Part shown: in pieces, positions 1-64,000 of the stretch
How the letters are laid out: each line of letters starts with the position of its first letter
Position numbering within the stretch: the first letter of the stretch is position 1
DNA from: Bispira polyomma
Lineage: Eukaryota
Direction: 5' to 3'
Assembly (NCBI GenBank): GCA_965649765.1
Contig: OZ287752.1
Span: 52,576,001-52,640,000, forward strand
Length of the DNA stretch: 64,000 nucleotides
Made by a program: the position numbers and the translations under genes
The notes under the pieces: model-generated
Databases searched by the model: none
Told to the model about the DNA's origin: nothing
What the model saw: only the letters and a program-made list of their open reading frames with translations

Positions 1-215
1 ATTGCTTGCCACATCAATCTTACGTGGTTTGCGTGACCAAATTTGAAATGGTTTGAAATTACAAATTTCTTGCATCTCATCTCTCACTCCAGGTTATGTA
101 TGTTCATATATATCACGTCATCTCCTTCAAATATGACACAAAACCTACGCAAATTAATTTTCAAATGACTCCGAACGTGGCGGCCGCTTGATCTGGGGAA
201 TAACAGATCATTTAC

Positions 216-342
216 CTTTATTCAGTTTAACCACCACTGCCTGTCGGCCATCACTTTTGTGTAAAGTACCAAATTTAATATCTGCAAACCTTCCATTCCC
301 ATTGGATATCATGTCTCCCAAAGTAAGATCATCAGTTGGAAG
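216..342 (-). CDS. Tyrosine-kinase-family gene A, exon encoding subdomains I-II (gene continues off the left edge)
   Basis: AG..GT-bounded 127-nt exon translating LPTDDLTLGDMISNGNGRFADIKFGTLHKSDGRQAVVVKLNK (Gly-rich loop plus VxVK lysine); same phases and motif as gene B exon 16169-16298. Confidence 0.9.
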
Positions 343-457
343 CTGCAAGTAAAATAGAATGCAAACTACTTAGCCTGTATTCAGCAGGTAAACATTAGAA
401 ATTACATATTTGATTTTACAGATCCAATGTACTGGGGCAAATAAGCGTGTTACTTAC

Positions 458-521
458 CATCCATTGGGTGCAGTTGTAAGCCATTTTAATGTTTACATCT
501 TTCTTTATCCAAAAAGTCAGT
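458..521 (-). CDS. Gene A upstream exon, probable start-codon exon (ATG at 484)
   Basis: TTTTTCAG acceptor, ATG|GTAAGT donor; open in frame with the next exon (...KMAYNCTQWM|LPTDDL, resembling the RTK W-x-x-P-x-x-x-L pre-kinase motif); contains AAAATGGCTT. Confidence 0.75.
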
Positions 522-795
522 CTGAAAAACAACACTGAATCTTATTCTCCAATATTTTATGTTGAACAATCTTAAGTCAAACTTAAGTATGGCTTCCCAG
601 TAAGGAAACGTGGACATTAAGAGCTGAGGTTTATGCCTTGATTAGTAGATAGTGTACATGAGCACAAAATTGTAAATAGTCATGAGGTGTGTAAAACCTA
701 TGTATGGTGATCAATGTCAGACTTGTAATTTGCTACTAATGTAGTCGGATTATGGTATTTTAAATATATTCTAAGTTGGTAACCACAACACATGA

Positions 796-1086
796 CATAT
801 ATCTCGTAATTACTACCTATATCTTGTAATTAGAAGATAGTGATATGTCATAATTACGATATAACCTTATGTCGTAATTTCAACATAATGCTATCGCGTA
901 ATTACGACATAAGGTTATGTTGTAATTTCAACATAAGGTTATCTCGTATTTTCAACATAAGGTTATCTTGTAATTTCAACATAAAGAAATCTTTCTCCAT
1001 TATATCAAATCAATCCGAAAATGTAGGTATTTTTATTTATTTTTTTTCATTTATTAAATCAACCTGGATGTTGTAATTACGACATA
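796..1086. repeat. Degenerate ~24-bp minisatellite built on a 20-bp palindrome
   Basis: Repeated units close to TATGTCGTAATTACGACATA-AGGT; explains the periodic ORF 840-1076. Confidence 0.85.
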
Positions 1087-1904
1087 GTACTATCTGACTG
1101 GTGACCTTTCTCTGATTGATTGACAGGTAACTTGTTCTAGTAAACTAATATGTGGGTGGAGCTTATCCTGTTTGAAACAAAGTGCTGGAGTCATAAACTC
1201 CATTGCAATGTTAGGGACCACAACCAATGTATATAGTACCGCTTCTTTTTTATCAACTGTTTGTCTGCCATATGTCTACTTTATGCCACTGCTGCATCTT
1301 AAAATCGTCACAAAGGGGTCTATTTTTTATAAAGGTTTTGACACTGCTAGACATAATCGTTCAACCCTAATCAATCAACAGTTTGTATGAAATTATGATT
1401 TTAGGGTGGTATAAGATCTGACTTGTGATATACACTTCAACGTCCATCATATCATATACACTGCTCTCAGAATGATCCAGTTTATAAATGGCCTCTTAAT
1501 TGAGTTCGAACATCTGAAACTCGAGGTCTTAAAAGAAAATTGGTCTATTGTGGATGCATGCTACATATTTAATGTGTCCTGGATGTAAAGTTGTATCCCA
1601 ATTCACCTGTCAGTTGGCTGCAGATTTACTAAATTCTGATGGTTTTAACAGCAAGAAAGACTAACTTCCTTGTTCCTCTACCAGCGAGCGGTCAAACGTG
1701 ATAGATTGCAAACATGTTGAAGCAATATTAGGCACTGGCCACACCTCTCCATTAAACAGCTACGACTGTACAACATTTGAAATTTTGCTTAAAGTATCTC
1801 AAAGTGAGTATTTCTTGTGCATTCCTTTCCTGACATTATATGTCATCACAATATCATGTATGTCTATAGTACGCTGCCCTGATTATTTTAAACTTAACAG
1901 TAAT

Positions 1905-2247
1905 GGCTCATTCACATTGCAACGAATCCGTATTTATCAAAGAATTCGGCCATATACACGAAACCAGATTTTATACACTTGCAGTACATACACAGTCGAA
2001 ATATTCGGCCGAATCTTGCGCACACATACCACTTTTTCTTACATTTAGATGGTGTTGTTTAATTTCCACTTCCTTTTTTCATCTACCTCAACAATTCGTG
2101 TGAAAATTAGAAAAAAGATTTGTGTAAATTTTGATCCCTACCGAATTTCTAGATCATTATCCTGATTTGTTGCAGTGTGAATGCTCCTGTTAATTTATAC
2201 CAACTAACGAATCTGTATATTCGGATTCGTTGCAATGTGAATGGGCC
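1905..2247. mobile_element. MITE, PIF/Harbinger-ISL2EU-like
   Basis: 26-bp TIRs GGCTCATTCACATTGCAACGAATCCG / CGGATTCGTTGCAATGTGAATGGGCC (1 mismatch), flanked by AT on both sides. Confidence 0.8.
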
Positions 2248-4740
2248 ATTAGTATTGTTACCCAGTAGTAAGTAGTGATAAAGTAAGACTGTTTTTGTTA
2301 TATTTGGATCTCTTGCAGATTCATTATAAAAACGTCATCAAGCATCACAAAAACTTCATGAAATGACACCAAAATGAAACGTAACAAAACATCATGAAAG
2401 GTCACAACACATCATGAAATGTATAACAAACTTAAGTATTCGTACTAGTAACGTTACTGGATGTTATTGGATGTTACTGGACGTCCCTCAACAAGACTAA
2501 ATACTGAAAATGACATCATAATAAACACGTTTTCACTACTGAATCCTAGCTACGTATTGACATAATATAGACGTTAGGGTACAATGTTCTGTGTAGGTGT
2601 GACCGGGCCATTAAACCCAAACAAAACCTAAATGTTATGTCAATGTCTCGGTAAAAAGAAAATTAGTCAGGAGTTATCCAAAGCATCACAATAAACACTT
2701 AAATAAATCAATACAAAACTAAATTTTTAAGTTACACCAATCCCTAGATTTAATAGAAACAGTGTTATACCTAAAACGGTCATTCCCTTACTTTGAAATT
2801 GTATTCTACAATTAATATGTTATATAATAGTGAAATTTATGTAAAAAAACCCAACCCACTAGCACATTAGGGAATTTCGAAAAGATAGTACAGACATATC
2901 TAACATATCAAGTACAAATTGTACTGGGAATTTGCATTCAGGATATATAGTAGTAGTAAAATAAATTGACATACCTGTATCAATTTGTAAGCATACAATC
3001 CATTATTGCTTATATGTGGAATATCCAACTTGTATGAATGTATATCTCTATGCATGTCACTGACAACATAGAAAATGAAATTATAGGGTTCTTCATGTCT
3101 TGTTAAAAGATCCAAGTGTTAGAGAGTATTCAATAAACAAGGAAGTTTAACACTGTGTACACCATAAGCATAATTATAAACACACGAGGCATTCAGTCAC
3201 CTCTTAAACACAAGCCTTTTCAACTGGAGTCACGAATGAACACAGTTTACTTAACATGTACATTAAATGTCCCCAGTAATACAACATATACACTTAATAT
3301 GTTTTATATATGTAGTCATTATATTGATTTCTTTTTTACTTAAAGCCATGCACATGAATACTAAGATCATCACAAACTGTTTTAACAAGCCCTGGGCGTT
3401 GGAGAGGGTTTCATGCATACAATTATTTACACCAAATATTTAATTCAACTATAGAAAGGGTTTGAAACATATAATAAATAAAAAATATATAAATACATTA
3501 CAGCCCACATAAGTTCAAAGCATTACAGAAAATGGCAGTCTAAATAAGACAGGTATTTATAACACACAGGACCTGACCATAGCAAAGATGGTTTACTGTA
3601 AATATTCCTCGTAAATAAACCTAACTTTTTACAAAATCAAATATTGATAAGCTACCTTAAACTAGTTCACACATACCTGCATTTATTAGATATCCAGAAA
3701 GCTGTAAAATATATTTGACTAAAATTGAAGGTGAAATGTCAGTGAAATGCTGATGATAAAAAGTGACAAGTGAATGTAATTTTATAAGAATATTTTACAA
3801 AAGTTTATCTCGAGAGAATACAAATCGAGACCAGTCGATTTTATAGGCCGAGGATCATAAGCCTCCACTCTCTTACAGACCAGGAAGTAATTTAACGCTG
3901 TTTAAGAATCAATTTGACATAAATTATTGCATAGTAGGTACATATTTTTTTTCTCAAAAACCCGTTTATGTTAGTGATGTAGTCTTCAACTGATCTACTA
4001 CTTGGCTTCAAAAAAAAACAACAACAAATAAATGTCTGCTTGAGAGTGAAATAAATTAGAAGGGCACATTATGTTATTTGGGTGTGTGCTGATATATATA
4101 TCTTACAGTAATTAAGGAATCAAATATAGCCAAAGGCAATGATAGGAGGTGACTTATACCTTGATTTTTTTCTGCCACATGACAACCAAATGTTCCAGAG
4201 TCAATTTTAATTATCGAACAAGCTAAAAATAGATAATAATAATATGCAAGGTAGTCCGAAGGGGCTAGCAGGGTCAGTGTTAGTTAGGGACTTTGTTAAG
4301 AACTTTTCTGGTCTGTATGACCTCAGCTTTGATTGGCTCTTATTAACCTAATTTACACAGATATTTGCGCCAAATAGCTTAAGGGATTCACTTAATAAAC
4401 TAAAGTGAACAGGGCAACTCACCATTTTATAATACAAACATTTTACTTTTAAATTATTTTATTTTTACATTTATGTGTCACTTATGTGTCATCTGGGAAA
4501 TCTGATACCTCAAGGATATTCAACTGAAGTTTGCTGATCTTACTGGAGTGTTACGGACAACCATAAGCTTTGATATATGCGAATATTGCTCTGCTGTTTG
4601 TGGGAGCAAATTGTTGGGGGGAGTTTTTTTGTGGTCAAAATTGTAATTTTTTTTCCACACTCCGCAAATATCAAAGCACATCTTCGTTTATGTTCTCTTT
4701 CAGTGACTTAAACTAATGATTATAGTGGACAAATAATGAG

Positions 4741-5886
4741 ATGGCACCACATAGACTCTATAAATGTTCGGCTTGTGACACAAAGCACATAAAGTCCATA
4801 AATGGACAATGCCCTTGGCAAGACATAGGAAGTGACATTGAAATAGAAAGTCAAAGTGATAATGCTATTTTGGCTGCAGAATTTAACTTACGGATACACC
4901 AAGAGTTCAAAGAGCTTGGGAGTAGAATGGAAAAAGTGGAGAAATGGGTGGACACTGCTGAACAGTTTAGTAAAGCTTCCCGTGAAAGTATAACGGCAAC
5001 TGTGCCCGAAATAATAAACAATCTGTTAGTAGCACACAAAAACTGCAGCAGCAACCATCGGTTGCCACACAGACACCAGGCATTTGGCAGGCAGCAGGCA
5101 GTGCAGCAACCCCAAGAGCAGGCATTTGGCAGGCAGCAGGCTTTGCGGCAGACCCAAGACATGCAGGCATTTGGCAGGCAGCAGAACCAGTGGCCCACAG
5201 ATGCTGAGGACCTGGTCGTCCTCTCCATCCCAATCTTGAGACAGTCAGACCAACTTCAGATGGCAATCGATTCTAGACTTCAAGACTTGCAAAGGATTAA
5301 TGAAACAGGTAATTTCAAGTCCCAGAGGAGAGGGGGGGGGGGGTTACTGAGACATTATGGGTATAGCAACATGTTCCCTGGCCCAAATATTTTATTCTGG
5401 GAGGGCAAATCGAATGTCATACGACAATCTTTCCATGGCCCAGTGGGTTTCCGGGTTTAGTGCCATAATAAAAGAAGAGACAAATCTAGAAATTAAAAAT
5501 GCAGTGCTAGAATACCTTTCAGAAATGATGGAGGATAGCCACGACTTTAGTTGGTCCACTGCCAAAGGCAGTCATGCCATCCTCCTATGTAAAATGGAGT
5601 AGTCAAAATCTCTTGGCGCAAAACACATAAAATTGACAGAGTCAGAAGAGCTCATGCTCAGAAAAATGTACCTGTTCAAAATTCTTCCCAATCAAGTAAG
5701 CATAGCAGTAGTAAAGGCATGCCCTGTAGATTCTTTCAAAAAGGAACATGTCCGCATAAAAGTGGCCACGAATCAAGCGGTAAGTTGTATACTCATGTGT
5801 GTGCGACCTTTTCTGCTATGGGTAAAAACTTCCCTCACCCCGAAAATGACTGCAGAATAAAGGCTGCTGGGGCACAAAACGAATGA
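4741..5886 (+). pseudogene. E1 ORF1, gag-like (frameshift at the G-run near 5335, internal stop near 5600)
   Basis: N-terminal C-x2-C-x3-H-x7-C finger, coiled-coil-like segment, FSWSTAKGSHAILLCKME motif, C-terminal Cys/His cluster; homologous to 61002-61971. Confidence 0.85.
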
Positions 5887-8200
5887 GGCACTGCAAAACA
5901 GCAGTGCAACCAATCTCCATTTAGAATTGTTTAGATAACATAAGTGATTCGGAAAACAGAACAAGTCCCACATTTTCTAGAATTGTTTCTAACTCTTGTA
6001 ATGGTAATGGTTCGAACTACAACTGGAGAGCTGATTAGGCGAAATTTACAAATAAAACATATGCACAAGTTGTGCAACAGGTTAGTAGGCAGAAAAGGGG
6101 ATACAAAAGTAATTTAAACAAAACACAGCCTCCCCAGTCATGGTTCCACAACCACAATAAATGTAAAAAAATGTGAAAATGTACATAATAATGTGTCTAA
6201 AAGTCATAATACAAAGAAAAGGGGCTTTAGTAAGCTGCCTAGGTGTCAAACACCAATTACTAAAAACAAAAGGGTTATAGTCAAGAACTGCTTTGAACCA
6301 ATTCTTTCTCTGAACAAAACAATTCCCATTCAGAGTGTCATAGGTGAGTGCCCACACAATAACAGGACTGATGAACCAGTAAGGGTAAACACAGATACTT
6401 GTGCAGTACAAGAGGACAAGTACAACCTCCAACTCCAAGTGAAACATAGACACAAGGAAATAGTTGCAAGGGCTAAAAATGAGGAAACGTTTAAAAAATG
6501 GAATAGCCAGACACGAGGTAAGTTCGGATTCATTTCACTAAGTAAACTCATAAATCCTAGCACTGAAAGTTTTACAGACCTCTCGACTATTGAAATGCAC
6601 AAAGAGGTAAAAGATGGGAAACGGTAATTTTTTTTGAAAAAACAACTAGTGGTACACTCACAACTAAATTATGTGCATTAGAAAGACCTCCTACAAGACT
6701 ATTTGGACACACAGTTACCCTATTTGATTCGATATGGGTTTCCATTAGACTTTGACAGAAATTGTGAGTTAAACCATAAGGCACAAAATCACTCATCAGC
6801 TTGCAAGTTTACAGAAGACGTTAAGGCATATTTGAAAGAGGAGAAAGACCATGGGGCAATTTGGGGTCCGTTTAACTGACCTCCAATAGAAGGTTTGCAT
6901 ACATCACCATTTATGACCAGGAAAAAGCCGGGCGCCCCTCATAGAAGGGTCATAATTGATCTGAGCTTTCCTCACGGGCAATCAGTCAATGCAGCAATAG
7001 GTCAAAATCAATACCTATGCACAGACTTCCTGCTAATGCTCCCAGCAATTGATGACATTACAAATGAGATCCTCAAATTGGGTAAAAACGCATTAATTTA
7101 CAAATTAGACATAAGTTGCGCTTTTCGTCATGTCAAATTAGATCCAGCAGACTATGATTTTTTAGGCCTGAAGTTAGATAAATATTATGTTGACACATGC
7201 CTACCATTTGCTATAGACACGGAAGTGTAATATTTCAACATTTAAGTGACGCAATGCGGTACTTCATGCGCACCAAAGGCTATAACATAATAAATTATAT
7301 AGATGACGTCATTGGGTACGTCCACGACGCATATGACGCACTGTACAAATTAGTCCAAGAACTAGGTTTTTCAGTAAGTGCAAAGAAACTGGTAGCACCA
7401 AGCAATAGGGTAACGTGCCTATGTGTACTAATTGACACAGAAAAATTCACCATTTAAGTTCCTCCAGATAAACTGACGCAAACGTTGCAATTTTGTGATA
7501 ACTGGATAGGAAAAAAGGAATTCTCCAAACGAGAGCTGCAATCATTGTTAGGCTCATTGCTTTATATATCCAAATGCATCCATATAGCAATAATCTTTCT
7601 TTACAGGATGCTGGACGTACTCTGTAGCGCCCCTGACACAAAAGGTATAACATTAGAACTTCCATTTTTCCAAGATCTGAATTGGTTCACCAAGTTCACT
7701 AGAACATTCAATGGTAAGGCATTTTTCGACCATAGCCCAGTCATTGACCAGATCGAACTGGACGCCTGCCGAACAGGATTAGGTAGCAGATGCAATAATG
7801 TAGTATATACCAAAATGCTCCCACTTCACTATCTACAACTTAATATTGCTCATTTAGAGATGCTAAATATTCTAGTGGCCCTTAGGCTCTGGAAGAACAC
7901 ATGGCAAGGTAAAAAGTTAGTAGTACACTGCGACAACCAAGCAGTAGTCACCATCCTTAACTTGGTTAAAATAAAGACTTAACCCTAGCAGCCATTGCGA
8001 GCAATATCTTTACGGAAGTGGCAAACGCAGACATTAACTTAAGGCCTGTACACATATTAGGCAAGCTCAATGTGACAGCTGACTTGTTGTCTGGATGGCA
8101 TAAAACCCCTGATCCAAATACTAAATTACAACAATTAGTGTCGGAACCCCAATGGGTAGAAGTGTCAGATGACATTTTGAGTATTGACTGGAGTATTTAA
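5874..8200 (+). pseudogene. E1 ORF2, reverse transcriptase and RNase H (many frameshifts)
   Basis: RRVIIDLSFP, YKLDISCAFRH, CLPF, INYIDD, ELDACRTGLG, LEMLNILVAL, HCDNQAVV, NVTADLLS motifs. Confidence 0.9.
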
Positions 8201-8210
8201 TCTATTTCAG

Positions 8211-9179
8211 ATGTATCACCCCTGGTGTGTCAATTAGCTGATCAGACAGCACACCAGGCCTTTAGGCCTGCCACACAGCTGACATATCAAAGCATGTTTG
8301 GGGTATTTGTAGCTTATACCATATTTGCATTAATATCAACCATATCTCTTCAACAGTGTTACTTTCATTTCTGCAAGTCTTGGTAACAAGCAAAGTTCCC
8401 CAGCCCTCAATCGCCAACTATTTGGCTGCTATTAAAGCAAAGCTTAGTTTATATGGAATTGATGTCTCGGCTTTCTGAGACCAAAGTCTCAAGTACTTTC
8501 AAAAAGCTCTGGTTTTGCAAAGACCTTTTAGAGCAAAAATTAACAAAGCAATCGACATCTCTCTCCTTACTCAAATAGTGCAAATCGGTGACAGTATGGG
8601 CCAAATTTTTAAGTCAGCTTATTTGCTAGCCTTCTTTTCTTTTCTCAGAATATCAAATTTAGTACCTCACACTCTAAATTCATTCAACCCATTAGAACAA
8701 TTATCCAGGGCGGACGTGTTTTTTGCTCCATCTGGCCTGCACATAATAGTTAAGTGGTCCAAAACCTTACAGTATAGGAATTCTATCAGAATTATTAAGG
8801 TTCCATGCATACATAACTCGATACTATGTCCAGTGGTTGCCATAAAAAACACCTTAGCCCTTTCACCTGGGAGTCAAAACTGGCCTCTATTTGAGTTTAA
8901 AAGTACAATGGGTTGGGTCTCACTTACAGACTCAAAGTAAGGCACAACCTTAAGCAAATCCTTTCAAGACTAAATTTGTCAGATTCTCCTATTACATTTC
9001 GTGACTTTAGGCATTCTGGGGCCACAGTGGCATTAAACAATCACGTTCCCCTCCAAGACATTCAAAGCCAAGGCATATGGACATCTGAGTGTGTGTGGAA
9101 ATACATTACAAAAGACAATAATGCCTCAGACCAGGTGGCCTTGGCTTTTCAAAAACTACTTTCCAACCCTACTTCCTAA
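8211..9179 (+). pseudogene. E1 ORF3, tyrosine recombinase
   Basis: AFRPATQLTY N-terminus, FFSFLRISNL (catalytic R), KWSKT, CPV, FRHSGAT (HxxR box, degenerate), QGIWTSECVWKY (catalytic Y). Confidence 0.9.
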
Positions 9180-11032
9180 TTCGGGTTTGGTGCTCTTTTT
9201 TGATCATTTATATACTCAAAATACTATATTCATGTATAGACTAAGGTCACCTTTAAGTATTAAACGTAAACTCAAATCTAATCTAAAATCACTAAGGTTA
9301 CCCTACCTTAAATCCCCATCTTAATTTAAGGTGGCCTTAAAACTGCATCTGGCACCTAAGGCTAAGATGACCTTAACCTCAAACTTAAGTTTTCATTTTA
9401 ACTTAATCTCAATAAATGGTGACTTTACGACCATCTTAAACCTGGTGACCTTAGTCTCTCAGCGGGTACATAAACTTAGAGTAACAAGTAGAATAAACTA
9501 ATAATCCCAACGGCTGTTATTACTGTGTTATAAACCAACTCAAGGTCACCTTAGGACACTAGAATATTTATATAGCTCAGAATCCACTTGATATCATCAA
9601 GTGATCGGCTTTACAACATTTCGAACATAGATATACGGATTAAAGTCACAATGAAAACTGAATTGGCAAATATAGTTGAAAGGTTAAAAGCCAGATTGAA
9701 AATATATATTTTTAGTTGTTTGTGAAAGCTATTAGTGATCTAACGTCCTTGTAGCAGTTTGGTTCCAGAGTTTTAATGTCGCAACACTCTAAGTGCGGTC
9801 TTCGTGTGAGATAAGCATACTAAGATAAACTATTTTTATTGATATTGTAATGTGCATTCCTGGTAAACACGGCTTTATGTAGTTTTTGTCTGTGTAATAT
9901 ATACTGCACTACCCTTCGCTACAAAAAAAGGACTTGTGTATATATATATAATTTTATTCTACATATATTACTGATGTATTCACAACATCGTATACATGAT
10001 GCCAAAGATGACTTTACAGAGCAACATTGAAGTTTAAATGTAATAAACAGTTAAAGTACATTTAAATAGTCATAGGAAGTCAAAATTTACCAGTTGACTA
10101 AGTAGTATTGTATATTACCTTTCATATTCGGGCGGTCAAAACACAATTATGTTTACCAATTCCAGAATGAGGAATGTCATGCAGATTTAAAGCTATATGG
10201 GTATCACACAGCAAAGTAAGGCTAATATTTGGATTTGATGCCAAAAGTGACTTATAGTGGTGCTAGATCTAGGCCTACTAGATATAGAATATTATTAGGT
10301 TATTAGAATAACCGTGAACTTGGTAAATTATTACATAGTAAGTTTATGTACTAAACTGAGTGAAAAACAACAACCAGGTAAAAAGAAACTGTAAGCAGTT
10401 AAACTAGCCCATGAACTACGATAGTAAAATTACTGGAAGTAACCCCTAAGGTTATGCATATACAACAAGCCTAGCTAAGTGTCACCGGCATGACTAATAA
10501 CTGTAAGATATACGAAAAGAGGTGCTAAATGCTAAGCTGTACTGCACATCTAATTCAATGTAAGCAACCCTAATGTATCTTCCCCATGTCTTTACTTTAT
10601 TCTTTACTCTTGCTACCAATTGTCTTGTTTCTTCTTTTCCTATATAACACCTCATCTGCAATATTCTTGTTCGCTACTCAAGTTTAAATTATTATAGTAC
10701 ATCTGTTTCATTTTCCTGTATTTACCGAAAACAATGGAACCTGTATGGATTTACTAGAATGCAAAATACTAAACTTTTAGTGTAAAATATTTTCAATGTT
10801 ACTTATCTTTCATATGTAAGAACAAATGAACAAACACACAATTAATTATTTTAGAAAAAATTCTTAAACATTAAGTTAGCATCGGTCATAGCTTATAAAA
10901 TATCCCAATAATATCTCTTGTTCAGGGACGGAAAATATAAAAAATTCTCACACACACTAAAATATTTGACGAAGGAATTTACGTTAACATTTTAAAGTTC
11001 AGTACGACACATATTACGTAACAGTGATTTGC

Positions 11033-11186
11033 TTAAGTTGGGTGCAGATATCCATCATCAATGTCCTGAACATACTGATGTGTGTCTCTTCCATCAATGT
11101 ACATCTTCAATGCAGTGATAATTGTCTCAAAGTCAGGCCTGTCTTTTGGATTAGATGACCAACAAGGCTTTACAATTTTCTCATAC
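11033..11186 (-). CDS. Gene B terminal exon (subdomain XI and tail)
   Basis: YEKIVKPCWSSNPKDRPDFETIITALKMYIDGRDTHQYVQDIDDGYLHPT-stop; the phase-2 junction with the previous exon makes TT|G (Leu). Confidence 0.9.
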
Positions 11187-11239
11187 CTTTAAATAAAGAA
11201 AATAAAAGCCACGTGAAACAAAAGGCACAAACTGATTTA

Positions 11240-11855
11240 AACTTGTAGGGTCTCAAAAGTGGAACATATATCCCCTATAAACACTTATCAAAGCATAAAA
11301 TCACCAAGGTTTTCAAAGACAACTCTATAACTAGGCACCTTACCCTGGCTTCCACTGTGAGATAATTCTATCAACTTCGTCGTTTCATCCACAAAACATT
11401 AACACCAGATAAATTAATCAAAGTGAAATTAAAACTATTTCTTTCATAAAGCACCTGTTTTGTGGAATGCTTATGTTTTAGATATCAGAACTAAGATAAA
11501 GCTTGGGAATATTAGTTTATTCTAGTTTTAGTTCTACATTATATACAAACTATAAAGGCTAAGGGCACCCTAAAAGATCTTAATTTAAGCACCACCTTAC
11601 CGAGTTTAAGCCTAAGGTAAGTTAAGTACACCAGAATGAGGTGATGTTAATTTAAGGATCATCTCTACTCGAGTTTAAGGTAAGGTTACCACTAAGTTTA
11701 AGGTTATCTAAACTTGCTTTTCCAAGTATGGGGTAACCTTTACCTGAATTAGAGTTTTTGAATTAAGTTTTATAAGCTAAGGTGATCTTAGCCTAAATGA
11801 CATTAGATTTCTGTTTAATTCTCCAAGAACTATGATCAAATGATCAGTAGCACTT
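11240..11855 (-). mobile_element. Isolated 3' non-coding fragment of the YR retrotransposon family in the last intron of gene B
   Basis: Reverse complement contains TAGAATAAACTAATA.TCCC (also at ~9490-9508) and the same TAAGGTNACCTTA-like palindromes as 9240-9555; boundaries approximate. Confidence 0.55.
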
Positions 11856-11949
11856 TGAGTTAAAAAAGTATATTCTTAAATACTTTAGACGCTGCCATAT
11901 GTTTCTTGGTTTGTTTTAGTGTCATGTAACACTACAGTATATGAAAGTA

Positions 11950-12085
11950 AAACTACCCGAGGGGTGTATATTAAAAAACATCACGAAAGAAGATAATTAG
12001 TACAATACGAGCCTGGTAGGGCGAGTATTGTGCGTTTTATCTTTTGGAGTCATATTTTTTTAATATACAATACAAGGGTTGTTTT
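11950..12085. repeat. Imperfect ~135-bp palindrome, probably part of a non-autonomous DNA element
   Basis: Arms AAAACTACCC..TGTATATTAAAAAA..AAGATAA and TTATCTT..TTTTTTAATATACA..GGGTTGTTTT around a central CGAGCC-x-GGCGAG. Confidence 0.6.
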
Positions 12086-12737
12086 ACATTTATTATTTAC
12101 TGATAATTTATCATTAATATTATTATATAGGTCAAAATATAGCACAAAACAGTCAAAAATAGCCCCAAAATATTTGAAATTTACGGCAAATTACATAACA
12201 ATACAAACGAAAGTACTGAGTTGTGACCTAAAAGAATTAGCTCCATATACAACTCTCTACCACTCTAAAAATTAGGTTTTGTACACAATAACATTGCATA
12301 TTGCTTATGTTTTATATATTTTGAAAGTTTTAAATAATAAAACAACCGAAAACTTAATACAGCTTTCTTTACTTTTCAAACCTTCCATTATGACGTCACA
12401 CTGCACATCTAAATGCTAAGAAGTACTGAGTCGGTACCTAATAGAAAATTACCTTCAAACACGTATCTATAAAGTACAAAAAATCTAGTTTACTATACCA
12501 GTATGTTGTTTAATGTCAAAATTTTATGTTAACTACACTTTTTATAAATTTTTTACCTCATATTTTGCTTAAAACTGAGACTAAAACCTTGGAAAATCTA
12601 CAGTTTTTTATTCTTATTCAGTGGCGCCGGGTGATACGGCTAATTGTATCATCCGTATCAGCCACGAAAACGTCATACTTACGTCACAGTGGATAATAAA
12701 TTTATATGCTACCCCCTGGTGCCAAATAAATACTTAC

Positions 12738-12834
12738 AAAAATTCTGGACATTCCTTAGGCATTTCCATCCTGTAGCCATGTTTGACTGTGTCTTTGAGG
12801 TGTTCATCAATGACGTTAGGGTACGGCTGTTCTC
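12738..12834 (-). CDS. Gene B exon (subdomain X)
   Basis: 97-nt AG..GT exon: GEQPYPNVIDEHLKDTVKHGYRMEMPKECPEF; same length as gene C exon 45397-45493. Confidence 0.9.
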
Positions 12835-13595
12835 CTTTGACAGTACATAAAAGCAAACGTTATTATTAACTAGTACTTGTGTATTGAGTATTTTAACACT
12901 TATGTAACAAGTAAGCATAGTACCAAACGTTTGGACTAAATCTGGAGGAAACAGAAGGAGTTATATGAGCCATGTATATAGCAATATTACACAAATAATG
13001 GAATATTAATTTCTATGTAATGTCCAAGTTCATGTGTGCATGTGATCTGCTTTATTGAGGTAGTCTTTGTTAGTTGGTCAGTACGCTATAAGTAACAAAT
13101 AGGCTTTGTGCTGTGCATAGAATATAGACATTCCATAAATTAATTGAGAATTGGGCTTATTGGAGTTTTAATCGACGTTCCACAAAAGACATGGACTTCT
13201 AAGACATGGACTTCTAAATTAAGGTAATACCTTCTTTCGCTTGATTCCAAATATGATCAGAATTAAAAAAAAAGAGTTAACTTTATCTAAGGTTTGACCT
13301 GTGTTTGGACATAATTAGTCACACACAATTAACAAAGTAAAAGTGTAAATGCAGTAGAACCTCTGTTTTTCGGACATCTTGGGAGAATCAGAATTTGTTT
13401 GGATAACAGAAGGCCCGTAAAATAGCAGTGACATTTTAGTATGAAACATAGAAAAAAATAAGTTTGGGAGAGTGAAATTGAGTCTAAAAATGTAAACATA
13501 TTTATTTAATACATAATATGGAGGTACAATAATTATATTATACCATCCTTTATATTGGTATCTCATGTTTTAGTAAATATTCACATAATACATAC

Positions 13596-13722
13596 CTTTG
13601 GAGAATACTTCGTAGGTTAGTATACCATAAGACCACACATCTGCCTCCTTAGAATATATACGGCTTAGACCAGCAACCTTTCTGAACTGTTCAGGAGCCA
13701 TCCATCTAAGAGGTATTCTATC
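13596..13722 (-). CDS. Gene B exon (subdomains VIII-IX)
   Basis: 127-nt exon: DRIPLRWMAPEQFRKVAGLSRIYSKEADVWSYGILTYEVFSK; PxRWMAPE is the tyrosine-kinase signature. Confidence 0.95.
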
Positions 13723-14112
13723 CTGTTGGCCAACCGAGAAATAAAGTCACGACAATACATCAATCAATTGTGTTTGTGAAAAAGTGCTTTATCTTCACTA
13801 GTGAAGCAATTTCAGAGAAAATTAGAGACATACATAACATCTTTCCAGGCAATTTTTAAAAGCTATGATACTCACCAAATAAGTATAGAACTCTCACCTT
13901 AACCACATTAAATTATACTGTAATCCCAGTGTCTGGTTACCAAATGATGAGAACAGATTTTCCAACGTGACTCTCTAAAAGCATTCGGGTTAAATTTATC
14001 AATAAATATGAGCAAACAAATATGCTTCAAGTTTCTCCTTACATTTTACTGGTTATCAATATTTAAAATAGATAGTTTAAGAGTACTGGTAAAAGTAAAG
14101 CAATAAGTTTAC

Positions 14113-14216
14113 CCCCTTTTTGCTAACTTCATGTTCGTCTTTCTTAGGTCCAAATCCTGTAACTTTGGCCACATACTTGCAAGTATGGTCCTGAGCGAGT
14201 AGAATGTTTCTCGCAC
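14113..14216 (-). CDS. Gene B exon (subdomains VIb-VII), 5' part lost in the assembly gap
   Basis: ARNILLAQDHTCKYVAKVTGFGPKKDEHEVSKKG then GT donor in phase 0; the DFG position reads GFG. Confidence 0.9.
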
Positions 14217-14359
14217 NNNNNNNNNNNNNNNNNNNNNNNNNNNNNNNNNNNNNNNNNNNNNNNNNNNNNNNNNNNNNNNNNNNNNNNNNNNNNNNNNNNN
14301 NNNNNNNNNNNNNNNNNNNNNNNNNNNNNNNNNNNNNNNNNNNNNNNNNNNNNNNNNNN
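14217..14359. other. Assembly gap
   Basis: Run of N; hides the HRD catalytic-loop codons of gene B. Confidence 1.
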
Positions 14360-14590
14360 AATCCTGACATGAATTACCATTAGTCAGAATACTGTCATAA
14401 TAATTAAGATTTTATAATATGTTATATTATTAGTAAGATGGCAGCAGTAATGTCTTATTGGTAGTATATGTCTAGCTTCGACAACTTCTTTACCAGATGT
14501 TAACAGTTGTAGTCAGATCTTATGCATATTCAGCCGGTTACTCAATGACCCACATTACAAGGCAAGTTGATGGATATTAATATTTTTTAC

Positions 14591-14739
14591 CTGCAATGCA
14601 TGTAAATGAGCCATGCCAAAAGCCACTTGTTTACAAAAATCTTGCATTTGATCTTCCACTGTGCCCGTAATTTCCCCAGTACCCTTCAACCAGTCAGATA
14701 GTCTGCCAAGCTCACAATATTCTGTGATTATCATTGGAC
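14591..14739 (-). CDS. Gene B exon (subdomains V-VIa)
   Basis: 149-nt exon: GPMIITEYCELGRLSDWLKGTGEITGTVEDQMQDFCKQVAFGMAHLHALQ. Confidence 0.92.
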
Positions 14740-15665
14740 CTAAAGGTGAGACATTTTATCAGATACATGTTTACCAGCATAGCATCTGGAATTAATGACT
14801 ACTGAATTTGAAACTAATGAGACTGATATAAAGTGAGAACCAAGCTAGAATACCTGTGCAACACTTAAGTGAAGTGGCTTGGAAGTGTGGAACCGGCTTT
14901 TACAACTTTCATACAGTTTGTTATACAATTCCTAGAGGGGAAAGGTGAGATGATTAAGATAACAGGTGAGGTATAAGCCAGTCCAGTTTGGAGAGGTGAC
15001 TATTAAGGGGTGAAAGTATAAATTTGTATAAAGTTTTGAATGTGTATGTGTCTAAGAAATTGAAGTAGTGTTGCCAGGTAGAGGTAAGTTCAGCTGATCC
15101 TGGAAGGTCAAAGACATTTGGAATTAAATATGTGGTTTAGGGGTGTATTATCCATACACGTTAGTATTTTGGGAGACTAATATACATGCTGTGATGCAGT
15201 GTTCTGTTCCCATAGATTGTGCCATTTATAATTCAAAATAAATAGCATAATGGAAGTCAGTAGTTATTCAAATATTTACCAATTATTACATCTTTAAAAG
15301 TGAAATACAAAGTTGTAATCACTCGAGAAAACTAATGTTGCATGACTCTTACAATGCCCCTTCAATATAATATTTAATGTTGCACTTCCTACCTTATTAT
15401 TATCAAATTTTATTAAGAATTATGTTCATGGTTTAAAACCAAGATACACAAGAAATAATATTAATCAGCTAATAATAGGACATATTATTAAAATCATCAT
15501 ATTGATACATTATCGTGCATATAACAGACATTCTGGAAATATTATTACTAATATAAAGAGTGACATAAGAAGAAACAGTGTACCACAGATGACATTAAGA
15601 CTTTTAAATTAAGGATTTCCAATGCTATCTTAGGTTACAACTAAAAATATGAAAAAAACACTTAC

Positions 15666-15779
15666 CCTGCGGTGGAGGAATAGCTCCTAAAACTTTCAAT
15701 ACATTTACGTGTGGTGGGATCTTGTCCAGAAAGTTCATCTTTTCATTCAGCAAAATTATGTCATTTTCTGATGCATGGA
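15666..15779 (-). CDS. Gene B exon (subdomains III-IV)
   Basis: 114-nt exon: VHASENDIILLNEKMNFLDKIPPHVNVLKVLGAIPPPQ; phases match both neighbouring exons. Confidence 0.9.
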
Positions 15780-16168
15780 CTACAAGGTAAGTAAATAATA
15801 CAGTCATTAACAGATATAGTTTACTGTGGCAACGATACAGTATTTTAAACAATTGCGTGTGACTTATCATAACTTATCATTTGGTTTAAAATAATAGATC
15901 CTAAAGTGTATTCTTGTCAGTGCGTCGTGTCACACATGGCCAAAACCTGTGTACAAACAGATGTGTAAGTCCCGAGAGCCAAGTTTAATCTAACATAACT
16001 GGTTAGATATGAAGCTTGGTTTTCTTATTTTATTCATTTATCATAGCTATAAGCATTTTAAATCAAATGATGTCACTGGTATGAACCAAACTATGACAGG
16101 CATTAGCTGAATTAATGCTAAAATAGTAAGCTTAAAATGATTTGATGTTTTTTTACGTTTCAGTTTAC

Positions 16169-16298
16169 CTTTATTAAGCTTTACAGCTACTGTTTCCTGC
16201 TGCCCATGACTTTTATCCAATGTACCGAACTTAACATCTGCAAACCGCCCATTTCCATTGGGTAGAATATTTCCAAAAACAAGACTGTCACTGGATGC
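16169..16298 (-). CDS. Gene B exon (subdomains I-II)
   Basis: 130-nt exon: ASSDSLVFGNILPNGNGRFADVKFGTLDKSHGQQETVAVKLNK. Confidence 0.92.
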
Positions 16299-16539
16299 CT
16301 ATTAATAAAAGAATAAGGATATTCTAATAAATACCTGTAGAGTGAGGATCCACTCTTTTATTCCTTATAACAGCAGCAATGATATGGTGAATGATTGGAT
16401 AGTTTTTGGTGTACATAGTTCCAGAATTAGACAAAAAATGGATCGATAATGCTCGTCTGGAAAACTTCCATTCAAATTGCCCAAACCCATGAGCTCTCAC
16501 AGAAACAAAAACAAACTACATACTACTAAGAAGGAATAA

Positions 16540-16940
16540 AAACAAATATACGTCCCTGGAGGAAGATCTAACAAAATACAAGCGCAAGATCAGACAAAAT
16601 CCACAAAAGAGTGTCAAAGATGGATCACATCCATTGTAATAGTCCCGAAAGGCAGCTAAAATAGCTTGTGAATATGCCAGGATCTAAAAGATTTTAATAA
16701 TGTCATTACAGAACCCAAACTCTGAACAATATTCTTCCAAAGCTGAAGGGAGCTAAATATTTTGGGGGGAGAGCTCAATGGATGCAGTATTTTACAAGGT
16801 AAAAGATGTGATCACAGAATCCTCATTTCTGGCATATTTTGATCTGGAAAAGAAATTTCAAATTTGGGCTGATGTTTCAACGAATTGGTTAGGTGCAGCA
16901 CTGTTACAAGAAGGCAAACCAGTGGTATTCGCCTCCAAGG
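16540..16940 (+). mobile_element. Degraded Gypsy-type RT/RNase H fragment
   Basis: WITSIVIVPK and LAYFDLEKKFQIWADVSTNWLGAALLQEGKPVVFASK, the LTR-element RNase H N-terminal motif. Confidence 0.75.
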
Positions 16941-17445
16941 CTAAAGGCCCTCGTACTCCATTAAGTTTACATAATGTAGTACCACTTGGTCTTTATCTAT
17001 ATATTAATTTGGGCATATGGTCTGTAAGTTGGGTTTGATGGATTTAAAGGCGAATACCACTGGTACCTACACTGGTACATACACATAGATGTGTATGTAT
17101 TTAATAATCAGTACTGGAGTACATTATTTCATAACCTATAGTTTGAATTTTTTTGTTAGTATATTTTAATATATGACGTAATCCGACGTACTATCAGATG
17201 GAGTGTAAAAGGACCATCCAAAATGTTCTGATCATATTGTACATGAATGTTCGGATTGTACTGCACTGGAGCCGGTTAGCAAGAGCCTATAGAATCAGCT
17301 TGTGGTGATATTCTATAATATGTAGATGTTAAGGATAAACTGTAGCATTATTTGTGAGTTCTAGGCTTAAGTAAATTTATATCTATTTATATGAATTTTG
17401 CTTGATGCATTTAGTTACTGTACTTACAAAGTCATTGAGACTCTG

Positions 17446-17842
17446 AGTGGACGTTTCCATGCAGTCAATTTTCTGAGGCGATGAGCCGACGGCCGACGGA
17501 AATGCTATTAGTTTAATTGTTTGAAAACCAAGTGTTTCCATGTGAGCAACGCTGATAGGCGGCAGGGAATGCCAGGCGATTTTTTCACTCCTGGTAGTAA
17601 AAACAATCGCCTAGTATTGCATGTCGCCGTGTAAACATTGCTGATTATTTATTAATAACTCAGAAGTTACTGAAGGTATTTTTTTTTTAAATATGGTGAC
17701 AAAACGTATTTTTTTTTGATTTACTGTGCTTTTTGTTGCATCAAAATCGGTTGAAAAATGGCTAAAAAAATCTTAAATAATTCTTTGAAAACATACAAAT
17801 TAACGATTGCCGTCGCCATTTGCGGACATGGAAACGTTGACT
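17446..17842. mobile_element. MITE, probably Harbinger-type
   Basis: Imperfect TIRs AGTGGACGTTTCCATG / CATGGAAACGTTGACT; CpG-richer interior; no clean TSD. Confidence 0.6.
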
Positions 17843-19542
17843 TAAAGCCACAAAATATATTATATATTTATCAAAAACTCTAATGTTTTCAAAACCACAT
17901 TTTACATATTATATTTTATAATATGCTAGTTTAACGAAAAGGAATACAACAACAATGGGAGGAAAACTTTTTATTGAAAAAAACAAAACAAAAAACACAG
18001 CTTATCTGAGGATACAGCTGTGTGAACTCGACATAAATATTTCAGAAATTTAATGCTTTTGTCAGAATAAATATTACAATTCTATTTGTAATGAATCTAT
18101 CACGACATATAGTTTTTATTATCTAAATTGAAAACAGTACAATGAAGTTTTTAAAGTGAATTTTCTGAAATTTTGTAAATATATTTTTTTTAATCGTTGT
18201 TTTGTATCAAATAGTACACACCATTTGCATATGTACAGTTCATAAACCTTCAACACTGAGATAAGGCCAGAGTACAGGATTCCTCTAACAGGGCAGTAAA
18301 TTGTAACAGTGTTATGAGATTATTTACTACACTCGTGACAATTTAGTTATTCAATAAATCTGCATCTTCCAACAGCAATGTTTTCAAATGTACACAATTA
18401 GTGATTGGTGTTGGCAGATGCTTGTACTTGATACATTACACAGTAACCACATAATATGACCTCAAAAACAATACATCCCTTACATGATTATGGGAGACGT
18501 TTCAACAGCATTTTTTTTTCAAATTTCATTTTTTCAATGTTTTAACATAAACATAATACACATATACCAATCCCAATGTTTATTCTTGCACTGTTTTAAA
18601 TATGTACCATAGTTATATAATAGGAGCCGAGGCATTTCTTTTGTGTGAAAATTTGTGTTGTAAATTTAGTCGGACGTAAAATGGCCAACAGAGTTGTTGT
18701 ACCAATATTTGCGGTTGTAGTTTCTATCTTGTACTACTTGATATGAACCATGTCGGCATGAAATAAGACAAAATCGGCTACTATATTATGTATAAGAGTA
18801 TGTATTTATTTGAACCAGATTTTATCTCTAGATATACCGATTTGGATTTACAATGTTTTGTCAATGGAAGCCAGTCTGTCGCCAGACGGTTATACATGAG
18901 TTAAAAAGGCCGTCATTGGCGTCTACTATTATCCCTACTTAATCTGTGAAGGTTTTAGGATAATTAGAAAGAGACTTTATTTACATCTTTATAAATATAA
19001 AATTTAAAAATATGTCAGTCGTTTACTAAAAAAAACAACAACACCAAGTTGTATTAGTTTATGATATGGTTCACCCCTTCAGCTAGTAAAATTGAATATA
19101 ATAATGATAAGCCCCATACAGGCTATACAAAGACATGAACAGGGTAACCACCCCTGACAATCACAACAATAATAGGACTTGCCGCAAGTTAAGATATAAA
19201 GCCTAGTACAGACCACTTGGTCAAACAAAACTATATGTTAGAATCAACAAACCAAACCCTAATTGGTATAGTAGTGTAAATAAACATGACATGTAAATAC
19301 TAAAGCATCAGAAGGTCAGCAAAGGCTGGCCATAAACGTAAAACAAACTGAGTTGTTACTTATTCAGTTATTATACACAGAGTTTCAAGATACTCATGAC
19401 TCCTACTAGTAACAAATGAGTCACACATGGGGTAATCCCCATAACACTGCCTTGGTGAACAACCCCGATAATTACAATAATAACAAGTATTAATTAAATA
19501 AAATAAGTTAGAGCCTGGTCCAGGCCACATAAGCAAATCCCT

Positions 19543-19620
19543 AAAAACTTCCCATCAGAAAAACTTCCTATCAGGAAATTTTCCCATCAATTAGTTCCCA
19601 TCAGGAATACTTCCCATCAG
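19543..19620. repeat. Short minisatellite, 5 units with TTCCCATCAG core
   Basis: Direct inspection. Confidence 0.8.
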
Positions 19621-20125
19621 CTAAATTGAGGGGTAGAAAAATGTCCCATTATTTTTTTTTTAAATCAAGGTAAAATATCATTAGCATAATATTTTTCTTT
19701 ACAGAAGAATACATAGATTGAACACCTAATGTTGTGTGTTCAGATAAAAAAACCCATGGGAATAGGGCTTTAAATACTGGTTAAAATGTCCAATATATAT
19801 ATATATATATATATATTTTGCTGTGTAAATGTTAGTACACTGTTATACTTTACTGTCCAGTTAAAGAAATCCTCTTATCTACTCTAGTCTTATCCTAGTG
19901 AAATTAAACTCCTGATGAGCAGTTACTGTCTGCTAAATCAGATAGAGCTCATAAAACTTGCCTGCTAAAGATTTTTTAATGTTGAAAATAGATAAAAAAA
20001 TTACTAAATTTAGCTTAGAAACAAGCACACATTCAGTGTTTGTGCATTGTAAATAATGACCTAGTTGGTCAATACATCTTAAACCTTTTCTCTATTTAAT
20101 ACTTAATAGCAAATAAGTCACTTAC

Positions 20126-20185
20126 CGAAGCCATTTTCGTTGAGAAATTCCAACTCGGTTATCAGTTTTTAAAACTCTTATCTGT
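20126..20185 (-). CDS. Candidate first coding exon of gene B (ATG at 20134, encodes MAS)
   Basis: TAAATAG acceptor, CG|GTAAGT donor; AAAATGGCTT as in gene A exon 458-521; ends in phase 0, matching exon 16169-16298; in-frame stop upstream of the ATG. Confidence 0.5.
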
Positions 20186-22403
20186 CTATTTAAACAGATA
20201 ATTTACATATCTCTATTTGTCTTGTTTCAGCTCGTGAAACATTTAAAGCAGGTGAAAAATGAAATACTATATAGAAACAAAATAAATAAACAAAAAAAAA
20301 AAAATACTCCAGTTAATAATGATACAAGAAAACTTTATGAGAGCAGTAATCAGCTGATAGTTTAATATTTTATTAATATATTAAGATATTAAAAAAAGTA
20401 AAACAGATTTCTGCACACGCTTGTTATTTAAATTACATCCATTTTAAATTTAAACTTCATACTGAAATGAAAGTTACAGTGGCTGCCTTGATACACAACA
20501 ATGTAGAATTCCCCCCTCTCCCCCCCCCCCCCCCCACACACACACCTAGTTTTTCCATTGAGTTGTATTATGCTAAGTTCTACTAAGGCTATGCAAAAAT
20601 TACCCATAAAAAATTTCCTCAAAAGCCTTATAAAAAAGACTTCCTGGTGGCTGTATTTGATATACAGACACCCAGTTATTCCTTTCCCATTGTTATTTCT
20701 ATCTTTCTTTTGAAAAATATTCATTAACCCATTTTGTGAAACTGCTAGAATGTAGTATATCATTTATTTTCGAAATTTGCAATAACTGTAATGTAAATAA
20801 GCCATTTGAAAATAGATGGTAGCCGAATCAAAATTGTCTGAGAGTGTCATAAGTATTATGATTTTGTGGGAAATATCTCGTAGCAAATATGAATAGACTT
20901 TTTAGGATCACTTTCTGTTTTCCTTTATAGCGTATCATTTATTATCACCAAAAACACTAAATGTTTGTTGTTTTGCTGTCAGTAAATACATATGATAATG
21001 ATTATTGCAATTGATTTGTAAACACATTTTGAGAAGTGATATTTGAAAATTACCAATGCCATGACAACAAATAAACAGTCAAAATAATGTGGCTTTTGAG
21101 GTTCTGAATTGAACATTAAACCTAGGCTTCCCTTCAGCATGTTTTTCTCGGCCAAAATCGGCCGATTTATAGGTCACTACATAATATTACCAAGTGCTTC
21201 CTTTCATCATATTTGCATCAGATCAGAACAGACCTCGGCAAACGTCGGTAATAGCCCAGTCACACCTGCACGTGCTGGAGCCATGTGTGTGACCTTTTCA
21301 ATTATGCAAAACCTAGTACAAACGTAGTAGAAGGTAATGCAAAAGTGAGGATCCCTGGTGCGTGTGTTCTGTGACGTTGGTTAACAGATGATATCCTTCC
21401 GGAAACGTCTCTGTTTGGTCTGCTGCCATGATTATTTCAAACTGTTCGAAATAATCTTGACAGAGCTCTCTGTTTCTCAAGGATGTCTCCATAAGTCTGT
21501 ATAAGTAGCATAATATAGCAGTAAGTAATGAGATCGTCTATTTTTGTCGTGGAACGTTATACTAGGTAGCAAAATGCACCAGAACGCAGCCGTAAGTAAC
21601 ATACAGTAAATCTACGTTGTAGTAGGTTGTGATATCCTACCAGTAAAATCTTCGTTTTTTTCCTCCTGCTCCGTGTGTAACAGTACCAACATCGTCACAA
21701 AACGTCATCAACATCGTCACCAAACATCATAATCGACTTCACCTTCATGAGAATGACGTCACATTGATACGAACAACCGTGTTTTGAGTTTATATTGCTG
21801 TGCTACGTTAAAGGATGTTATCACGTGTACGTGAGTCTGGGTTATGAGGCAAACATATTTTATCTGTCAGGGAGCGAAAAAATCGGGAGGTCTGTCCGAT
21901 TTTTGAATAAATATTAATAATTTTTTTTTCAAAAGTCATTTTAAATACATTTAAATATCCATGCCTGTCGTATCATAAGCATATATGAGGCTATTATGGC
22001 CTAGCATGTAGCATGTAGTATATATTTGTGATGAGAACCGGTGATGAGAAATAGTTGATGTCATCCACATGGACCATGCTGGTCGTATTTAGATTAAGTG
22101 AAACAATATATGTAAAACAAGGTTTTAATATGGTACTGTTTTTTTAATAAAAACATGGTTATTAGTCGAATTGAAAGTTGGTTGATTCAACAACTAATCT
22201 TGTATATATATATATGGCAGCTTCTCTGGCTAAATGTTAAATGTTAAATGTTTTAGTGTGTAATTGTTGTACATGTATTATATTATATACATATAGAAAA
22301 ACAATGATAATAATTATAAACTAGATGTTATCGCATCCCTTTATCTTATCAATGACTGACTGACCAGGGGACTAGGTGCAGTTCAAGGGCGACCAGATAT
22401 ATG

Positions 22404-25397
22404 GGCAGGTACACTGCAACCAATGATGTCGTCTATATAATTTATGACCTTATGACCTTGTGACATCATGATAAACTGAATGGTGTCACTGAGCCTTTGA
22501 AAAATGGCACTTCCTAGGCGATAGCCAAACAGAAGGCACCTGTCAATGTAGTAGTCATTGAGTTGTAAACCTAACAAATCATAGATCGATCTTTACGTGT
22601 CTAAAAGCAGGACTAATCACTAGTTTATACAGCAAAGCTCCCTTACATAACTTGACCACATTTCGAGTGATGTCATCAACTGTGGGAAGCATGAGAATCC
22701 AGGTACTTATCTCTATTTATAGCCGAGTTGACTGCACGTGCTTGTGGACAACATGAATCGATAATTACTCTTCTATATTTAGCATCTGGTTTTGGCCGAG
22801 TGATGAAGGGGGAAATGTGCAAATCGGATAATGGAGGTTCTTTAAACGGGCCCATAATTGCCCCGAAATCTTTCTCTTCTTTACGATATGCTTTTACGTC
22901 ACCCTCGAATAGGGTGGCAGAGCTAAGTCTAAGAGAAAACCAAATTTTATTAACTGTATTGACTATCTCAGTAGTCGCTCAGAAACATTTCCCATTCATT
23001 TACATGTAATTCAGAAACAACTGGTATCTAGGCACCTAAGAAATTTGGACATTTTTCCTTTTTTACATTTTTATGCAACTCAGGTGGATCGCCTAAGTGT
23101 GAACTAGGCTTTACCACATCAGGAATATTCAAGTCACCCAGGGGAATAAAACCAAATTTCTCCTTATTTTGGTTATTCCATTTTTTGAATAGGGGATTGT
23201 CCTCTGCCTTTGCAATTACCTCCCTGTGTTTTCTTTTTACCTGGAGTTGTAACTCGTATTTATCCTCCAATTGATTGTTTCGGGCATTTTTCACCGAGTC
23301 AACAGGTTTACTGTTTGCACTGGAGGTGTCACTTTTAGAATAATCTTGCAATGGTGCGAATCTATTTTGGCAACTAATGTTGTCTTTGTTTACCACCCCA
23401 CGTCCCCATGTTTTGATAGAGATTACCTGGGAGTGAGGGGGACATTGGTTGTCTTGGCTTCTCACACGATCTTTTGGGGTGTGACCTTTTGACACATTCA
23501 CATAATCATCTAAATACCTGAAACTGTATACATTATGAACTGAAGTATTTATATACACTTTGTTATTGATGCCTGAGCGACAATTGGAGGGAATTTTCTG
23601 GCTACAATCTGTACTCCCTCTACCAACACCATTTTTACCTTGGGTACCCATATTTTGTTTAACTACTTGGGCGTATGATTTATTCACAAACATGGCCCAG
23701 TAAGCCCTCCAGTTGTCACTTACTTGGTTTTTGACATTTACATTATGTACAGTTCTACCATTACAATACTGAGATTGATTTTAATATATACAGCAATATT
23801 ACAGTTAGAGTTTCTGATATCACGTTTTGGCACTGCTGTACTGCAGTGCCTTACTCGTTTTTTGCACTAGTTTGCTCAGAAATCTTGCTAGTTTTGTTTC
23901 TGTGGCAGTCTTTCAAGGCATGAGAAAACGATTTTCCAAAAGTTATACAAGTGGCACAAATGTGCAAATACATTTGCCCTTTGGTGTCATGATCCACTTT
24001 GTGAGGACATGAACCTTTTTGAAAATATCTACAAAGGACTCCCTTATCTTTTTGAGCTCTATTTGAACTTTAGTGAGCCGAATTACTTGTGTTATTGACT
24101 ACTTTCTGGGCATGGACCCTTCTAATTCCATCTATTTTCACTGTCTCATCCCACGAAACTTTACCCTCTTCCATTCAACATAACAAGACTGCATGACTGC
24201 CTTTTGCAGCTGTCCACAAAAAATCATTACAGTCCTCCATCAGATCTTGGGCATAATCTAGCATTGAATTTTTAATATCAACGTTATTTTCGTCCATGAC
24301 TATTGCACAGAATCGAGAAACCCACTGGGCCATAGACAGGCTGTCGTAGGTGGTACGTAATTTTGTGCCCCCTCCCCCCCCCCCTCCCCCAAGAATGTGG
24401 TTTTGAGGCCAGGCAACCTGGCGTTTTACCCAGACCGTGTTGGCTCCACCCCTTTGGGACTTAAAATTACCTTTATCATTTAGTCCCGCTAGATCACGAA
24501 GCCTGGAATCCACTGCGTGCTGTAGGTATTCTGACATCTTCAGTGTTGTCAGTGAGGGACCAGTGTCTTCTTCTACAGTCGGGACAGGGGTAAGTTGAGC
24601 AAGCATCGCCAGAACCATCACAGGTACAGGAGGCAGCGCCAACGTGGCCATGGCTACAGGAAAGTTAATATGTTCTCTGATTGCTCCACACGTTTTTCTA
24701 TGGCAAACATTCGCCCAGTTAGTCCTTTTAATTACTCTAATATGCGTAGATTTATCGACGCACTAGAAGTGTCACTTTGTTCACTGTTCACAGGCTGATT
24801 CACATATGGACAATTGTCATTAATTCTTTTTTTATGACTTGTTTTACAAGCTTGACAGTCATAGTTCGCACGGGGTGCCATTTTCTCTGTAAAATATAAG
24901 CACAAGATGCTTTGGTATATGCGGATCTTAGGCTGAGGTTGTAAACGTTTTAGAAATAAATATAAGTAAATTTTAAATAGAAATAATAACAGCCCTAAAC
25001 TGTAAGAGTAAAATTTGCATATGTCAAAGCAGTTTTAACAAAACACTCCAGTCAGGTGCCAGCAAGTCACTTTCTATTCCAAACAGCATTCATTCCATCA
25101 CTGTAACACATATGAAGACTCGGTTATATATAAAACCATAAAAAATATGTAAAGTACAAAAGTTATGTAAACAATAAAAACAAATGAATAAAGATTTGAA
25201 AATTTCTAAAATGGCGTTCTGACCTTCCAAATTCTTAATTTAAAGTGATGTTCTATAGCTTTTGACGGGAAAGGGTCAGAGAATGTAGGCCAACTGCCAT
25301 CCAATCAACGATTTAAGGTCACTTAACCAGTATAGCTTTGTTAAGACAGTTTAGGGTCAGCACTGAACTCACTACCCCCGATGGGTCTACCTAGCAT
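22404..25397 (-). mobile_element. YR retrotransposon copy E2 (5' end, ORF1 24881-23851, RT truncated after YIDD)
   Basis: ORF1 motifs FKSQRGG, SMAQWV, AKGSHAVLL; RT motifs RRVIID, FQRLSD, VINYIDD; shared 5' motif. Confidence 0.88.
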
Positions 25398-25849
25398 AGC
25401 TGTTGTTAGAACTGGTACAAACTGACCCCTCTGTGGTCGTGCTAGGCACATTTCAAGTGATTCTCGAAGACAATATAATATTCATTTAAATTAGAAACCA
25501 TTCCTCACCATTGAATAAAAAATAGCAGTAATAAAGAAAGGTCTAGAAATACCAAGGCACTAAGCTCTAAACATGCTACATCTCCAAAAGACCATAATAA
25601 GATATTAAAGCAAATATGTGTACATATAAGGTAATATTTGATCGAATTTTCAACGTACTTGGGTTTAGTTGTTGACACTTCAAATAGCATATTCAATATT
25701 GGGTATTTTTAGTTAGATGTGATGGTAAAAAGGTATTGAAACAGTAAATTTGAAGTTTAATTTTGTACATATTAGCATATATATTTACATTATATTACAT
25801 GGTAGTTAAAATAAATGCTTAGAAACTTCCAATTTGTAAATTTTCTCAA

Positions 25850-27640
25850 ACCCCAAGCAAAACTAAATGGAAGAAGGGATAGTTGCAACAAATGTAAGTG
25901 GTACTACATAGGCAGCTTGAGAGGATTTTTGTAAGTATGCCCATACTGATGATGACCTCCATAGGGGAAGCCATAAGAGCTATATTGGATACCTATGTGT
26001 TGTGTCAGTTTTTGCAGACCTCATCTGATGTGAGAATCTTAGGACAGCAATAGTTCTGCCATGTAGTTACCAAAAGCTCCAGGTGACAGTTGGTTTAGTA
26101 TAAAGTATGATACAAAGACAATGACTGAGTGTACAGTTATTAACCCTGGCCCAGGCTGAAGACATCAACTATTGGCTTAGGCTGGTGGCATCTGTAATTA
26201 GATGTATCAATTTAGGTTGAATTATTCAATGGGTACTGCTTTTCATATAAAATTGTCTGAGAGATTGGACTACAAGATTTTTTGGTGGTTCACTAGAATA
26301 TGTCTATTTTCTAGTTTTATATCATGGGTAGCTGTAATCAACCAAATATTCCTTAAACATGAAGGTAGGAATGTATCTTTTTTTCTGTATGTGTTCCGAC
26401 AACTAGAACCATGCCATGTTATTACAATTGATGCTAACCATATTATGTTTCCATGATTTGGCCAATAAGCGTAATGCTACAATGATATTTAGCATCTTCA
26501 GATGTACAATCGTGAGTTTAATTAGATTATAAAAAGGGGTTGATCGTGTTATGATCTTTGTAATTTACTCCATTAAATTTTGTCATCAATAGGATAAACC
26601 ATTGCAAATTATTCTTCATGTCTTCTGTGACCTTAAATCGTTTGCTGTTGTGTTTTTCTCTGAATGCTGCCAGTAATCTATGAGCGAAGATGCTGGAGTT
26701 ACACACTTATGTATATACACCGGTCAAAATAAAATAGGACTCAGTCATATAAATGTAGGTAATTTCAAATGTGTGGAACATTTTAATTAATATATAATTA
26801 TTGCATTATGTACAAATACATATCAAAACAATTAAAATTGTCCACACTTTTGAAATTACCACCATTTATGTCTGAGTCCTATTTTATTTTGACCGGTGTA
26901 TATAGCAATTTTCCAAGTAGTGATTGGAACTAGTTTTTACGTATATATTTTCTGCCTTTGGCATCATTACATGATTCATACTATTCTTTTAACTTATCCT
27001 GTTAAATGCTGCTTGTACCTTTGTTAAAGTAAAAATCTATCCCAGAAAGAGAGGAGGTGGGTGCTTAACAGCATTCATAGGCAGACCTAGTTCCGCAAAC
27101 AATGTGTGCAGCATTGCAAAGCCTTGTTTTGGGGTATTATGTAATCATCAATATATCCCAACATGTTAAAGCCTTACAGAACAGAATAGTGATTTTGGAT
27201 ATTAGTGTTTTAACATCCTCACGATTGCTTAACGACAGAGGGAAACCAAATTTGATATACTGTAATAATAATTCATCTGGGTAATCTCTAAGCATTGTTT
27301 CCCAAGCCTTGAAGTTGAGGCTTGAGCCCTCAGGTATTCTAGCCAGCTTATAATTTTCAAGACCAGTTTCCCTAAGTATTTGTGTAATTTGTAAAATGTT
27401 TAAAACTAAATTGATTACTATGGGCAGCCTGTCAATTCCCTGGAATTGAAACTTAGTGGGCGAAAGAGAAATAAACCCTACTTCATTTTTTTTGTCATTG
27501 ATGTCAGTGAATTCATCGATCAGTGCAACGTCTTTTTTGTCAGAAAGTGACGGACGAATGTACAAGTTACCTGTATTGGTGATCTGGTTCACCTTTGCTG
27601 TCAGTATTTTGACTGCCTTTGCTGCTGACATACAATACAG
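25850..27640 (-). mobile_element. YR retrotransposon copy E3 (heavily deleted)
   Basis: LLQYIKFGFPLSL (pre-RT), CLRNIWLITATHDIKL (RNase H), LWRSSSVWAYLQK (YR C-terminus). Confidence 0.75.
26718..26898. mobile_element. Tc1/mariner-type MITE inserted in E3
   Basis: Long TIRs beginning CACCGGTCAAAATAAAATAGGACTCAG, flanked by TA on both sides. Confidence 0.85.
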
Positions 27641-29213
27641 AATTAATCACTACTTTATCCTTATAACAATCATTCATCAACGTATCAATTACTTGTACCA
27701 TAAGCTGTGTATAGTCTTTGTCATACTTATTTCTAAAATTTGTATTGTAAGAAACACATGTTTACCTGATTTTATTCGTCCTTAGATCTAAATGCATTTT
27801 TTTTTGGTGTCAGTGTTAAGCACTTCAATAGCATGTATTTATTACTGTACACTGTTAATTCTGTATATGTACATACAAATAAGGTTAAAAATAGATCAAT
27901 TTGAAAATATATACAATAATTTTTTAAAGACCCAACACATATGTGATAATCATCAATATAACATGAGGACATCAGAACCTTTTAAGGACTAGCCATACAA
28001 CAAAATAAAGACAGCGTATTGGTATACCCAATCCCTAATCACTGAGTTAGAAGAACTTGCAATTTCCTCCAGTATCAACGTTTTCATATCAATATAATGA
28101 TAGCTCCCTATAGCGAACATTCATAATAAACATATCAAGGTCCCTTTATAGTCAACATGCCTCTGATAACTTATAGTCATATGAAACAATCCTTTTGCTC
28201 AGTGAAGCCAGCATAACTGAGCTTAAATCAGAACCCGAAACTTGAGGCACCTAGTCGCCTAGCAGTGGCAGGTCTCAGAGCTCCTACGCCTTACCGGTAG
28301 CCCACACCAGAGGATAGTTTATGTTGAGGGACCGGACTTCACACAGTTACAGGTTAAATTCATGCGTCAGCTATATGCATAATGCTTGTATGAATGATAA
28401 TTGGAAAAATTAATCCCAATGCTCTCTAAATTTTCTTTAAAGTTCATTTATTACTGGTTCTAGTGAAATTTACATATTCTTATAAACCCGTCATAAAGTG
28501 CAGCCTACGTCTGTTATAACAGGCATAAATCAGGCATAAATTATAATATTTTATCCATAAGTTTGTTGTGGAAAAGGGGAAGTAGGTGGAAAATGTCTGT
28601 GTTTAAAATGGCAGACCCCAACCTACCAAGGGTGAATTTCTAGAGAGCAAGTACAGTGATTGGCTCAGGTAGAACGGATTGAACTAAAGTGTCAAATCTG
28701 CCACTAGAGATTAAAATAAGAAAAATAAGTAGTAAAACTATGGTTTGAGGTATTTAGTACTGTACATTGTTTAATTATGTATATGTATATACAAACAGGG
28801 TTAAAATAGATCAGTTTTAAAATATATGCAATAATAATCAATATAAGACCCAAGCCAAACTAAGAAAAGTGTCGGATAGGGGAGACAAAGGTAAATGAGA
28901 CTGCAGAAATAGCTTTGGAATTTTTCTGTAAGTAAGACCATATGACTGAGGAACGGCAGATGCTGTGTGCCAATATATTCTGCGGTGAGATGTTCTTATT
29001 AAAGGCATAGGTGGCACCTGATGTTATAAAGGTGTGAAAATTGTGTGCCCTTTGTGGTATCCCCACATGGGAGAGGACTGTAGCCAGAGCTGATCTAACG
29101 TGTCCACTATAAAGTGATGAGGTATTCAACCCCCACAAACAGTGATGAATCCACACCTAATGGCCTTTAAAAATGAGGGACAGGTGATAAATCTCTAAAT
29201 TTTATTTCGTGTA

Positions 29214-30764
29214 ACTTTTCCACTGTGAAGATCGATGGGGAGCAACCCAAATTTTGTCATAATCCTAGTGATCCAGGGGACCAAAGATCTTATTCAGGAA
29301 GTTTCTGAACATGTTCAGAAAATTCCCCAATTTGAGATTTTACCCCCCCCCCTCCCCCTCTGCAACCGGTTAATGCTACCCCTGTTAATGTTGTTGTACG
29401 TAGAGTACTCGGGTGTATTCCCCCCCCCCCCACCCCTAGAAAAATCAAAGTACAATCCTGATTGACCAGACTAAGTAGAGGTGGCTTCCGGATTAATCAT
29501 CCTGAAACCCCAATTATCCACCGCGTTTGTAAAGATTAACCTGGGTAGCCTCCCCCGATTGTTAGGATTATTTGGCATGGCACCCCGATGGGGTGGTTAT
29601 GTCTGATGTGCATAAATAGAGGTACGCTGGCCAGGTTTACCTCATTCAATCTTCACATTTTCATGAGTCTGCATATAAGTGCTTGCCTTTTTTACAGATA
29701 TTACCTTTATTGTTGTTTTTTTTTGGATTTGAGAAAATATTATTGATACTTTGAAAATGCCACTAAAGGGGAGAAAAGGCAAAGGCAAGAAGATGAGGAT
29801 GGCCCTACCTGCTGATGAGGCAGAGTCCAGGTTTCATATGGGAGTTTCACTTCAGTAGAAGAGGGGAGAGAGGAGGTTTCACAGGAGGATCAGAAAACAC
29901 CACCACCAGAGAGTGTGGGGATTGTGGGGAGGGAAGAAGAAGCAGAGAGGCCCTGGGAAAGAGAATGAGTACCCAAATCTGTCTCAGACAAGTCCAGGGG
30001 AAAGGTGACATCTAGATACGACATTCCACCACTACTACCATAGAACTGGCCACAGAAATGGATGGCATCAGCGCCACTTCCGACACACTGCCCTAGACCT
30101 CCAGAATACCTTCACCACAAAAGAGTGCGGTCAGCCCCTTCCGTTTCTCCGACATCGCATCAGTGAACCCAGACGTTCACCACCAGTCCTCCTTGTCTGT
30201 GTACCTTGGAGAGACCACAGGAGGACTACAGGAGGAGACTACCCAACCCTAAATATGCCTCGGCCAATAATAGAGGAGGGTGATGACCGCCAACCTACCA
30301 CGACAGCTAAAGCAACTCCCACTTCCGACACACCGCCTGAGAACTCACGAAAAAAAGTTCAAGTTTCTGGATCATGCAAAAAACACTTCTTTTATGCCCA
30401 AACAGAGGATTATCTAATGAAAATCAGTGACACCCCGACTTTAAAGTCACTATGGGTGATCTTTACAATCGGGGTGGCCACTAATGGTGATCAGAGAGGG
30501 TGAGATGGTTAATCTGGTTGTCGAACCCCTGGGGCCCCTGTTAAACGAGGCAATCATACTGGAATCGTACTGGAATCGTTGTGTCCCTAACGATCACCTG
30601 GGGTGTAGCCCCAGACAGTCAGGGTCATTTTTAATAATTTAAAGTATTTCCTGTCCTAGTTTATAATCGGTGTATCACGGCAGCTGGTCTCTAGGATTCA
30701 GCAGGGTGCCACTAAGATCGTAAAAATTGGGGCTGCTTCCGATCGATCTTCACAGTGGAACAGC
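29214..30764 (+). mobile_element. Internally deleted PIF/Harbinger-type DNA transposon inserted in the E4 recombinase
   Basis: TIRs with perfect core TTCCACTGTGAAGATCGAT; internal basic N-terminal ORF start (MPLKGRKGKGKKMR, ATG 29757) resembling the accessory ORF at 56417; no transposase. Confidence 0.75.
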
Positions 30765-32238
30765 TACATTAGGAAGTGGCCTGAATGATAATGTATGGCA
30801 CAGACTTCTAGTGAACATTGAAATTGTGTTATTTTCAAAAGTGTTTATATCCTAATATAACTTATTGGCAATATGCTTCATGGCTGCTAAATAGTTATTA
30901 TATCATATTATTATCATATTAGGTGAGGACCCTGTCTGAACTAGATACTCAAGAAAGTGTGTATGTGTGTATCTGAGTGATGTAAAAAGTGCCTGAAATT
31001 ACAAAGTCATTTCAAAGTTATGGTATAGTATTGATATCTGGTGCCAAATACAAGTGTCCCTTAAGATCTCAACCTGTTCCCTTGAGAGGGGTGGTCCGAA
31101 AATAATCTGGAAAGTAATTCTGCTATCATATTGTCTTTTGTAATATGTTGGATTTCAATTGTGATGCCATACATAGCTGAGATCAGCCAGATTTTTCTGA
31201 TACAAAGAGATAGGAATTCATCTTTTGTTTTGTTTGACCTAACTACCAGGACCACTGCCACATTATCGCAGTTCATAACATAACTCTTATGACTCGGTGC
31301 TCACCCAGACGTGTTATGTTAACAGAATATTTAACATTTCAATGTGAACGATAGTCAAAGTGCACCCCTATATGTTATATAGAGGTGATGTATATACCTG
31401 GTTCATGCAAACAGTGCCTAAGCCGGTAAGGCAGGCATCAATAAAAACCTCATTTTTATGTCTAACAGTAATTGGTTTTAAAAATGTGATTCCATTATAA
31501 CTAGGCAAGAATTTTGCAAATCATAATAAATCTGTTTTAATTTCTATCGACATTTTTAAATGCTTTGCTTGACTTTTTCCTCAAGGTCATAAGTTGCCTA
31601 TTAATGGAAATACGAGCAGGCTTCACACATTTATGGATGTACAGATGTTTGCTGAGTATGTATTGGAATTTCGTTCTAGAAATCCATTGTTTGCTATCGA
31701 GGCATGTTTCATAAATTTCCTAAATTTTGTCTTTAGTAATACTGATAATGCCATCGTCTATGTCAATATAAATTTCTTCTGGATTGAGCTGTAAATCCAG
31801 GTTTGTGACTAACCTTTATAATTCTTCAAACGCGACATCCACCTCACGCGACGTCAATACTCTTACGTAATTGTCTATGTAACAGAATACTGTATGTTTG
31901 AGCTTTTTCATAGTGTGGGCTATGACATCAGAGCAACGCTAAAAGGCAGCTGAGCCATGGACCCAGCAAAATGCTACCACAGGGTCCACATACTTATTAC
32001 CCTCCAAACAAATGCCTAATTTCATTGAGTCCGCCTCGATTGCGGAATGCCCGCTACGTCTAGTTTGAAAAGTTTTGGACAATCTCTTTACTGTATCATC
32101 AATGGTAGGAAATCTGAGTGCAAAGTTAATGCCATGGAACTGCTGTCTGTTGACATCGTAATAAACCAAATCGCATTGTGGGTATGTCAAATTAACAATA
32201 ATGTGGTGTCCGGAAGTCTCCTTAGATCGGGTGAGCAG

Positions 32239-32570
32239 TGGAAAATAGTTAAATGATTGACTATGTATGACAGTTGGTGTACCCAGCATCACCTGCACTG
32301 TTTTTCTTTGTCACGGTATTGATTAATGATTGGCTTATGCTACAGAGCATGGAAAATAGTTAAATGATTGACTATGTGTGGCAGTTGGTGTACCCAGCAT
32401 CACCTGCACTGTTTTTCTTTGTCGCGGTATTGATTAATGATGGGCTTATGCTACAGAGCATGGAAAATAGTTAAATGATTGACTATGTATGACAGTTGGT
32501 GTAACCAGCATCACCTGCACTGTTTTTCTTTGTCACGGTATTGATTAATGATTGACTTATGCTACAGAGC
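32239..32570. repeat. Tandem triplication of a 111-bp unit inside E4 ORF2
   Basis: Units start at 32239, 32350 and 32461 and differ by a few substitutions. Confidence 0.95.
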
Positions 32571-34990
32571 AGAGTGATGATTAGCTACTTCTTTAGTGCC
32601 CAAAGTATGGGTATGTTGGAGTGAGAGCGGAAACCAAACTTAATGTATTGTAACAGCAATTCATCAGGATGTTTTCCCAAGCTTTGATGTTTAAACTTGA
32701 TATTAAGGGAAAAGTGCCCCCCTGTAATTGGGACATCCCGTGTCCAATATAAGTTGAGCTATTTCTGACATTTGTTGAATAGAAGTATTGGGAGCTCTGT
32801 TGGGGTCAGAGAATGTAATTTGTGTTTCTCATAATACCAAGAAACTTTTTTGTGAGAAGTTAATGTCCTTATCTGCAATGATAGCACCTGCAGTGTTTTG
32901 AATGGCAGTATGATGTAAATCAGAGGAGAATTTGCACAATGAAACTTTGCTTTTAGTGCACAATCTAACTTCAGTGGCCTTTTTAGGCCAAGAGTCCGTT
33001 ACTTCGGACTCCCTGATACAACTTTCATTTCTGAAAATTCATCAAAAATATTTAACACATTCCGTGTAATCTACATTATACTTCTGTTTACAAATATCAT
33101 CTTTTTGGTAATTATCTTAAGCCATTTAAATAGCCCTATCAGCCAAAATTTCTATCTCAACTGCTATATTCTTATGAATTTGGTCCAATGTCAACCATCT
33201 CTCAACAAAGTTGTTTATAACTATTTCACCTGAAAGTGGGTGGTGACATCCATAGTAGCCCTCAGGGCCCCATTACCTATCCCCCTGAATATTAAACCTG
33301 ACAAGTGGTTATGCTTGCTTTGTATGTTTCATACGGGCCAACTGTCAGTTCAAATGGTGTTTCTTATAAAACCAGTTGGTAGTAGAAATCCTAACATTGA
33401 TTCCATTTCTCAATAGGCTCGTGGACAACTTTCTGTCGCCAATGCTCATTTTCCTATTCTGATAATTGTCCCCCACTAATTTCTCAGTGTGAGCGTTAAC
33501 GACAACTCCATGTCCACCACGTACATAACTGTCATTATTACAAAAATAAGGGTTGCAGTTGTACTTACTGTTGATGGTATCTATCCCAGATGCAATCATA
33601 TTATTCTTAGCCATCATTCCCTTGTGAGATTCCCTTAAACTCTCACTATTATTCACAATGCAGCTCTTATTGACATTAGTACTGAAAGTATCTATTAGTA
33701 CAACACCCTGTACTGGGTCAGTAGTATATATTTTGTCCTCAGCAACCCTCGTTTATCATTGTCAACATTACTTGTCTTGTTTTATTTCCTGATACATTAT
33801 TGGTTTTATTTACTGTTTTAATTAAATCTGTATGTAAATATGATTTGTATTGATTTTTGTACTATACTTATAGTTGCAAGCTTACATTCTTTGTCTCTTA
33901 CTTTACAGTTACTGACACTAATCAAAAATCTGTTCTCAGCACATTGGCCCCTAGTCTATGTCTCTGGTAGGTCACCTTCGTATTTACTGGGGTTAAGCCC
34001 CGACCCGATGCGTTTGCTTTGTAGCATTTAAACTCTGGGTGCCGGGAGTCCTCACACGTGTTTGTATCGGTCATGGTCAGTCTTATGAGAGCATTTGCCT
34101 GAATTAAACATTTTACAAATAACTTTTTTATCTTGTGTAGTTTGTGGGTTGTTGGCCGGGATGGTTCCCTTCTTCGAGTTGACGATTGCAAGCTGAGAGG
34201 CACTAAGCCTGTTAAGGGCCCACTGAGTAGTGTATAGTGCTCCAGGACAGGAGACCTTCCTCGATCTCAGTCATGTTGAGAGCCAAAGCGGTTGAACCAC
34301 CTCCCATGGAAGAGACGAGGCATCCCGTAGCGAGAGGACCACCTGTTGTATCATGTTGTGTGAAAGAGCAGGGTCCGTGGGTTACTGATTGGTATTTCTG
34401 TGGAGTTAAACAGACCGGACTTTTGTCCAAGTGCGGCCTTACCTTGTGTGAATACTGCTTGTGCCTGCAAGTTATATTTTGCAAGTCTTTGGTTGACGAT
34501 AGCTTGGATGTCTGGAAGCACCTCAGGCCTGGGGACGATGACATTCTGTGCCGATTTGGTGCCCGACCTTGCCGATTTAGCAACGTTGTGGAGGAAATGG
34601 GTCTGTGGAAGAGCACATGCGGCTTGTGGGTTGAAAAACAGGTTCACCTTGGCCAGAGCTTTAAGCGCATTCAGTTGAGGTGATGCCGTTGAAGTGGTAG
34701 GATCTCTGGCTTCCACTCTGTCTAGGTGCAGTGCCAGGGAGATGTTGGATTGCTCGAGTCATCGCAAAATGTCCAGCATTTCTGAATCTTCATTGTCTGA
34801 AAAAGCTGGTTTTGTGGGAAGGTGATTCACTTGCTGTTGGGCTGCATTAATTCTGGCTAAAGCTTGAGTTATCTGAATGGCACCGCTAGCTGTCTGTATA
34901 TGGGTGTGGCTTTTACACAAGAAAGACCGTTAGGAAGCTGGAATCTGGTCAGTGACTAAGCTATCATCCATATAAAAGTTTGATACCTCA

Positions 34991-35660
34991 AGCTGCTGTC
35001 ACACTATCTCGACCAATCGGGAGGAGACCCCGATAATGCGGTCGAAAGCAATCTTAAGCATTTTGCCACAATTTTGAAAAAATGGCAGGAAATTTTACGT
35101 GCTACGACTATAATCGTAATGGTTCCCGATTGTAAAGATAGGTCAAGAGCAAGGCCGGATCGATCAGGACAGATCAGGAATCTCACCAAAAAAATCCTCC
35201 CAATTGACAAAGATAAGTCGGGACAACATGTTACGATCATAAAGATAGGATGTTGTCATCCTTGATAGGTTGTTGTCATCCTTGATAGGTAGGTACCTCG
35301 CTCCTGATAGGTCTGTACCTCGATCCCGATTACTCGCTACCTCAAAGACATAGATCTTGCAATTTTGCAATCGGGAGACGTACGGAACCTCGTTATTCGC
35401 CTCCAAAACCTATATATAGGGGTATAGCACACAAATCCATACAATTTTTATTGAGAAGTCAACTGAGCATCATGATACCTCAAAGAATTATAGATATTGC
35501 CAAAATTCTACAAGCTTTGTTAGCATTTATCGAATCCAACTACTTGCACTTACACATTTTTCAAGATCAAAAAAGAAGAAGAAGACAAAATGTCATGCCG
35601 GCACAGAATCAGAATCAAGCTAATAATGTCGGGATCAGAAGATGGATGCAACCATGGATA
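34991..35660 (+). mobile_element. Harbinger end fragment with transposase N-terminus
   Basis: Starts AGCTGCTGTCACAC; CpG-rich subterminal region and TATATATAGGG as at ~59145; ORF with RRWMQPWI like HWVKPWI in the 59087 transposase. Confidence 0.55.
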
Positions 35661-36949
35661 AAGGTCAGTGGCAACCTTTGTGTGGTCAAAGTGATCTATC
35701 AGACCCCAGTTGTGTCATGCTGTGCAAACCATTTGGTTTAAATACAATCAGATAAAATTTGTGGTGACAGTGACTACATTCAAGTCCTGGAAGCAAAAAC
35801 ATTTCACCAGGCCAATATATACTATCGGTAATTATCTTCCTGTAATAATGTCCATATGCCACCAATTAGTGGTGGAAACTGTTGATTTATCCCATTACCA
35901 ATTCCTATGGTCACTGTCACAACAATACATTTTTTGTCAAGATTGTTAGCGCCGGTACCCTTGTGCTCAGAGTTGTACCAACAGTCCCCAGTTGAGATAA
36001 TTTGGAATAAAAGTCAAAGTTGTGTAAGCAAGGTCAAGGTGTGTAATTTATGTGAGGTAAGTTTTGACGAAATAGGTAATAAAATATTTCACTTTGGGGT
36101 TTTATTTTTTACAAGTTAGTAGGCAAAAAGGTAAAATGCTAAAAAAATTGTTTAAACATTGAGAGTTTTAAAGCCCCAGTTAGGCATAACTAACAATAGT
36201 AAAAACAAAAGGTCTAGCCATAATAAAATAAAAGGAATAAAATAAAAAGCCAAATAAACCATTAATATCAATGTTACATAGACAATAGCCAGTTCATCAC
36301 TGATATATCATCACATAGTTATAATTAGCAACATTTATACGTATAATGCAAGTATCATAATATAATTCATCACTCAAATGATGACCATCGTTTACAATTC
36401 TATCAATTCCATTAAAACGTTTAAACATTAAAATCATTGAAATATCATCATTAGCAGTGTGCTACAATAGTTAAGCAATTTCTTGTTCCCTATTGGGTCA
36501 TGGTAAACCTCCCATGATTAGCCCATAAATGGTGGTTTCCATGTCACCTGTATCTTCTACATTAGAGTGATTTAGAGCCCATAAACGTACCATAAATCCA
36601 TTTGAAATTTTACATTCTTTGGTTCCCCGCATTGCTAAGCAAATAACAACATATATATAACATTAAGATGGACATTTTTACACATTACTGAGTCCTGGTC
36701 TTATTAATGGCATGGACAATCAACAGGAAAAACTTAAGTCCTAGTCTTAGTCTTAGTATTGACATGGATAACTAAAGTTTTTGACTAAAGCAATTCAAAA
36801 TAGGCTGTTTTGAGCAATCCCTGGCTTGTGACACCGAATCGTAAATGCAACGCTATCAAATTTCTGTCGAACTTATAATTCAGCAAATCCCTATATGGGT
36901 GAGATAACTTCAAAATTACATGACGTTTGTGAGTGTCTTTTGGGCTTGT

Positions 36950-38870
36950 GAGAAGTGGAGAACAGTCATACTCTTAAGTTTAAACCTCCTTAACTGGCCC
37001 TAACATGGCTCCTAGTGCATTATATTTCTTGAGATATTCACCAACCTCATAGGGATACTGCAATGCATTATACCATTTAGTAACCATTTGGTAACGTATC
37101 AGGTGTACTTAGACACAGAGGAAACCTGAACTTAATATACTGAAGAAAAGTTGGTCAGGATATTCCTGAAGCATGGTTTGTCATGCTTGTGTATTCGAAC
37201 CAGAACTTATTGGTATCCTAGCTTGCCTGTAGTTAGGAACTCCAGTTTATTTTATTACTTGAGCAATTTTAATAATTTCTGCCATTGTATTAATATTTAC
37301 TGGTGGCCTATTAGGGCCTTAAAACTCAAAATTTGTATTTGAAAGTGCTCAAAATCATACAGACTTATTTGCATCATTTTCGTCACTGACATTCCTGCTC
37401 AGACGTTTACTGGCCCTTAATATGTAAGACATTTGGGAGAAGTGTTCGGATGACGCAGGGTGAGTATATTTGTCATCACAATAATCTACAATACCCTTAT
37501 CAATCCCTTATCAAATTTATTCTCTAGGTACTGTATATAATTTTTGCCATTATTCTTAAGACATTTAACATCTCTCTGATAATAGTAAAAATCATTACTG
37601 GCCTGGCTTTTCTGTTTAGGCGATACTTGTTTAACTTCATCAAATTTAACATACCATGAGGTTTTAAGTCGATAGGAGTATAGTTTTCAATGCCTGTACA
37701 GCTCTCAATATAAATGCAATGGAAACCCCCCTTTCATATTTGCTATTGAAATCAGAAAAACACCAGTTAGTTACACTGATTTTTACCTTCATCCCCCCAA
37801 ACTCATAGTGACCATCTTGTATGTGGCCCTTACTATTTTTGGTTTTGAAATTTTGACTCGTTGCAGAGCTATACTCCCCTCTCACCGTTTTGTCTTTCTC
37901 GTGGAACCTGTTGTCTGGGTTTGTTCCCTGCTGACCTTTCAGCTAAAGCATCCTCAAGCATACTTTCTGAAACATTTTTATGTATACACTGAAAATAACA
38001 TAATTTTTACTATAAGCATTTGACACTATTACAGTCTTATTTTTTGACACGTTGGTTATATCATTCTAATTATTTTCACTAAATATTTTATTGGTACTTG
38101 AATCATTGTTCTCATAGCTTACTCTTTTATTTACAGTATTTATCAACGTTCTGTGACTTTCACTTGGTTTTCCAATAATTCCTTATCTACTTTTAACATT
38201 TTTTCTGTCAAACTGCTTATTAGAATTTGCTTTGAAGCATTTAAATTCAGGTTGGTGTGATCTTTGTCGAAAACTTTTGCACAACACCAGCAGTTGTGTT
38301 TGTAATTTGCATGATCAGATTTGTGAGTACATTTACCATTATCAAAGAGCTTGCAGATAGTTTTGTGTTCTGTGCTGACAGTAGCGTTCTGGGAGTGGTT
38401 GTTAATCATAGCAAGCTGTGAGGCGCTCATTCGATTCAAGGTCCACTCTGTGTGTGTGCCATGAAAACCGACCTTCCTCTATCACGTGCATGATGGATGC
38501 CCAGGCCGTGCTCACGACTGGCCATAGAAGCGACAAAGCTTCCCTAAGTGAAAACAATTGGTTCATCATGTCCCTCATTGCTGTGTTGTCCAAAACTAGA
38601 ATCACATTCAAGATCTGGCCTGCTTGGCCACTCAGCATCAGTATCTGTTTTCAAAGTCATACTGCCCTCATTTAATGCTAATGCTTGAGAGAGAAGGACT
38701 TGAAGAAAGTCTAGGGGAATCAAATTTAGTCTGTATGTAGCCGACTTGCTAAGGGATGGCAGGGTTGTCAATTATACTGGTAGAGCATTGGTAGCAGTGA
38801 TGGGTAGAGCATGGACGTTAACAGGATCAACAGTTGTCGCACTGTCCTAATTATTAACAATCTCATTTAG
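36950..38870 (-). mobile_element. YR retrotransposon copy E5 (ORF1 C-terminal half and ORF2 N-terminus)
   Basis: WPVVSTAWASIMHVIEEGRFSW, ICKLFDNGKCTHKSDH..HNCWCC finger, QYIKFRFPL. Confidence 0.7.
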
Positions 38871-38886
38871 TTGCCTTTGCAAATTT

Positions 38887-39043
38887 CCCACAAAAGAATT
38901 GTTTACCTGTCGATACACCACTTGATACACCAGTATAACTCCTGTTCTTAAGAAATTGCATTGGCTCTCTGTTGAACAGCGTTCAGTGTTTAAGACAGCT
39001 ACACTTGTTTATAAGTTTCTTCACACTGGATTTCCAAAGTATT
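38887..39043 (+). mobile_element. L2/CR1-clade LINE fragment, part 1
   Basis: SITPVLKKLHWLSVEQRSVFKTATLVYKFLHTGFPKY, a typical post-RT motif. Confidence 0.8.
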
Positions 39044-39501
39044 ATAAAAGTTACACCTGGGTTATGGGTGTGATAAGAGGGCATAAACTCACACAAATAC
39101 ATTGATGCCTGCTGGGTGTATGGTGGGGAAGGCCCAGATTAAGTATAGTTCCTAGCATCTGCGCCTTTTAGTGGAATCTAGGTGATTATCCTTACCCATC
39201 CATTGGAAAATGCTGAACTCCATGTGTTTTACAGAATGGTGCTTCTGTGTAAAGTGTCTTGTTTTTGGTTTCTGCATTAAGTTTTTTTGAAACTTCTTCC
39301 AGTAGAGATATGGTCTCACTGCTCAGTTGGATGACTGGAATTGGGGTGCCAGTAGCTGGAGTATTGAAAGCTGTGTGACTGTCCACTTCTAGGTGGTTGA
39401 TAGCAGTGCTAAGGGCAGTTTCACTCTCACTAATTTTGACCCAGTATAATTAAGAAAGATATGATGTGTGTGAGAGAGAGGTGTATTTGTCTTCTCCAAC
39501 A

Positions 39502-39576
39502 ATTTGCCTTATATATACCTTTATATCTTTGTATATATTTCGAAAATCTTATTGGATTATCTCATCAGAGGCTGAT
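39502..39576 (-). ncRNA. Type I hammerhead ribozyme, copy 1
   Basis: Same core and stems as 41354-41428, with one substitution in outer stem I. Confidence 0.85.
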
Positions 39577-39838
39577 AACTGCTGCTTTCTAAGCACGAAT
39601 CACATCAGGAAGAGCATTCCAAACAATGGGAGCATTAAAAGCAAAGCTGTGACCAAACTGTTTAACCGACTTTTGAGTAGATGGGTGGAACTTCAGAACA
39701 ACAAGGAAATTACTACCACTCTGACTATGTCTGGTATTGTAGGAACTACTGTAAGTGGAAAGATATGGGGCAAAATACTTTGGAAATCCAGAAAGATATG
39801 ATGTGTGTGAGAGAGAGGTGTATTTGTCTTCTCCAACA

Positions 39839-39913
39839 ATTTGCCTTATATATACCTTTATATCTTTGTATATATTTCGAAAATCTTATTGGATTATCTC
39901 ATCAGAGGCTAAT
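39839..39913 (-). ncRNA. Type I hammerhead ribozyme, copy 2
   Basis: Reverse complement of 41354-41428. Confidence 0.85.
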
Positions 39914-40402
39914 AACTGATTTTTGAATTTTCCCTTGAGGTACTAAAAGTGGCTCCACCTGGCTCCGGGGGAGCCTTGGTTTCCTCCGCCGGAGCCATAA
40001 ATTTTAAGGGGAGCCATTCCATTTATGGATTATTTTTGGGGGTAATATTGTAAGTCCATATTAGCCAAAAATAATCAAAAAATTAATTCAAAGAATTGTT
40101 AGGTGGTCATAATTCAGTACTTATGTGCCAATGCGTTCACATGTTATATATGTTCAGTTGCTGTAAAATAATGGGTTACCAAGTATGAATATTTATGGGG
40201 TTTATTGGTCCATAAATGTTTTTGGGTTGAAATTCAAGTATGATCAGTGGGTGGCATTACAGTTGTTATGGTATTGGTTAGATTTTATATTAAATGTGGA
40301 ATCCAGTATTTCTGGTGTCCATCAGGTAATATAATAATTTTTGACCAATAGTAATACCTCCTGAGTTTTTTAAGAAAACAGTCGGTATTTTGTCAGGGCT
40401 AT

Positions 40403-40562
40403 NNNNNNNNNNNNNNNNNNNNNNNNNNNNNNNNNNNNNNNNNNNNNNNNNNNNNNNNNNNNNNNNNNNNNNNNNNNNNNNNNNNNNNNNNNNNNNNNNN
40501 NNNNNNNNNNNNNNNNNNNNNNNNNNNNNNNNNNNNNNNNNNNNNNNNNNNNNNNNNNNNNN
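40403..40562. other. Assembly gap
   Basis: Run of N. Confidence 1.
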
Positions 40563-41353
40563 ACACATAATACTTAAGTACAGTATAGTCTATACTAATT
40601 TTTGATTAGTAGTAGAGTTCATCAGTGCTACTGATAATCTTCATAAACAGATTATATATATTTAGAATGTCTATAGTGGTGGGGTGATATCCCCGCACAA
40701 GGTATCCAAATAATCCATCAAATTAAATATTTCCCCACTTTACTTCAGTGGGAGACTACTCCTGATATGTCTGTTCAGGTTGTATTTTTTGGAATAAAGT
40801 TTATGGCAAATAGCACATGTAAACCACATTATTATTTATATATAGATGTTGTTGTAGTAAATTATTTTTAGTTTAAGAGTAATACCTCCAAACCGGAACA
40901 AAGGTAAATATAAATCAGCCAGTTTGTTATGTTGGAGATTGTAACCAGATAACTGTGATCAGGTAAGTGGTCATTGTTACATAAAATAGCCTCCATGTGG
41001 ACAACATTTTTGCCACCCACTGATCATACTTGAATTTCAACCCAAAAACATTTATGGACCAATAAACCCCATAAATATTCATACTTGGTAACCCATAATT
41101 TTACAGCAACTGAACATATATAACATGTGAACGCATTGGCACATAAGTACTGAATTATGACCACCTAACAATTCTTTGAATTAATTTTTTGATTATTTTT
41201 GGCTAATATGGACTTACAATATTACCCCCAAAAATAATCCATAAATGGAATGGCTCCCCTTAAAATTTATGGCTCCGGCGGAGGAAACCAAGGCTCCCCC
41301 GGAGCCAGGTGGAGCCACTTTTAGTACCTCAAGGGAAAATTCAAAAATCAGTT

Positions 41354-41428
41354 ATTAGCCTCTGATGAGATAATCCAATAAGATTTTCGAAATATATACA
41401 AAGATATAAAGGTATATATAAGGCAAAT
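41354..41428 (+). ncRNA. Type I hammerhead ribozyme, copy 3
   Basis: GCCT-CTGATGA-(GATAATC/CAATAA/GATTTTC)-GAAA-(TATATAC/12-nt loop/GTATATA)-TA-AGGC: complete core, stems I-III pair, AUA cleavage triplet at 41418-41420. Confidence 0.88.
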
Positions 41429-41475
41429 TGTTGGAGAAGACAAATACACCTCTCTCTCACACACATCATATCTTT

Positions 41476-41855
41476 CTGGATTTCCAAAGTATTTTGCCCC
41501 ATATCTTTCCACTTACAGTAGTTCCTACAATACTAGACATAGTCAGAGTGGTAGTAATTTCCTTGTTGTTCTGAAGTTCCACCCATCTACTCAAAAGTCG
41601 GTTAAACAGTTTGGTCACAGCTTTGCTTTTAATGCTCCCATTGTTTGGAATGCTCTTCCTGATGTGATTCGTGCTTAGAAAGCAGCTTAAAACCCACTTA
41701 TACACTAAATCATACCCACCTTAGTCTCAATCATCCCCCGGCACGCTCAGTGGTGCTGACCCTTTTCTGTCCCTTGATTTTGGAAATTGGATTTTTTTTT
41801 GTCTTTTGTGCTGGTGTGCCTTAGAGTCCCCTTTGTTAAACAGAGATTAAGCGCG
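41476..41855 (+). mobile_element. L2/CR1-clade LINE fragment, part 2 with 3' UTR
   Basis: GFPKYFAPYLSTY..FGHSFAFNAPIVWNALPDVIRA..RKQLKTHLYTKSYPP-stop; continues 38887-39043. Confidence 0.82.
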
Positions 41856-43504
41856 TCCTCGTCCCTCATTGTTGACACCTTGACCCTTATGTTGATTGTT
41901 TCTTTGTTTTTCCTATGTCTAAATGTCCGAGTGTTTTTTAGGAATTTGGAAATATTCGAAATGTCAAAACTGCTAGAATTCTATTAAGATTAAGAGCAAA
42001 ATGAATTATTCAGGGAGTAAGGAACTGAAAATACTTCCTGAATCTGCAGAAAAGAAACTGTAACATTAAATATATAAAGAAAATTTGAAACCAGATGCAT
42101 CCTTAGTGCTTAAACCAAAAATATTCTTATCCAAAACCATTAGCGAAAGAAAAAGTAATTCCTAAATTTAGATTAACAATATCAGGTTTAACAAAATCAC
42201 AGCAGCCTTTATCAAAGAAATCTTTTTAACACTGATTTCGAGAAAGCTTTTGATACCATATAATGACCATTCGTCTTTGAAACCTTAAAATGTTTAAACT
42301 TTGGTAAACATTTTATTCCATGTATGAATTGTTTTATACAAATTCATCTTCATGTGTTGGCAACAATGGATTTCTATCATATTATTTTACTCTATCTACA
42401 AGAATACGTCAAGGTTGCCCAAAATCAACCTTTTTATTTAATTACAACCTCTACTATTAGAACCTCTATCATCCGACAATTTTCGGAGAGTGAGAAGTGT
42501 ATTTGCAACTTTTTTTGGAATTTATGTACACGAAGATGTCAACATAAAATTTTTAAATATTTCATAAAAGAGAACTAAAAAAAAAAAAAAAAAAATTGCA
42601 GATGTCACTACTCTGTATCTGAAAGATGTCAAACCTTTAAAGGGATGGCTATATTATTCATTGACTTTAAAACCCCTTTCAGGTTTAAATTTAAAAGTAA
42701 CTTAATCCAATTGGGATTTAACATTTTTGAACGTTCTATGTAATGGAAAACCTGCAAAAACAAAATTAGGTACAATCAAAAAATAACTATGATAAAGGGA
42801 GTCTACAGATGTGAAGTAATCACTGTATTCATAATGTACAGAAACTCTTTAAATGGCAAATATTGCACTCCCCATAATGTGAATATTGAATGAAAAACAA
42901 GATGAATTTTAATATCTCTATTACTTTTTTAGTTTGTGAAATTTTGTTTGGAACAGCATTTCAAAATGATGACAGTTTGAGAATAGTTAAATACTTAATT
43001 CTGTCAGGTAAATAGCTTTTAAACAATAGAAAAAGTGAAAACAAACAAGTATTTTTCTATGATTTTTTTTATTGAAAGTCAAAAATTGAAACAATATGTA
43101 ACCTCTACTAATATAAAAATGTGCCGAATGAAATACAAGAAGCATTTTTAAGTGTTCTAGTAAATTTGTACCATTACAACCAGTACTTATTAGTTAATTG
43201 AGTTATTCTTCATTCAGTTGGACACATGTGCTGCTTTCTACATATAACACTCATTTGTTTAGTGTTCATTTAATTGAATACATTTTATACTTGAATAACA
43301 TTTACAAATACATTAGACATATACCCATACAAGCGTTAAATGACATTGTGTGTTATACAATTGCAAAAGTTATATATAGTGAAAATAGTAATTATCATTA
43401 ACCTCATCTAAAACTACTGCTACTTTTAAATTAACACGCCACAAATCTCCTTATTTATATATTCTGTGCGGTCAAATGTTTACATTATCTGATACATATA
43501 AATT

Positions 43505-43660
43505 AAGGGAATACTAATTGATACTGAAAAGATAAAAATGACACAGTTTGACGATGGAACAACTCTTATTCTTGATGGTTCACAGAGCCCTTTGAAGGCT
43601 GCCCTCAATATAATTGAAGTTTTTGGAACATTTTCAGGCTTCAAAAATACTAATAAAAGT
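43505..43660 (+). mobile_element. L1/Tx1-type RT fragment
   Basis: IKMTQFDDGTTLILDGSQSPLKAALNIIEVFGTFSGFK matches the QFADDTT..SGLKxN region. Confidence 0.7.
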
Positions 43661-44276
43661 AATAATAACTTCCTTTCAATCAATATTCTTCTTCTATCCA
43701 CTAAAAACAATATATATATATATATATATTCCAATCCAAGACGTCCATCTGGTGGAAAAATTATGGAATTACAACAATCATTAAAATTATTTATGCCGAA
43801 CTTGATATTAAGGAAGAAATATTCAATAGAAATTAAAATTTTATTAAAAAAATAGTTTGACTGAATTATCGGAAAGTTATCCTGTAATTTATTTCCCTTC
43901 ATTATTGCATATTTTTGCCTATAAATATTCATCTTTCTTGTTATGTACATAGTAAATAAAATGGCTTATTTTCCACTAGTATAAAATAATAGATTTTATT
44001 TTGTTACTGAGAAAAATTTTCTATTTCATGTCTGACCATGTGCATAAACTACACTGCAGGGTGCAGTTTTTGTCCCGTTTTGCAACCTCTCCCCTCTGCA
44101 CAGGGTGTCTGAAAAAAGTCTTCAAAAAACCATTTAAAAAATCTCACAAAGTAGCTGCTGAGAGGCTTTAAAGAAGCATGCTACAACATGCATTAATTCG
44201 AAGTGATATCTGAGGCATATTTCAATATCGTATTTTAGAGGAAATTGATATAAAAAAACTATTAACTTGAAAAATC

Positions 44277-44628
44277 AGCACTCTGCACCCCTTTTAAAGG
44301 AAATCACTTTTACTCAATTAGTGTTAAAGAAATATTAGTAACATATTACACAGAAATGTATTTTAGAACTTATTATTGTCAGTTATAGTTCTAGTTGTAA
44401 GATATAAGAAAAACATTGTACGAACTACTTAAGTAAATATATCAGTTATATAAATAAGCACTCTACACCCCTTTTAAAGGAAATCACTTATACTTAGTTA
44501 GTGTTAAAGATATAGTAGTAACATATTACACAAAAATGTATTTCCGAAGTTATTATTGTCATTTATAGTTCTAGTTGTAAGACGAAGGAAAACATTGTAC
44601 TAACTACTTGAGTAAATATATCAGTTAT
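44277..44628. repeat. Tandem duplication, ~180-bp unit
   Basis: AGCACTCT.CACCCCTTTTAAAGGAAATCACTT starts at ~44277 and ~44457. Confidence 0.9.
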
Positions 44629-44824
44629 TTTTTGTAATTAACAACAAGTATACCAATTACATTGGGATCAAAACAACTATTGAGGTAACAATTAATTCTC
44701 ATTCCTTTACAGGTCTGTCTTTTAAACTTTTCAAATCTTGTTTACTACCATAAAAAGTCCAAAACATTATATGGAAAAATATTAGTCCTGAATCTACTCC
44801 CATTTCAAAAAGTACAAAAATACA

Positions 44825-45011
44825 TTAGGCCTGGGTATATTGCTGGTTATTGTGTACAGATGGGTTCTCATAAAGGTCCTCTTCTCCTGGTTCATATTGT
44901 GCATTGTTCCCTCCACCACTGAAGTAATTGGTCAGATGCATCAAAATATCATCAAACGATGGCCGTTGATTTGGTTCTGCACTCCAACAATGCATCATGA
45001 TACCATCATAG
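44825..45011 (-). CDS. Gene C terminal exon
   Basis: YDGIMMHCWSAEPNQRPSFDDILMHLTNYFSGGGNNAQYEPGEEDLYENPSVHNNQQYTQA-stop. Confidence 0.92.
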
Positions 45012-45396
45012 CTGATTTTGAGTAAAGAGCATTGTATCAATAAAACAAGGCTGTTTTTTGAAAATCACAGTATTTTACTGTATCAGCATATTTAATAGTG
45101 AATGAGAACACTAAATATGTATTACATAATAAATGGAATATAAAGTATATGATGGAAATAGGTTGGCCATATTTATATAATGTATCAGAATTGTGGTTTT
45201 CGAAAAAAAATTAAGATGGCCCAAATTTTTTTTTCATATTTAGATCCTATGTTTAAAAAAAATTAAGATGGCCCCAATTTCTTTTCATATTTAGACCCTA
45301 TTTAAAAAAAAAAATAAAATTTCTATTCCACATAATGAGTTAGTTTACATGACAATCTATAATATCAACACACTAGTACTGAAAATTTTGCCTTAC

Positions 45397-45493
45397 ATGA
45401 ATTCAGTGTAGTCAGGGTCCTTTGGAAATCTGTATCCATTCTTGACTTGTGCTGTCATTTCTTTATCTGTCATGTCACCATACGGTGGCTTAC
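45397..45493 (-). CDS. Gene C exon (subdomain X)
   Basis: 97-nt exon GKPPYGDMTDKEMTAQVKNGYRFPKDPDYTEF. Confidence 0.9.
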
Positions 45494-45674
45494 CTGAAAA
45501 ATACACATATTGTAAAATTGTAGGTCATAAATAAAGGAAACATATATACATTTATATATTTAGCAATTTACATTTTTAGAAATGACTGAAATTTCCAGGG
45601 ATTTCGCGGAATGACTGAATTTTAATCGTAAGCATTTCCCAAATTGCCTAAATTTGTGATAATTATTCTATTAC

Positions 45675-45801
45675 CTTTAGAGTAAATCTCATGGAGAAAT
45701 ATGCCGTATGTCCAAACATCAGTCCCCTTAGTGTACAGACGTGCCTTGCCTTTAGCCCTGTGGAACTGTTCTGGGGCCATCCACTTGAGTATTACTCTAT
45801 C
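45675..45801 (-). CDS. Gene C exon (subdomains VIII-IX)
   Basis: 127-nt exon DRVILKWMAPEQFHRAKGKARLYTKGTDVWTYGIFLHEIYSK. Confidence 0.93.
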
Positions 45802-46697
45802 CTATGGGTTATATCAGCCAAATACATGTAATATATATCATTGCACAAATGTATTTAATTATAAGAATTATGCTTGAATCTGCAGTGATAGCATTTGCAC
45901 AAGTTACTAAAAATTAATCATTGAGAACAGTAAGAAGAATGATAAACTAGATCTGTAAAATATACACATTTTTAGAAATTTTACGTGAATGCATTAATAA
46001 ATTGTCATCACCAAAAGTTCACTTGTTCTAATTAAGAAATATAATGACAATTATACTGGATTTATATTTGTTTGACTGCCAATGTAACATATTAAGTTTC
46101 ACGCTCAACCCTGAATAGAAACAGATAGCTCGGATTATCACATCAAACTCAAATCCTTCACCATTAGGTTCTATGCCCATAAATAGCATATTAATAGTCA
46201 TCCTTAAGACTATTTAATCCGGGTAAGTATCAATTACTGGTTATTGTACTTGTGTGAAGGCAAACATTGCTTGCATAATCATAATGTACTTCTTAGTTTT
46301 CAACCATTGGCAAGTAAAATAACATGTAGAACATCTGATGTAATGGAAATTTTATTTTTTGGCTACTTAATTTAATAGAAGCATGATCTAAGCAGATTCT
46401 AATCATTTAACAATTTTATGCAGCCATTGGACATACAGGGGTCCTGACCATGGAGATGCCGGAAAAAGGTAACAAGGCTTCTCTACACTGCTGATTTGGT
46501 CCCCGATGTTTCCGATGTTGAGGGCTAGTTCGTATAGTCCACAGGACCAAAACGGGGCATATGTGGAGATAGGTAAGAATGTCAAACATGTTTGATATTT
46601 TTCAAAAAGTCCGCCTGCCTAGATCTCCTGACCTCCAGAACGTATTACTGAATATGTTCAATTGTATTGCCAATAAGTTCTGTCGGATAGGTTTTAC

Positions 46698-48020
46698 CGA
46701 ACACAGGGACTGTCTTAACACTGGCCTGTTCTATCCTACTGGGGGTATTCTCCTATTTGGGTAGGACAGAATGGGCCATCATTAAGATCGGTGTTACAAT
46801 TTGAGTTATATGCTTTGGTTACTAGTTAAGCATTCTATATGTGGACATTCTGATGTAGTTCATTTATTTCATGGGTGTTTAAAATGTCATATGTGGTGTA
46901 CAGACTTGAGGTGTATCAGCTGATGTGTATTGGGTACAATATTGTTGAAGAACTGTCAGTTATAAAAGTTTAGGGTCCAGTCGCATATATGCAGATACAC
47001 TATACATTATTGGTAATATGTTGTTGAGGAGTAGTTATGACTTTTAAACATGTTATTTAGCAGTTGTATTTAATTGTGAGTGTTACGATCACATGTAATT
47101 TAGAATTTAGTAGTGTATATTTAGACATTGTGGTTTATCACTCAGGAATGATTCTACACAGTGTACATTGAGTTTAAGCTATGCTCTGTTCAGAAACTTT
47201 GATTCAATATAGTCTAGGTATTCTGTTGAGCGGTTTTGACACAGGCATGCTGTCTAAGGTGTAGAATGCCAAACAGTTTAGTTTAAAAATCAGTGGAGTT
47301 TTAGCAGCCAGTGTGGTAGTATTACCGGGGAAGGAAATGTAACTTATACTACAGGAGTGTTTGTAAGTAAATTAATACACTTTGGTATATTAGACTTTAT
47401 GGATATTTCATTGTGATAGTATGTATATGTAATGTTTTACTCCAAATATGTAGTTACTGAAAAGTTCATGTTATAAGAACAGCCTATGTAAATATGTATG
47501 TCACTTATTAAAGGTCTGTTTAGTTAGGGGTTCATACCTCTATAATAGAATACTGAAGTCACTTTAGAGTTATATGTATTTTATGAATATAGGTGACAAG
47601 TAAAATTACTAACTAATGATGTGTAACTTTCAAAAGTAATTATGTATAGGTATAGTGAATATTGTTATACTTTATGAACAAGGATACACTTGTATAAATA
47701 GTATAGTAAGGATGCTTAATTCTTTACTTTTCAAGCACTGGTGCTGGCAGTACGCCTGTTATGACTGAACAATTGAGGCTGGTGGTATCATTCATCTTGT
47801 TAGTTACCCAGAACAACAGTGTATGGTGATACAGGCAAGATTCAGCATGTTATATCGACTCCGTACAATTCTTCACTGGGACTGTGAGTTATGACTGCAT
47901 AACAACTTTAGTCAAACTTGAACTGACAACAACAACGTTACTGTAATACAGCTAACAGCTTGGAAGACATTTCATCAGGAGGACAATAGTCAGGAACTTT
48001 GTGAACTATGGTATTGTAAC
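46698..48020 (+). repeat. 1323-bp tandem duplication: 94 bp of flank plus a 3'-truncated LTR (46792-48020)
   Basis: Sequence repeats from 48021; LTR starts are 1323 bp apart. Confidence 0.95.
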
Positions 48021-48114
48021 CGAACACAGGGACTGTCTTAACACTGGCCTGTTCTATCCTACTGGGGGTATTCTCCTATTTGGGTAGGACAGAATGGGCC
48101 ATCATTAAGATCGG

Positions 48115-49561
48115 TGTTACAATTTGAGTTATATGCTTTGGTTACTAGTTAAGCATTCTATATGTGGACATTCTGATGTAGTTCATTTATTTCATGGGTG
48201 TTTAAAATGTCATATGTGGTGTACAGACTTGAGGTGTATCAGCTGATGTGTATTGGGTACAATATTGTTGAAGAACTGTCAGTTATAAAAGTTTAGGGTC
48301 CAGTCGCATATATGCAGATACACTATACATTATTGGTAATATGTTGTTGAGGAGTAGTTATGACTTTTAAACATGTTATTTAGCAGTTGTATTTAATTGT
48401 GAGTGTTACGATCACATGTAATTTAGAATTTAGTAGTGTATATTTAGACATTGTGGTTTATCACTCAGGAATGATTCTACACAGTGTACATTGAGTTTAA
48501 GCTATGCTCTGTTCAGAAACTTTGATTCAATATAGTCTAGGTATTCTGTTGAGCGGTTTTGACACAGGCATGCTGTCTAAGGTGTAGAATGCCAAACAGT
48601 TTAGTTTAAAAATCAGTGGAGTTTTAGCAGCCAGTGTGGTAGTATTACCGGGGAAGGAAATGTAACTTATACTACAGGAGTGTTTGTAAGTAAATTAATA
48701 CACTTTGGTATATAAGACTTTATGGATATTTCATTGTGATAGTATGTATATGTAATGTTTTACTCCAAATATGTAGTTACTGAAAAGTTCATGTTATAAG
48801 AACAGCCTATGTAAATATGTATGTCACTTATTAAAGGTCTGTTTAGTTAGGGGTTCATACCTCTATAATAGAATACTGAAGTCACTTTAGAGTTATATGT
48901 ATTTTATGAATATAGGTGACAAGTAAAATTACTAACTAATGATGTGTAACTTTCAAAAGTAATTATGTATAGGTATAGTGAATATTGTTATACTTTATGA
49001 ACAAGGATACACTTGTATAAATAGTATAGTAAGGATGCTTAATTCTTTACTTTTCAAGCACTGGTGCTGGCAGTACGCCTGTTATGACTGAACAATTGAG
49101 GCTGGTGGTATCATTCATCTTGTTAGTTACCCAGAACAACAGTGTATGGTGATACAGGCAAGATTCAGCATGTTATATCGACTCATTCTTCACTGGGACT
49201 GTGAGTTATGACTGCATAACAACTTTAGTCAAACTTGAACTGACAACAACAACGTTACTGTAATACAGCTAACAGCTTGGAAGACATTTCATCAGGAGGA
49301 CAATAGTCAGGAACTTTGTGAACTATGGTATTGTAACATTATTAAAGGTGTATCCTTGGTGAGAGTAATTTATTAATAATCTGGTTTTGAACCTATGATG
49401 TAAAGAGAGTTTAAATTTAAGATTGAACACACTTAATGTGAGCCACATGTTATTTTGTCTTATCATTGTAATTCTGAATAAATAGCAATAAGCTTAGTAA
49501 AGTTAGAACGCTCTTTTCCTATCTTACTATCTACAAACCACTATACAATCAAAGCGTAACA
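48115..49561 (+). repeat. 5' LTR (1447 bp)
   Basis: TGTTACA...CGTAACA. Confidence 0.97.
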
Positions 49562-49563
49562 TT

Positions 49564-49581
49564 TGGTGCCATGACCAGGAT
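49564..49581 (+). promoter_or_regulatory. Primer-binding site, tRNA-His type
   Basis: TGGTGCCATGACCAGGAT 2 nt after the LTR; near-complementary to the tRNA-His 3' end ATCCTGGTCACGGCACCA as I recall it (1 mismatch). Confidence 0.8.
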
Positions 49582-50115
49582 TGTTTGTAGATAGTTTAAT
49601 TGATTAACTCATTTATAAGAAATAATATGTGGCTTTTCCTTCACACGTCGGTTTGATGTTTTTATAGATATTATCGTACAAGCTGATGTTAAAACGTGGA
49701 AGCCTAAAGGCAGGGTAGTTCAAAAGTTTGTTTCGAGTCTTTGGTGTGTAGTGGGGCGTGCTGCATTTCTGTGTGATTTACAGGTTAACTGAAGTAGTGT
49801 TAGTTAGTATACATCTCGTTTACCATCTTGAGTGAGGGTAAATGGGCTGGTGGTACTAAGATATTCAACTTCAGGTTAATTGGTGATATCAAGGGTATAT
49901 CATTGTACTGGTTAGGAAATCAGTGGAATCTGTGGTATCAAGGGTATATCACTGTATTGGTTAGAAAGCCAATGTGTAGACAAGATTAGCTTAGCAGTTT
50001 ACTGAACTATAGTAGTAACTAGTAGTTGTAAACAGTGTTGTAGCTGTGGTCTGTTTGGTAGTTTGTGTAATTCAGGTAGTTTGGTCTGTGTCCTTTATTT
50101 GTGAAAAGTTTAAAA

Positions 50116-53100
50116 ATGGACAAACTAGTTGAAGTAGGTAAACAGATGGGTTTAGAAGGGCAGTCTTTACAGACTTTTGTGTTGGAACAGCAAGATAGGG
50201 AGAGGGAACAGCAAGATAGAGAGAGGGCAGAAAGAGTAGATAGAAGGGAACATGAGAAAGTACCTAAGGATGCAGAGTTAAGAGTTAAGGAGGCAGAGTT
50301 GGAGATAGCTAGACTTAATTCTACTTCCCAGGTTAGACCAGGTCAAGGTGTGGTCAGAGCCAGCTTCCCCAAACTTTCCCCCTTTGTTGAAAATAAGGAC
50401 GATATGGATTCCTTTCTATTTCGTTTTGAGAAGTATGCGGCCGCTCAAAGTCTAAAACCTGAAGATTGGGCAATGAGTCTTAGCGCGTTACTTTCAGGAA
50501 CAGCATTAGAAGTTTATCGTAGGCTAGGAAAAGAGGACAGTGACAGCTTTGATAAACTAAAAAAGGCACTTCTCAAGAGATATGAGCTTACTGAGGAAGG
50601 CTTTAGAGCAAAGTTTAGGACATCCAGAATAGAAAAAGGTGAGACCCCAACCCAGTTTGTTGATAGGTTAGCCAATTACCTTGAGAGGTGGATTGAATTT
50701 GGAGAAGTCTCCAAGAGTTTTGATAAGTTATCTGATCTCATGTTGAGAGAACAGTTTGTCTCCAATTGTAGTAAACCATTAGCTGTGTTCCTTAAAGAAA
50801 GAACTCCTAAAACTTCGAAGGAAATGGCTTACTTAGCAGAACAGTATGTTGAGGCCCATGGTGAACAAAACTGTCTCATAAAAGAGTCAACTCCAGTAAA
50901 ACGCGTATCTAATGATAGGGATAGTTTAAGGTTTGTCTCCAAGGGGAAAACAAGACCCAATGTCTTTGACAAGATCTGTTACAGATGTGGTAAGAAGGGT
51001 CATATGAAGAGAGATTGTAGAGTTAAGATCCAAACTGCTGGTGCAGTTAAACAAAGCTATGGGGCTAGTTCAGAATCTGAACAGCAGGAAACGGGAGCAA
51101 CTTGTATCATGCGTTTGTTGTCTGAGAGTATAACAGGTGATCAATTGGAACTCGCTTCAGGTAAGTCCATTACTATAGTTAGTGCGTGTGAGCAAAGCAT
51201 TGGTTAAAAAAACTACAACTTACCAGTATTTAAGGGTGTAGTGAGTGATGTGACTGTAGATACTTTGAGGGATAGTGGTTGTACCGGTGTTGTGGTGCAA
51301 TCAAGCCTTGTGAAACCAGAACAGTTTACAGGGAAGGTCTTTTTATGTGTACTTATTGACGGGACTGTGAGGAAGTTTCCCATTGCCAAAGTACATATAG
51401 ACACTCCTTTCTATGTAGGTGAAGTTGAGGCTATGATTATGGAGAAACCCATCTACCCGCTAGTGTTGGGAAATATACCTGGTATTAGAGATGTCAATGA
51501 TCCAAACCCTGATTGGTATAGTGCTTCTGAGGAGGTGGCAACTAATACTGAAAAGGTAGCAGTAATGACCAGGGCCCAAACTGAAAGGGAGAAAAAACCC
51601 ATAGGTCCATTAAAGGTTCCATCTGAGATTGACTTAGGTTTAACATCTGAGGAATTTAAACAAGAGCAGTTGAATGATTCAAGTCTTAGTTCTGTGTGGG
51701 ATTTAGCGGCAGAAAACAAATCTGTAAAGATAAGGGGTGGTAACCAAGTAAACTATTCAGTCCAAAAGGGTTTCTTATATCGAGAATTTCATCCCAGAAA
51801 TAAACAGAAACCTGTGAAACAACTTCTAGTGCCCCAAAGGTTAAGAACTAAGATACTTAAATTGGCTCATGAAACTCTGATGAGTGGTCATTTAGGTATG
51901 AAGAAAACCTTAGACAGAATTATGTGTAGTTTCTTCTGGCCAGGCTTACAAAGTGATGCTAATTTGTTCTGTAGATCTTGTGATCTATGTCAGAGAACCA
52001 CCCCAAAGGGCAGGGTATCCCCCGTTCCCTTAAATAAAATGCCACTTATTGACACACCGTTTCAAAGGGTAGCAATAGATTTGGTTGGTCCATTTACCCC
52101 AGTCACTGAGCGTGGTCATCGCTATATACTTACCATGGTTGACTATGCTATTAGGTACCCGGAAGCCGTTGCTCTTCCCACCATAGAGACCGAACGTGTT
52201 GCAGAAGGCCTTATAGAAATGTTTTCCAGAGTGGGAATACCAAGTGAGATCTTGAGTGACAGAGGTTCTCAGTTTACCTCACAGTTGATGCAGGAGGTGA
52301 ATAGACTACTTAGTGTTAAGCAATTGCTTACTACTCCTTACCACCCACAATGCAACGGTCTTGTGGAAAAGTTCCATTTTGTGTTGAAATCTATGTTGCG
52401 GAAATTATGTTCTGAGCGACCTCGGGATTGGGATAGGTATCTCCCTGCTGTACTTTTTGCATATAGAGAGGTTCCTCAAGCTAGTACAGGTTTTGCCCCG
52501 TTTGAACTCTTATATGGAAGAACGGTGAGAGGTCCTATGCGTATCCTTAAAGAGTTATGGTCAGGTGAGTTTGACTCAGATGAAACCAAAACCACATATC
52601 AGTACATAGTGGATTTAAGAGAAAGGTTGGAAAAAACTTGTAAGCTAGCTCAAAGTCAATTAGAGAACGCTCAGCTGAAAGGTAAGTATCACCATGATAA
52701 GAGAAGCAAGAAACGTAAGTTTGAGGTGAAGGACAAAGTGTTATTGTTGTTGCCCACTGAATCAAACAAGCTTTTAGTGAAATGGCAAGGTCCCTATGAA
52801 GTAGTTGAAGCCATTGGTGATGACTATCGAGTCCAGGTTAAGGGCAAGGTAAAAATCTACCATGCAAACCTATTAAAAAAATATCTTCAGCTTCCAAGTA
52901 ACCAAGGTACTAGTAGTGCGATTAGCGTAGTTGCTGAATCATCACTTTTGCAGGTTGTATCTATGGCTGTTATTGAGTCTCAAACAGAAGTGGGAACCGT
53001 CGACGATGATAAGCTGATACATTTCAACTGTCTTGAGCAAACCGAAACATACAAAGATGTAATTGTGAATCCTGATTTATCAGAGGGTCAAGAACAACAA

Positions 53101-54456
53101 GTTTTTAATTTACTTCATGAGTTTAGGGACATATTCTCTGATCTTCCAGGTTCCACCAATTTAGTTGAACATGAGATAGAGTTGGTGAGTGATGAACCAG
53201 TCAGGTTGAAACCATACCCAGTACCATACCACATGCAAAGTGTTGTAGACAATGAAGTTGAAAAGATGCTAAGGATGAATGTTATCAAACCTTGCAATTC
53301 CCCATACGCATCTCCAATTGTTCTAGTTAGGAAAGCTGATGGAACACTCCGTTTCTGCACAGATTATCGGAAGCTCAACCGTTTAACTGTATTTTCCACA
53401 GAACCTATGGTGCAGGCAGATCAGATATTTTGCAAACTAAAAGACAGCAAATGGGTAAGCAAATGTGACATGTCAAAAGGATACTGGCAAATCGCTGTTG
53501 CTAAGTCAAGTCAAGACAAGACTTGCTTTGTAACTCCAGAAGGTTCATACTGTTATCTGAGAATGCCTTTTGGTCTGGTAAATTCAGCAGCCACTTTTAA
53601 CTGGATGATGAGAATCCTTTTGAAGGGATTAAGTAAGTCGGAGAGCTATATAGATGATACAGTGACTCATACTATAGAGTGGGAGGAGCATTTGATTGAA
53701 CTGAGGAAGTTGTTTGAAAGAGTTAGATCTGCAGGATTGACGATGAAACCAACAAAGTGCAAGTTAGGGTTTAGGACGGTAGATTTTCTAGGGCACATTG
53801 TAGGTGAAGGAGAAATCAGTCCCAATCCTGAGAAATTATTTGACATTCAGCAGGCCCCAAGACCTGAGACCAAGAAACAAGTGAGAAGTTTCCTAGGGTT
53901 AATAGGCTTCTATTCAAAGTTTATACCAAATTATAGCACTGTTGCGGCTCCATTAACTGACTTAACTAAAAGAGGTTGCCCAAATAAGGTAGTGTGGGGT
54001 GAAGTCCAAGAAAGAGCATTTAGTGCATTGAAGAAAGTGTTAAGTTGTAATCCTATCCTGAGACTTCCTGATTTGACAAAGGGATTTGTTCTCCAAACAG
54101 ATTCATCTGAAGTAGGTATTGGTGCAATGCTGATACAAGACTGTGATGGTCAAGGGTTTCCTGTGGCTTATGCCAGTAAAAAGTTAACCAAAAGTGAACT
54201 GAATTACTCTGTAATTGAAAAAGAATGTTTGGCTTTGGTTTGGGCAGTCAGAAAATTTCATGTGTACTTGTACGGCAAATAATTCCTTCTGGAAACCGAT
54301 CATCAACCTCTTGTATATTTAAGGAAGTCAAAAATGGAAAATGGTCGGCTTATGAGATGGGCACTGGCTTTGCAACCATACCAGTTTAGGATCAAAGCAA
54401 TAAAAGGTTCACAAAATGTGGGTGCGGATTATCTCAGTAGGATATCATGTATTTGA
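50116..54456 (+). pseudogene. Single-frame gag-pol interrupted by two TAA stops (51205-51207 and 54280-54282)
   Basis: SCAN-like gag, CYRCGKKGHMKRDC knuckle, LRDSGC protease, HHCC plus DDE integrase, GPY motif, YIDD RT, RNase H ending NVGADYLSR; all in one frame. Confidence 0.95.
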
Positions 54457-54530
54457 TCAATTTGTTAGGTGCTATGTATACTTAGTAATATAATTCTAAT
54501 TGTACTCTGATGTCAAAATAGATTTGACTT

Positions 54531-54541
54531 AAGGGGAAGGG
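54531..54541 (+). promoter_or_regulatory. Polypurine tract
   Basis: AAGGGGAAGGG 2 nt before the 3' LTR. Confidence 0.9.
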
Positions 54542-54543
54542 TA

Positions 54544-55996
54544 TGTTACAATTTGAGTTATATGCTTTGGTTACTAGTTAAGCATTCTATATGTGGACAT
54601 TCTGATGTAGTTCATTTATTTCATGGGTGTTTAAAATGTCATATGTGGTGTACAGACTTGAGGTGTATCAGCTGATGTGTATTGGGTACAATATTGTTGA
54701 AGAACTGTCAGTTATAAAAGTTTAGGGTCCAGTCGCATATATGCAGATACACTATACATTATTGGTAATATGTTGTTGAGGAGTAGTTATGACTTTTAAA
54801 CATGTTATTTAGCAGTTGTATTTAATTGTGAGTGTTACGATCACATGTAATTTAGAATTTAGTAGTGTATATTTAGACATTGTGGTTTATCACTCAGGAA
54901 TGATTCTACACAGTGTACATTGAGTTTAAGCTATGCTCTGTTCAGAAACTTTGATTCAATATAGTCTAGGTATTCTGTTGAGCGGTTTTGACACAGGCAT
55001 GCTGTCTAAGGTGTAGAATGCCAAACAGTTTAGTTTAAAAATCAGTGGAGTTTTAGCAGCCAGTGTGGTAGTATTACCGGGGAAGGAAATGTAACTTATA
55101 CTACAGGAGTGTTTGTAAGTAAATTAATACACTTTGGTATATTAGACTTTATGGATATTTCATTGTGATAGTATGTATATGTAATGTTTTACTCCAAATA
55201 TGTAGTTACTGAAAAGTTCATGTTATAAGAACAGCCTATGTAAATATGTATGTCACTTATTAAAGGTCTGTTTAGTTAGGGGTTCATACCTCTATAATAG
55301 AATACTGAAGTCACTTTAGAGTTATATGTATTTTATGAATATAGGTGACAAGTAAAATTACTAACTAATGATGTGTAACTTTCAAAAGTAATTATGTATA
55401 GGTATAGTGAATATTGTTATACTTTATGAACAAGGATACACTTGTATAAATAGTATAGTAAGGATGCTTAATTCTTTACTTTTCAAGCACTGGTGCTGGC
55501 AGTACGCCTGTTATGACTGAACAATTGAGGCTGGTGGTATCATTCATCTTGTTAGTTACCCAGAACAACAGTGTATGGTGATACAGGCAAGATTCAGCAT
55601 GTTATATCGACTCCGCACAATTCTTCACTGGGACTGTGAGTTATGACTGCATAACAACTTTAGTCAAACTGGAACTGACAACAACAACGTTACTGTAATA
55701 CAGCTAACAGCTTGGAAGACATTTCATCAGGAGGACAATAGTCAGGAACTTTGTGAACTATGGTATTGTAACATTATTAAAGGTGTATCCTTGGTGAGAG
55801 TAATTTATTAATAATCTGGTTTTGAACCTATGATGTAAAGAGAGTTTAAATTTAAGATTGAACGCACTTAATGTGAGCCACATGTTATTTTGTCTTATCA
55901 TTGTAATTCTGAATAAATAGCAATAAGCTTAGTAAAGTCAGAACGCTCTTTTACAATCTTACTATCTACAAACCACTATACAATCAAAGCGTAACA
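54544..55996 (+). repeat. 3' LTR (1453 bp)
   Basis: Differs from the 5' LTR by about six substitutions and one 6-bp indel (counted by eye). Confidence 0.97.
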
Positions 55997-56416
55997 ATCG
56001 GACTGATTGATATTCCCATCTGACGGATTGCGCCCCAATCAAACATATTGTGACCCTGTTAGAACTTGAACATGATATGTTTTTTTTACTCGATCTAACT
56101 GGCCAGAGTAGGACAGATCGTATTGATTATAGGATTTGCCACAGAAGCTAAAAGATTGAACGGGGGAATCATATGATCAAACATATAGCCATTAGGTTCT
56201 GACATATTCACTCCCGACTAAAAGGATCAAACTGGCACGTGTCGGGTCATTTTGGGTATAAATACATCCCGGCAGTCCCACACTTTTTGTATTTGGCTTG
56301 ATATACATGTTGTATTTTTATTAGGAAAAGCTTTTCATTGGTTTTAATATATTATATGTCTTGAGTTTAGGGACGATTTTATAGCTTAGGTTTTTTTATT
56401 GCACACATCATTTATA

Positions 56417-57300
56417 ATGCCTAGAGGCAAAAGAGTCAAAAGGAGGAGGATAGAGAAGGGGAGAACTCCACAGTTTGAAGTGGGGTTTCATCTGAGAATT
56501 TAGAGGCCCAGAAGAAAAGATGAGAGGGCTAGCCCAGAGCAGAGTGATTGGGAAAAAGAACAGAGTGACAGAGAGGAGTCAACAGAGTCGTCCCAGTTCC
56601 AGGGGAGAGTGAAGAAGACGGGCAAGATGATCCTTGTGGTCCTAAATGAAACCGATGAAGAGGCAGTAGTGCATTTTGTTAAGGACACAAGGTACTTAAG
56701 GACCGCTCAATGAAGCACAGGCTTTGGGATGGGCTTGCAACTACCCGTGGTCTGAAAGTTACAGACATCAGTACTTGGTTCGAGTCTCGGAGCACCTATT
56801 TTGGCAAGCTGGTCATGAATAAGTGAGGCCAAGCACCCCCAGAGTTCACTGACAGGGATAACTGGTTACTGAGTCGCTTTCTTTCCTGGGGTCACACATC
56901 ATTAGACACGTCAAGACCTCAGCTTTCAAACCCAGTGTCACGTCAACCCAGGGAGCTTTGAAATAGCCACAAAGACAGACCGAGATCCACAATCTGTCCA
57001 GGTGCTCGAGCATTGGCAGAGACAGCACCACACAGACCAGTCTTAGAAATAGTCATAGACCAGCTCCACCCCATCAGGGCTCGGACATCAGCACCCAGCT
57101 GATGAAGCACCTAGGCCAGATGAGAAGTATGATGGCAGGTTTCCCAGTATTTGGCTGCCGAAGCTGAGGAGCTAGATGATGGTGATTTCCAGACTTTTAA
57201 AAATGAGACTTTATTTTTAATCAACAAGACAGAAGTCAGCCACGTAGTGCTCTCACCAGAACCACACCCAGTTACACATAGTCTAAGCCACCTGCAGCGT
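56417..57300 (+). pseudogene. Harbinger accessory Myb/SANT-MADF-like DNA-binding protein
   Basis: Basic N-terminus MPRGKRVKRRR; KHRLWDGLA..ISTWFESRSTYFGKL..TDRDNWLLSRFSFLGSHI; stops and frameshifts. Confidence 0.75.
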
Positions 57301-58199
57301 CATCCTATGTGCCCCAACACCAAGCTGTTTATGTAGATTCACCGTCAATCTCCCAGACTTCACAGACAGCCCAGCTACAGGTCTCACAGGTTGACCTGTT
57401 TTCAGTTTTTCAAGACATTTTAACACAGACTTGCCACCAGATATCGGATATGAACAACTCCAGAGTCCAGCACCCGTTCTGCTTTCAGAACCCAGCCATT
57501 AGCAACAACAGCTTTTTACGCTTTCACTACAATCACCAACCACCACCTTTTCATCACTGCCACAGCCTCTTCCACCTAAATGTTCCAAAATATTATTTGA
57601 CTTGTTTTGTTGAAAATCGTAAACAAACATTACACCATCTCCTCAAAAAATTCCACACACACACGCAGAACTTATGAGCCACTATGAGTTCAAACCTTAA
57701 GTAATAAACCCAAACAAACAAATTACACTGTCCCTACAAAAAACAACAACAAAAAAAAAAACAACAAACAATTCACACACGCATACAGAACTAATAAACC
57801 AGTGGCCCAGAGTTCAAACCCTAAATAAAAAAATAAATGACAGTAAATCAGTGAAAGGCATTGGGTTTGAATCCATTTCGATAAGGTGTTTTTTCTTTAG
57901 TGTGTGTGTTGGAGTCTAAATTTTCATGTTGGGTTCGAAACTTTTATGTTTAAATGGTTGTGTCCAAAATATAACATGTATGGATGTTAGGTTCGAAGTG
58001 TGATTTGTGAGATCTGATTGGGTTAGAGGGTGAGGAGTATCAACAAACAGATTTGTAATTGTTCTCAAAATATTTAGGTTGTCCTACAAAGAACCTTTTG
58101 TTGGTTACGGCTACTGTGACATCTCAGGCTCGGGGTGGCTTCTTATTAGGCTCAGGTGGTTAGGCTCAGGTCAAACTCAGGTCAGACTTTATATTCTGT

Positions 58200-59087
58200 C
58201 ATTCTGCCATGGGACTGCACCCTCATTCATAAAGTAGTTCATTAAAGTGTCTTTCAGCTCTTTCGCCCAGTGCTTTCCTAGAATAAGGTTTAATCAACCA
58301 GGGCATCAGAGCGAAGGCGTCGTCCCCCAGTAGGAAGTAGTTGACATCACGTTTGGATTCTTCATATAGTGGTTCAGGTCTGGGTTGTCCGATGGGTCCA
58401 TCTCCCAATTTTTGTTTCAGTTCCAAATAGTAAACAATTTGAGCGTCCGAGCAGAAACCACTGCAGCCAAGGTCCACCCAAATAATTCTGTAGTCACCTT
58501 CAACCAGGGCTAACAGCACCAGTGAATGCAACCCTTCGTAGTTATAATATTCACTTCCAGCCTTTGGAGGTTTCTTGATGGCTACTTTTTTTCTGTCAAT
58601 GGAAGCTACAGCGTGAGGGATATTTCATATATTTTTGTATACTTCTTCAAGTTTCATCCAGTCTGCGGATCAGATTTTCTGCCTCATATTCTTAATAAAT
58701 GGCCTTGCAGATCTCCGGGACAAACTTGCTAAACATAGAGTTTCCCACACTGAATTGGTATGACAAGGAACCGTAACACTCCCCAGTGGCCAAGTGCCTC
58801 AGGGTGACTGCCACTTTGAGTCCCAGATCTAAGGGCTTTCTGTACCAGGTTGTGTTTCTTTTGACATAGGGTGTGATCCTGTCCTTGATTTCCAGGAATA
58901 GATCTGGAGGCAACCTGAAGGTGTTCCAGTATGCAGGTCTAACCCCTCCCCTTAACTCTGATATTAAGGTAGTGTAATATCCAAGGTTCTCTCTTCTGCC
59001 GATCCAGGGCTTGACCCAGTGGATATTTGACTTTTTTTGAGGCTGGACAAAAAATAACATACTTGCTATCTGGTCGATTACTGGCAT
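58200..59087 (-). pseudogene. Harbinger (HARBI1-like) DDE transposase
   Basis: WVKPWI, KVAVTLRHLATG, PHAVASID, YYNY..HSLVLLALV, GFCSDAQI, LLGDDAFALMPWLIKPY. Confidence 0.9.
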
Positions 59088-59469
59088 GTAACTAAATTTT
59101 CTACTGAATAATTCATGAGTTTAAGGGCTCAAAAGGCAAATATATATATATAGGGTCAGATAGCGTTGCCTTAGCAGTCCCGACTTGGATTTTTAGATAT
59201 TCGATCCTGAGGGACAGGGGTATAGATGCGTCAAATTCTATTGCTGATACGGTCTCATCCTAAGTCAGATCCTATTGTCAATTAGTTCGGTCCTGCAGCC
59301 ACTGGAGGGTTATTACTTCATTACTATCTGAGCCAAACTGTGTTGGACACACCACAATTTGTGCAGGCCAGTCCCTTCAAGACCTCGCAAAAGAGAGTTA
59401 CAGTAATCAAAGCAACTGCTGACCAGGACATTTGCCACCATGGTTGTAGTGCAGGTAGACAAGTACTGT

Positions 59470-59830
59470 CTGAAAGGTGACACCTAGGTTTCTGGCAGTA
59501 TCAGGAGGGTGCAACATGGTGCCGAGAATATTGATTGAGAAATTATCCGCCAGACTATCACATTGTGATTTGGATATAAAAAGAATAAATTTTGTTTTAT
59601 CCGGGTTGAGTTTCAACTTATTGTCAAACATCCCCATTGTCAAGGCAGCTTTTAAAGCTGTTAAATGCAGAAGTTGCAATTCTATTCGATAAATTAACAT
59701 AAAGTTTTCTATCGTCAGCATAGAAATGATACTTGATTGATTTGTACTTGTCAATGACGCAACTCGGGGAACGTGTGTATAAGTAAAAGAAAATCAGACC
59801 CCAAACTGAGCCCTGATGTATACCAAACTC
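59470..59830 (-). mobile_element. L2/CR1-clade RT fragment
   Basis: QGSVWG and NKLKLNPDKTKFILF..ARNLGVTF. Confidence 0.75.
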
Positions 59831-61001
59831 TGACTTAAGGGGCTATGAACGTAAACACACAAATGCGCTAATGAGATATTATGCTGCATTTACAAAATAT
59901 TATCTTAGCCTGTATACTCACTTTGTATGCTTTAAAATGATAGTATACTGGCAATACTAACCATTTTTATATGCACAAACAATTTAAAACTTTTATTTTC
60001 TTATTTTATATAAACGAAGAATACAAAACATCTTTCCATGTAGAATAGTGTAACTTTAACGTTTTTCTAAACTTATACCCATTGTTGTGCCTTTAATAAA
60101 AACAAATTCATTCAAAATAATGCTCATTTTTTTCCTTTTTCTAGTCATGCACATAATTAAGTATTGATTCTTTCTTGGTATGTGAATTGTGTCAGGTTTG
60201 TGAAGCATGTACTTTGAAAATATTACCCATTTTAATTACATTTTTACACACTCTTTTATGCATTGTATGTCTCAAAATACCTTTGAGGAATGACACCTAA
60301 AATATATCAAATAGTAAATAATTATTATATAAGTCATTCTTTATTATTTCTATTCATGAAAATGTAAATACGTCATCCACAAATCGAGTTTAAGGCCACA
60401 AAAAGAAAGTTGTGCAGTTTCTAAGAAGCTCGAACACACATAATGTGGTTATCGGCGATCGTTTTATGCATGCCCCTTAAGCAAATCTGCAGGGTAGCCC
60501 TGTAGGGGATAGCTAGTTCAGTGTTACCAGCTATCAGTATTTTGTTAAACTTACCTGTGGGGTCATAATTCTCGAACCTTGTGCTGATTGGCGAACTCTG
60601 CACTAATTAACCTTACTTTTCCCGCTTCTCTTCAGAAATCTCCACTTGTAATATTGAAGTCAATTAGGCAACAACGCCATTTAAATTTTTTTTTCTTTTT
60701 ACATTTGTACATTTTATATTTTACAAGGATTGTTTGTTGTACACAATATGACACTGATTATTGTACTGGATGGTTTCTCTGGACATGCTACACACTACTG
60801 ACGAGTTTAAGACTGTCTTCCTGTGTTATAACTCATACTTTGAGTCTTGTGATTATATGCTCGCCTGAGTCTTGGTAGAGGGACGTATCAAATCAAAATA
60901 TAATTTGGCTAAGTGTTGGTTTCTAATTATATAACTGTTCCTACTACATATGATCACAGGTATCAAAGCACCGAGTTTTGTTTATTTTATGTAGATAAAA
61001 T

Positions 61002-61971
61002 ATGGCTCCTAGGAAACTATACGAGTGCCTAAGTTGTGGTAATACCCACCAAAAACCTATCAATGATAACTGTAAAGTGACACAACAATTACAAGCGGAA
61101 GCGCAGAACTCTGCTCAGGCTATGAATCGCCAAGCTTCTGCTGATATAAACATGCAAATATTGACTGAGCTACGTGAATTAAGTGGTCGTATGACCAAGG
61201 TAGAGCAGAAGGTAAACCATAGCGAGCATGGAGCCCAGCTCTCGAAAGGGGTTTCGAGTCTGGATAGTGCAGCTCAGCAGGCGTCACCTCCACTAGAAGA
61301 GCTCCTGGTTCCCAAATTCCAGACACTGCGTTCATCACAGTCCCTGCAGTCGGCCGTCGATACTCGCCTCAAGGAACTCGTCACCATGAATGAATCAGGT
61401 ACGTTTAAGTCACAACGTGGGGGTACCGAGACTGTATGGGTAAAGCAGAAAGTTCCATGGCCACAAAGTTTCATATTGGGAGGACAGAACAAGTCCAGAG
61501 TGTCCTATGACTCTTTAACAATGTCGCAATGGGTGGCAGGGTTTGCTAATATAATCAGAGAAGAAAGTAACGTAGACATTAAAAACCAAATGTTAGAATA
61601 CCTCAGTGATCTAATGGAAGACTCTCATGATTTTTCCTGGGCCTCGGCTAAAGGTAGCCACGCAGTCTTGCTCTGTAAAATGGAGGAGGGGAAAATATCA
61701 TGGGAGATGCTCATAAGTTAGACAGGGTCAGACGGGCTCATGCCCAAAGGGTCACAAATCAAAACCAAACTTTGAATCAATCACAAAATAATTCTAGGAA
61801 AGGCCATGAGAGATCCATACCATGTAAATATTTCCAAAAGGGCACTTGCCCTAAAAAGGGTGATCACGAGACCAAAGGTGTCTCATATACCCATGTTTGT
61901 AGTGAATGCTTTCAGAATGGTCGCTCCTATCCTCACCCTGCAAAAGAAAAACTGCTGCAAAAAACGAGTGA
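61002..61971 (+). pseudogene. E6 ORF1, gag-like (frameshifts near 61705 and 61948)
   Basis: ECLSCGNTHQKPINDNC finger, FKSQRGG, FSWASAKGSHAVLLCKMEEG, CKYFQKGTC..H..HVCSEC. Confidence 0.88.
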
Positions 61972-64000
61972 GGCACTGCAAAATTGCAGTGCCAGATTGC
62001 ACATCTTCTAAGGCAGAAAGAAGTAGTCAGGTTTCTGAAGAACATGGTGTCCAAACCCGTGTAAATAATGGTAAAATGTTTAAAACTAGAATTGTGTACA
62101 GTAATACATGTCTGCATGGAAGTAGCACGCACTGGAGGGCCTATTGGTTTAAAAGTAATAATGTGTCATATGCAGACGTTTTGAAAAAAACGTCCTTTTC
62201 CCACATGTGTGGTTAACAGTGATATTGTGAAAAAGTGTAATATGTTTGCAAATTGTAACAACAAAGTTTCAGATAAATCGGAGGAGTCTGATCTGGTCCA
62301 GAAAGGCCACAGCAGGTGGGGGGAAATAGGTGAGAAAACCCACACAATGCCCCCCCCCCCTTCTTTGCTAATAACAAAGAATATGTTACCACAAGGATTC
62401 CTGACCCAACCCCAACAAAGCCATCGTCACAAAACACATCACACCTTTCCAAAGGTGTTGGTCTAAACAAAGGGGATGGGGGTAGAAGTGTGAAGGAAAA
62501 CACTGGTGTACAAAAAGTCACATATAGTCATTCACAACAAAAGGCCTGGGTTTTACCCATTCAAAATAAGTTTAACCTATTAAGTGACAATAGCGACGTC
62601 CAAAAATTTTCTTTCAGTGACAATACACTCTCACAGGCCCACACACGTGTGGTACAACCAAGTATTAATCTTAAGCATAACAAAGACAAAGGCCATAGAA
62701 ATGTCACCAAAGGGGACAAGTACGACCTGGAACTACAGTTCAGGCCCAAGAACAGGGAACTAATTAAGGACACTTTTGGGGAGCCCCAATTTCAGCAATG
62801 GAATTCCCAAACCATTGACAAATTTGGCTTTATTCCATTAGGGAACGTGCATATACCTAAAACAGATAAGCATGTTCAGACTCGAGCAACACTATTGCAG
62901 CTACATAGGGAAATTAAAAAACAAAAATCCCACAATTTCATGGGCTCTCAAATCGAAATTTAATCTCAATTAAAAGCAGATGCGTGGCAAAGCTACCTAC
63001 GGGATTACTGGGATAAACAATTACCTTTCCTGATAAGGTATGGGTTCCCCCTAGATTTTAATCCACATAGTAAGCTTTCCCACACAGAGAAAAACCATCA
63101 GTCTGCCACTCAGTTTCCAGATGATGTGCGGGCGTATCTCAAAGAAGAAACCGAATTTGGGGCTTTGTTGGGGCCGTTTGATAGTGCCCCCATAAAAAAC
63201 TTACACATCTCTCCATTTATGACCAGCGAAAAGCCGGGCGCAGCCCATAGGCGAGTAATAATAGATCTCAGCTTTCCCCATGGAGAGTCTGTCAATTCAG
63301 CTGTACCAAAAGACAGGTATCTTGACACTTCATTTGCTCTGACATTACCAACAATCGATACAATCACCAATAAGATTTTAAAATTAGGCCGTGGTACTCA
63401 ATTGTATAAAATTGACGTCAGCCGCGCATTTCACCACGTCAAAATTGATCCAGCTGATTATAATTTGTTAGGCCTTAAACTGGATAAGTATTATGTAGAT
63501 TCATGTTTGCCATTCGGTTTTCGTCATGGTAGCACACTTTTTCAGCGTCTAAGTGACGCCATTAGATATATCATGAAACGCCAGGGTTATGACGTCACCA
63601 ACTACATAGATGACGTAATCGGGTATGGTGATGTCATAGAAAGCAAACGTTCTTTTGATATTCTGTATAACCTGCTTCATGAACTAGGTTTCGCGATTAG
63701 CGAGAAAAAATTGGTGCACCCAAGCACGGAAGTCACATGCCTGAGCGTCCTGGTAAATACAATAGATTTAACAGTTTCACTGCCCTCAGACAAACTAACT
63801 GAAATTAACACTCTTGTTCAAAATTGGCATGCTAGAGGTCACTGTACAAACGACAATTGCAGTATCGCGTGTCTTTCTTAACCGTATGCTAGATGCCTTG
63901 AGGTCAGTCGGTGCTAACCAAAAAATACAGCTTACCTCTGAATTTCAACAGGATGTCAACTGGTTTCGTAAATTTCTTAATGGTAAGGCTTTCTTTGAAC
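61959..64000 (+). pseudogene. E6 ORF2, RT (partial)
   Basis: RRVIIDLSFP, YKIDVSRAF, CLPFGFRHGS, TNYIDD. Confidence 0.9.

What the first reader, a model, noticed from the sequence alone, without database searches (positions are those of the whole stretch)
39502..41428. Three intact type I hammerhead ribozymes, two in tandem defining a 337-nt retrozyme-like unit
Seen: complete core CUGAUGA/GAAA/UH with stem I GCCU:AGGC, a 7-position stem II with one U-U mismatch and CAAUAA loop, and stem III UAUAUAC:GUAUAUA plus the core A-U pair; cleavage predicted after 41420 (+) and after 39847 and 39510 (-). The two minus-strand sites are 337 nt apart. Established: tandem type I hammerheads in animals (non-LTR retrozymes, Penelope pseudo-LTRs) release monomers of a few hundred nt that can circularise. 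Unusual here: ~210 nt of the monomer is captured antisense LINE sequence, which may show how a new retrozyme is born. The minus-strand copies also lie ~5 kb downstream of gene C on its own strand.
Basis: partly seen in the sequence, partly recalled or inferred. Interest (0 to 1): 0.85.

Follow-up and report, generated by a model that had tools for sequence, protein, structure and literature searches.

The report
Penelope-element hammerhead ribozymes, locally duplicated
The three self-cutting RNA motifs are real, but they belong to one ordinary two-armed insertion of an abundant Penelope-like jumping element, and the 337-base "unit" is a one-off local duplication that copied the neighbouring LINE flank, not a new mobile ribozyme element.

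Summary
Observation confirmed. A hammerhead descriptor finds exactly three type I motifs in the window. Their cuts fall after 41420 (+), 39847 (-) and 39510 (-); 0.05 are expected by chance.

Interpretation only partly supported. The motif lies in a 134-nt segment (R) of a young, protein-less ~1.7-kb derivative of a Penelope-like element (PLE). The whole 39037-41482 block is one PLE-style insertion into a LINE copy, with an 18-bp target duplication and two head-to-head arms ending at the family's two fixed end points.

The 203-nt spacer is not captured cargo. It is an inverted copy of the right-hand flanking LINE and shares its private deletion. It is LINE-sense, not antisense, on the ribozyme strand. 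Its junction with R is unique in the genome, and the 337-nt RNA folds no better than shuffles.

New support for activity: the 5' ends of at least 7 independent family copies fall exactly at the predicted cut.

Rfam models do not recognise the motif, and no read or RNA data could be obtained.

This scan had already noted the same stretch (s1-691840) and similar PLE insertions elsewhere in this genome. Known kind; modest interest.

The parts
38908..39043 (+). Left part of the target LINE copy (LINE sense on +). It ends with target-site duplication copy 1, CTGGATTTCCAAAGTATT, at 39026-39043.
   Evidence: blastn to LINE copy L003 positions 535->401; junction read; RVT_1 on the LINE ORFs
39037..39447 (-). 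X tail of the long arm (X 1-419). Its outer end is the family's 'long' fixed 3' end.
   Evidence: 97% to the family unit; the genome search places X 1-419 here; end-point classes
39448..39581 (-). R, downstream copy. Hammerhead at 39572-39506, cut after 39510. Differs from the other two R copies at one internal base.
39582..39784 (-). Spacer S: an inverted copy of the right flank LINE (41483-41686). It includes the target-duplication sequence and a private ~19-nt deletion, and is LINE-sense on this strand.
39785..39918 (-). R, upstream copy. Hammerhead at 39909-39843, cut after 39847. Identical to the right-arm R.
39919..40402 (-). U segment of the long arm. It carries a private 35-nt deletion at 40255/40256 relative to all sampled family copies and to the right arm.
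40403..40562 (.). Assembly gap inside the long arm. Its flanks are collinear in the family unit (positions 1187 and 1108).
40563..40982 (-). V segment of the long arm. It is a remnant of the family's C2H2 zinc-finger gene with a 655-nt internal deletion. Its inner end meets the short arm head to head.
40979..41348 (+). Short inverted arm, U part, 5'-truncated at unit position ~1337-1343.
41349..41482 (+). R of the short arm. Hammerhead at 41358-41424, cut after 41420. The arm ends at the family's 'short' fixed end (R134).
41476..41854 (+). Right part of the target LINE copy. It begins with target-site duplication copy 2 (41476-41493). Its first 203 nt after R are the source of S.

Best explanation
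The three hammerheads are copies of one 67-nt type I hammerhead. It lies in a 134-nt segment (R) of a very young, high-copy, protein-less ~1.7-kb deletion derivative of a Penelope-like retroelement (PLE). The longer members of this family carry a C2H2 zinc-finger gene.

Window 39037-41482 is a single insertion of this element into a LINE copy, with an 18-bp target-site duplication. It was laid down in the usual PLE manner as two head-to-head, 5'-truncated arms. The long arm is on the minus strand (V-U-R-X) and ends at X~419. The short arm is on the plus strand (U-R) and ends at R134.

The third hammerhead exists because a block was copied in inverted orientation into the long arm. The block is the right arm plus 203 nt of its flanking LINE (41011-41686). 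The copy gives U-R-S-R-X, and hence a 337-bp R+S period. I infer a replicative template switch between the inverted arms, joined at 1-2 nt microhomologies. It happened either while the insertion intermediate was resolved or later, during break repair or replication.

Function (inferred): in element RNA the hammerhead cuts after A17, which is R position 72. The cut sets the 5' end of the RNA that is later reverse-transcribed. At this locus a minus-strand transcript would be cut twice and release a 337-nt RNA. Nothing shows that this RNA is made, circularised or mobile.
For: - Motif and coordinates.
- Family size: 149 near-exact cores against 0 for the control; at least 422 R candidates at 99-100% identity; at least 182 U and at least 894 X candidates.
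- Retroelement behaviour: variable 5' truncation and tandem R-X-V-U-R arrays of 1706-1742 bp. Among the first 100 listed cores there are 12 outward-facing inverted pairs and no inward-facing pair.
- Two fixed 3' ends, at R134 and at X~415-424. Most sampled inverted pairs with both ends held take one of each; two loci end the long arm near X194-197 and one pairs an X end with a tandem array.
- PLE link: long members have a 279-aa ORF with a weak C2H2 hit, intact in at least 20 copies. Paralogues of this ORF at 50-55% identity lie ~440 nt downstream of GIY-YIG matches inside open frames of up to 810-839 aa, on the same strand, at more than 20 loci.
- PLE literature describes pseudo-LTR tandems, an adjacent inverted 5'-truncated copy and hammerheads near the 3' end (PMC8557442, PMC4209133).
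- Insertion map and target duplication.
- S is a copy of the flank. The R-to-S junction is identical to the R-to-flank junction. S and the flank share a deletion absent from the four other LINE copies where that site could be read, and all 38 other listed matches stop at that point. The upstream R equals the right-arm R (0/141 differences), and the arms differ at 2 of 676 positions.
- The S-to-R junction is unique in the genome.
- In vivo cutting: of 12 copies whose similarity ends within 12 nt upstream of the cut, 7 end exactly at the cut, 2 more are ambiguous by one base, and 3 lie elsewhere (P = 1.5e-5). At most 1 truncation lies in the 12 positions further upstream. Held loci L066 and L042 confirm arms that start at the first base after the cut.
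Against: - No Rfam hammerhead model scores the motif, even on a 96-nt piece.
- All copies are near-identical, so there is no covariation support for the helices.
- No RT/GIY-YIG master copy of this exact subfamily was seen. The PLE assignment rests on architecture and on paralogous zinc-finger genes.
The tandem therefore rests on the assembly alone, next to a gap and inside a palindrome, which is a setting known to trouble assemblers.
- The mechanism and timing of the duplication cannot be told from the sequence.
- The 35-nt deletion at 40255/40256 may be a second junction of the copied block or an unrelated event.
Confidence: 0.8

Rival explanations
1. Nascent or active non-LTR retrozyme. The R-S-R dimer is transcribed and cut at both hammerheads. 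The 337-nt RNA, with its LINE-derived cargo, is circularised and can be copied back into DNA.
For: Two intact, equally oriented hammerheads stand 337 nt apart. Size and GC (37%) lie within the published retrozyme range of 150-450 bp and under 45% GC (PMC7229834). The family's hammerhead appears to cut in vivo. Retrozymes are thought to derive from PLE pseudo-LTRs (preprint 10.64898/2026.07.22.740005). A second short hammerhead tandem of 314 nt exists at L054.
Against: The diagnostic junction is unique in 1.04 Gb and no other R-S copy exists. There is only one full monomer. The spacer is a copy of the local flank. The monomer folds worse than shuffles (z = +1.6). No expression data are available.
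Confidence: 0.07
2. The tandem is an assembly artefact. The true long arm is the canonical V-U-R-X, and the extra S-R block is a mis-joined copy of the other arm in a palindromic, high-copy repeat beside a gap.
For: An N gap lies inside the same arm. The block is almost identical to the other arm plus flank (2/676 differences). PLE tandem and inverted structures are reported to disturb assemblies (PMC8557442).
Against: The S-to-R junction has only about 1 nt of microhomology. A graph collapse on shared words therefore cannot create it; it needs reads that contain it. Many other loci of the family are assembled cleanly with flanks. The downstream R differs from the other two by one base.
Confidence: 0.1
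3. The motif is a hammerhead look-alike without catalytic activity. It would be a fossil or a chance fit carried by an AT-rich repeat.
For: No Rfam hit. Stem I has only 4 bp, stem III is AU-only and stem II has a U-U mismatch. Folding energy is not better than shuffles. Metazoan PLE hammerheads cleave poorly in vitro (PMC4209133).
Against: Every invariant core position is present, against 0.05 hits per window by chance. The 5' ends of independent copies pile up at exactly the predicted scissile bond.
Confidence: 0.03

Closest known systems
Hammerheads in the pseudo-LTRs of Penelope-like elements (Cervera & de la Pena 2014, PMC4209133)
   Same: Type I motif near the 3' end of a PLE-type element. 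It has the long helix II (7 positions) and short helix I (4 bp) described for metazoan PLE 'min-HHRs'. It occurs in tandem and in nearby opposite-strand pairs, with more than a hundred near-identical copies, as in D. virilis.
   Different: Metazoan PLE min-HHRs have no helix III, or only a 1-2 bp palindromic one, and are thought to act as dimers. This motif has a stable 8-bp helix III with a 12-nt loop, like the monomer-active fungal and protist PLE variants. The copy here sits on a protein-less derivative.
PLE insertion architecture: partial tandems plus an adjacent inverted 5'-truncated copy (Craig et al. 2021, PMC8557442)
   Same: Head-to-head arms, 5' truncation, target duplication, tandem arrays elsewhere in the genome, and assembly trouble at such sites.
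   Different: An extra block copied from the other arm plus 203 nt of flank sits inside the long arm. That paper does not describe the two fixed arm end points (R134 and X~419).
Metazoan non-LTR retrozymes (Cervera & de la Pena 2020, PMC7229834; Li et al. 2026 preprint 10.64898/2026.07.22.740005)
   Same: Type I hammerheads in direct repeats of a few hundred bp, low GC, and derivation from PLE terminal sequences.
   Different: There is a single monomer bounded by two ribozymes at a single locus. The spacer is a copy of the local flank. There is no family, no evidence of RNA or circles, and no stable RNA fold.

Membership tests
Hammerhead ribozyme, type I | Invariant core C3-U4-G5-A6-N7-G8-A9, G12-A13-A14, the A15.1-U16.1 pair, and H17 not G | tested here: met
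   All are present in the three copies; H17 = A, triplet AUA
Hammerhead ribozyme, type I | Three helices around the core, with helices II and III closed by loops and helix I open | tested here: met
   Helix I 4 bp, helix II 6 pairs plus one U-U, helix III 8 bp; the minimum-free-energy fold of 81 nt reproduces the junction
Hammerhead ribozyme, type I | Recognised by the curated covariance models (Rfam Hammerhead_1 and relatives) | tested here: not met
   No hit at gathering score, nor at E<=10 on 3 kb, nor on 96 nt. The genome-wide RF00163 search was uninformative because only 73 of 99183 candidates were scored. A likely cause, which I infer, is the long helices II and III and the 12-nt loop against a 45-position model.
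Hammerhead ribozyme, type I | Site-specific self-cleavage | tested here: inconclusive
   Indirect only. Of 12 nearby 5' boundaries of family copies, 7 (plus 2 ambiguous) fall exactly at the predicted bond. No biochemical or RNA-end data.
Hammerhead ribozyme, type I | Helices supported by compensatory changes among relatives | tested here: inconclusive
   55 of 63 held copies are identical and the variants are single changes.
Penelope-like element (PLE) | ORF with PLE-type RT and a GIY-YIG endonuclease | tested here: not met
   The unit has no such ORF. Only paralogous zinc-finger genes (50-55% identity) lie beside GIY-YIG ORFs elsewhere. It is therefore filed as a non-autonomous derivative, not as an autonomous PLE.
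Penelope-like element (PLE) | Pseudo-LTR tandems and/or an adjacent inverted 5'-truncated copy, variable 5' truncation, target duplication | tested here: met
Penelope-like element (PLE) | Hammerhead in the terminal repeat near the 3' end | tested here: met
   The cut lies 62 nt before the short end and ~481 nt before the long end
Non-LTR retrozyme | Tandem repeats of 150-450 bp, each with a type I hammerhead | tested here: met
   Only at the minimum: two ribozymes bound one 337-bp monomer
Non-LTR retrozyme | A repeat family with many copies or arrays in the genome | tested here: not met
   The S-to-R junction occurs once with up to 3 mismatches; no other R-S locus
Non-LTR retrozyme | Expressed as monomeric linear and circular RNA | not testable with these tools

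The most novel reading that the evidence does not exclude
The R-S-R block may be a caught-in-the-act proto-retrozyme. A template switch between the two arms of a fresh PLE insertion would have placed two active hammerheads around unrelated (LINE) sequence. A minus-strand transcript would then yield a 337-nt RNA with 5'-OH and cyclic-phosphate ends that the cell can circularise. This would show directly how non-LTR retrozymes arise from PLE termini and how they could pick up foreign sequence.
Probability: 0.08. Interest if true: 0.7.

Novelty: new member of a known kind. Interest (0 to 1): 0.3.

Why it matters
Mostly this is a clean-up. A finding scored 0.85 turns out to be a normal insertion of a known class of retroelement with a private rearrangement.

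Two points have some value.

First, the pile-up of 5' ends of retrotransposed copies at the exact predicted scissile bond is genomic evidence that a metazoan PLE hammerhead cuts its RNA in vivo. The role of these ribozymes is still called unclear, and their in vitro activity is reported as low. This hammerhead has a stable helix III and should be able to act as a monomer, so it is a good candidate for biochemical work.

Second, short two-hammerhead units arise repeatedly by rearrangement at insertions of this family (this locus at 337 bp and L054 at 314 bp). That is the raw material expected if animal retrozymes are born from PLE termini, as a 2026 preprint argues from phylogeny.

Tried and rejected
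- Rfam scans at three scales found no hammerhead family. The genome-wide RF00163 search scored too few candidates to mean anything.
- A first hammerhead descriptor that allowed no mismatch in helix II found nothing. It was corrected to allow one internal mismatch.
- A relaxed descriptor found no other hammerhead type in the window or in the held loci; the only extra window hits (51523-51639) fall within the chance expectation of 0.38 per window.
- ORFs of the unit, including a 131-aa ORF in the X tail, gave only sub-threshold Pfam noise.
- The 111-aa ORF across R-S-R on the plus strand has no family.
- 'Terminal inverted repeat DNA transposon or foldback element' was considered for the palindrome. 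I rejected it because of variable 5' truncation, tandem arrays and two fixed 3' ends.
- 'S is a normal 5'-truncated LINE insertion with a 134-bp target duplication' was rejected. S is an internal LINE piece, 185-418 nt from the LINE 3' end, and carries the flank's private deletion.
The upstream region of long family members and the hammerheads of diverged subfamilies therefore stayed unread.

Full report
**1. Observation**

The plus strand at 41358-41424 reads GCCU / CUGAUGA / G-AUAAUC-CAAUAA-GAUUUU-C / GAAA / UAUAUAC-(12 nt)-GUAUAUA / UA / AGGC. The same 67 nt lie on the minus strand at 39909-39843 and 39572-39506.

A descriptor written for type I hammerheads required:
- the core CUGANGA ... 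GAAA ... UH;
- helix I of at least 4 bp;
- helix II of at least 4 pairs with one mismatch allowed;
- helix III of at least 3 pairs.

It finds exactly these three sites in the 64-kb window. It finds 0.05 sites per shuffled window.

The 81-nt context folds into the three-way junction as its minimum-free-energy structure. The energy is not better than shuffles.

Rfam does not recognise the motif at any threshold or scale. I attribute this to the long helices II and III and the 12-nt loop III, measured against a 45-position model. That attribution is an inference, and the failed test is recorded as such.

**2. The gap**

The N run at 40403-40562 lies between family-unit positions 1187 (at 40402) and 1108 (at 40563). 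Both sides are on the same strand and in order. The two sides are therefore collinear parts of one element arm. The N run spans 160 positions where the unit has 78. It touches neither a ribozyme nor the 337-nt unit.

**3. What the repeat is**

The genome has 1.04 Gb in 75 records.

The 134-nt repeat R that carries the ribozyme has at least 422 candidates at 99-100% identity. The 38-nt ribozyme core has 149 matches against 0 for the reversed control.

R is flanked upstream by U and V and downstream by X. Tandem arrays R-X-V-U-R with periods of 1706 and 1742 bp exist.

Copies are 5'-truncated at many different points. Their 3' ends fall mainly in two classes, plus a smaller one:
- R134, which lies 62 nt after the cut;
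- X~415-424, which lies ~481 nt after the cut;
- X~194-197, in five sampled arms from four loci.

Among the first 100 listed cores there are 12 inverted pairs within 2.5 kb. All face outward, so the 5' ends meet in the middle. In most sampled pairs with both ends held, one arm ends at each of the two main fixed points. In two loci the long arm ends near X194-197, and in one an X-end arm faces a tandem array. Earlier follow-ups of this scan reported the two-end pattern for other PLE families of this genome (s1-670654, s1-581971, s1-680847), and I reproduced it here.

The unit has no convincing ORF. Longer members carry 655 nt more inside V. This completes a 279-aa ORF with a weak C2H2 hit, which is intact in at least 20 copies at 91-100% identity. 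Paralogues of that ORF at 50-55% identity lie about 440 nt downstream of GIY-YIG matches, on the same strand, at more than 20 loci. Those matches sit inside open frames of up to 810-839 aa.

The following features match the published description of Penelope-like elements (PMC8557442, PMC4209133):
- partial tandems;
- an adjacent inverted 5'-truncated copy;
- a hammerhead near the 3' end;
- a target duplication.

I therefore file the family as a non-autonomous, gutted PLE derivative. An RT/GIY-YIG master of this exact subfamily was not seen.

**4. The locus**

Mapping the unit and a LINE copy onto the window and reading the junctions gives the following layout on the plus strand:
- LINE (its positions 535->401) at 38908-39043;
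- X at 39037-39447 (minus sense);
- R at 39448-39581;
- S at 39582-39784;
- R at 39785-39918;
- U at 39919-40402;
- the gap;
- V at 40563-40982;
- then, head to head, U (from unit position ~1340) and R at 40979-41482 (plus sense);
- LINE (418->26) at 41476-41854.

The same 18 nt, CTGGATTTCCAAAGTATT, stand at 39026-39043 and at 41476-41493. This is one insertion into one LINE copy, with a target-site duplication. Its long arm ends at X419 and its short arm at R134, as usual for the family.

**5. The 337-nt unit**

S is an internal piece of an abundant LINE: 934 candidates at 98% identity, RVT_1 on its ORFs, and a sharp 3' end with variable 5' truncation.

It is not a fresh capture from elsewhere.
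- The R-to-S junction on the left equals the R-to-flank junction on the right, including the target duplication.
- S and the right flank share a ~19-nt deletion. It is absent from the four other LINE copies where that site could be read, and all 38 other listed matches stop at that point.
- The upstream R is identical to the right-arm R over 141 nt. The downstream R differs by one base.
- The two arms (39582-40256 and 41011-41686) differ at 2 of 676 positions.

So a block consisting of the right arm plus 203 nt of its flank was copied, inverted, into the long arm.

The outer junction (S end to R start) has about 1 nt of microhomology. At the inner edge of the block the long arm has a private 35-nt deletion with 2 nt of microhomology. 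The right arm and all sampled copies lack this deletion. It may be the second junction of the copied block.

I infer a replicative template switch between the inverted arms. It could have occurred during resolution of the insertion intermediate or later, in break repair or replication. The sequence cannot tell which.

On the ribozyme strand S is LINE-sense, not antisense. The LINE's RT ORFs are on the strand of L003 that corresponds to the window's minus strand at S.

**6. Is it a retrozyme?**

Size (337 bp) and GC (37%) fit the published range (PMC7229834). Against this:
- the S-to-R junction occurs once in the genome with up to 3 mismatches;
- no other locus joins R to S;
- there is only one monomer;
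- the 337-nt RNA folds worse than its shuffles (z = +1.6).

A second short tandem exists at L054:2021-2468, with 314 nt between the R copies. It is made wholly of element sequence. Such dimers therefore arise repeatedly as by-products of this family's insertions.

**7. Does the ribozyme work?**

Direct proof is lacking, but the genome keeps a footprint.

I searched for copies whose similarity to the family stops within 12 nt upstream of the predicted cut. The 12 hits break down as follows:
- 7 lose similarity exactly at the scissile bond;
- 2 more are ambiguous by one base;
- 3 end at -3, -4 and -9.

For a pre-named position the probability is 1.5e-5.

The 12 positions further upstream hold at most one truncation among five variants. 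The 12 positions downstream hold about ten junctions. Most of these are palindromic head-to-head joins centred 4-9 nt after the cut, as expected from snap-back of a cDNA that had reached an RNA 5' end there.

In held loci, the arm in L066 begins at the first base after the cut, and the arm in L042/L067 begins at the cut to within one base.

The simplest reading is that the template RNAs had been cleaved at the predicted site in vivo. An earlier follow-up (s1-680847) noted the same for another family.

**8. Comparison with known systems**

Helix I (4 bp) and helix II (7 positions) match the metazoan PLE 'min-HHR' architecture. The stable 8-bp helix III does not. It resembles the monomer-active PLE hammerheads of fungi and protists (PMC4209133).

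A 2026 preprint (10.64898/2026.07.22.740005) already proposes that animal retrozymes derive from PLE termini.

The finding is thus a new member of a known kind with a private rearrangement. This scan had already flagged the same stretch with essentially my reading (s1-691840) and many PLE insertions elsewhere in this genome.

**9. Verdict**

Observation confirmed; interpretation partly supported; novelty low to moderate; interest 0.3.

The most novel reading still open is that this dimer is a proto-retrozyme that yields a 337-nt circle. I put that at about 8%.

Noticed in passing
L054:2021-2468 (G000:C3:90774320-90774767): A second short tandem of the same hammerhead, with R copies 314 nt apart. 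The spacer is made only of element pieces (X1-44, U181-270, U440-484). Short two-ribozyme units therefore arise more than once in this family.
   Followed up: partly
G000 places listed; held examples L066:3021-3082 and L042:334-396: The 5' boundaries of retrotransposed copies pile up exactly at the predicted hammerhead cut. Several palindromic head-to-head junctions lie 4-9 nt after it (for example C6:9136490-9136543 and C14:14044261-14044314), which suggests snap-back at the end of a cleaved RNA.
   Followed up: partly
L047:3-794 (+); also L055:1-792 and L036:711-1502 (-): Long members of the family carry a 279-aa ORF with a weak C2H2 zinc-finger hit, intact in at least 20 copies. Paralogues at 50-55% identity lie ~440 nt downstream of GIY-YIG/RT ORFs elsewhere in the genome. 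The window's copy has a 655-nt deletion inside this gene.
   Followed up: partly
held loci L031-L075: The family has two main alternative fixed 3' ends, R134 and X~415-424, and a smaller class near X194-197. Most sampled inverted pairs with both ends held use one of each main end, and single copies can end at either.
   Followed up: partly
L072:8554-8946 (-); equivalent in window about 39055-39447 (-): A 131-aa open frame starts just after R in the X tail of the element. It has no Pfam family beyond sub-threshold noise (SNAD4, E = 0.045).
   Followed up: partly
window 50101-54282 (+): A retrotransposon with a gag-like ORF (SCAN, zinc knuckle) and a 1013-aa pol ORF. In pol the integrase domains (residues 197-369) precede RT (696-854) and RNase H (919-1013).
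   Followed up: no
window 44255-44628 and 45204-45305: Two short tandem repeats, with a ~180-nt unit (85-93% identity) and a 51-nt unit (71% identity), a few kb from the insertion.
   Followed up: no
window 14217-14359: A second assembly gap of 143 N. Gap lengths vary, so they are estimates.
   Followed up: no
G000:C1:40888403, C3:235390, C9:40697900, C15:233291: A diverged subfamily reads TGGCATATTG instead of AGGCAAATTG just after the cut. Position 1.1 would then be U. Its hammerhead could test covariation in helix I.
   Followed up: no
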